From Sphagnum compactum (taxonomy: Eukaryota), in contig OZ234494.1 of assembly GCA_965153455.1 (NCBI GenBank), positions 4,960,001-5,024,000 of the forward strand: 64,000 bases of DNA, given 5' to 3'. Positions 1-64,000 of the stretch are shown piece by piece (the stretch's first letter is position 1; every line of letters starts with the position of its first letter). The position numbers were made by a program, and so were the translations under genes. The notes under the pieces are model-generated. The model was not told the origin of the DNA, searched no databases, and saw nothing but the letters and a program-made list of their open reading frames with translations.

Positions 1-2078
1 GTAGCATTTTGGCTACACATGCAGGAAAAATAGGTAAAATATTGTGAAAATGTGCAAATTTCATGCTTTGGATCACTTATTTCATTAGGCTCTAAAACAT
101 GAATGCCCAATAGGCTACACTATTTCTAACAGTCATAATGGGTGAACACAATGCCCAACCTCTCACCACCTATTTGAGTCCCCATGTATGCACATGGTTT
201 TTTACTCTAGAATTTGTATGCCTATGTGGGTTGGCTATGGTTTATTTAACATCTGAAATGGCCAAGTGAATAGAACCCACCACCTTGATTTACAAGGCAA
301 AAATGACTCTTAGCCAATTGGCTCCTGATAAATAAAATGAAATAACCCACCAAGTAAAATGTTCACTCTGCGGAAGCCATGTTCAACCTGTAGGTTTTCT
401 TGAATGGAGGTTATCATTTTCCCACAACTTGCACTAGCTTCTACAATTGGCTCATGTGCTAAAATACCACTATTAGAGATCAAAGATCAAAAGGTGTAGT
501 AGTTGCTATTCTGAGTCATATCTTCATATGCAAAGTGCCCAGAATATTAGTTGTAAGCTTTCTTAATGTCTTTGTTGGCTCTGCCCTTCAGGGTAGAGAC
601 ATTGTGATGCACCCAGAAAGGGGCCAAAGTTTGGTATCCCCGCATTCTAGGGTCACTGTAAAAAAATTCAGACATAATTGAAACATCCACTTGGGTTTCA
701 CCATGCTATGTTGAATGTTTATCATCTTTGTGGATGTCATTTAAAGGGCAGAGTCATTATGTGACCAGCTGTGTTTACTATGTACCAGGACCGCAGTATG
801 GCACCTTCTGATCCATGTGGTATTTAGCATGAGAGTTTTTCACAGTGATGTGTAGCATCAATAAGAGTCTGCACCCATGAAATTCTTACAAGGGGTGTTG
901 TGTGGAGGTTGTATGAGAAAGGTTTGCTGATGAACTACTTTTGAGGAGCAGTAAAATTGGCATGGGTTTTGTCCTGAAAGCAAGACATCCTTTTTGCAGG
1001 AAGATAAGTAACTTTTTTTCATGATGACTAATGTGAACATCCCTACACCCTGCTACAGAACCATGTGGGTGCTGCACAGGGTGCCACACTAACACCCACA
1101 AAGCTCATAGGGGGTGTTCAACATCCTCCAGGTATTGGCAGCTGAGTTTAAGTGAGGCCGATGTCTACACAGATGATCATGGGACCATAACAATCCAACT
1201 CACAAAACAAGAGGAACATTTTAAAATCTAGAATCATGCACAGGGTTGTCCTACTTTTCTCATGACAAGACCTGAGATTGTGACATCTCTCTAGATTGCA
1301 TTAAGCAGAATGCATCGTCTTCACCTTTACAAACCACTTCCAAGTGCTGAACAATTGCCATGAACTTGACTTATTTACCAATTGATATTTCCATCCAACA
1401 TATGGTCACCATCCATATAAGAACTATGTTTCAACCATCAGCAAGAAAAACTCTACCTTGAAAGCTAACACTTCCACTCAAAAAGTTCAACTCACAGATA
1501 GTTATTGGCAAATGAGAAGGTAGATAAATGAGCCTAGGTTGGTGCCCAATTCCTGAAATCAATAGTTCAATAACCAAACAAGCATATGGTATATTTACCC
1601 ACTTTTCACTTGATGGATTGAACCTGGATATGCTGAAAATGCTGACCAATCAGGAAACTAAAGAAAGGTTCAACAAAGAAAACATGAAATAACATACAAA
1701 CATCACCTCAAAGCATCATTACAACTCCTTACCCAATACAATGATCAATTCAAGGATACTGATGGTCAAGACTGATACCTCAAACCTTTGTTGGTCCACA
1801 CTTAAAATGTGTCATAGATTTTAATAGTCTCAACTTCCACTCAGTGTCCAAAATAACTCCATAGAGACATAAGATGAAAGAGGCACCAGACCTAAGTGCT
1901 AAAAATTGGCAGAGGCATGAAACCAAAACTCCAGGGAGGTTGCTCCATGGCCACGTTTTCAGTGGTACCACATCTGATAATGCTGTGGAACCTTGACTCT
2001 GTAACAATCCCACTAGACATGCTATTGTAAACAAAATGAACTTGATGAGATAGTCTTTGACAAGACAGATTATTGGTA

Positions 2079-2856
2079 TCACCAGTAGTCCCTGCAAGAA
2101 CAAACACCAACTTCAAAGTGATGAAAGAGATTGGCATCCCTCACCATGATTGCTCTCCCAACTATTTTTGAGATAAAAGTTATGGATGTGTGAAAATCTT
2201 CACAAAACCACAGATATTTTCTTACTCGGAGAGGATTACCAGGAGCTATGTTGATGAGCCCAAATGCAATAGCTAGTTTCTCATTATGGTGGCACAAATG
2301 AAGCACCTTTTCTTCTTCCACATCATGCAGAACAAATTTTGTATAAACGACATATACACATGATTGCTGATGACAATCTCTGCAGTGTTGCACAGATTTC
2401 AATCATCTGAGGGTGGTCCTAATCAACTTCTACAAACGTATGCACCCATTACTCACTTCAATCCAGTTGCAACCTGGCTATTTCTTCACACTTATTGCCT
2501 TCCTCTGCTGTTTGACATTCCCACAGAGATGGCCATTGCCAACAGCAGCAGAGATGTTTGTTTGCAGCACATAACCAGCAGCATTTTCAGGCTCCAATTC
2601 AAGAATTCGTTTAGCACTGCATTCTCCCATCTCCACATTGCCATGAATACTGAGTGTTGAGCAATGCCATCCATGGAGCCACATGTGGATTCCAGGGCAT
2701 TGCCCTGATCATCTTCTCTGCCTCTTGTAGATAGCCAGCATTGCCAAGAAGGTCAACCATGCACGTGTAATGTTCCTATTTTGCAGAAATCATATACTGT
2801 GTGACCATTGAAGCATAACAGCGAATGCCTTCATCACCAGACCTGCATGGCTACAA
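2079..2856 (-). pseudogene. 5'-truncated PLS-class PPR protein, E/E+/DYW C-terminal part (RNA-editing factor relic)
   Basis: Manual translation: [63 protein letters not shown]..; ORF 2079-2402 ends HHNEKLAIAFGLI..CEDFH..RDANLFHHFEVGVCSCRDYW. In-frame stop, frameshifts, and homology stops abruptly near 2856. Confidence 0.9.
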
Positions 2857-5601
2857 GGTAAAATTAAGGCTGGGCAACTTAAGACCTTGCAAGCCCGAGA
2901 AGGGCACCAGTGTCGCAACCAGAAACAAGCTTGAGCAGACTGGTTCGAAGCACAGCTCGCCACAAATAAGACGAAACAATCGAGAGTCTTGCGTGCAAAG
3001 AAGACTGTAACGTTCAGGCCAAATTGGTGAGCGTGATACTACAGTACGCAGACGTAAACAACGATGAAGGGCAAGATGCAATGGAAAATGAGAGGGGACA
3101 CGAGCCACAATAACGGATGAAGCACTTGCCCGGCCCCCATTCCCACCCTCGGGCGAAATCTCGACACCGTTTTCCTTGTTTCGTTCTGAATCCGACTTAT
3201 AAGTAAGATTCATCATTTTGTTGTCGTGATTTTAAGAAATTCTAATTTAATTTGTGTTGGATCTGATCTAGTGTTGTCGTGTGTGTATTTTTAGTTCTTT
3301 AAAATTCAGATCCTTGTTTTTGTTTTTTGGATCTGAAATTGGAAGATTTTTAGTTTTGATGTCGTGTTCTTCACATCTGTTGCGAAGAGAATGAATCTCT
3401 GTGAAAGGATTTGAGGGCCGTAATACGAACAAGCGCCCGGAAAAGAAAAAACAAACTTCGCAGCACGGTGTCGCTAAAACTGACTCTAGGTGGGGGGATG
3501 ATGAACATGGCTGTTGGAAGATCGTCTCCTCCTTTGGCTGTAAAACTGCAGCCAGTGATTTTCCATAAACTGGCGCTCGCAAGGAGAGTAGATGCACATT
3601 TTCACTTCCACTATGTATAATATTTCAAGGTTGTCGAGAGCTTCATCAAAAGTAGGAAATTCGATTTTGCTGAGATGGTAATTTTTTTAGGGCTGACACG
3701 ATCCTCTTGAGCGAGTTGTAACGCATCCATGATGCAGCAACTTTCTTGTCTGACTTGAATCATCAGCCATCTTTCGTCCCAAAAAGCATTCATGAAATTT
3801 TTGGAAAAAGCAGAAAAAAACCAGAGAAACAGAAAGCACCCGTGCGTTACACGATATGATTGCTGGTAGGGTTCAGAAGAATTAACAGGAAGCTCATCAT
3901 CAGGAAGAACATCGAGGAGGAACTCAGGCAGGTTCTGTGTTTCTGTCTTCTCTAAACCTTTGAAGAGTTATAGGTATTAGGATCTCGTGATACCACGCTT
4001 CATGAGCTCTTCAAGAAGTTCCACATGGCAGAAGGACTTTTTGAAGAAGTTACTAAAGTGCGCAAGCTTTGATCTTTTCGTCCGTTTATGTACCATTCGG
4101 AAAATACCAATCTGTGAGAAAATATCTACTTCCTGACGTCATGGAAACAAGTAGTGAGCGTTCTACAATGACAGTGTGCATCTGCTTGTAAACATTTTTA
4201 ACGTACTTCTTTCTCCTAGTATACGTGTCTTGTTGCGAAGCTCCCACCGGATCCGGAAGAGGAAAATCACGACGTAGAAACTCCTATATTCGGTGTCTGC
4301 AGCAGCGGGTCCCTCTTTTTCTTCTTCTTTGAATAAAAATGTGCCGTGGCGACCGGATCTAGAGATAAGAAGGCATGGCCCTTGGCAGTTTGTCTTCTTG
4401 CCGTGCATCACCCTGCAGGACATCATATTGACCCGGTTTCTTCGATCGTCACTCACTTTTGCTTGCTTGATCTCAGTGTCAATGAATGCCCTATCCAATC
4501 ACTGCATGATACTTCTCTGTCGATCCTTCCCCTTTTGGCTCCATTCATACTGTCTTGAGAGGCTAGATTGAACACGAGCATGTTAGTCTTCTGCTACGAT
4601 TTGCAACGTTTCACTGGTGCTGTTCGTTCTTACATACCTATATTTCCTCAGGAATACCTACTCTTTTTGCTCGGACAGAATTGTTTGCGGGCCTCCGGGT
4701 GTTACGTTTTATGCTTCCTCTGACGAGCTTAGACAGTGGTTTGCTTTTCGTTGCATTGATAAGCCAAATTTTGTACATGGCCTTGATTGCTAATATTAGG
4801 TTTGGATTGCTCATCTTCACAGGCCATTCGAAAGCATGCTTCCCCTCATTGCCATTGATTTATTATCTTGTGGAATTACATTGTTATTTGTATTTCTCTT
4901 ATGATTCAGGCACTCACGGATGGAAGAACCTGCAGTTATATTCATAACTCTGGCAGCAAAGAGCCATATTATAATGAGGTACACGAGCATGAGAAGCACT
5001 GAGAGCATAATTCACAATTTCACTCCTATGAAACACAATTGTTTGCACATGTTGTTGCTTCAATTGGCAATTCCTGTGCAAAACTGTAGTGGTGAAACTA
5101 GCAGGTTGTCATCTGAATGCATTCATTAGAGGCCTTCAACACGGGTTCCAGCAATTTACAACCCAAAGTAGTCTGGAGCATTTGATGTAAGCAAAATGCT
5201 TCCTCCACCTCTCAGGGATGGTAATCTTGCCTGTTCAAATGATTGCTTTCACTCCAAATCAGCTGCTTGGGACCTTTCCTAGCAACATTAGCAGCAAACA
5301 GAAAGCACCCCGTTTTCTCTAGCTACTGGAGAAACACACGGAAAAGTTGGGATGGTTGGACAAGAGATTTAGGGTTTCTACAGTTAGCACTCTCTCTACA
5401 GAGCTGCAAACACGAGGTACAAGACAATAGTCACAAGACCAAGGCCCAGTGGGTATCTAAACATCAGGATAGTAGGTCTTCTGACCAAATTTGGCCGAAC
5501 TCTCTTCAGGCTTGAATTTGGCAATCCTGCATTTGTTGTAGCTGGGTTGAAGCCTCGTTTGGATGACACAGGGGAAGTTTGATGATAAGATTCTTTGGCA
5601 T

Positions 5602-7381
5602 TTAGTCACAGTCAGAGAGAAATGATTTGCCAGCTTCATAAGTGGACCAGCAAATGGCAGCAGCTGGTGTGTGGAAGAGAACACGAGGTCGAAGCCCACG
5701 CAGCAGTGCTGAAAGCCCTTCCTCTGCTACTATTCTACGCACAGCATCTACAACTGAGCAGCTCATGAACCGCTGTGCCCCTGACACCCCCTGCCACTCC
5801 CTCACCAAGGTTCAAAACCCCTTCAGCCCTTCCATCCAATCCAAAAGCAGGTACAAAATGAAACTGAAAACACATGCATCAAGTAAGCATTTGGATACCA
5901 GTGGAGCTCTTAATCATAGATATGGTTCCTTCAGAGCTTCACATTGCTCCAATTTCACACAATTGAAGAAAATTTCTCTCTCTCTCCCTCTCTCTCTCTG
6001 TCTCAAAGTTTCCATTCAGTTAGTGATTTGGTTCTTGACGAAAATTGCAATAGAATTGCAACTTGCAACGACTTGGAAAATAGTCAGGCTTGACGTTCAC
6101 CTACTCGAAGGACAAACTCCTTTGACAATGAAAACTGCAAATTTCCTGATCTGGCGGTTCTATCAGGCATACTGATTTCACGCTTTGTGCACTTTCTTGT
6201 CCATGACTGATAAGTAAGAAATTCATAATGTCAATCAACTGTTGTTTACATTGCAGTGGCAAGGGCACTGCGATGTAAACAGAGCTTGTAACAATGCTCT
6301 TGCTTTCCTTCCCTCACCAGAAGGCTGATCTGAAGAGCTGAAATTACTGAGAGAGAGAGTTTTTTCAGCCAAGAAATTGCCCCGTAAAAGTCCTTTGGAT
6401 AGGATCCACCGGGACGGTGTACCTGGCACTGAAGGCGGGTCTTAACAACGTCCAGAGGCGTGGTCACAGCGCTAGCGAGTGCTCCTGCAGCACCACCTGC
6501 AGTCACGTGCACCAGTAAGTGCTCCTCGTCCACTTTGTCTGGCGATACCTCCATCAGCAGCTGGCATCACAAATGCGTTGTGCACAAGTGAGAGGAGAAT
6601 GATTGGAAAAGCATCCTTGCTGCTGGTGATTCAAACACTTACACAATCCCTCCTTAGAAAAGTAAAACTAAAGACTTGCAGCGTGAGGAATGGAATGGAA
6701 ATCTACCTTTTTTGCAGCTTCATAGGATGCAAAATGTACAGCTGTGAAGGGAACATTCATGATGACAGTAGTAGGGTACGAAGTATAGAAAGCTCCAAAT
6801 CCTTCTACTCGAAGCATAGTCGCGATGCAATGCGTCAAACCCCTGTAGGGAGTGTGCTTCAGCTGTAATCTTTGCTTCACAACGTCCATGGGAGTGAAAA
6901 CGGCATCACTGGCCACTGTTGCCAGCGCTCCTGCAGCCCCGTGTGCCAGAGGATGGTATCCTTTTTCATTCCCGCCCAACTTCTGCTTGCAAACTTCGTA
7001 CACGGAGAAGTAAACAGCATGGGCAGGTCCAGCTCCTAGACCCATTGCTCCAATCCCTCGGTACAGTCCCACAGCCCCCTCTGATTTGACGATGGAAACC
7101 AGAGCCCTAGAGACTGTTGAGTGACGAGAACCACCAGCACTTGCTAACATCTGCATTCGTGTTTTCAGCGTATCAACGGGGAACATTGCCATGTGTTCCA
7201 CCATTCCGGCGACAGAACCAGCAAGCATGTAGTGGCCAAATTTAAGTCCATCGTGTAGCTCATTCTCTTTTGCTTGAGTGACGCTCTCACGCTTAGGAAA
7301 ACTGGTCAGGTCTGCCTCATGGGCATAGCTTAACGGTGACAACCGATGCCTTTCTCGCAGATCAGACGCTGTCTCAGCCAT
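5602..7381 (-). CDS. Mitoferrin-like mitochondrial iron carrier (SLC25/MRS3-4 family), 3 exons, ~333 aa
   Basis: Exons 7381-6707, 6560-6423, 5790-5602 with GT-AG phase-0 introns. Three carrier signatures (FPVDTLKTRMQ, TPMDVVKQRLQ, TPLDVVKTRLQ) and the mitoferrin-type motifs GAGPAHAVYF and MNVPFTAVHF. Confidence 0.92.
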
Positions 7382-9448
7382 GCGCTATGCCACAGAAATT
7401 AAGTCTCTTGACTTTACCACCACCTCCACCTCTCTTACCGGGTTACACTTGTTTCCAACGGGATAGCTCTAGAAGGAGCTTCTGGAGCAGAATCAAACGT
7501 CTACGTGCTCCTTGAAGGCTAAACACGCTGAATTGCATGCAAGATTGAGGTAACTTCTGATCCTGTCCACAATTCCAATTGGTTCCAATTTCAGTACTGG
7601 AAAAAAAATCTCATACAATGCATCTCTGCACTAGGTGCGATTGAGTAGAATACAGTCACAGATGTTCCTGATCTCCATTCTCAATTGGGACAGATGCAAA
7701 CATCCTCCTGCTCTCTTCCCGTTCAGCTCTTTCTGCAGCCTCCTTCTTTGCTTCTGTTACTAGTGATTAAGTCCAGATCTATATTCTTGTTCTATTCATG
7801 GAGGAAAAGCCCCAAAATCCAATAACTAGTGTAGAGCTCAAAGCTTTTACAAAACTTAGTTGCTGATGAGATCAGTACAAGATCCCCATAATAGCCTGTG
7901 AATTGACACTCTGCAAAGCTAACATCGGATCCGACAAACCAGGAAGGAGTACCTATTGGAGACAGAGCAGAAGATATATACACGAAATGACTCTCTCCGC
8001 GAGTTCTTTGCATTATAGACAAACACAATGTTATTTTGCTTACTTGTGCAGTGACGCAGGCGGACGGGTGCAGACGAAGAGGGAGTACAAAGAATCAACC
8101 TCCCTATAAAAAAGTGCAACGTTCTACTTCAAATTGGCTGGCCCTATAGCAAATCAGGTAAGTAAGAATTATTGCTTTTCATTTCACAACCTCCTTTTTT
8201 TTTTTTTTTTCTCCTTTGCAAATGGCATCATCATCAGCACTTTTATTCACAATCATCCACAAGAGTAGGGATCCCTGGGGCACCGTGTTACATCTTCCTA
8301 AATAGTATCTATCTGCCTTTTGTGGCTAAGATATTAATCAACCCTTTGCCATCTGCCTTTAGTAGGTAACATTACCAAACTCAATTGTATTGAAATCAAT
8401 CACACTTGGCCAGAGTCATCCATCCAACACCCGCCAGTTCACCACAAAGGATGGATGGTCTGTGGACAGGAAATTGGTTTCTCATTGCATTAATGTCCCA
8501 TAACTAACCACGGTGTATGAACAGCCATGTATGAACCATCCACATGCATCTACATACCTAGTAGCAACCCAATAAAACTTATGGTTTTTAGTTTTTACCA
8601 TGGTGCCAGTGTAGGTGATGGTAGATTATCCACAACTGAGATAAAACACTCACACAGTTGCCATTTTAATGAGCAAAGCTTATATTTGTTGAAAACTACA
8701 ATGAGGACACTTCTTCTCCCTTGTTGTTTCACCTTCACCCAAATGGCTAGTGAAGGCAAAATCTTATTTCGGATGTAGTAGGTATGCGCATGATCTGGAA
8801 CACTAGTGGATGTTCATCTTCAGGATTCTTTTGGAGGCTTAAAATTTATTATTGGAGGGACAAAAGCTTTGTGGCCTCAAGTTAAAGATAACAGATGCAT
8901 GATACCAAGCTTCACCTATTTATCATTGTTTTAAGATGAGGGGGGCTTTCCATTCCATATGAAAAACACATAGGTATGTGTGCACTGACTGGGTCAGATC
9001 CCCAAAACGACTTTCTTTTGTTATTAAGTGAACAGTTGAAGTCTTTGGTACGCAACTTCTTGAGTGGGTGAATGAAGGAAGCTCATGGGAGCTTTATTTG
9101 TGATTGGGTGCATCTAGAATAAAATGTATGTGTCCTTCAGGTTTCAAACTCTCAAAATCATTAGTTACTCTTACAAACCCTAGACACCTATAGTGTTATA
9201 TAGTTACTATGTGTGATTTTTTGTGCATATCACTACTTCTTTTATGTTGTCTTGCCAAAGGAACTTGACTTCAGCAATCTTTTTCAATTCCCTGACAGGA
9301 CTAGATTTGTGTGGTTGTATTATCTCTTTTCATGTATAGATGATTTGTGTGATTTTCAGACTACCTGACAAAGATTGCAAAATTGTGAAATGTTATTCAA
9401 CTGAATAATTGCAAAAGGCAGATTTGTATTTACTAAGTAGGTCAAGAG

Positions 9449-9620
9449 CAGTGTTGTGCATGTAAATGTTTTTACATTTACACTGCGTGTAAGTGTAGAA
9501 AATTTGCTTAGAAAAGTGTAAGTGTACAACAATGTAAACAAATTTTAGGTAATGTAAAACAATGTAAGTGTAAATGTTTTACATTTTTTACACTTTTTTC
9601 ACACTTAACAATTTTTTTTG
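9449..9620 (+). mobile_element. Putative hAT-type terminus CAGTGTTGTGCATGTAA with TGTAA/TTACA subterminal repeats; same 17-mer at 42422
   Basis: Identical CAGTGTTGTGCATGTAA at 9449 and 42422, each followed by TGTAAG/TTTACA-rich sequence. No matching opposite terminus found. Confidence 0.45.
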
Positions 9621-10199
9621 CATTGATTTACATTGTCATTTTTTTCAATACTTTTTGTTTTTTATATTTATAACTTTTTGAATTATTTTATACTTAGATT
9701 AATTTACATAACATTTATGTTGCTTTATGCTATCTAAGTGTAAAACAAGAATGTAAATAGAAAGTGTGAGACTCAAAAGCAAAGCAAGCTCCTAAGCTTG
9801 CAACAAGCAACGGCTATGGTGGGTGGCACATTTCACACAACCTCAAAAAACTTGCTAAAAGTTAAATCCTAGAGTTACCTCTTTTTACATTTACATGGTC
9901 AATTTTTTTAAGACACCTTGGGTTTTTATACACTTTGGATTTTGAAGTTTGGACAGTTGATCACCATGGTTGGTTGCACAACGCACCATTGGTGACTCCT
10001 CATCATCACCCAAATTCATTTTTCATGATTTTTTTTTCATGATCACTTAAAAAAATGCAAGTTTTCAACTCCTTAGTGCCCTTCTCAATTGTATTTCTTA
10101 AAAAGTATATTGTGATCTAGCTTTCTCATGATGCATAGCTACTATAGTCCATTTCATTTTGGTTGGTCTTGATCCTACAAACGATAGTCTAATGCCATT

Positions 10200-10760
10200 T
10201 TTTTTTATCGTGTTCATGGTAGGTTTCAATTCTCATTGTGTGTAGGCACTTACCAACATTGGGTCATCGCCATGGTGTGGCGATCACACACTAGCGAGTG
10301 CCCATAATTTTTCTTGATCATGTTCATGTTCATGGTCTGATTTTGTGTAAGCATTGGTGATTAACCAACAACGATCATGATCTAATTTTGTGTAGGCATT
10401 GGTGATTAAGCAACATCGATCATGATCATGGTGTGATGGCAGTAGTTGCCCATAATTGTTTTCCATCGTATTCATGATTTCATTTTGTGTACACATTAAC
10501 AAAATTGGTCATCATCATGGTGCAACAGTCATGCAATGGTAGGTGCCCATGCTTTTTTTCCCTCTTGTTCATGATTTTATTTGTGTAGGCAAAATGGTGG
10601 TGCGATGGTGGTAAGTGCACATTATTTTTTTCCTTCCTTTTCATGGTTTTTTTTGTGTGTAGGTAACATCGATCATCATCATGGTGAAGCAATTGTAGGT
10701 GGCCATAATTCGTTATCATGTTCGTCATTTTCTTTTGTGTAGACATCACCACAATAGTTT
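10200..10760. repeat. Degenerate tandem array upstream of hAT relic 1
   Basis: Recurring blocks TTTGTGTAGGCA...CATCATGGTG...GTGCCCATAATT, several diverged copies. Confidence 0.6.
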
Positions 10761-11499
10761 ATGATTTATCGCTAAACAAGAAACGTCTAGTGTGATCACT
10801 TGGAAACAATAGCCTAATCATTGTGCAATTGTCCAGTGTCATCAATGATTAGTGATCATCCATGCAATGCCGCAACAACTCAACAATAGTCCATTAATCA
10901 TCATGTTCATCTTTGAAGTTTGAAGTTTGAAGTTTTGGACCAATTTTGTAAGCTGATCATTGTGTTCATGTGTTGCATGCACGTTGCAATGCATCCATCA
11001 CCATCCCAACGGTCCTTGCCATTACCACAAATCAACATCACCATTCCATTTATGGTTACGTTTTTTGAAAACCAAACCTAATCATGGTGGTGTTGTGCAC
11101 ATTATAAACCATTGTAGTTGCCATTTGTGATTTAATCTTTTCTTAAAAAGTTCATTGTCATGCTACTAGAATCCATGGCCATTTCATGATTATCTTGTTT
11201 GTTTCAATCCTTTGTTGGTTTGGTCATTGTGAAATACTCTAAGTATTAGCAATCCACATGATCCATCATCATTGTTTTTTCTACTTTTGTTCTTGGTCAT
11301 CCTTTTATTCATTAACATGTCAAAAATATAGCCCCCTAAGAACTTCAAATATAAATATATTTTTTGGCGACAATTCTCGTCACTAACGTTGCTTCTTCTA
11401 TTAATTATTCACCTAATGATATTCCTACAATTTATAAATTGCAAAGTTTGAATGCATGACAATGGGTCAAACAATGGTAGTTAAGAACATTGAGATTGC

Positions 11500-13680
11500 A
11501 AAAAAAAGAAAAAGGGCTATGAGTTGAATACGCACTTCCAAAATAATTGGGCAATGAAACTTTTGTGGGCTAAATTTGTGTTAGGTTCTATTGGGAAAGT
11601 TATTCAAGTGCGATGCAAGATTTGCACATGAATTGAGGGCAAAGATAAGCTCTTGGTTCCAAAGTTAGATTCTATGTGAAAACATGTCAAGGTCATCACA
11701 AAGCTTTGGTAGCCACATGCCAAGGGTAAAAATGGGGGATCATTATTTCCTGAAAAAAAATTCTCATGTGGCCAATGAAGAGTTGTATTGTTCTAAAGGT
11801 TCTAAAATAATGTTGCAGCAAATAACTCATGGTGTCATTCAAGTTGACAAGAAGAAAAACATTGTGCAATTTGCTTTGATTTTCCTCTTGCTTAATCATG
11901 GCCGTCCCATGACAAATCATACAACAATGTAGAAACTATATGTTCAATTGAATGTTCTTAACAATCCAATGAAACTTAGGTCTAATCAAGCAAATTGGGA
12001 GATGGCAAATTCTATGCACGAATAAATTCTCAAAAAAACTTAAAATTTTGTAGTTGTTGGGAGATTTTAAAAAATAATTGCATATGAGGTTATTACCAAT
12101 CTTGGATTTTAGTCCATGTGTATGTGATGCAAGCATGGAGAAGGGTGCCTATCCTCCTCACACTTCAATGTGTTGTTGAAGGGGGTACTACAAATAATCT
12201 AACCTTTGTCATTACACAATCCGTGATGCGGCAAGGAGGGTTAACTAGAGAGGAAGTTGGTGAAAGGTTCATTTGCTTTGGTGTAGATGGAGCTTCTCTT
12301 TTTCAGGGATGCCGCACTGGAGTGACACCTCAACTAAAGGAGAAGCATTCTCCTTACATGATGGGGCAACATTGTATGGCCCATAAAACAAATCTTACAA
12401 TGCAAGCTTTGTCAAACTTAGCAATGGTGTCCAAGTTCGAGGATTTGCTCTAGTTTGTGTATGCTTATTTTTCAAGGTCCCCTAACCGCCATTTGGAATT
12501 CACTAAGCTTGCCAAAATCATGGAAATAAGAGGATTTAAGACTTTTCAAAATGTTCAAACTTAGTGGATTTCAATGTTGGAGCCTTTGAAATGTGTTTTG
12601 GTAGCATACAAAACATTGATTGTGAAGATGCCACAAGACAACATTTGTGTTGCTCAAGCAAGGTTGAATTTCAACCTCCTTTAATTGTGATCTTCACACA
12701 TTGCTAGCCTTGTCTTATTTGTTGCCATTATTGGAGGCAATTAATGTTTTGTTCAAGTTTGTTCAAGGAAAGGACGTTTTCATTTGCAATTTTGTAACAA
12801 TGGTTAAGATTTGTTAAGTTAACCTTTTCATGATGTGTTTTGATCCATTCACAAGCTACCAATGTGAACATTTCTAAGTTTTTTGTGACATTGTGAATAA
12901 CAGCTTTGCCACCATCACCCATAATTACGTTACTAACTTGAACAATGGTACAAAGAACTTATCTTTTTGTATTGCTAGTCATTCCTATCAAGCTCACATT
13001 TTTTATGCAATTGTTAGGGTAAATCAACTTGTGCGTAAGGATGTTTTTTTGACATCCATTGCATATGTGAAATGCCAATGTGTCGTTGTAGCTAAAATGT
13101 TTGTGACAGAATTAGAGAGGTGTTTTATGGATTCAAAGTTGATGGATGCATTTGGCATTGTGTATCATCAATTTTGGATGCAACCAAATGTAAAATTTTC
13201 TTTTTCTTTCCATCTCAGTGTCATCAAAAGACACTATTGAGAATTGAAACGGGTGAAACCTTCACTAAATTAGGTTGTTGAATCTTTGAATGCCAATCTC
13301 CTTGACATGCAACAATCCATGTTTAAGCTCACTATGAAAGCACAAGCAATCAAAGCTATGGCTGAGCCATTTAGTATGAATCTAGTTACAAAGTTGTGGA
13401 TGATAATTATCAATAATTTCAGTGTTATGTCAATGTTAAATGAGTATATGAAGATAACAAAAATAACAATTATTTTTGTGCACTTGGTTCAATGGAAGAT
13501 GAATGTACTTTCTCCACTCTTGCATTCATGAAGGACAAATTGTGCAATTGATTCGGGCCACATTTGAATATGATTGTTCACATGTTTGCACAAGAGTTTT
13601 TCACTTAGGAAAGCTTCCTTTGTCACGAGGGCATTACTAGTTGGAAAGAACAAAAAATGCAAAATGGTGCTACCACTTAA
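11500..13680 (+). mobile_element. Degenerate hAT-superfamily (ZNF862-like) transposase relic, copy 1
   Basis: Fragments VRCKIC (Zn finger), FGVDGASLFQGCRTGV..HSPYMMGQHCMAHKTNL (catalytic D and CxxH), AYFSRSPNRHLEFTKLA, C-terminal GSMEDECTFSTLAFMKDKL (dimerisation region). Many stops and frameshifts. Confidence 0.85.
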
Positions 13681-14191
13681 GAATGGGTGTTGGGCCTTGA
13701 CTAATTTTTTTATGTCTTAATGCTTTTGTTTTCATTATTTAGGCAAGCATGGTGATGTTGTGTTCAAACTTCATCATGAGATTTACTAACATTTGAGTGT
13801 GGTGGGTGAGACTTTAAATTGCATTGGGCAAAGTGTATTGTTGTCAGATTAGGGTTCAACTCCCTTTCAAAGTTTTGGTGTGTTATGTGCAAATTAGAAA
13901 GGATGTTACTTTTAAGCCATTTATGTAGCCAGATTAGTCCTTTGTTATGAATGAAGTAGCCAAATACATGCATTAGTTTCTTTTATAAGTGCCAGCTAGA
14001 ATTAGGTTGAAAAAATTGGATTTATCACTTTTAACTTCTTTTGAAAAAATTATATATGCCAAAAACAAACTTGCCAAGTGATAAGGGGCCAACTATTCCT
14101 ATGCCAAAATTGTTAGGGAAGCCACTTTGGCAAACAAAAGGACAGGAGTGATGCCACTTGCACACATTTTAAAATTTATAAAAGAAACCCT

Positions 14192-14556
14192 GTCTCCACC
14201 GGTACTCAGTATGTGACCCTGCAAAAATATTTTTCACATCCAAATTTACTTGTTTACTTTTTTGCAACCCCACCCATAGAGCTGAAACTGGGACAGGAAA
14301 TAGGTGAGGGTCCCATACTAGCAAACCACCTGGACCAATCATTATGCTGGGCTAATGAGAAACATTGAGCGGCAGTCATATCACATTTAATACACTCTTT
14401 TCTGCAGGAAGCGTCGCTCTGCCTTTTACCAGCCACCGCAAGCTGTGCAGTTATACGGAGCCAAAACCATTTTCCTGAGCTAAACCGGCATCTTTTGACT
14501 TTTCTTCATCCAATTTTACTCGGCAGATCACATACTGAGCGCCACTGGAGATGCTC
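14192..14556. mobile_element. Tourist/Harbinger-like MITE
   Basis: Imperfect TIRs: left TCTCCACCGGTACTCAGTATGTGACC, right GATCACATACTGAGCGCCACTGGAGATGCTC (reverse complement starts GAGCATCTCCA). Left end eroded; no clean TSD. Confidence 0.7.
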
Positions 14557-15611
14557 GTAGCATGTTACTAGATGTGACTATTGGAATCTAGGTGATTTGG
14601 AATAACCACACGTGAAATGTCCAAAACTGAATGATAATAATTCCACAGAAAGAAACCAAATGTTGAATAAACCCAAATATACCTTTTTGGCACTTGAGTG
14701 TGAATCTACTTGGGTCCGTATAATCTATTGTAGACTGTAACACTAGTCTCACCTAGCATTTTTTTTGGGTGTGGAATTTTGCCAAAATGAAAAATATAAA
14801 CATATATTGTGTGAATATTGTTGTGTAAATATTGTCACAATATATTCCCTTTTTCTGGAAAAAAAACACCAAATTTCAAGATTTTTTTGGGAATGGGCTG
14901 TAATTTTACTTGGTTGCATTTTCTGACTAGTGGCCATTTAATATTAAATCCCTCTCAGAAGTTAGCAATGACACAACAGCAGAAAATTGAAAAAAAAAAA
15001 TCAATGGTTCCACCATATTATTGAAATTTAATAAATGGACTATGTGAGAAAATAACACAAAATAGTGGCCAATTTTCTTTGCTGCATGTTACACGATCAG
15101 CCCCTTTTTTTTGTGCAAAATTTAGCAACCAACAATACTATTTGTTTGAACAATGTGACAAAGCAAATCTTTTTAGGGTTTCTAATTGCCAAACTCAGAC
15201 ATTTTTGGCCTCAATTGCCAACTTTAAACCTCAGATTCATAGAAGCTTAAATCCTTGTACTTTCATATTTTGTTTGTATTGATCAGATCATCTTATGGAT
15301 GATTGCGACTTGTGCTACAATAAGAAATTTGAAAAAAAACACTAATTGCAATATTTATTGAACTAAATAAAGTTGAAACTGTTTAGTTTTCAGAAAGAAT
15401 TTGTCAATTGATTCTCCCTAGTCTTTAGGAAAACCAAGTGCATTCAATTGCCTATTTCATTTGTTCTTCTTGTTTAGTCTAACACACATGTCCATTCCAT
15501 TCACTGCACTTGATGCCCATACTTCAAACAAGCTTTTTTGTCTTTTTATGGGTTTTTTAATGCATTACAATGGTGATCATGTGAGTTGCAGTCTTTTTTA
15601 TTTTGTTCAAA

Positions 15612-15668
15612 TTTGTGATGTAGCTGAAGTGGAAATCGTCCATAAGATGATTTAGCCAGATTTGGCTA
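15612..15668 (+). repeat. Dispersed non-autonomous repeat family (other copies ~23517-23577, ~41545-41600, inverted ~15286-15340)
   Basis: Shared TTGTGATGTAG..GTGG..ATC.TCCATAAGATGATTTAGCCA.ATTTGGCTA-like motif. Confidence 0.7.
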
Positions 15669-17556
15669 AATATGTATGAGTAAAAAACATGAATATGCTA
15701 TGTTGATATTTATCACTATTTGGCTATTATCCGAACTCCATGGTTCTTATGGCCAAGCAGCTGCCAGTCATTTGACAAGAAAATAGTGCTGGCAATTGAT
15801 GAAAGAGGGGATACGCAAATTGCACTAGATATTCACCTGTAAAAACCAAAAAAAGCTATTTTTGTATTATGTGGGGGAAAATGAAAATGGCCAATAGATT
15901 TAAGGTTAAAGGGCCAAGGTGAACCCAATGGCTTTCCACAATGTGTATTCTAAACAAGGGGGCCTACTTTTGATTTCTATTCCTTCACCACACCCCATTG
16001 TTTGCCATCCCTTCTACTCTCCATTAGGGTGCCTCTCCATGATCTCCCACTCACCATTCTTTGTACTCTCCCTGCTCAAATACTTTATTTTTTGGGGTGG
16101 GGTGGAGCAGAATAGTGGGAACTCCACTAGAATAGTGGGGCCTGTGTCTCAACTTTTTCCATAAGATCTGGACACAAACCGAAGACTCACAAATGCCCAT
16201 CTCAAAAGCTGGTTGTACAAGTGCAAAGATATTCTGACTTGTTCCAAGTCACATTAGCTCTCTTCACCTGAAACACTGCATGTCTGGGGTGTGTGAGCTG
16301 AATGGAGAAACACTATCACCCAAATTTGATGGAATTAATTGCAGTTGGATAGTGGGTGGCGAGAAGAAGACATGGAAACATACCCTTAGCCATTTGCAAT
16401 CCATTTGCAATTCAGTGTGGCGAGTGTGTGTGATATAGCAGTAATTTACATTCCAAGAAGAAATATTCATAGTAGCATACATATGTATTTATGGGGGGTC
16501 CAACAAAGAGCCTATCACATTATTGGGCCATGCCTTCAGGCAAGAACTAAAGGTCTCCAACACCTGATCAATAGAAGGAGCTCAGACCTTATGAACATGA
16601 ATAGCTAATCTTCAATCACACCCATATAGTATAATTTAGAGCTAGTTTAGAAGACTAAGTACTTTGGCTTTCAAAGCTTTAGACTAGTTAAGGGGAGGCA
16701 ACTGATTTCACATTCCACTTGTTTCAAAAATCCAATCCATTATAATGCATCTCATTTTCTTGCTCTTGTGCAATTTGGCGTAGATTTGCTTTCCATCTTA
16801 TGTTAAGGGGAAAATTTGTTGTATGTAAAGGAAATGAGATAATTTGAAGTGCATTTATGTTTGAAACTAATTGGAATTAGTGTAAAATCATCACATGGAC
16901 CTTGTGTATTTTACACCTTTATTCCCTCTAGCTAGTAGCTATGCTTGTGGAGTGGAAAATTAGAGGGATTCTCAATGTTGGCTTGGCAATGGTCAAGAAA
17001 AAAGAGAAAAAACCAAGGAGAAGATGTCAAACTTTAGCATACATCAGGGGCTCAAAGATTGAATGCTTCCACCATGAAAAATAACAAGAGCGGCAAAATC
17101 TGTCCTTAATAGGTATAGAAAGCGCTACTAGCCCAGGCCAAAATGGGGATGAACAAGCAGCTTTAGGAATAATATTTTCACACAGCCAATGAGACATGCA
17201 CCCAGGAGGGTCCAGAGGTGTTAAAGATCTTCTCGGATTTTTGTGTTCCCACCATGTTCCCACTAGGTTCCCAATTATTCCTTATGATGCTCTCAGTATG
17301 TTTCCCAAGCTGTTCCCAGTAGCACCACACTCTTACACATAACCTTTGCCGAAAATTCTGTTTTACCTCAATAGAGTAGACTGACCGGTGACCGAACACT
17401 TAAGCGCTCAGGGCAGGCCAGATTCAAGGGGAGGGCTCTGTTGTTTTTGGTGTCCCATCAAAACTTGAACCACTCCTCTTGGCGCAACTGACACTCTAGC
17501 AATCGTTGAAAATGGATTAGAAATGAGAATGTTACAGCCCCCCAAAGTAAAGGGGG

Positions 17557-20500
17557 TCTACCCTAACATTTTGGCCTATAGTTGATATTGTTTACATGGT
17601 TGACATATTAATGGCAATGCAAAAGACCAAATTGTGGTTTGAAATCATGTGAAAATGGGTCTAGTTTAGGGTTTGAAAAAGTGTGACATCAACTCTCGAT
17701 TAATGGGTCTATCTAACATGCCCTTCTAGGCGAACCCTCAAGTGTGGGGGCACTTAGTCAAAGCCCAAGTCTGAACCACCATGGGGCGGCCCTTGTAGTG
17801 GCTTGGGTTACAAATCTAAGTGTTGGGCTGGGTTTGACTCTCAATTTGACATACTCACGAGTCGCATAAATGTTGGCAAGTGAGGGTTTGAGGAAGGGGT
17901 TCAAGGTGTTGGCCTTGGTGCATTAAGTCTTTGAACTAGATAAAGTTTTCAGTTAGGCCAAAAAACGAGAGATGGTAACCTCAAGCAATAAGGCCTTGGA
18001 CCACTTCGGAAGTTCACAACAGGTTTTAATCCCACCCATCTATTGGTCAAAAATAGCCCAAGGTTGCAAGGTAAGTCTAAACGTCGAAACTTCACCAAGT
18101 GCGTGGTTTTCCATGTGTAGGTAACATAGGTGTTTAGGGAGGCACGAGAATGAAACAAAGGCGATGGTGGAACAATGCCAAGGCATATTCAAGTGCGAAA
18201 TTTGGTATTAGAACAAGCTTTTTAGGTCAATTGGAAAATCTTTTAAGGCATCTGAGGGAGGTAAATAATCCAAAGCAAATGGCCTCGGATGAATCGATAT
18301 CCAACACAATGCCTGTGGTGGAACCCAAGGCCAAAAAGAAATACAAGACCAAGAAGGAAAAGGAAAAGGATGTAGTTATGGAAGAATTGATGATCTTAGG
18401 TCAAACCATGGTTAGCAATGAATGTTGGGATGAAGAGACTCAAAGTCTAAAAAACTTGGTGGAGGAAAGCTGCAAAGGCCCTTCCCTGAAAAAATAAAAA
18501 GAAGAAGACAAGGAAAGATGAAGAAGGCCTCAACAAAACAAGGTTTGTGAAAGAACTTTTTCCCCTATCGCTCAAAAAAAGGGAAAGGATGACGTGAATG
18601 TGGGTTCACCAAAAAAACTCTCTTGACTCCCAAAAAGAATAATGAGAAGGAAAAAAAATTTGAACCAATAATGGAGTTGCTTGAACACATCAACTTTCAC
18701 TCATCTTTTGAGTTGAATGGGGATGTGCATTCCTTAATTCTCCTTTTGAATGGGCCGATGAGAGGAAAAGGGGCCAAGTAGGTCCTAAAATGTCCAATTG
18801 TTGACAAATCTCTTGAGAAGCAAAAGGAAAAGGCTCTCAAAGTGGAGAAATCGTCCAAGGAGGTTTGGCTATTATGGACACCTTTTGCGCATTTGTGGTC
18901 CAACAAGGAAAAGGCATGACACAAAATCAGAAGACATCCAAGCTTATGGGCTGCATTGTGGAAGGTTTGGGCGTCATCGACAACGCCCCAAGTGCAAGTT
19001 TCATTAAGGTGACCATCAAGGCAAGGTTGATGAACTCCTTTGTAAGGAAGGAAATCAAACCAAATGAATGTGACCATGGTTGCACAAAGTAGAGGCATAT
19101 ATGGAAACATAGTGCCTCGAAACTGATAAGGAATGAATTCATTTTAATCAAACCTTGTTGAAGGAGCATGTGTGGGACTGGTGGTTGTCCCAAAAGCAAG
19201 AGAGGCCCCACCTCCTTGAAACCTTCACATGGGAAGAGTTTAAATAGCGGTTGGGCAAAAGGTTCACACCACACCACTTTGTGTTTTGGGATGGGATGGA
19301 GCTTTTGGAACTCACCCAAGGGGATGACAGGGGCTCATTGGCTGTTTATGTCCAAGACTTTAGTTGTATGTTAACTGTGGTCCCCCTCAAAAATGAATAT
19401 GTTTGGAAGTTGATCTTCCTGCATGGATTTAAACCTTGGGTGTGGAAAATAATATATTAGAGGATTGACATTCCGAAGACTTGCCAAGGGTTGATGAAGA
19501 TGGTGGAGTGTATGGAGGATGAAGTTCTTACACATCCCAAATGTGAAACCAAAAATAAAGTCTCCCTGAAAAACCAAGTCGGCCTAAGTAGTGGAAATAA
19601 GGGTGTAATAAGCGCAAGTGGGGTTAAGGAAAACTTGGGCCTCTAAACAACAAGGAGAAGTCAATGAACAGAGAGTTGTCAATCAAGAAAGTTAAGCGGG
19701 ACCTATCCAAGTTCAAATGTTTCAATTGTGACAACAATGGACATTGGGCACAGGATTGCCCCAAACCACCTTGGATGAGTGATTGCATTGCCTAAGGTAA
19801 GTTAATTCTCCAAAGGGACTTCATGGCCAAATTAGGGGCTCACAAAAGCAAAACCTTCAACTTATTAAAATTGAATTGTATGATAAATAACGAAATTATG
19901 GGTTGTCTCTTGGATTCAAGAATGACAAATTTGTTCATGATTCTAGAGGCAGTGGAGTGACTTGGAGTCAAAATCGAATTAGTGGAAGACCCCATCATAG
20001 TGCAATTAACACAAGGCATAGTTAGACCCTCTCTTAATGTACTGTTAGGTGTCTAGCCATTTTGCGAAAGAATTCCATTTTTTAAGAACTTCACCCTATG
20101 TGATTTAGATAATTTTGACGTAATTATAGGAAACACTTTTTCAGATGCCACGAAGTAAACATCCTTCGTAGTGGAGGTAAACTGAGAATCTGCACCAAGT
20201 GTGGCTCTAAGTTAGTGAATTGAAATGCAAATTATAATTTTGCATTGGTAGAAATGGAAATGAACTTAGTTGCTTTAACTAGCAAGTTGGAGTTGCCTAG
20301 TTTTCTAATTTGATGTCTTTGAAAATCTCCCAAAAGGAACCTAAGCCACAAGGGGCAAAACAACCCCCTACTTGTATTTTGGATTCATTCAATAAATTTT
20401 CGAAGGTTCTAACAGATGAACTCCCTAATGCCCTTCCACCTTGTAGAAAGGTTGACCATAAGATAGAAGTGGTGCCTAGAGCGGCTCCGCCACTGTCCAA

Positions 20501-22570
20501 GGCACCCTATAGGTTAAACCAAAAGGAACTGGAACAACTTAAAATATAATTAAATGATTTCTTCAGTCAAAGGTATATTCGACAAAGCAAGTCGCCCTAT
20601 GGGGCACCTATTTGTTTGTTGATGAAAAGGACGGCAAGTTGAGAATGTGTATTGATTACCATGCCTTGAATAAGATAACAATAAAGAACAATTATCCTTT
20701 ACCCCGCATTGATGATTTGTTGAATTGACTCAATGGGGCAACGTACTTTAATCGAATTGATTTCAAGTTAAGGTACTATCAAATCCACATTACGGATGAG
20801 GATGTAGAAAGACGGCAATGAGGACCAAGTATGGCTAATATGTGTTCTTGGTGATGTCATTTGGGTTGTGTAATGCTCTATTAATGTTCACAACCTTCAT
20901 GAACTCCATTTTTCATGAAAAGTCAGGCGAATTTGTGATCATCTATATTGATGATGTCTTGGTCTATTCCAAAACAATAGAAGAGCACGTGAAGCACTTG
21001 GAATATGTTTTGAGCTAGCTTTGAGAAAATAAACACTAATAGAAATCCTATCATTTACAACCACTCCCAGTGCAACTATGTGCGACTAAATGTCACATAC
21101 AATTATGAATGGTTGCCTATGCGACTATTTTTCAAATTTGGATAGCTTTTGGTCTTTCTTTCAACTAATTGCGACTATGACCTATTTCATCTTTCGAATA
21201 GGTTGATTTTTCATAATGTCTTTGTATTTTTTATAACATCATATATATACATTTAGTTGGACATGCAACCAAAATAATCACATTATAGTTACATAAGGTA
21301 TGTACGCTACCTAACAGTTACACATATAGACTATTTAATAATACATACGTACTTATATGTATATACCTATCTATCTATTTCCTACTTACCTACCTAGCTA
21401 GTTATGAAGTACCTACATACACATACCCCTTATACATACCCACTAGCTACCTAATAAGCTATTTAATTGTAGATAATTATTTAGAGGCCATTTAAATATG
21501 TACTTAAATAAATATTATTTCAATAGGTACCTAGTAAGAACTTATGTTACTTAATAGGTACGGTATGTAATAGTATGTGTTCAAGAATAGTTACAACTAG
21601 GTTACAACTATGCGACTAGGCTACAATTAAAGTACAACTAAATTTTATCCCATGTTGTTTGTCCTCCCTTTCAAGTTCACAAATTATATAAGTAGGTCGG
21701 TTTATTATAATAAACACATTCAATTTTTTCAATTGCCATATGGGAGGAGTTAATCACATAGGTTCCACCCAAAAAGTTTAACTTAAAATAAAATAGGATT
21801 TTGTTGTAAAAGTTTTAGACCTAAACCTAAGTACCTACCTACCTAGGCTAAACCTATGGCTAGATGGCCTAGGCTTAGCCTAGGTGCCACATGGCCTATT
21901 GTAGATGACCTAACCTGAAATTAAGTTAGGTACCTTACGCATCTAGCGAAGCTAGGTGGCCTAACCTAGGCCTAGCCTAGGTGTCACATGGCCTATCATA
22001 AGTGGTCCAACCCTAAATTATTATAAGGCAATTTTAAGTTCCACATGGCACAATCTTAGACCACCACATGGCACAATTTAAATGCTTTAATCAGATGGTT
22101 GAAAAAAAAAAAAAATCTTTGGCAAAATATTTTGAAATATTCAAATGATGCCACATGTCACATTTTTGGGCTACCATGTGTCACATGTTTAGGCTACCAC
22201 ATGTCACATTCTTAGGCTACCACATGTGAACATATTGGTGTGCATTGTAATCACAAGTGTAATCGCAAATGTAGTCACAAGAACTCATCCCTAAATATGT
22301 GTATAAAATCGCCATACTCGTATTTAACAAAAAACATATTTCATCTGTTGCTTGTGACTAATGTCGTTGCCAATTTATTATTTGCTACTAGGCTAATTTT
22401 TAGTCGTAGGTGTAAAATTTAATCGCAAATGACATTTTTTTACTAATGAAACTCTTTGCCAATAGGGCAAAAAATGAGTTTGCGTAGGAAAAGATGAACC
22501 TCTTGGGGCATGAAAAGGGGTGAGGCCTAACCCTAAGAAGTTGCAAGCCATAAAAGATTGGAAAAGGCCA
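17557..22570 (+). mobile_element. Decayed Ty3/gypsy LTR retrotransposon (putative 5' LTR, PBS, gag, protease, RT), 3'-truncated and interrupted by a CACTA-ended insertion
   Basis: PBS-like TGGTATTAGAAC at 18203 (cf. tRNA-iMet PBS TGGTATCAGAGC); CCHC knuckle CFNCDNNGHWAQDC at 19718; protease LLDSRMTN ~19906; [47 protein letters not shown] (~20944); RT resumes at 22452 with LFANRAKNEFA..LGH..GVRPNPKKLQAIKDW. LTR start is approximate. Confidence 0.9.
21034..22448. mobile_element. Non-autonomous CACTA (EnSpm) element inserted in the gypsy RT
   Basis: Left end CACTAATAGAAA..TCATTT; right end AAATGACATTTTTTTACTAATG; 3-bp TSD AAA (21031-33 and 22449-51); GCAACT/GCGACT subterminal repeats; removing it restores RT ENK|LFANRAK. 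Confidence 0.85.
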
Positions 22571-24909
22571 CAAGATGGCAACATGTGTCATTTTTTAATA
22601 GGTTTCCTTGCAAAACTCTATTCGTTGGAAGGAGATATTTGACGAATTTTCTAAAATTTTCACCTTATTTTCCAAGCTTAGAAGTAGCCAACCCCTTTTT
22701 AAAGTAGGGATTCGGCTCAAAATTTTCCATAAACAAAATGTTGCTTCTTTTGTTGGCTCTTCATATCTAAGCAAGAGTTTTCACATTAATGTACCATCTA
22801 ACCTTGGGTGGATGAGCACCTATACTTGTCACATGGTAAAAGCCCCTAGATTCATTTGAATTGTTTTTAAATATTATAGTATCCCATTGCTTATAAATGT
22901 CCCAAACTTAGACCAAATCAAGGTCTTTGAGCTCAAATCTAACATTTCTTGGAGTGCCATATGTTTTGGACTTTTATTATTCCCAACATGTCCCAATAGC
23001 ACCTCACATTGTCCCATATGACATGTGTCCAATGTTTAGGCCAATGTTGTCCTCTTGGAAATTATATAGGTGGGCCAATATTTGGACTTATCTATGGATA
23101 TGTTTGGAGGGAATGCTTTTATATTGGGGAGTATCCAAAGTTTTAGAATTTTTTTTGTGATGGGTGAATCAACAAGATTCATCACAAAAGAAATTCTAAA
23201 CTTTAGCCCAACTAATTAATTGCATCACAAAACATACAAACGTGTGTGAAATTCAAACTAGAAGCACTTGCATTGTAGTTTGAATCTAAGTTAGTTGGGA
23301 ATACATGAAAGTTGTTGTTTGACAATTTCATTACATACTTTTTGTGGAAAAAAACATGTTTGTACCTACCACCCCCAATTTTGGGCCTCATCCTAGCCAA
23401 GTTGACATTGGGTTTCACCTTGCTAACCTATCCTATAAAGGTAGGCACATAGGATGATAAAATATAGTTACTAGGTAAAAATATATGTGTAAATTAATGT
23501 TTCTCTTCTTCTCAATTTTGTGATATAGTATGAGTGGTGATCATCCATCCATAAGATGATTTAGCCAAATTTGGTTATCAACAAAATATAACGAAAGTAA
23601 AAAAGTTTAAGCATTATTCTATATTGTTGGCTACCTACATGAACCTAGTGTAGAATCTACCCCCTTTTTTTATAGATTAAAATAATTCAAATGTGGTGAT
23701 TATAAAACCCAAAACCCATTTTTTGGTATTATTCAAATAAATATTGCAAAATGAAAAGGTCAACCATTCAACAATATGTGGGTTCTTGGTCTCAAATTTA
23801 GGGAGTGGCCCCATCTATAGGACCTATTATCGTCAAGGTAAGGTTTATTATTGTTTCTATTAATTGGTTGAGGGGTGCATTTTGTTAATTTAAATTGAAC
23901 AAAAATTTCTAATAAAATTCATCAATGGGTGCTTCTATAAACTGTAATTATACGTACTTCCAAAGGGCTTGCATGTTAGATTCTTGTTTTAACACAAATT
24001 CTTTTCCATTATGGTTGCCTTGCTCAAGATGATTGTTTTGTCTCTTTTGAAAATATTCAAGATCCCTTGCCATCTCAATAGTTCTACAATTTTTCAATCT
24101 GAACTCTCAGCTTATTTTGCACTCAAAAAAACAACTAGGTCAAAACAAATAACTAGGAACCAAAAAGGGCATATGATGTTAGACATAATCAGTCAAAATC
24201 AAACATTTATTTTTTTACTACCATTTAAAACCATAATAATCATGGCAAGTTAATCCTTTTTCCCTCATATGAATGTTAAGGAACTTAGAGTAAAAATTCA
24301 TTTGATCCAATTTTCAATTTTGGTTTTAATTTAGGATGTTTAAAAATCTACACGTATTGTGTCAAATGGAGTCAATTTTGCAAAGGACAATAAAAAAGAC
24401 TCATATAATAAAAGAATTTTCATTGAAAAAAATGTGGATGATGAAAAAATATTAACCACACTCAAAAAACATTCATACTTTTAAAAATGTGGAATTCTAA
24501 AACTTTAAAAATTCAAAGAATGTTTCAAAATTGCTTCAAAATTTTAGAGCTTCGAAAGTCTTTTACCACATATAAATGGGTTATAATTTATATGATGTAT
24601 GAAGAAAAATTATAGTTGGGGAATAATGAAACTAAAGAATGTGAAATTTAATTTTTGGTGACAACTTAAAATTTTGGTCATTTTTCAATACAAAACATTG
24701 AATCTATAAGGAATATGTACATTCTTAAACATTCATATTTATTCAATAATGACTAACAAAAAAAAAGTGATGCATTGGGGAACATTTAAATATTTTTTAC
24801 AATAAGTTACAAAAAAATTCATTCAAAAATTCATTTGAATGTAAAAGGTTTTTTTTGGGAAAATCTTTTTCCAAAGTAATCCCTTTGGTTCCTCGTTACA
24901 AGTTTGGAC

Positions 24910-27200
24910 CCAACTTACAAACATCATCCATGGTCACATCACTTGGCATGATCATGCATTTCCATATGGAACGAATTGACTAAAGTCCATACCACTTTGT
25001 TTTGAAAGAATAACCCAAGAGGAAGCTAGATAGAAATGGTCTAATTGAAACATATTCAAAAGCATAGATGGTAGGGAAGATCCCAACTATTTTGGCATGC
25101 AATTTTTAGACTATGCAAAAGCTCCATCAATGACATTCTACCTTGACAATGGTACTTTATTTTTCATGAAAACTATACCAAATTTGGTATACACATCAAT
25201 TCCAACATGTTTTTTCTACATTTGAGACATTAATTTGCACAAATTTGAAATGCTCCTTTCTTGAGTCCTTGAAACAATATCCCAACATCCCAACAAAAAT
25301 GTGTAGACCTTGCCCTTTAAAAAGTTTGCAATATACCCACATGCCCAATAGTTGCCCTTGCAAGGTCATTTCAACCTAATCAACATTTGACTACATGATT
25401 AAGAGCAAGAAGGTTTGAAATATGCAACTTACATACCATTTGCAAGTATAGATGACAAAGAGTTTCACCCCTTTCCAAAGCACACAATCCAATAATACAT
25501 GAGGTTGTCAAAAATTGTTCCATAACAAATGTGTTGTTTAGATTTATGTCACACCCTTTCACTATGAGAAAACAGGGTGTTTTGCAATTGAACTTGCAAT
25601 TTAGTTTTTGAGTTGCAATTGTCATTTGCAACTCACTGTATTCTTACACCCATGAATGTTATGCGACAAGTTGTATGAATTATAAAAATTGCAATTCAAC
25701 GTATATAAGATCTCATTCTATGCAATTCAGTTACAATTCTATCACAACAACTCCTTTCCAACTATTATGCAATTCCGCTATTATTATAACCATATTGTCA
25801 TGCTGACGTCATTTTTCATTATTCATCAAAATTTAACACATGGCACTATGAAGATTTTGGTGAATTGTTTTTTGAAATATTGATATCCATCGTCCATTAT
25901 GATTATTCATTTTAAATGATTTTAGATTATGACATGTGGCACAATCAAAAGTTGCCACGTGGCATACTAATTGAATTTTGGAAACAAATATATAAATACC
26001 TAGGTAGGTTGATACATTGCCAAAGGTAGGTAAGTTGGTAACTCTCACATACCAACCTAACTATTTACCTACCTATATAAGTAGGCTAAAAAATAGGACC
26101 TATTTACTTAGGTAAGCAAGTAGGTAGGAAGGTAGAAGGGTAGGTGAACTAAAAAATAGCCACACAATTTTTTGAATTTTTTTTCATGTTTTGCCTTTAG
26201 GGTTAAGCTTTTATGAATTCATCTCAACATGGCACATGTATTTTAAAGTGACAATGCAAGAGAAGACACCTATTTTATATAGTTTATGAAATGAAAACTT
26301 GAAAACAAAGCATATTGGTTAAATCTTTTAGTTGCACCTTAGATTGATTATTTGAAACAATTAAAATAATTCAGATAATTAATTATCATAATAACTAATA
26401 ATTGATTATCTGAATTCAAATAAAATTCAGTAATTACTCACCTAAATTAACAAAAATTATTATCTAAATTATTTTAATTAATTATTAGAATTTAAATAGC
26501 TAGTTAGTTAGAGAATTTAGATAATTAGTTATAAGATAATTAATTATCCAATTTTAGATATTTATTTATTTATTATCTGAATTAAATAAAATTAATTATT
26601 ATTTAAATTTATTAATGAACTCATATGAATATTCAATTAGGTGTAAATTTTGAATTTCACTTTATTCATGGATGTAGAGTTAGTTGAATGTTTGTTGTAA
26701 TTACATAATTTTTTTTAAAAAAATCAATAATTAACAAAAAGGTTGTGTGTACAAGTTATAGCAAAGAACATCCAGCTTCACGACACCATAATAAAAATAA
26801 GAAGAAAATTTGGGTGGCATCAATAGATAGCAACACCAAAATACTTATAATGGCAAAGCAAACTATGACCAACTTGTAGAAGGAAGTGATTAGAAAACCC
26901 AATGATTTTGTGTTGCCACCCAATTTGGTATGATATGTGTTGGGATATGATTGAAAGATCTAAAAATGAATAATTTAATTAATTTAAAATACTTGTAAAC
27001 TATATTTTTAAAAATTAAAAATAAAATAACATCATTTCATTATAAAATCTCAACTTTTGAAGTGATGTAACAAATGTCCCAATTCTAATCCACAAAAAAT
27101 GTCATGAATTTTTATTTCATAATAAACATGTGTTAAGTGTTGAATTTTTTTCTTAGTGTGGTTGTGATATTGTTATAAACATTCCCAAGCAAACTTAATC
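24910..27200 (-). mobile_element. Replitron-type HUH endonuclease ORF relic (segments ~27200-27159 and 25559-~24910) split by a CACTA-ended insertion
   Basis: Minus-strand translation through stops and frameshifts: ITISQP|(K)GCDI..GLCALERGETLCHLYLQMV (degenerate HUH)..CKLFKGQGLHIFVGMLGYCFKD (YxxK)..EHFKFV..KNKVPLS..HFYLASSWVI..GMD..SIWKCMIMPSDVTMDDV. Confidence 0.8.
25560..27158. mobile_element. Non-autonomous CACTA-ended element inside the HUH ORF
   Basis: Left CACTATGAGAAAA, right TTTTTTCTTAGTG (11/13 inverted match); GCAATT/GCAACT subterminal repeats; GCCAC.TGGCA and TAGGTAGG motifs shared with the 21034 element. The flanks (TTT/TGG) are not a clean TSD. Confidence 0.6.
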
Positions 27201-27539
27201 TTTTATTTATGAAGGTTTACATAAGATTGCCAATAGTTTAAAAAGTTCATGATTTATTGAAATGAAAGAATTGAGAATTGTTGTTTTGCAAAAATGGACA
27301 TTATCACCTTAACCAATTGTACAAAACCATGCTTGTGGGTCTTGACTATGGATGATTGTTGTGGCACATATGCCACAATTTGGAAATGTGTAAGTTTCGG
27401 ATTTGAGTTTCCCTCTTGCTTGCTATTTTCAAATGGACAAATTTGCATTCCCAAAATATCAACATCCAAATATAAAATCTTGAAAAAGTAAAATTATGTA
27501 CTCCATTTGTACCATTTTTGGTCCACCTTATTATAAAAC

Positions 27540-28240
27540 CATTCACTTGGACACAAAGTGAAAATACTTATGACCTAATTCCTTTGTTTTTTATGAGCCT
27601 CCCCCATGGGTCTAAAAATTCCTTATTATATTCCCACTTTCATAATGAGTTCAACTTTTCTTGGACCATTACCACATTGCCCAAAGTCACATGGGGAACC
27701 AATTGATATGCATCAAAAAAGGTGCTCAACAAGGATATTTTATGAGGAGGTCATGGATGGACATGGATGACATGAGCAACTTTGAAAACCTATATGGACA
27801 TTTGTTTACTTATGGGCATAATAAAAAACCTTAGCATTGGTAATTATTGCCATACAAGTGATTTTTTAAAACATTGCCCTTTAATTTTTAGCAAAATGAC
27901 TAGGGATAGATTTGAAGCGCTAAATAAATGTTTACACATAATTAATGAAATATTGGGTTTGTTGGTTGTAATTAGAATTGACTTGAAATATAGGTCAAGT
28001 TCCAATTATGACAAACTAGCAAAAATGAATTGGCTAGTTGAATAAATTTGTAACAAGTGTAAGAAAATATATAATATGGGGAAAATAAATTACAATTGAT
28101 GAAATGATAGTAAAATAGAAAGCAAAAATATTGCCCAACAAGACAATATATGCTCAAAAAACTTGTAAAAGTGGGGAATAAAAAGTTTGGTGTGTGGCTG
28201 ATAGTATTAGTAAATATGTTTGCAATTTTTAAATTTACAC
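27540..28240 (+). mobile_element. piggyBac-like (PGBD, DDE_Tnp_1_7-type) transposase relic, N-terminal half
   Basis: TN*YA..GGHGW..LKTYMDICLLMG..HCPLIFSKMTRDRFEALNKCLHI..YDKLAKMNWL..ITIDEMIV..YCPTRQYM..KWGIK.WCVADS.SKYVCNF, with stops and frameshifts. Confidence 0.8.
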
Positions 28241-28963
28241 TAGTGCACCAAGGGGGGAAAGGTGGTAAAAAATGAATGGAATTACCAAGGCACATAGCCA
28301 TTTGACAATTTTATTAGAAGGTGCAAAGTTACTAGACTCTAGAAATGTAGTAAAATCTAGGGTTGTTGCTCTTTTACCCCCCCAACTAGCCTAGTAAAGG
28401 GATGCATGAATTAGAGAGAGTAGCTGATATAAAATTTCTTTTGCATCCTTTTAAAAAAATTCCATCTTATATGTATAATTTTGATGATGTCATGTCGATT
28501 GCAAGTAGCGAGTATAGTAGTGATAAAGGGGATTTGTTTTTGTTTTGTTTGTTTGGTGGGAGTGATGCATAACTTATGTATGTAGAATACAACATTTAGT
28601 TTGTCACCTAATGAAGGTATTCCCTTTGCACTTTTGACTCCCCCAAAAAAATTGCCATGGGTGCAAACACCTTTGAGTTCAAGTCATTAAGGGTATAAAA
28701 TCCATTAGGGATGTGTAGCCATTTACTCCAATGAGGCTGAAAGTTTTTAAGCATCATCATGACTAATATGACTTTACATCCATAATTTGTTTTAAATTAA
28801 ATTTTAACATCCATCTTATCTTTTAAAATCTCAATATGTAAATGTGTGAAATACGCCCATTTTTTTGCTAACTAAAAGGCTTAAGCTTTTAGGGGGTTAA
28901 CCTTGGCATAAAGACCCTAATGTTCTTACCATCCAAAGAGTAAAGCCCGAGGGGGAGGCCATT

Positions 28964-29337
28964 TTTTATGTTAAGTTAACATTCACTTAATATTAAACAA
29001 TCACCCATTCAACATTGGGTAGCACCTAAGATGCCTGCCACCTAGATTTCCACTTAACACTAACTTAACATTAGGTGTGAATGCACCTTTAAAAAGTCAC
29101 ACTACTAAAGGTACGTACATTCACACATTATGTTAAGTCAGTAGTGTTAAGTGAAAATCTAGGTGGCATCTTAGGTGGCACCCAATGTTAAATGGGTGAT
29201 TGTTTAATAATATTAAGTGAATATTAACTTAACATAAAACCTTGGTGGTAAATAGGTTTAGGTTCTTAAAGGACTAGCTCGGTGTTAGGGGAACTTAATA
29301 CTAGAGTCCTTAACACTAAGCATGAATGAATGCACCT
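28964..29337. mobile_element. Two head-to-head MITE-like copies forming a ~125-bp-arm inverted repeat
   Basis: 28964-29090 is the reverse complement of 29107-29239 with few indels; the right copy continues to a TGAATGCACCT terminus at 29337. Confidence 0.8.
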
Positions 29338-29681
29338 ATAAATCCAAGGAGGTATATAAGCAAGTAAGGCACTTGCATGGTGGCTACTAGGCAGGTAGAT
29401 ACTAGATACATGTGGATGGATGGGTTAGTAGTTAGTACATTAGGTAACTAGCGTTGTTAGCTATGGGAACACAAATACAACGAAAGAGTGTTTTCCTGTC
29501 CGCATATATCATCCATCCAGGGCATGGTGCCCTGGTAAGTGTTGGCTCACTCTCGCGAGGGGAGGGGGAGAGAGAGAGAGAGAAAGAGAGCGTGCGGGAG
29601 CGATAGAGTGGAGGACGTTTTGTTTAGGTTTTGGTCTGGTGTTGTGCAGTGGCAGCTGGTGTGAGGAGGAGGAGGAGAAGC

Positions 29682-31238
29682 ATGAGCGGAAGAAGTAGTA
29701 GCTGCAGGCCCGCGATGACCATGATGACGATGTTGATGCCAGCAGCCATGAATCGAGTCTTGTGGACTCTTACGTTGCTCCTGATCATGTCACTGGTTAC
29801 CCAGAACCTGGTGGCTCCTTTCACCTTCGTGCTTGCCCAAGAGTTCGAAGGTTTCCTGGAGGATATGGGTGACGGAGAAGATGCAGAGATGGAGTCTCCT
29901 CCGTTTCCCATTCCAGTGGTACGCTCGCAACATCAGGAGCCGTCTTCTCGCACCGCCGCCTCCACCTCCTCCTCCTCCTCTTCCTCCTCGCGTAACCCTA
30001 ACCCTGATGCGGGAGCAGCAGCAGCAGCAGCAGCCGCGGCGGCGGCTACAGGGTCGGTGAGAAGCGGGAAAAGAAACGAAGCCGAGAATCGAAAGGGCAT
30101 GGATCCGCACGAGTTTTGGGACGAGGATGAATTCGAGGGTTTGCCTGTGGAGCTCGGAGAGAAGGAGTCGCCCTCCTCACCCTCCCCGCCATCATCTTCT
30201 GCTGTGCAAGATGAGAGAATCGGCAGCAAACAGAACAAGATAAGCTCCAAGTCTTATGTTTTGAAGCCTCCGCAGAACTACTACATGGAAGGTGCATGTG
30301 TGGTGTTTCTTGTGATTTACGGAACCGTTTACTGGTTAGGGAAGAAGGAGAATGAAAGGATTGCTCTTGCTTGGGCTTCGCAGTTTGTGAAAAAGGACAG
30401 TATCTTTGAAAAGAATTTCAGTTTGTTGGGAACCGGAGACGGTCCTGATGATCCTCTGTTAGTGAAAGAGGGACAGAATGTGTTCAAGTTTTATGCAAGC
30501 GGAAGAAGGTACTGTGAAGGACTTCTTGCCACCATGGAATTTCAAGCCCGCCATGACCTACTTTCTAGAGCTTGGTATTTGGTGTCTCCTGGCAAGGATG
30601 AATTGAACATTGATGTGTATATGAATGATGAGAACATGGAGCCTATTGTTTTTGCTCTCACTAGGCGGAAACAAGGCAAGGAGATGCTCAAGGAATGCAA
30701 GGATCTTCAACAGTTTGCCAGTATGTTGTCTCCCCCGACAGGGCCCAGGAAATGGGTTGCAGAAGAATTGGTTGTTATCAGTGAATCAAGGGAGATTGCG
30801 GTAGATCTTCTCACAGATGGATTGCTTGAGCAAGTCTTTGGCAAGAAAGCTTTTCAAACTATTGCACCATACTTTGTTTCACTTCATTTCTCTGACCAGC
30901 AAGCAGTGGGATTGCACAAGAAATTGCTGCAGTTCAAGTTTCTGATTCCTCCAGCAGAGAGGATGGCAGACATGGCTCGTCTAATCTCAATAGTCCCTTA
31001 CTTTATAGATGCAATTGGAAGATATAAGCTTAGTGCGCCTGCTCGGACCAAGGCCTCTGGTGTGCGAGCGAAACTTGACCAAGAGAATGCAAAGGAATTG
31101 GCAAAAGCTCGCCAAGAAGCTTTACAGAAGAAGAAGATGGAGAGGGAAACACAGTTGTCCAGCAAGCAAGAAGAGAAAGAACGCCTTCGACAGCTGAAAA
31201 AGTCCATGCCAAAGGTGAAGATGTCAAGGGGACACTAG
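29682..31238 (+). CDS. CCDC47: CCDC47/DUF1682-family ER membrane protein (PAT complex subunit), intronless, ~518 aa
   Basis: Uninterrupted ORF with N-terminal hydrophobic signal, acidic WDEDEFEG, TM segment ..YWLGKKENERIALAWA.., FKFYASGRRYC, and a basic coiled-coil tail ending MPKVKMSRGH. First in-frame ATG is 29682; a later ATG may be the true start. Confidence 0.88.
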   Translation: MSGRSSSCRPAMTMMTMLMPAAMNRVLWTLTLLLIMSLVTQNLVAPFTFVLAQEFEGFLEDMGDGEDAEMESPPFPIPVVRSQHQEPSSRTAASTSSSSSSSSRNPNPDAGAAAAAAAAAAATGSVRSGKRNEAENRKGMDPHEFWDEDEFEGLPVELGEKESPSSPSPPSSSAVQDERIGSKQNKISSKSYVLKPPQNYYMEGACVVFLVIYGTVYWLGKKENERIALAWASQFVKKDSIFEKNFSLLGTGDGPDDPLLVKEGQNVFKFYASGRRYCEGLLATMEFQARHDLLSRAWYLVSPGKDELNIDVYMNDENMEPIVFALTRRKQGKEMLKECKDLQQFASMLSPPTGPRKWVAEELVVISESREIAVDLLTDGLLEQVFGKKAFQTIAPYFVSLHFSDQQAVGLHKKLLQFKFLIPPAERMADMARLISIVPYFIDAIGRYKLSAPARTKASGVRAKLDQENAKELAKARQEALQKKKMERETQLSSKQEEKERLRQLKKSMPKVKMSRGH

Positions 31239-34200
31239 TGAGTTTTCTTTTCCCCCCCCCCCAAAGTCCTTTCCTTTGGGACTTCTTCTGGGGTTACTGT
31301 TAAAGAAATATTTTATCTGCAGTGTAACTTGCTCATTGCAAACTCTGCTTTCTTGTTCTTGAGCATTGCAAATCCTTACAGGTGCAACTTTATACACATT
31401 ATGCTCTCACACAAGCACCATACATTTGCATACCTCTAGTGTGATGATGAATGAGGGTCGGAAGTAAAAGATTTCATGTTGAAATGTCACATTCATTTCC
31501 AGTATGCACTGATAATTAGGGTTGTGTAGCCACAGCTTTTGTGGGTCTCACCTTCAGGTCAAAACTTGTTAAATGAGCTGGAGTAGGATTTTTTTTCCCC
31601 CCTCTCCTGCTACCTTATTGGCAGAGGAAAAGAGAGGATTACCAAAAACCCCATGCTGCTGGGATGGGAAGAAAGAAGAACCCGGTTCCTCTTTTTTTTT
31701 CTTTTCCTCTCCTGTGACCTTTTCTGTTTGTAAGATTCCTATGTTGACTCTTGAATAGAGATTACAAATGTTTGTTTATGCTACTTCAACTTCTTTCAGT
31801 TGTTCACTCGGTATTGCAATCGTGGATAGAAATTTTTGTTTTCTGAACTTCAACTCTTCCACTTGTTCCTCCCTGGACTTTATTTGGATATTCACAGGGG
31901 AATGAATGCATAACAAATATAGGAACAGTATCAATTGCATCAGGAATTCAAGTTGTAATAGGAAACATTCTTTGTGAACGTACACAATGTCACTTGAAAT
32001 TTGTCGAAAACTTTAGGAATGTGTTTGATAACATTGCATGTGAACCACCAATTAAAACATGGGATTGTTGTTGGGAATGTTGTGAAAATGCAAAATGAGC
32101 AAGTGCAATTGGGATGTTTTGAATTCTGTTTCAAATGCCATTTGGAACGTGTATATGCATGTGGACATTTGCAAAAAAACTTGAACTTTATGGGAAAATC
32201 AATGCATCAAAGATGTATGCAACCTTGTGAAGGTATATGACTACCCCCACCTCAAAATTACCCAATCCAAGTTCACACCATGAAGGTTGTCATCCATTCC
32301 CTCACTCTCCCTCCTTTGAACTTTGATTAGGCTCTAATATATTCAACACTCTTGTATTGAGCTAGTTGTTGGTCATCTGAAACCCACTACTAGGTTAAAG
32401 TTGAAGGGAGTTTGGTTGAGATGGTGCCTCTGCATCAAGATAGTTGATATACAATTTAATGCCTGCTTCCTAGCTCACCATTTCCAACACTATGCACCTA
32501 ATGCCCACTCTCCATACACTACAAAAGACTAACAAACAACTACATTCCAAGTAATCTAAAATTTCCCAAACTTCTTATGTCTTTGAAGGATTCATTAAGT
32601 CTTCCTATATTTACAATATATGGGCCTTGCTTAAACTTGGTCTTCCTAATCATTTCTTGCGAACCTTTTCAAAACAGCTTCCAAATCTCCTTTTGGAACT
32701 TCAAAACTTGGTCTTCCTTGAGAATGTTCCCCATGAGAATGGAGGGAAGAACAAAGGAAAGGAGTTTCTAGGGACTTAGGGAGGGGAGGCAATGTAAACA
32801 AAGGTAAACAAAAGTAAGATGCCAATATCTCCCCCCCCCCCCCAAGGGTTCAAACTGGTTTTGTTTTTGTATAAAAGCTCTTGGCCTAAGATCTAACAAA
32901 AAGCCTTTATGTCTTTTAAAAACATGTATGTGCACATTTAAAATAATGCATGAAGCTACTTGTACATCTTATGGTTGGGAGAAGATGTTGGGAGACATTG
33001 GTCTTAAGGTGCAAGACATGTATGTTAGAGTCATGAATCATTTTTCTCTTGGTGTAGGACGTGAGGTTGGAGTTCTGATATATATTTCTCTTAGGGGTAA
33101 GAGACATTTGTTTTAAGGTCTAAGGTCAATGGACTTTCAAGTTGTAATGTAAAGCTCTTTTAAGCAATGTTTCTTTTATCGGCAAATTTTAACCAAATCT
33201 TTACCTTTCAAAGGGGTTGGCTACCTTTAAGCTTGAAAAAGTTTATAATTTTTTTGAAAATTCATCGAATATCTCCTTTTGGTCTCACTTAATTCATAAG
33301 AGAACCCATTAAAAACACACACATGTTGCCATCATATAGCCCTTGCTTTTGATATGAATGTGCTAGACAGTTTTTCCCTATGGTTAGAGTTTGCCATTTT
33401 TGACCCTACTTAAGGAGGCATCTTTTTGTTCTTTCATTTTCGCCACTACTTTCACCACATCCATGACTAGGCTTCGAAAGGAATCACCTTCAATGTCGAC
33501 GATCTTCTCCTTTGAGTCACCAAAGTTCCTTACATGCCAGAGCACACCATCACTAATCACTCTTTGATGCAATTTCAATCATCAAAGCTCTTTACAACAA
33601 TGGAGGTTCATTCACCTACAACAATGTAACATCATGAAACATGCATACAACTTACAAGGTACAAGTGTTAAAAGCTTTTCCCTTTGAAGTTTGGATTTGC
33701 TTCAAATATGAATGTTAGGATTTAGTGTTCAAACAAGAAAGTTGCAACTTGCAAGCCTTAATCCTTTCAAAGCATCATAATCATTCTTAAGGTTAGGGTT
33801 TAATGTTCAAGGTTTTGATCATTTCCAATTTTCATTTGTTTTGAAGTTCGCAATGTAGTGTGTAAAGGCCTATTCCCTAGGTGAATCATGATTCATGATG
33901 TTCATTGTTCATGCACATATGTTGATGCAACTACCAATAGTTGGATTCAAGAATTGGTTGTTCAGATTTTGCTAGTGATTCAATGAATCGTGATGGAATA
34001 TGGACCATGGTGCAAGTTGCAAAACTGCAATAATTCACATTTCAACAATTTATTTCTTAAGACATGCATAGTGCAAATGTACTATGCAACACATCCATTG
34101 ACAATCACAATTCGCATTTCTTGAATGTTGTTTGGATTCTACGCCAAATTCGCTGAAATGCAAGCTTGATGCACATTATAATTTGAATTTTGCAATATAA

Positions 34201-34329
34201 TCATGATTTGTCAAGCTTTAGAGATTAGGTGAACTATACATGGTCCTTGACAATTAAAATTTAGAGTTTAGAAAGTCCAAAGTTCAAACAAAAGAATCTT
34301 GAATTCTTCATTTGGAATGAAGGTTTCAA

Positions 34330-34890
34330 TTTCTATGAAATATTGTTTCTAGAATTAATATCTAAGTCTAAACTCTGAACCTTTGTTTCTAAAATTAGGG
34401 TTTGAACATAAGTTAAACTTTTCTTTTCAATGGATTGAAACTTTGAGTCTATTTAAAGCTTTTTTTTTGGTGAACTTTTGTTTTTAAAATGAAGCTCTAA
34501 GTTTATGAGCTTTTGCTTCCAAAATAAAAGTCTAAATTTATGAGCTTTTGCATCTAAAATGAAGGTTTAAATTTGAATCCTTTCTTTTGGAATTAGGGTT
34601 TTTGTATATGTTGAGCTTGTGTTTTTGAAATGAAGTTTTGAATCAAATGGTCTTTTGTTTCTAGAATGAAGATCTAAGTTTGAGCCTTTGTTTATGGAGT
34701 TCAGGTTTGATTATATGAACTTTTGTTTCTAGAATGAAGGTATGAGGCTAAACCTTTACTTTTGGAATTAAAGTTTAAATATGTGAGCTTTTGTTTTTGG
34801 AATTCAAGTATAAGTCTATGAGCTTTCGTTTTTGGAATTGAAGTTTGAATTTGATAAGCTTTTGATTTTGGAATGTAGGTCTAAATTACT
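34330..34890. repeat. Degenerate ~35-bp tandem array upstream of hAT relic 2
   Basis: Unit similar to TTTGTTTCTAGAATGAAGTCTAAGTTTATGAGCT, roughly 15 diverged copies. Confidence 0.75.
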
Positions 34891-35069
34891 AAATTTGTTA
34901 TAATAAACCTGAGTTAATCATGGCACCACCTTTAGCAATACTAACAAAGTTCAAACACAAGTTTTTATTTTCAAATCATGTTCTTACTAATCCATCTAAT
35001 GTTGCAAATACTAGCACTAAGCTTGATGTTGTTGTTATTGATCCAATCAAAGCAAAAGTAGACCTAGCT

Positions 35070-37415
35070 AATAAAAAAAAAAGGAAGAAAATGTATGAAT
35101 TGAATTGTTGTTTCTAAGATTCATGGGCTGCAACTTCCTTGCTCGATAGAATATGTTATGGGTGTTGATGGAAAGGTAATGTCGGTAAAATGAAAAGTTT
35201 GTAGTGTCATGGAAAGATGGAATAAATTTATGGGGCCCAAGTTGGATTTTTTGTGGAAACATGTTGGTCGAAGGAAGGCCACATTTGCATTTATGTTGTG
35301 ACAATGGGGAGTTTTTATTTTCTGAAGACGAATCAGTATGCACAAGTCATGAGAAGTTGTATGTGCGAAAGGGTAAGGATATTGTTTGACAATAGGTAGC
35401 TGAAAGGGTTGTGGTGGAGAGGAAAAAAAACTAGTCCAATTTATTCTTGTCTTCCATTTACTTTCCCAAGGTAGGCCCAAGATTGAGTATGAACTAATGC
35501 AGTCTCTATTTACAATCCTTAAAGTGCTTAACCACCCATCCAAACATTGGAGTGAATGTGTTGGATGGGAAATTGTTCATTCTCTACACTGTGTGGTATT
35601 AATTGCCACTGAAAAGGTTATTTTGGCTTTAAGCTTTCAATCTATTTCTATAGATGATGTCAATATAATTGGTAACCAGATTTGGATTTTAATCCATTGT
35701 TATGTGGTGGCAAGTTGGAGATGAGTCCCCATTTTGCTCACTTGAACCTTTGGTTACCAATGGGACTGTTGTTAATATAAAAAAAGTGATCATGGTTGTT
35801 TTCATTACGTATGGTGGTCTGACCAATGAAAAAAATTGTTAAATAGGTTGTGTGTTTAGGAGCCCATGGTGTTTCCATGTTTCAAGGGGTTAGATATGGA
35901 ATAATTGCTTTAATGAGGACCTAGCAAGCACCTTATTTCATTGGAATTCATTGTATGGCACATCAAACAAACCTTGCAATGTCAGGTTTATATTCCATGC
36001 CAATGGTGTCCAAATAAAAGGATTTCCTTCAATCACTTTATGAATATTTCTCTAACTCCCCAAAATGCCATCTTCAGTTCATAAAACTTGTTGAAATTGT
36101 GGAAACAGAAGGATTGAAATATTTTCAAAATGTTAAGATAAGGTGGATCTACATGTTGGCACCTTTGAAAAGTGAACTAGGAAAAAATAAAAGACTTTAA
36201 TTGGTAAGACAACAGTTGGCATTGGCATTATGAAGGCAAGTAATGCCAAATTGGTGAATTTGTGTGATGTTGGCACAATCTTGGGCTTGCCATGTGTTTT
36301 GCCTATGTTGGAATTTGTCAATGCCTTGATGAAATTTGTGCAAGCCAGGGATGTCTTTATATGTGACTACATTGTAGTAATTAAAATCTACCAATCCAAT
36401 CTATACAACATGTATAATGACCCCACCACTTCATTCTAGTCTGAAAACTTTCTTGAGTTTACAAATGTTATTGCAATCACATCTTGTAACACTACAACAA
36501 AAGGTGTCCCTGTACACCAAGTGATTTCACTAGATTTTGAGTGAATTCACTGGTTGTAATGAACGGGGACTAGTGAAGAAGCAATGAATTCATTAGTCCA
36601 GTGAATGAGGACTAGTGAACTACACCCACATTTTGTAGAAATGTAAGATTATTCAAGATTGGGTCACTAACTTAAATGATGGCATAGAACACTTGGTTTT
36701 CCACGTGCATCATTGGACAATCCTACATGGCCCATTATGTTGATTATGTAATCCTCATGCATTTTGCAATTACTCAAAAGGGTTTGATGAAGTTATCAAA
36801 GTTGTCAAAGTTCAATGCATTGTTGCATGTGATGTGTTGGTTCTTGAATTGAACACAAATGTTTAGACTATGAGTTGATGAATGCTCTTGGGTTAATTTA
36901 CCCACAATATTGGTTATAAGCAAATTGTGAGTTCTTTTTTGCAAACCAACTAACATTGATTAAATGACATTATTATACATCACAACAAGTTGGTACTAAT
37001 GGCATATGGGTTTCTAAGCCACTTTCAAGGGACACTATGGATTCATAGAGTTCTCTTTTCAAGTTGACCATAAATAATCAGGCCTTTAAGGCCATGGTAG
37101 AATCTAAGGAAAAAAATCCATTGACTAAGTTGTGACATTAACTTGCCACAAACAATTTGTTAATGTTTTGTTTCTTTGAGTTCACGAGACTTGTTGAACT
37201 TACCATTGTTCAGGTCATTGGAAGTGTGGAAGATAAAAGAACATTTTTCACTTTGAGTTTTATGAAATGCAAATTGAGGAATCAATTGGCAAGGCATTTG
37301 AATATTGCCTATGCATGTTTGCTCGAGACTTCTACACTAAGGAAATTTTTCCTTTCCACCAATTTTTATACATTGAAATGGTAGAAACAAGACCATGGTT
37401 GGAGTGAATGCTTGA
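35070..37415 (+). mobile_element. Degenerate hAT (ZNF862-like) transposase relic, copy 2
   Basis: Collinear with copy 1: KKRKKMYELN.., HPSKHWSECVGWEI, SIDDV..QIWILIHCYVV, HCMAHQTNLA, LPMLEFVNALMKFVQARDVFICDY, VIGSVEDKRTFFTLSFMKCKLRNQL. Confidence 0.85.
36490..36643. mobile_element. 154-bp CACTA-type MITE inside hAT relic 2
   Basis: Left CACTACAACAAAAGGTG; right reverse complement CATTTCTACAAAATGTG (13/17); TSD TAA at 36487-89 and 36644-46; internal AGTGAA repeats; excision restores TSCKIIQDWVTNLNDG. Confidence 0.8.
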
Positions 37416-39643
37416 ACATTGGGTTCAAGGTTTGGAGTTTGGATGAAAGGTTGAAGGATGTATGTGTGAGTGCATTTTCCATTACATAGCCATGTTTTTT
37501 TTTTTTTGTATATCATTAGTATACTAACATCATCGATTGTTGTACATGTATTTTGTGTTGCAATGGGCAAGGTCTTGGTGACCAGGGTTCAAACCCCCCT
37601 TAAAGTGTTTAGAGTTAGAAGTTTGTAATTTAAAATGTACTTTTAATTGCCACATGTTGCCAAATTGCATAACAAAGTTGTTTACTGGAAGCCTAAAAAT
37701 TGATTGCCCCAACATGTGTAAATCCTACTCATATCCACATAGATGTCCAAATAGAAGCCACCTAGAACTTCTAGAATCTCAAAACTCTTCACCCAATTTA
37801 CATTATGTTGCTGCAATATAAGTATTTAAATCATATTAATTTTTTATCCAAATAGCCATAAAGGCTCTAGCTTTTCAAACCCCATTACCTCTTGCACTAC
37901 AAATTAAAAACATAAAAGAAACATTGTTTTAAAGGCAAAGAACATTTGGCTTAAGGGTTGTGGTACAATTTTTTAGAAACATGTGCATTTTATTTAGGTT
38001 CCAAAACATTGATGTAACAAATATCACATTTATTATCTTTGCCCATTGAGAGAGATTACGTGTAACCTTGTCATATAAAGACAAAAACCTTTTTCAAAGA
38101 GTGGCACACATAGAAAGATGTTAATGCTGGAAACTACAATTTTCACAAGTGGATATCCAAATGTATGTATTCCGATGTCAATTGATGTTATGGATATTTT
38201 ATCTAAAGTTGGGTAGTTATTGTCTTTTATGAAAAACCTTAGGCTTACTTTACACTAGGAATCAAGGCCAAGGTTGAACTCAAATCAAACATTCCTATTG
38301 GTGCAGTCATTGAAATCAACTTGAAGGCTTTACTTTAGGAGTCAATGTTGAAAAAGAAAACCTTTTTTTGTATTCTACAATTTTGTCACCCTGACTTGGC
38401 CCCAAGGCAAAAAAAGGATACCTATCAACTTGGGAGGCCAATTCGCAACCCTTGGGGCCAATATTGTTGCAATAAAATATTGTTGTTTTGATGAAATCCA
38501 CTTTGTGTAATCAAAGTAAATCCTAAACCAAACCCTCTATCTTTTATTTATTTTTCATTTCATATTTCTTCATTTTCCTTTCCTCTTGTTGAGCTTATGT
38601 GCTTGTTTGTGAATGATGGAGGGAGCTTCTAATTTCTACTTGGGATATGGCCATGAAATCTACAAGAGTTACAAGAATCTTGTGTCTATGCCCATCCATG
38701 GTGGTTTAACTTTCAAGGTTTAGTTTGAAAAAAGAAGCAAAGATGATAACAAAAATGTTACCAAAAATGAATGAATGAAAGCATATGAGGGGTCAAAGCC
38801 TTGGTCCTTATTTTTTAGCCTTAGTGGCTTTACACATGAAATCATTGGCCCCTAAACAATAATATTCTACTAGTAACTTGGGGCTAAACAATGAGCCAAG
38901 AAGTGCTAAGATAACCTATTATTGGCCCCAAGATTTTTTGGCCCCTTCCCATTGTCTAAAATGGGCATTAGGTTTTAGTTATTTTTAAAATTAGAATGGA
39001 TTTTGTTCCAATTTTGGTTTCACAAAAAAATGGAATCTTGAGCCTAGTTTTGATCCAGTTGTTGGGAAAAAAATCAAGTTGTAATCCAATTTTGGGTAAC
39101 TTGGTTGGAAACCAATAGTTTAATCATAAATCAACCTCTCAATTTCAAACCATTTTTCCCCCAATTTTTTTTCCAAAAATTCAGGTTTCAATTTTGGTTA
39201 TGATTCAAGAACTAGATCCAAGTTCTAGATGCAAATCTAAATTTATGTTTGGTTCTAGTTCCAATTCCAAAAAGCAGACGTGATTTTGGTTTGATTTTGG
39301 GTAACTAAAACCAAAATTGGTGATGTTAACTAGCCAAACCAAATAACCACCCAACATTAATTTTAATCTTGAGCCAAAGCTTTGGAAACAATCCAATTGT
39401 CACTTTGAACCTTAGGTCATAATGTTGAAAAAAATCTAATCATAAATGGAAATAATTTGATTTCATAATATAAATAATTTCATATTGTAAAAGCCAAACC
39501 ACCCAAAATAATTGAATTCCAATCATAATTTCTTAAGGTGTACCATATTTGGTCCAAAAACATTTAATTTCCTTAACTATCACAAAACTAAATCAATATA
39601 GGTTAAGAACAATGGCTCAACATGTCATAGTATATGTACCACA

Positions 39644-39945
39644 TCACAAACTTAGCATCTCACGACTTATGAATGGAATTCATGTAACATTAGTTCATTC
39701 ATAATTCGTACATTTCACACACTAGTATCGTGCATTGACAACACATTTGACACAAATTTATTAGAAGATGCAAAATTCGTGTGATATTCATTCATTCATA
39801 GATTCGTACTTTATCTGTCAACACATTTATTTGTGTGTCAAACATGTTTTCAATGCATGATATTCGTGTGTAAAATGTACAAACCTATGAATGAACAAAC
39901 TTGGCATGATTTTCATTATTAATTCATCACATGTTATATTTGTCA
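39644..39945. repeat. Imperfect ~110-bp inverted repeat (foldback/MITE-like)
   Basis: 39644-39754 matches the reverse complement of 39834-39945 (e.g. GTTCATTCATA..GTACATTT..TGCATTGA..TTTGACACA). Confidence 0.7.
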
Positions 39946-40549
39946 TGCAATTTAGACCTTGATGATGGGTTCATTATTATTTTTAATTAATACGTCAAAT
40001 TGCGCAAATGTATCATGATAAGTGCATAAAAGTAATATCCACTTTAGCCCTTGTGAGAGTTTTTGTGCCCTCGGGCCCTCATGAAGCTCTAACAAAGCTC
40101 CAAGGTGAAGTGTTCAAGTTTTCTATCATCAACAAAGCTCTGATGTGAATCTCTAATGACATGAAATTATTTCAAAAAACTTTTATGCAACTTTTGACAT
40201 GAAGGGCAATGGATTGTTTGTAACGTGACCAAATTCAATAGCAACGTATATATAGGCAAGGAACACAACAAATTGAATTTCAAAACATGCACTTCAAAGA
40301 GACAATCCTCATTGAAACAATTTTCCTTATTCTTGTTCAACCTAATGTGACCATCTTTGCCCCAAAAATCTTCTCCCACTACCTTAGTTGGAAATCAATG
40401 TTTGCTTCAACAACAATTTCATCATTTAAACTAACGTATTATATATCCAAAGATTGAGGAGTTAGGGCTTAGAGAGTTGTGAATAGAAAAGAGTGGAGTC
40501 AATGTACCTAAATTGTTTGTTCTAGAGTTTCAAAAGTTCTTGATGTCAT

Positions 40550-41290
40550 AACAAAAAAAATCTTAGGCATCCTTTGCTTTGTATGAATCTATATGCACAA
40601 TGAATTTGATTCAAGAATAAACTAGTGCTTTTTTTAAAATTATTTTTAAGAATGGCTTCTACACTATCAACAATTGCCTTTGCTTGAGCCAAAATTGAAC
40701 ATTCTTGAATGTTTGCTTGTTTTTTTCCTTCTTTGTTACCCATGAACCATGTGGCTACTTCATCCAAGTTGTTGCTGCATTCAAGAGTTCTACAATGTTT
40801 ACGTCATCACATACCTATTCTTTATTTTTACAATAGTAGGAAGTGCCTTTCGCTTCATCATGATGCTTTTCTAGGTTCTTCCCTAAACTTCACATCTTAC
40901 CACCTTAGAACTTCTTTCAAAATCAACCAACAATGAATGGAACAAAATGAAATATCTCTACGACGTTTTGGCTTGTACAAATTTAGTAAATTGGAAAGAA
41001 CATCCTTTTTAAAAAATGATGCTCTCATTCAATGCTAACACCATAAAATAAACATTTACAAACTTGACCACATCATGTTCAATCACACTCTAGTTTGTCT
41101 CTTAGCTTTGATATGGCCTTTTGGTCTCATTGCTTCCAATGAGACAAAATGTTCCCTAATCCACCCCCATAATGCAAGATTTTTTTTGTCAATTGTTTGA
41201 AATCATCAAGAACCTTCAACATGGTTGTCCCTTTTCATAACAAGAGAAATGTTGCCCTTTTTGCACATTTGTGTTGCTTGCCATTTAGTT
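40550..41290 (-). pseudogene. PIF/Harbinger-associated Myb/SANT-like (NAM-associated) ORF relic
   Basis: Minus strand: KGQHFSCYEK..LWGWIREHF..RPYQS*ETN*SVIEHDVVKF..IHCWLILKEVLRW; multiple stops. Confidence 0.65.
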
Positions 41291-42589
41291 TATGGTCATC
41301 ATCAAATCATTGTAGATTTTATGTGTTGCATCAAATACAAAGCTTAATATCCTACCCATATTTAATGTTCCCAAGAGGAAATATGATTTGCTTGGTATGC
41401 AATATATGAACATTAGTTGTCCATTGGATCCCATCTTTTCACTCCTTGAATCCAATTCAACTTGTGCCATTGATGAAGCATTTACTACCAATTGCAAGTG
41501 TTGTTATAACATTTTGAACATTAAGCAATGATTTTTTTGACAATTTTGTGACGTAGTCAAAATGACAATCACCTATGGGAAAATTTAGTCAAATTTGGCC
41601 ATAAACAAGACACAAAAGCAAAAAAAATTTAAGCATACCTTTTTATTTATGGCTACCTAATGGAACCAAATATAAATTTAACAAATTTTAATTTCATTTT
41701 CATTTTTGAAATCTAGCAAGTGAAAATTTAAAACATTATTTCATTTCACATTTTCAATCATTGCTTTAACCATTTGGGGAAAAAAATCATTAACAAAATA
41801 AAAAGGGTAACTCACAGCTAATTACAATTATCCCAAGCTTCAAATTACGATTGATTCCCATATTGCCATTTTGGTAGTTCATAATGCAACTCCAATGGTT
41901 CATTGTATTAGGGATAATATGAGTAAATAGCATATCAAATTCTACTATTAAAAGATAGCCCCTCCCCAATATATGGAACAACATGCAATGCAGGAGCATA
42001 CGAATGCCACACTTGGGCCAATCATTGTGGTTAGCCAACCAAAGGTAGTCATTTAATTTTCCAATGTCAAAAGACACCCATGATATTATGTGCATTTTGA
42101 CGAGGCCTAAACCCATTTTCAATATCATGTGGGGTGGTTGACTTCATCTAATATTTGGATTGCAAGATAAATATAATAAATTGTTGGAGCTACTCTTACA
42201 TGGCAAAGTACAAGCAACATGGGCAAAAACTAAACTATAACAACAAATTTAATGCAATTTTGTCTAGGATGCAAAAATATGAACACCCATTGACAATGCA
42301 TACATAGTAGGGAATTAATTTTCAAATAATTTTTCTTGTCCCCTAGAGTCATGATGGTTATGGGAACTATGGCTTGGAGATTAACATTTATAAAAAAATT
42401 GGTGTGACCCAATGTTTGGACCAGTGTTGTGCATGTAAGTGTCAATAGACGTATATATGGCGTGTAAATCTCGTGTAAGTGTTAATCATTTACACTTACA
42501 TGTCCAAATGTTTTACACTTATCCTGTTGCAGTGGAGATCATGAGTTCAAAAAATTTTATTGTCTCCATCTAAGAAGTTAGTCATTCTT

Positions 42590-43210
42590 GGAAAATGTTT
42601 TCTCCTAGGACAAATGTGTTGAACTCCCATCCCTTTAGGATTGTGCTTGTGAGTGAAATGGTTAGTGTTTGTTGAGGAACTTTTGTTGTGTCTTCCTTGT
42701 GAAAATGCAATCATGTTCTTGGGGGGAAGAGTGAGTGTGTTGTTTGAGGAATATGGTTTTGTTCCTTGAGGAAATTTTTTCCTGGGGACAAATGTGTTGA
42801 TTGTTGTGCTAACCAAGGAAATAGTTGTGTTCCATGGTGAATATGGTTTGTGTGTTCCTTAAGGAAATGCAACTAACTCTATTCTTGAGAAAGTGTTTTG
42901 TGTTCCTCAAAGAACATGGTTTGTGTTCCCCAAAGAAATGCCTTTGTTTGGGATAAATTTTGGTTCAACTAGGGTTATTTTTCTTTGAAGAAATGGTTGT
43001 ATTCTTTGAATTGTGTTGTGTTCTTTAAAGAGATGCAATTATGTTCTTAAGAGAATACTTGTGTTCCCCAAGGAAAATGTTTGTGTTCCCCAAGGAAATG
43101 CTTTTTCTTGGGACAAATTTGAGTTCAGCTGGGGTTGTTTTTTTTTGTTTTTTGGAGGAAATGGTTGTGTGCCCTCATAAATGCAACCATGTTCCAAAGA
43201 AAGAAAATGC
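42590..43210. repeat. Degenerate short-unit array (TGTGTTCC.CAAGGAAAT motif) downstream of the CAGTGTTG terminus at 42422
   Basis: Many diverged copies of GTTCCY.AAGGAAAT, with a higher-order duplication near 42920 and 43082. Confidence 0.6.
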
Positions 43211-43586
43211 TTGTGTCTAAATATTTCCCTTTAAAATTTGTACCTAAGGTCCTTGGGAAAGGCTCATCCCAATTTCACTTTTCCCATGAAACTTGTCCCA
43301 AGCCTCTTAATTTTGAAAATAATTAATTAATTAATTTTTAAAAATAAATAAATAATTAATTTTTAAAAATTAATAATTAATTAATTTTTAAAAATAAATA
43401 ATTAATTAATTTTGTTCCCTAGGCAACTAAGTCTGTGATCCCAATTTCCCATCTCCTTTGGAAACTGGACCCAAACCTTTTTTTGTTTCCTTCCCTCCTT
43501 AAGCCAATTTGATGAAGGAAGTGAACCAAGTTGCAGAGAGAAAGCATCCCAAGAGCCACCACCCTCTTCCCGGCCACACCTAACGT

Positions 43587-43841
43587 CTATACCACCTGGT
43601 GTGTGTCAGGCCCCTCATCTAAGGACCGCTCACTGCCCTTTACCCTGGGGCCCTTAAACTGCCAGGTGTCTTTGTTTTCATCTCGGGACCAGTCACCACC
43701 CCTATCCCCTGCGCCCCTATACCGCCTCATGTCAGTCTCTTCTTCTAAGGGAACCGGTCACCACCCTTATCCCTGGGTCCATATACTGCCTGGTGTCGGT
43801 CTCATCGTCTAAGGAGTGGTCAACGACCCTATCGTCGGCCC
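43587..43841. repeat. Four diverged ~63-bp GC-rich tandem units just upstream of the NMT1/THI5-like gene
   Basis: Consensus-like TATACTGCCTGGTGTC..CATCTAAGGACCGGTCACCACCCTTATCCCTGGG.CC, four copies. Confidence 0.75.
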
Positions 43842-44019
43842 TTTCCAAAGTGTAGGGCCTGTTGAGGTGCAGGGGGAAGCCGTGTTGTTGTGAGAGAGAA
43901 GGAGAAGTTGCTGGCAAGGAAGATCGAGTAGCGGGAGGAGCAGCCGTGGTGGTGGTGGTGGTGGTGGTGGTGCGGGACGGAATTGAGAGAAGAGCTTGTT
44001 GGGTTACAAGACTTGGAGA

Positions 44020-46359
44020 ATGGCAACAACAGCAGTGAGCGTAGCGTTGGACTGGACACCCAACACCAACCACGTTGGTTTCTACATCGCCCAAGCTCGA
44101 GGCATTTACGCGCAGCATGGGCTTTCTGTGAGTATCATTAGTCCCCATTCCGACAATTACTCGCAAACTCCAGCGTCCAAAGTTGCGTCCAAAACTGCAA
44201 GTAAAATGCTCCTCCTCCTCCTCTTCCTCCTCATTGCCCTTTACTGAATTTCACTAGTATAGGTGATTGATAGCAAACTTTGGGATCCTTCCCATCTGGG
44301 TGCTTCCCGAGCTCACTTGGGGTGGATGTCAGCAAAATCCCTCCTACCCACTCATGACCAAAATCTGAGACTCTGAGATCAGTTTGAAGAAATGAGCAAA
44401 ATGCTTGTGGGTGCATGCTGGGTAAACCCTAAATCCATCACAATTGTCTGCAACTCACATAGTTTGGAGTTTTCGGCTACGTTGAAATTAGTCAACGTTG
44501 CAGGGCAGGTCTTCAACAAGAAATCTTAATTTTTGGGAGTCGTCACAAAGTATTCCTGAAATTCGTGTGGAACATCTTTGTCTCCATCTTGAAACTGCCT
44601 GTGTTTCAGGATCTTCCTCTCTAGAACCAACCAACTCATGGTTTCCAATCTTCCTTGGATGTGGTCTTTGTGTCTCTAGAAATGTGTGTCTGAATCTTGG
44701 CTCGGAATTTCTTCGGGTTTGTGGGTACAGCATTTGGATTGGGACCATCTGAGACCATTTTCAGCTATCACTTGCCACCACAGAGACCAAAGCTGGTAGC
44801 AGTGGCAACAGTTCTCCAGGAAGATCTCAGTTCCATTGGTAATAAGATCAGATCAGATCACCACAACATCATTTTGAGCATATAATTTATGGGTGAATGG
44901 AGTAGTAGTTCTTGAGAGAGAGAGAGAGAGAGAGGTGGGTCTCTGGTCTCATTGCCCAGGCTGAAAAAAATTGTTGAATGTCTTTGTCTCATCAGTGACT
45001 CTTAGGGAGAGTGGCATCGACCGACCTCAAAAGTTAGATGGGAAGAAGTACGCATCATATGGGGCCCGATTTGAAGGTCGTATCGTGCAACAGATGATCC
45101 AACAAGATGGGGGTAAGGGTGATTTTGAAGAGATTGTTCCCGAGAAACTTGGTATTTGGAATACTTTGCTGGAGAAGGTGGCTGATGCTACTTGGATTTT
45201 CAGTGGGTGGGAAGGATGTTCTGCAAGCATTGCTGGCATCCAGCTCAATGAGTTCCGACTCTCCAGCTATGGGTACCATGGCCATTACCCCCTTGTCAAT
45301 GGCAAGGGTAGATGTATCCATTAATTCAGCTTCCCTTATCCCAGTGTAGAGCATGCATGATATCATTTGCTGCAAGGCTATGACATCATGTGATAATAGT
45401 TTTGTTTCCTGTAGGGTTCAGAATAGAGATATCAGTCCACTTTCTTAAGTTCGGGTCTACTCCTCATTGGTTCTGCTGTTACTAGATTGCAAGTTTTAGT
45501 GTCACTGGGAAATACAGAATAGTGATAATAATTCTTTTGTGCTTTCTGTAGCACCCAGGGGATAAATGGGGAAGCTAAGACTGAGAAACAGAAGAATTTT
45601 CCTGAAGATTGACAAACTGGTGGAGATGATGCAGGATACCTTATGGGTACAGCCCAGTTGTATTTTCTCATCCTAGCACCTTGCAGTACGTTCCCCCACC
45701 TTTCCTCTTCAGTTTGCATGTCAGTTTGCATACTGGGAAATATTGCAGAGGTTAACAACACCTTGCAATTCATTGTGTTTGACCTTTTGCATAAATGGCA
45801 GGGAATTCCCAGACGTTGTGAGAAGGTTCCTGAGAGCTACATCTCTAGGATTCATCTGGGCCACAATGGAGGCAACTATCAGTGAGGCAGCAAATTTATT
45901 TCTGGTGAGCTTATCTTTCCACCAGGCATTTTTTGAAGTTTGATCAGCAATTTAGTAAACTCTTGAAACAGAGTATCAAACATGAACATTCTCAATGAAA
46001 AGTTTACTTGCATCTGGCATTTTGCATTGTGGGTAGTGCAGGAACAAGTTTGCAAGGAGCATCCAGATCTGCCCGAAGGCACAGTTCCTGCTGAATTGGT
46101 CCATAGATCACTTGAATTTCTCAAGGATCATTTTTTGGATTCCAAGAGTGCTTGGGGAGTGATGGGAGACCAAAAATGGGAGGAGTATCTGACATGGCTC
46201 AACAAGGAACAGCTTCTCACCTCGTACATCCAATCACGGAACCCTGTTTCTGGTGTCAGCGTCACCCTGGATGACCTGCGGTCTGGTAACACAGGCTCTC
46301 CACTGCCTTCTGACCACATAACTTCCCATGCACTCTACACGAACAAATTTCTCACCTGA
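44020..46359 (+). CDS. NMT1/THI5-family (ThiY-like) solute-binding-fold protein, 6 exons, ~345 aa
   Basis: Exons 44020-44200, 44731-44838, 44996-45272, 45635-45685, 45802-45904, 46042-46359; all GT-AG and phase-consistent (1038 nt). Motifs LDWTPNTNHVGFYIAQARG, SGIDRPQKLDGKKYASYG, DATWIFSGWEG, YGIPYGYSPV, terminal LYTNKFL. Confidence 0.88.
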
Positions 46360-47744
46360 TGTTCATGATTGAACTTTTGATAGAGAATATCCCTATTAGT
46401 CCAAGTTCACCTTGCTGTTTTTTTTCTTCATTGTGAGAATGGAGATTTCTCTAGTCTTATGAAAGATATTTTGATAGAGAATATCCCTATCAGTCCAAGT
46501 TCAAAGACAACATGCCAGCATGTATTTTGTTGGGCTACACAGCCTTATAGCATCATGCTGGATCTTGCATACTACAAGCCCAATCAAGCAAACTCTCTGT
46601 ATAGGTAAGCTTTCATGCCATAGACCTGTTCAATTGGCCTGTCTGTATAGTTTGCTGTCCCTTAGTAGGAGTGGACTTCATACACTTTTGAAAAGACAAA
46701 AGTGGGTATTTTGGAGTGACAGCTCCACTTCGGTAGTAGACAAAGACTGCTGGACAAAGTGGAAATTTTCAGTGTGTCCTGGCTCGAGAGGACCTCTGGT
46801 GCTTTCCTAGTATGTGATCAGTGGCTCTACCCACTCAGTAGCCTGCTAGGATCAACCTCTTATTTCTGTCAAAGAGGTTGGCTAACTCCACTTGGGTCAC
46901 ATGCCAATTGTGGGAACTTTGGTGTCAAACTATACTGTTACTTTCTAAAGCTTTTGTCACACCACTTAAATGACAAATTAAAAGTTCGTCTATAAGGCTT
47001 CTCCAACAAGCTGGAAGCCTGTGACTGCATTCTCTAGTATATTAGACCCAAATTGATGAAGTTTTATTGTTGCATCCTTCATTCTTGTTCATGTTGAAAC
47101 TTCTCATTTCAGTTTGTTATAATTCTCATGCCTAATACGAGTGACAAATATAGGAAGGAAACGTATGAAGGGTATTTAGTTTTCAAAATTCATTTAAAAC
47201 ATATTGGGAAAGGTTGACATATTAATGCCCAGTTGATGTTGTATGACAACTAAATGTTGTTACATGTCTAGTAAAGCAAGGCATCCTATACCATGGAAAA
47301 GTCACAAAGTTTAAGACCTAAAACTTGGACAGACCATGAATTTGAAGAATGAAGTCTATGGTTAAGTTACATCAAGAACATGTTTTGAGTTGAACTTTGG
47401 CAAACCGACTTCTGAAAATAAAGGTGATGGAAATGGATCTTGGGTTGGGTTGTCAGGTCTTTCACTTTGCAACAAAATCTGATTCGAGTCAGAATAGAAG
47501 AAAAAGGCCTGACTGCAGATGTTAAACATCAAATTGTACAGAGTCCTTGGGAGTGGGTGAGATTCTTCACCCTAAGCTTGATTTGTCACAGCACAATGTT
47601 TGCCACATTGCAAATCGTGTGACATCCATGAGACAGTTGAGCTTTTTTTTTAAAATTCATCACACTAGAAATGTTTTTTTTATTCTCGCTATCCCTAAAT
47701 CATGTGAAAATGAATATCACCAAATTGCAGAGAGTGCAATCTTG

Positions 47745-60091
<12,347 letters not shown>

Positions 60092-60725
60092 ATTGGTTGG
60101 CATCTATCTATCTTCCTTCCTATGAAAACAACAAAACTCTCCTGGCTTCTTTTTTGCTGAAGATTGGGCTTTTGTGGGAGCTACTAGTTGAAGAAAAAAG
60201 CAAATACAAAAAAGAAGGTGATGGGTTTCACATTTATTCATGCAAAGAAAACCAAAAAAAACCCCTCAGCAAGCAGCAAGTGTAAAAAAAATTAGACTGA
60301 CAAAATTATGCAATGTGTCAGATGATGACACTGTTGCTGCTGCTGCTGCTTCCAGTGTGAGTGATATGATTTGAAAGCAGCAAGCTGTTGTTGTTGGTTT
60401 TCAACATCTGGTTTCTGTGCTGCTGCTGCTGCTGCTTGCGTAAATTTTGTCATGTAGGATATCAGCAGAAAGCACTGAGCAGAGCTACTGACAGATCGAT
60501 TCTCTGGAAATCAATGCTTTACTTGGAATGCTGAAAGTAGCAAGAAAGAAAGCTGTAGACAAGAAAACCCAACAACTCAAAAGCTAGAATCTCTTGGTCT
60601 GTCTAGTCTAGATTGTAATGCATTTGATGATGGATCAGAAAAAGTGAAACCCTAGCTGCTGAGAGAGCTGCTGCTGCTGCTGTGCATCCATGCAGGAACA
60701 CTAGAAGAATACTCACAGCCACTGA

Positions 60726-60811
<86 letters not shown>

Positions 60812-61979
60812 ATGGTGAGGTACTTGCAAATGCACAAAAGGCTCTTCCCACATGGATCGATGGATCACCCACTTCACCAAACAACAAACCTCATCATCTT
60901 CTTCTTCTTCTTCTTCGCTCCACCAACTAAAATCCTTGCAACCCACAGCACAGCATTCGCAACCTGTTTTGCTTCCTGAGACGGAAAACCAAATTTCGTT
61001 TGTGACCCAATATTGCCGAAGAGAAGAAACCCGGGAAAGGAAAAAAAAAAAAAAAAAAACAATAACAACAACAACAACAACAACAACAACCAATCTTGAG
61101 ATCTGTCTATCTATCTGGGAAACAAAAGGTTGCAACAAAGAGAAAAATGGAAAAAGACAAGGAGGAGAAGAAGGAGGAAGAGGAAGGAGGGAAAAAAACC
61201 TAGCAATGAGAAAACACTAGAAAACACACCAAAAAAAAGGAAAAAACACCCAACAAGACAAAGAGATTGAGAGAGCGAGAACAAAGACCCATCTCCCAAA
61301 AAACAAAAAATAAAACAAAAAACAAAAAAAGACGCCGCAGAATTGTTTATTCAGGAAAAGTCTCTGTTTTGATTTTTTTTTTCTTTTTTTCTTTTTTGGT
61401 TTGTGGGTTTTGGGGCTTTCTTCTTCTTTCCTTTGGATCTTGCTGGCTTTTCTTTGGCCAAGGATCAGAATAATAATAACAACAATAATGGTTGGAAAAT
61501 GGGGTTGGGGGGAAATAATAAATTCTTTTTTTGGTGTTTTTTTTTTCTTTTGTTGCTGCTCATTTCTTCTTCTTCTTCTTCTTCTTCTTCTTGATGGTGG
61601 AGGAGAAAAGGGGGCAAAAAAAACGAGGGAAGAAATGATGGGGGGGTGCTGCAGCAGGAAGCAGATGGAAGAAGAAGCAAAAGCATCATCAATCAATCAC
61701 AACTACTGCCAAGTCCAACAACAACAACCCAGCTCTTCTTCTTCTTCTTCTTCAGCATATTGAAGAAGAAGAAGAGCTGGGTTGTTGTTCTTGTTTGTTG
61801 ATGTGGGCTGTAGTCGCAGGGTTGGCTTTGATTTATGGGTCTGTGGGTGTTTCTTCTTTTGGGGGACAAGTTTGCAACAGGATGATGCATTCATGTGTGG
61901 CAGAAAAATCCCTGAGGTGGTGGGTCAGTAGTGCAGTGGTGGTACTGGCCTGTCACACTTGTAGCTAGTCTATCGGGAA

Positions 61980-62010
<31 letters not shown>

Positions 62011-62710
62011 AGGAGGTTCAAGCTTCTTTTTTTCAGAAACCCAAAACTTTCTGCTGATGGATGCTAGAGACAGAACAAATCTTCACTCCTACGAAAACAA
62101 ATGAAAGCTGCTAATTCTACTGTATCTGATGATAATGATGACGATGATGATGATTCTAAGCTTGTTTCAAACTACTTCACTCTTGATTGCAGACTTAATT
62201 TGTTTGATCTTCTGAATGCAAATGAATCCCATCTGAGTCCAACAAACAGTAGGAAACGAGATCCAGGAGCTGGATGCAAATGTGTATTGTGTGTGTGTGG
62301 GTGTGTGTGTGTGTGTGTCTCTCTCTCTCTCTCTCTCTTTGTCTCTGTGCCAACAAGCATGTAATTGATGATCCTTGGACCTCTTCTTCTTCACCTTAAG
62401 ACTAGTGATCTGGTTTTTCCTTCTCTCTCCTAACTGAATGCTGTAGTAGGCTGTGCAGCATCATCATCACTCCACGAGCAAGGAAGAATTAGCTCCTGGA
62501 GATCAATGATAGATTTCTACTCTGTCTATGATTCTATTTATTCATTGCTTACTCAGTGAATTTGATCTAGTATGATGATTCTATGATCCTAAAGCTCAGC
62601 TCTAATACAATATAGATCTATGTGAATTGCTTGCTCAGTGATTCAATTGATGGGTTGAAGTGGAGAGAAAGCTAGTCTACCTGATATGATGAGTACCACA
62701 TGTATCCTGT

Positions 62711-62746
<36 letters not shown>

Positions 62747-63071
62747 CCTCTCTCCTCCCTCCTAATTCCCAACTCAAAAGCCTTCCTTCACATTTACTCA
62801 AGGCATGTATCATGGGTAGGAGTTAACTAACTTCACAAAAGATCACATACCTACCAGGCTTCATTAACCTCTCTACTTCTTCTTCTTCTTCTTCTGTACA
62901 TCATGCATGAGCAAGAACATGGATGGAATGGAATGAATTCTAAGGACTAGGTAACCGGTCGAGAGTTCATCAATCACCTTATTTGGGACAAGCAATTGCC
63001 TCGAGGCGGTTACTAGACATAACCTACCTTTCTTTCAAATGTTCTAGAGCAACAACATACCCCTCCTCTCA

Positions 63072-63482
63072 ATGGATGAAAAGTCATGTAACCCTCGGAA
63101 CATAACACTGGGTGAAAAGCTATGGAACCCTCGTAACATAACAATGGATGAAAAGTTATGTAACCCTCCTAACATAACAATGGATGAAAATTCATGTAAC
63201 CTTCAAAGCATAACAATGGATGAAAAGCTATGTAACCCTCGTAACATAACAATGGATGAAAAGCTATGTAACCCTCCTAACATAACAATGGATGAAAAGT
63301 CATGTAACCCCTTGGAACATAACAATGGATGAAAAGCTACGTAACCCTCGAAACATAACAATGGATGAAAGCTATGTAACCCTCCTAACATAACAATGGA
63401 TGAAAAGCTATGTAACCCTCCTAACATAACAATGGATGAAAAGCTATGTAACCCTCCTAACATAACAATGGATGAAAAGTCA
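63072..63482. repeat. 36-bp tandem minisatellite, ~11.5 copies
   Basis: Unit ATGGATGAAAAGCTATGTAACCCTCCTAACATAACA, head-to-tail with no spacers; diverged derivatives continue to ~63620. Confidence 0.95.
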
Positions 63483-64000
63483 TGGTGACCTTGTTGTTGG
63501 TGGATGAAATTTTATCATATCAATGGATGAATAAAATGGCATGCAACCATCCTTACATGACCCTTTTGTTGATGGATGAGAAGTTGTGTAACCCTCATCT
63601 CATCTCAATGGATGAAAACTCATCATATCCTACGTTCCTATCTAGATGATGATGCATGCATAGGAAACAAAGAAATTGGGAAACTTTTTGTTTTTAAAGT
63701 GTAAACAACAATTCATTCATGTGTTTCTAATGTCTTTGGAAAGCTATGAGGTTTAGGGTTTTAAACCCTTCCAATGACCCCAATAAAAGCCACCAATAAA
63801 AGAAAATTTGATTCAAAATATATTACTTAAAGAGAGAATGCATCCTTCCAAAAATCTTTCATAATGTTTTTCATGAAATTTTCCAATCTACATTTGGTTC
63901 ACCCTATTGGAATATGGATGGACATGGGATGAAAAAAAGGATACTATGTTCCCAAAAATTCTATTCAACTTCCTTCTTTAGAGTACACAACCATGCAATC

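Follow-up and report, generated by a model that had tools for sequence, protein, structure and literature searches.

What might a moss do with a gene whose product resembles bacterial binding proteins for thiamine pyrimidines and has the fold of THI5, the fungal HMP-P synthase? The question is raised by a locus in a 64 kb stretch of Sphagnum compactum DNA (64,000 nucleotides, hereafter the window), which was analysed for gene structure, expression, protein family, ancestry and the genomic context of its prokaryotic relatives.

Gene structure and expression

The moss gene (44020–46359, + strand) consists of six exons separated by five introns, and every exon-intron border is GT..AG. The joined coding sequence of 1038 nt encodes 345 amino acids followed by TGA, and the protein begins MATTAVSVALDWTPNTNH. 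An in-frame TGA at 43984–43986, 33 nt upstream of the ATG, makes an N-terminal extension in exon 1 impossible. This stop codon lies within the 5' UTR, which extends over at least 43982–44019, as RNA contigs of data sets X1, X6 and X13 align from 43982; the DNA upstream of that position is masked repeat. Exon 1 (44020–44200) begins with Met1, ends after the first base of codon 61 and contains the LDWTPNTNH motif, and exon 3 (44996–45272) contains YASYGARFEGRIVQ, DGGKG, LGIWNTLL and ADATWIFSGWEG; each of the two matches Pfam family NMT1 (PF09084) alone, with E values of 1.4e-6 and 2.2e-13, respectively. The segment FGLGPSET, at the position of THI5 GLKAMIH, is encoded by exon 2 (44731–44838), and IPYGYSP, where THI5 has its Cys motif, by exon 4 (45635–45685). 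Exon 5 (45802–45904) is defined by the gene model and RNA, and exon 6 (46042–46359) encodes a eukaryote-specific C-terminal extension and the TGA at 46357–46359. The 3' UTR covers at least 46360–46600, with RNA depth running to 46600, and has a short dispersed repeat inside; depth is in the thousands over 46357–46538, with many loose ends.

All five junctions are backed by RNA reads or contigs. Stranded polyA reads (X23) join 44838/44996 across intron 2 (44839–44995; n=24, with additional contigs from three runs), 45272/45635 across intron 3 (45273–45634; n=9), 45685/45802 across intron 4 (45686–45801; n=23) and 45904/46042 across intron 5 (45905–46041; n=22). Junction 44200/44731, which removes intron 1 (44201–44730), adjoins masked repeat and is absent from the X23 read-junction table; its support comes from a contig of metatranscriptome data (X13 record 7) and from the database protein P0001, and X23 depth is full as far as 44200, the end of exon 1. 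Minor variants were seen: an alternative donor at 44128 (joint 44127 to 44731, 3 reads) that gives an out-of-frame product, an acceptor at 45813 for intron 4 (7 reads) that shifts the frame, and an acceptor 5 nt upstream for intron 5, with exon 6 starting from 46037 (3 reads). Intron 3 is retained in part of the RNA, its X23 depth being 8–15 where exons have approximately 30; X1, X6 and X13 each contain a 420-nt contig across 45244–45663 that retains it. P0001 (345 aa), whose source is contigs of at most 1761 nt (JGI/Logan), is 98% identical to the moss protein over 341 columns. The borders, the RNA and P0001 confirm the intact six-exon reading frame of the initial annotation and the splicing of its transcripts, and the moss gene is an ordinary expressed nuclear gene. 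A weak snoZ185 match within intron 4, with 21.8 bits where the gathering score is 50 (E 0.28), was taken as chance.

Protein family, fold and conserved residues

P0001 matched Pfam NMT1 (PF09084) over residues 15–227 with 142.9 bits, the cut-off being 20.5 (E 1.7e-41), in agreement with the family first assigned to the locus. NCBIfam gave no specific model, the sole match being SsuA_fam below threshold, and ESM Atlas confirmed family membership and nothing further. A phmmer search of the PDB found 4nmy (E 3.9e-36), 3ix1 (3e-18) and THI5 (6e-7), the last over the N-terminal 135 residues only. The AF2 model has a pLDDT of 95.7, and Foldseek returned the same order: 4nmy_A (TM 0.92 by target), then FAMP-binding 3ix1, then Thi5. 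The concordant rankings support the view, already taken in the initial annotation, that the moss protein is closer to ThiY and the SBPs than to THI5.

The segments FGLGPSET and YGIPYGYSP are both present in the translated protein, and the earlier reading that they lack the THI5 residues was borne out. THI5 K62 and H66 correspond to Ser67 and Phe71 of the moss protein in a HMMER alignment to 4h65, and the SSYGIPYGYSPVVF stretch, the moss counterpart of THI5 CCCxC, contains no Cys, an equivalence that is positional since HMMER left that part unaligned. Work by Lai and by Coquille, both in 2012, reportedly assigned PLP binding to Lys62 of THI5, a substrate role to His66 and a function to the Cys motif; the PDB title 'Thi5 H66G mutant' is consistent with the role of H66. 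These replacements, and the confinement of THI5 similarity to the N-terminal 135 residues, argue against a new type of HMP-P synthase that is independent of ThiC and acts as a functional analogue of THI5. Such an activity is favoured by the fold, which is that of Thi5, and by the automatic UniRef name 'Thiamine pyrimidine synthase', but we consider it very improbable.

Twenty-four columns are invariant in 60 family members, none of them Lys or Cys; the polar invariant residues include E68, Y115, S117, Y118, R121 and E123. The moss protein and 4NMY have in common the entire LDWTPNTNHxG motif, E68, Y115, E123, D160, W163, F165 and W168. Residues that are invariant in the clade but not found in 4NMY are Y47, T50, S117, Y118, R121, the DGGxG loop, W151, T162, E169 and Y192, and because so many are missing from 4NMY the ligand may differ (for example, by being phosphorylated) or the protein may be catalytic. 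In the latter case it could be a salvage enzyme that uses the binding-protein fold as a scaffold and turns an imported compound related to thiamine, be it a pyrimidine vitamer or thiamine that is damaged or modified, into one that the cell can use. The very high conservation, with many of the invariant columns polar, suits an enzyme, and known enzymes of the same fold, Thi5 and DszB, are among the Foldseek matches. Sequence identity of 45–57% across bacteria, archaea and plants would likewise be more typical of enzymes than of binders, and counts against capture. Catalysis is nevertheless disfavoured by the lack of an invariant Cys or Lys, and His18, near-invariant in the clade, is also present in the non-catalytic 4NMY; we regard a salvage enzyme as rather unlikely.

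Distribution and ancestry

The 41 eukaryote rows form one clan in an unrooted tree (SH-aLRT 100), and the 12 land-plant rows likewise form one clan (SH-aLRT 99) whose branching matches the species tree, with the window sequence sister to Ceratodon, Physcomitrium and P0002. The clan of the moss protein includes chlorophyte and prasinophyte sequences, orthologs are found in the gymnosperms Ginkgo, Taxus, Araucaria and Cryptomeria, and chytrids also carry family members; no angiosperm sequence was among the best hits. On this topology, the gene is shown to be old and to have been inherited vertically from green algae through land plants to gymnosperms. The proposal that it was anciently acquired is thus upheld as to age, given the single eukaryote clan, and not as to the direction of acquisition, which cannot be read because the tree is unrooted. 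Its supposed restriction to non-seed plants does not survive the gymnosperm orthologs. A recent bacterial contaminant or recent transfer was ruled out, because five introns are spliced and the tree follows the land plants.

Leaderless algal PF09084 genes, some with TPP riboswitches, have been reported as 'SSUA/THI5-like' by McRose 2014 (PMC4260697) and Llavero-Pasquina 2022 (PMC9544697). These papers place TPP riboswitches on the genes of Micromonas (RCC299 and NEPCC29) and Aureococcus (PMC4260697), and describe a chlorophyte/prasinophyte type without a signal peptide, which has predicted aptamers in Fistulifera solaris (PMC9544697). As judged by the tree made here and by the wording of PMC4260697 and PMC9544697, the moss gene is a member of this named algal clade, and the word 'undescribed' of the initial annotation does not fit the family. 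The family is already named in algae, and the moss gene adds splicing, expression, vertical inheritance in land plants and little else. Our search found no literature joining THI5 with Physcomitrella.

Absence of a leader and of transporter partners

The moss protein has no leader peptide, signal peptide or lipobox, with strand 1 of the model starting at residue 4, and because it is leaderless a cytosolic location is most likely. The initial annotation had noted the lack of an N-terminal targeting extension, and the upstream stop codon and the position of strand 1 agree with it. In 61 of the 79 nearest prokaryotic homologs the LDWTPNTNH motif lies at most 13 residues from the longest possible ORF start; 17 more have a Met at most 13 residues from the motif, with a hydrophobic run upstream in one of these, and one homolog was called from an internal start. 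Since they are leaderless, the closest prokaryotic relatives, from Bacteroidota, Halobacteria and Chloroflexus, can be taken not to be transporter binding proteins. The LDWTPNTNH motif had been read as a mark of ABC transporter binding proteins, an interpretation that fails for these 79 homologs, which lie outside ThiXYZ-type operons.

Of the window ORFs 110 aa or longer (seven Pfam-scanned), none was recognised as a ThiX/ThiZ-type permease or ATPase, as expected from the earlier remark that local ABC partners are missing, and no permease was found among 23 annotated neighbour clusters at 80 prokaryotic loci. ABC ATPases close to 10 of the 80 loci are generic; that of locus L007, the one compared with NCBIfam, has an exporter-type DrrA-subfamily model as its best match.

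Riboswitches and neighbouring genes

The evidence for vitamin B1 comes from prokaryotic clade members, with their TPP riboswitches, uptake operons and scarce thiC; the B1 link made in the initial annotation was judged plausible. A TonB-dependent receptor adjoins the gene at 16 of 80 prokaryotic loci. Rfam places TPP aptamers that reach the gathering score immediately upstream of the gene in L017, L019 and L020, and in L079 upstream of the operon; sub-threshold matches (E 1.5e-6 to 0.008) occur in L070, L053, L025, L034 and L029. R1, a custom model built from four Bacteroidota sequences that other elements may escape, found TPP elements at 14 of 80 loci, including all 13 receptor-linked loci having upstream DNA; its score in L038 was weak (E 0.28). 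A PnuC/PnuT-family transporter is encoded inside or beside the operon in L049, L070, L079 and L020.

The plant ligand could instead be unrelated to vitamin B1, with the thiamine link limited to picoalgae and part of the Bacteroidota, in which case the plant protein would bind or sense another small molecule. The window contains no Rfam TPP riboswitch (RF00059) at gathering score over its 64 kb, and none at E <= 5 in 42500–47800; R1 detected no TPP element at 66 of 80 prokaryotic loci. The context in Halobacteria and Chloroflexus is uninformative, and a haloarchaeal AIR-synthase-family neighbour (three loci) was not counted as thiL because it scores under both the HypE and ThiL cut-offs. The NMT1/SsuA fold also takes many ligands, including sulfonates, nitrate and PQQ. 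Against a different ligand in plants, the motifs that form the pocket hardly vary between bacteria and plants, which speaks for a single ligand throughout the clade; both nearest solved relatives bind a thiamine pyrimidine, and thiC depletion extends to Halobacteria, which have no riboswitch. An unrelated ligand is therefore, in our estimation, improbable.

Other neighbours bear on the salvage enzyme. A 2OG-Fe(II) oxygenase is an operon member in L049 and a neighbour of the gene in L079, an AAA_28 NadR-like kinase adjoins the riboswitch in L070, L079 and L020, and a Gfo/Idh/MocA oxidoreductase is encoded directly downstream at eight loci. These neighbours favour such an enzyme, but the oxygenase is found at two loci only. 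The oxidoreductase was rejected as a functional partner: it is restricted to loci with wider synteny in common (GreA, HIT, histidine kinase), and the named loci with this neighbour are Flavobacteriaceae, with some unclassified Bacteroidota.

Two unusual gene models were encountered. P0162 combines an NMT1-like part with a PF01910 domain and was rejected as a fusion, being probably a read-through of two adjacent genes on a contig rich in GC; among the best 150 of 2482 matches no other protein combined the two parts, and the PF01910 part of P0162 recurs N-terminally in proteins with unrelated tails. P0005 joins NMT1 and an FkbM methyltransferase in a single gene model.

Thiamine pathway genes in carrier genomes

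Only two of 24 carrier genomes have thiC (TIGR00190). It was present in 0 of 8 carriers against 85 of 293 non-carriers in a Bacteroidia class sample (Fisher one-sided p 0.068) and in 0 of 4 carriers against 93 of 147 non-carriers in a Halobacteria class sample (p 0.020), giving a combined p of 0.010 in a small test that is uncorrected for phylogeny and relatedness and draws partly on MAGs of unestablished completeness. The thiD and thiE genes were checked in five carrier genomes (G001–G005), two of which are without both. These two, G003 (Polaribacter) and G004 (Fibrisoma), lack thiC, thiD, thiE and tenA and have TPK (thiamine pyrophosphokinase); because only TPK is kept, the useful ligand there must be thiamine itself. 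The thiC-less G001, G002 and G005 retain thiD, thiE and tenA, and in G001 TPP elements lie upstream of thiM-thiE (with thiD and tenA directly downstream), of two TonB-dependent receptors and of the clade gene.

The scarcity of thiC, and the retention of thiD, thiE and tenA in G001, G002 and G005, are what an HMP-P synthase would lead one to expect. G003 and G004 argue against it, since they lack thiD and thiE to use HMP-P, and they also restrict the product of a salvage enzyme to thiamine itself. Moreover, few thiC-less genomes carry the gene (8 of 216 Bacteroidia and 4 of 58 Halobacteria sampled). Two observations on algal proteins of the signal-peptide type point the same way: direct HMP-P synthesis was judged unlikely by McRose et al. 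(PMC4260697), and a Phaeodactylum NMT1-domain knock-out grew without thiamine but a thiC knock-out did not (PMC9544697).

Proposed function

A general role of the clade in vitamin B1 metabolism is probable. We infer that its members may bind, inside the cell, thiamine or aminopyrimidine-bearing precursors or breakdown products, and the mechanism we favour is non-catalytic capture, although it falls short of an even chance. A vitamer would first cross the membrane, for example via Pnu-type facilitators, which require an intracellular trap; a high-affinity cytoplasmic binder would then retain it, and the captured vitamer would be buffered or passed to TPK or to ThiD/TenA. In plants with THIC, the protein could be a cytosolic vitamer buffer or salvage factor. 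Land plants produce HMP-P via THIC, which weighs against the need for a salvage factor there. PMC4260697 reports an at most twofold response of the Micromonas CCMP1545 gene to thiamine deprivation, and expression of the RCC299 gene below that of other riboswitch genes; this weak response counts against B1 capture.

We tentatively suggest, as a reading that could prove wrong more readily than right, that the leaderless clade belongs, so far unrecognised, to the intracellular machinery of B1 acquisition, being present in ThiC-less Bacteroidota, Halobacteria and Chloroflexus, in the entire green lineage to gymnosperms and in chytrids, and lost in angiosperms; it would be either a cytoplasmic trap for Pnu-type uptake or an enzyme of a new salvage route working with the 2OG oxygenase and kinase of the operons. 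The comparative signals are the riboswitches, the uptake operons, the absence of ThiC and the apparent angiosperm loss. If the suggestion is true, non-flowering plants have kept a step of B1 salvage or buffering that is missing from Arabidopsis-based textbook pathways, and a trap would give direction to the facilitated, Pnu-type uptake of thiamine or pyrimidine vitamers. Solving the function of the clade could extend B1 salvage by one step and account for the directionality of Pnu-type transport. Exchange of vitamin B1 is one of the forces that shape microbial and algal communities, and B1 metabolism in plants is a target for engineering; test systems for the clade are available in Physcomitrium, Chlamydomonas and flavobacteria amenable to culture.

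Comparison with known systems

The SSUA/THI5-like proteins of algae, in common with the moss protein, belong to PF09084 and have about 345 aa and no leader; according to PMC4260697, some of their genes are intronless with a TPP riboswitch in a UTR, whereas five introns interrupt the moss gene, which is without an aptamer. The fungal HMP-P synthase THI5/NMT1 (4H65, 4ESX) has the same fold and a similar length and is also intracellular, but its sequence similarity covers the first 135 residues only, and K62/H66 are replaced and the Cys motif is missing in the moss protein. The C-terminal regulatory domain of CmpBCD (CmpC/NrtC; 9uai, 9uak) is among the fold matches, although the ligand of CmpC differs. 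Both this domain and the thiamin/HMP-binding YkoF (PF01910), which has a different fold, provide analogies for an intracellular binder paired with an uptake system.

ThiY of Bacillus halodurans ThiXYZ (3IX1, FAMP-binding) has the same fold and aligns over its full length (E 3e-18; Foldseek E 5e-22). ThiY is a secreted protein that operates together with a permease and an ATPase, and such partners are not conserved beside the leaderless prokaryotic homologs. Thiamin-bound 4NMY of Clostridium difficile, the best match in both sequence and fold, has an identical LDWTPNTNHTG motif. It acts outside the cell, in an ABC importer, and it is without Y47/T50, S117, Y118, R121, the DGGxG loop and W151 of the clade and without the eukaryotic C-terminal extension. 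The similarity in fold and motif to these two liganded proteins, 4NMY and 3IX1, suggests that the moss protein may be a binder of FAMP, HMP or thiamin.

Structure and expression of the moss gene

The initial annotation placed a spliced, 6-exon open reading frame at 44020-46359 on the + strand. Its exons (44020-44200, 44731-44838, 44996-45272, 45635-45685, 45802-45904 and 46042-46359, with GT..AG borders throughout) join into a reading frame of 1038 nt (345 codons and a TGA stop), and 33 nt 5' of the ATG stands an in-frame TGA (43984-43986). P0001, an independent database protein of 345 aa from contigs of at most 1761 nt, shares 98% identity with the window protein over 341 columns. Public RNA data were mapped onto 43900-46600. 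Stranded polyA reads (run X23) covered the exons in the orientation of a + strand transcript, and four junctions were crossed exactly as modelled by 24, 9, 23 and 22 reads. The junction 44200/44731, which abuts a masked repeat, was absent among the listed read joints; P0001 carries it, as does a single metatranscriptome contig, X13 record 7, and X23 depth was full up to the end of exon 1 at 44200. The exon borders, RNA junctions and P0001 bear out the spliced frame: the gene is real, expressed and was correctly described.

Minor splice sites were found at an out-of-frame donor (44128, 3 reads), an out-of-frame acceptor (45813, 7 reads) and, in 3 reads, an acceptor that lengthens exon 6 by 5 nt so that it begins at 46037, compared with 22-24 reads for the main forms. 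A sizeable share of the RNA was unspliced at intron 3 (45273-45634), where polyA depth was 8-15 against ~30 in exons, and an identical 420-nt contig spans this intron in three metatranscriptome runs. Depth in the other four introns was ~3 or less, with introns 1 and 2 near zero. A transcript retaining intron 3 would encode a protein ending 16 residues beyond SSYG.

Over a short dispersed repeat in the 3' UTR (46357-46538), RNA depth runs into the thousands, and numerous distinct loose ends fall at ~46420 and ~46469. Two ~35-bp copies of 'ttgatagagaatatccctat.agtccaagttca' flank it. Read mapping also masked two runs as repeats: a (GGT)n run immediately before the 5' UTR (43940-43975) and a CT-rich one (44205-44240) where intron 1 begins.

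No TPP riboswitch was found at the moss gene. Its neighbours are unrelated to thiamine: a mitochondrial carrier exon (6668-7384, - strand; Mito_carr, E 7e-47), a single-exon CCDC47/PAT-complex homolog (29628-31238, + strand; E 3e-68) and CHD-type chromatin remodeler fragments (47745-51927, - strand; DUF1087). The local moss evidence therefore says nothing on function.

Fold and N-terminus of the protein

P0001 matched Pfam NMT1/THI5-like (E 1.7e-41) and no specific NCBIfam model. Ranking of PDB sequences placed 4NMY first (E 3.9e-36) and ThiY 3IX1 second (3e-18), both over the full length, followed by the yeast and Candida THI5 enzymes (6e-7 and weaker) over the N-terminal 135 residues only. 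An AlphaFold2 model built with 60 homologs (pLDDT 95.7) gave a similar order in Foldseek: 4NMY, 'Thiamin-bound form of Substrate-binding Protein of ABC Transporter' (TM 0.92 by target), then ThiY, then Thi5, and after these SsuA, TauA, NrtA and the cytoplasmic regulatory domain of CmpBCD. HMMER aligns THI5 K62 and H66 with Ser67 and Phe71 of the moss protein, and no Cys occurs in the stretch positioned where the THI5 Cys motif sits; none of the 24 invariant columns among 60 family members is Lys or Cys. Strand 1 of the model starts at residue 4, so neither a leader nor a transit peptide would fit. The structural reading of the initial annotation, a ThiY-like protein that is not a catalytic THI5 and has no N-terminal targeting extension, was therefore right.

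Distribution and descent in eukaryotes

With P0001 and the Ginkgo ortholog as queries, the eukaryotic survey covered the best 120 hits, many of them rows without names. These included the mosses Ceratodon (65%) and Physcomitrium (63%), a liverwort, Selaginella, ferns, four gymnosperms (Ginkgo, Taxus, Araucaria and Cryptomeria), Chlorokybus, many chlorophytes and prasinophytes, one haptophyte and three chytrid fungi. No named angiosperm occurred among the best 120 hits to either query. Angiosperm orthologs would be expected to rank just below the gymnosperms with the Ginkgo query, so their absence from these partly unnamed rows suggests loss of the gene in angiosperms.

A maximum-likelihood tree of 66 rows was built by quick search, unrooted and with SH-aLRT as its sole support measure. 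All 41 eukaryote rows formed one clan (SH-aLRT 100), as did all 12 land-plant rows (SH-aLRT 99), whose internal order matches the species tree. The window sequence was sister to Ceratodon, Physcomitrium and P0002, and the RNA runs in which the stretch occurs carry moss or plant metagenome labels. Clans, branching order and RNA labels together indicate an old, vertically inherited moss gene. The proposed ancient acquisition stands as to age, by the land-plant order; the direction of transfer is unreadable from an unrooted tree.

The orthologs of the chytrids Homolaphlyctis, Polyrhizophydium and Entophlyctis (P0131, P0133 and P0152), which lie outside the 66-row tree, are leaderless, have 43-50% identity to the Ginkgo protein and are distinct from fungal THI5 enzymes. 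In one picoalga-like ORF, P0162, an NMT1-like protein is joined to a PF01910 thiamine-binding domain; this is probably read-through of neighbouring genes, though such adjacency would be of interest in its own right.

McRose et al. 2014 (PMC4260697) name algal PF09084 genes 'SSUA/THI5-like', report TPP riboswitches on those of Micromonas RCC299 and NEPCC29 and of Aureococcus, assign no function and judge direct HMP-P synthesis unlikely. Llavero-Pasquina et al. 2022 (PMC9544697) separate a signal-peptide type in diatoms, haptophytes and cryptophytes, whose knock-out in Phaeodactylum gave no phenotype, from a leaderless chlorophyte/prasinophyte type, also present in Fistulifera solaris with predicted aptamers. 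A literature search pairing THI5 with Physcomitrella found nothing. The family is thus already known and named, and is uncharacterised; the moss gene is a new land-plant member, and land-plant members seem undiscussed in the literature searched. Of the initial interpretation, the ThiY-like and leaderless parts hold. 'Undescribed' is overtaken by both papers, the family having been in print since 2014, and 'non-seed plants' is too narrow given the four gymnosperm orthologs.

Prokaryotic relatives and their thiamine context

Scanning a single genome for each species gave at least 595 prokaryotic relatives, of which the best 80 loci were analysed (42-57% identity to the query by best aligned segment). 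These belong to Bacteroidota (56), Halobacteria (10), Chloroflexota (4), Rhodothermota (3) and Balneolota (3), with three Pseudomonadota-labelled MAGs and one locus of unknown phylum. The DW motif lies at most 13 residues from even the longest possible start in 61/79 called ORFs; in a further 17 a Met lies no more than 13 residues from the motif (one of these has a hydrophobic stretch upstream), and one was called from an internal start. On these predicted N-termini the nearest relatives are leaderless and not transporter binding proteins. The transporter branch is marked by a permease fusion, P0292, among more distant relatives (~35% identity).

A TonB-dependent receptor adjoins the clade gene on the same strand in 16/80 loci. 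Rfam TPP aptamers at gathering score lie immediately upstream of the clade gene in L017, L019 and L020, before the receptor in L019 (a second aptamer) and before the receptor-gene operon in L079. Sub-threshold matches with a conserved core occur in L070, L053, L025, L034 and L029 (E 1.5e-6 to 0.008). A custom covariance model, trained on four of the gathering-score aptamers, identified TPP elements in 14/80 loci, including 13/13 receptor-linked loci whose contig extends upstream, although L038 scored no better than E 0.28; in the three other receptor-linked loci the upstream DNA is cut off by the contig end. In Mongoliitalea, TPP elements precede thiM-thiE, two receptors and the clade gene, with thiD and tenA directly downstream of thiM-thiE. 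A PnuC/PnuT-family transporter lies inside or beside the operon in L049, L070, L079 and L020, an AAA_28 (NadR-like kinase) gene adjoins the riboswitch in the last three, and L049 and L079 carry a 2OG-Fe(II) oxygenase.

These four Bacteroidota TPP-riboswitch operons (L049:4120-8891, L070:1308-5819, L079:5187-10257 and L020:2524-3732), with TonB-dependent receptor, PnuT-like transporter, AAA_28 protein, oxygenase in two and leaderless NMT1-like gene, may represent an uncharted route by which a thiamine vitamer is taken up or converted. Paired TPP aptamers within ~1.1 kb, before and after the NMT1-like gene, were observed at L017:3393-4543, L019:7799-9023 and L020:7888-9029, and thus each gene has its own riboswitch; the second aptamer precedes the receptor gene in L017 and L019, and the L020 contig ends soon past it.

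Among 24 carrier genomes thiC was found in two, Fulvivirga and a Rhodothermales MAG. In the latter it forms two abutting pieces (G313:C4:758920-760276; model positions 1-302 and 300-423), so that the gene is either frameshifted or misassembled. In 301 sampled genomes of the class of Polaribacter G003, thiC occurred in 0/8 carriers versus 85/293 non-carriers, one of the thiC-positive non-carriers (G093) being an unpublished genome counted solely in this tally; in 151 Halobacteria it occurred in 0/4 versus 93/147. One-sided Fisher p values, uncorrected for relatedness and completeness, were 0.068, 0.020 and, combined, 0.010. Of five carriers examined further, three have thiD, thiE and tenA without thiC; Polaribacter G003 and Fibrisoma G004 lack all four and have only thiamine pyrophosphokinase. 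Control genomes gave the expected results in each gene search.

Putative function

The clade's link to the acquisition of external vitamin B1 rests on control by riboswitches, uptake partners and hosts without ThiC, and these prokaryotic comparative signals make its function testable. The joint evidence of a leaderless protein, carriers limited to intact thiamine and missing THI5 residues argues against the roles of transporter binding protein and HMP-P synthase alike. The ligands of the nearest solved relatives are thiamin (4NMY) and formylaminopyrimidine (ThiY), and 4NMY has the N-terminal motif and several aromatic and acidic pocket candidates in common with the moss protein. The favoured reading is therefore a putative protein that binds thiamine or its pyrimidine vitamers inside the cell. 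Uptake through Pnu facilitators depends on a trap within the cell, and the binder would most likely capture or buffer a vitamer after facilitated uptake.

That the protein is instead a salvage enzyme stays a strong alternative, favoured by unusually high conservation, by the neighbouring oxygenase and kinase genes and by the clade-specific invariant residues S117, Y118, R121, the DGGxG loop and W151, all of which 4NMY lacks.
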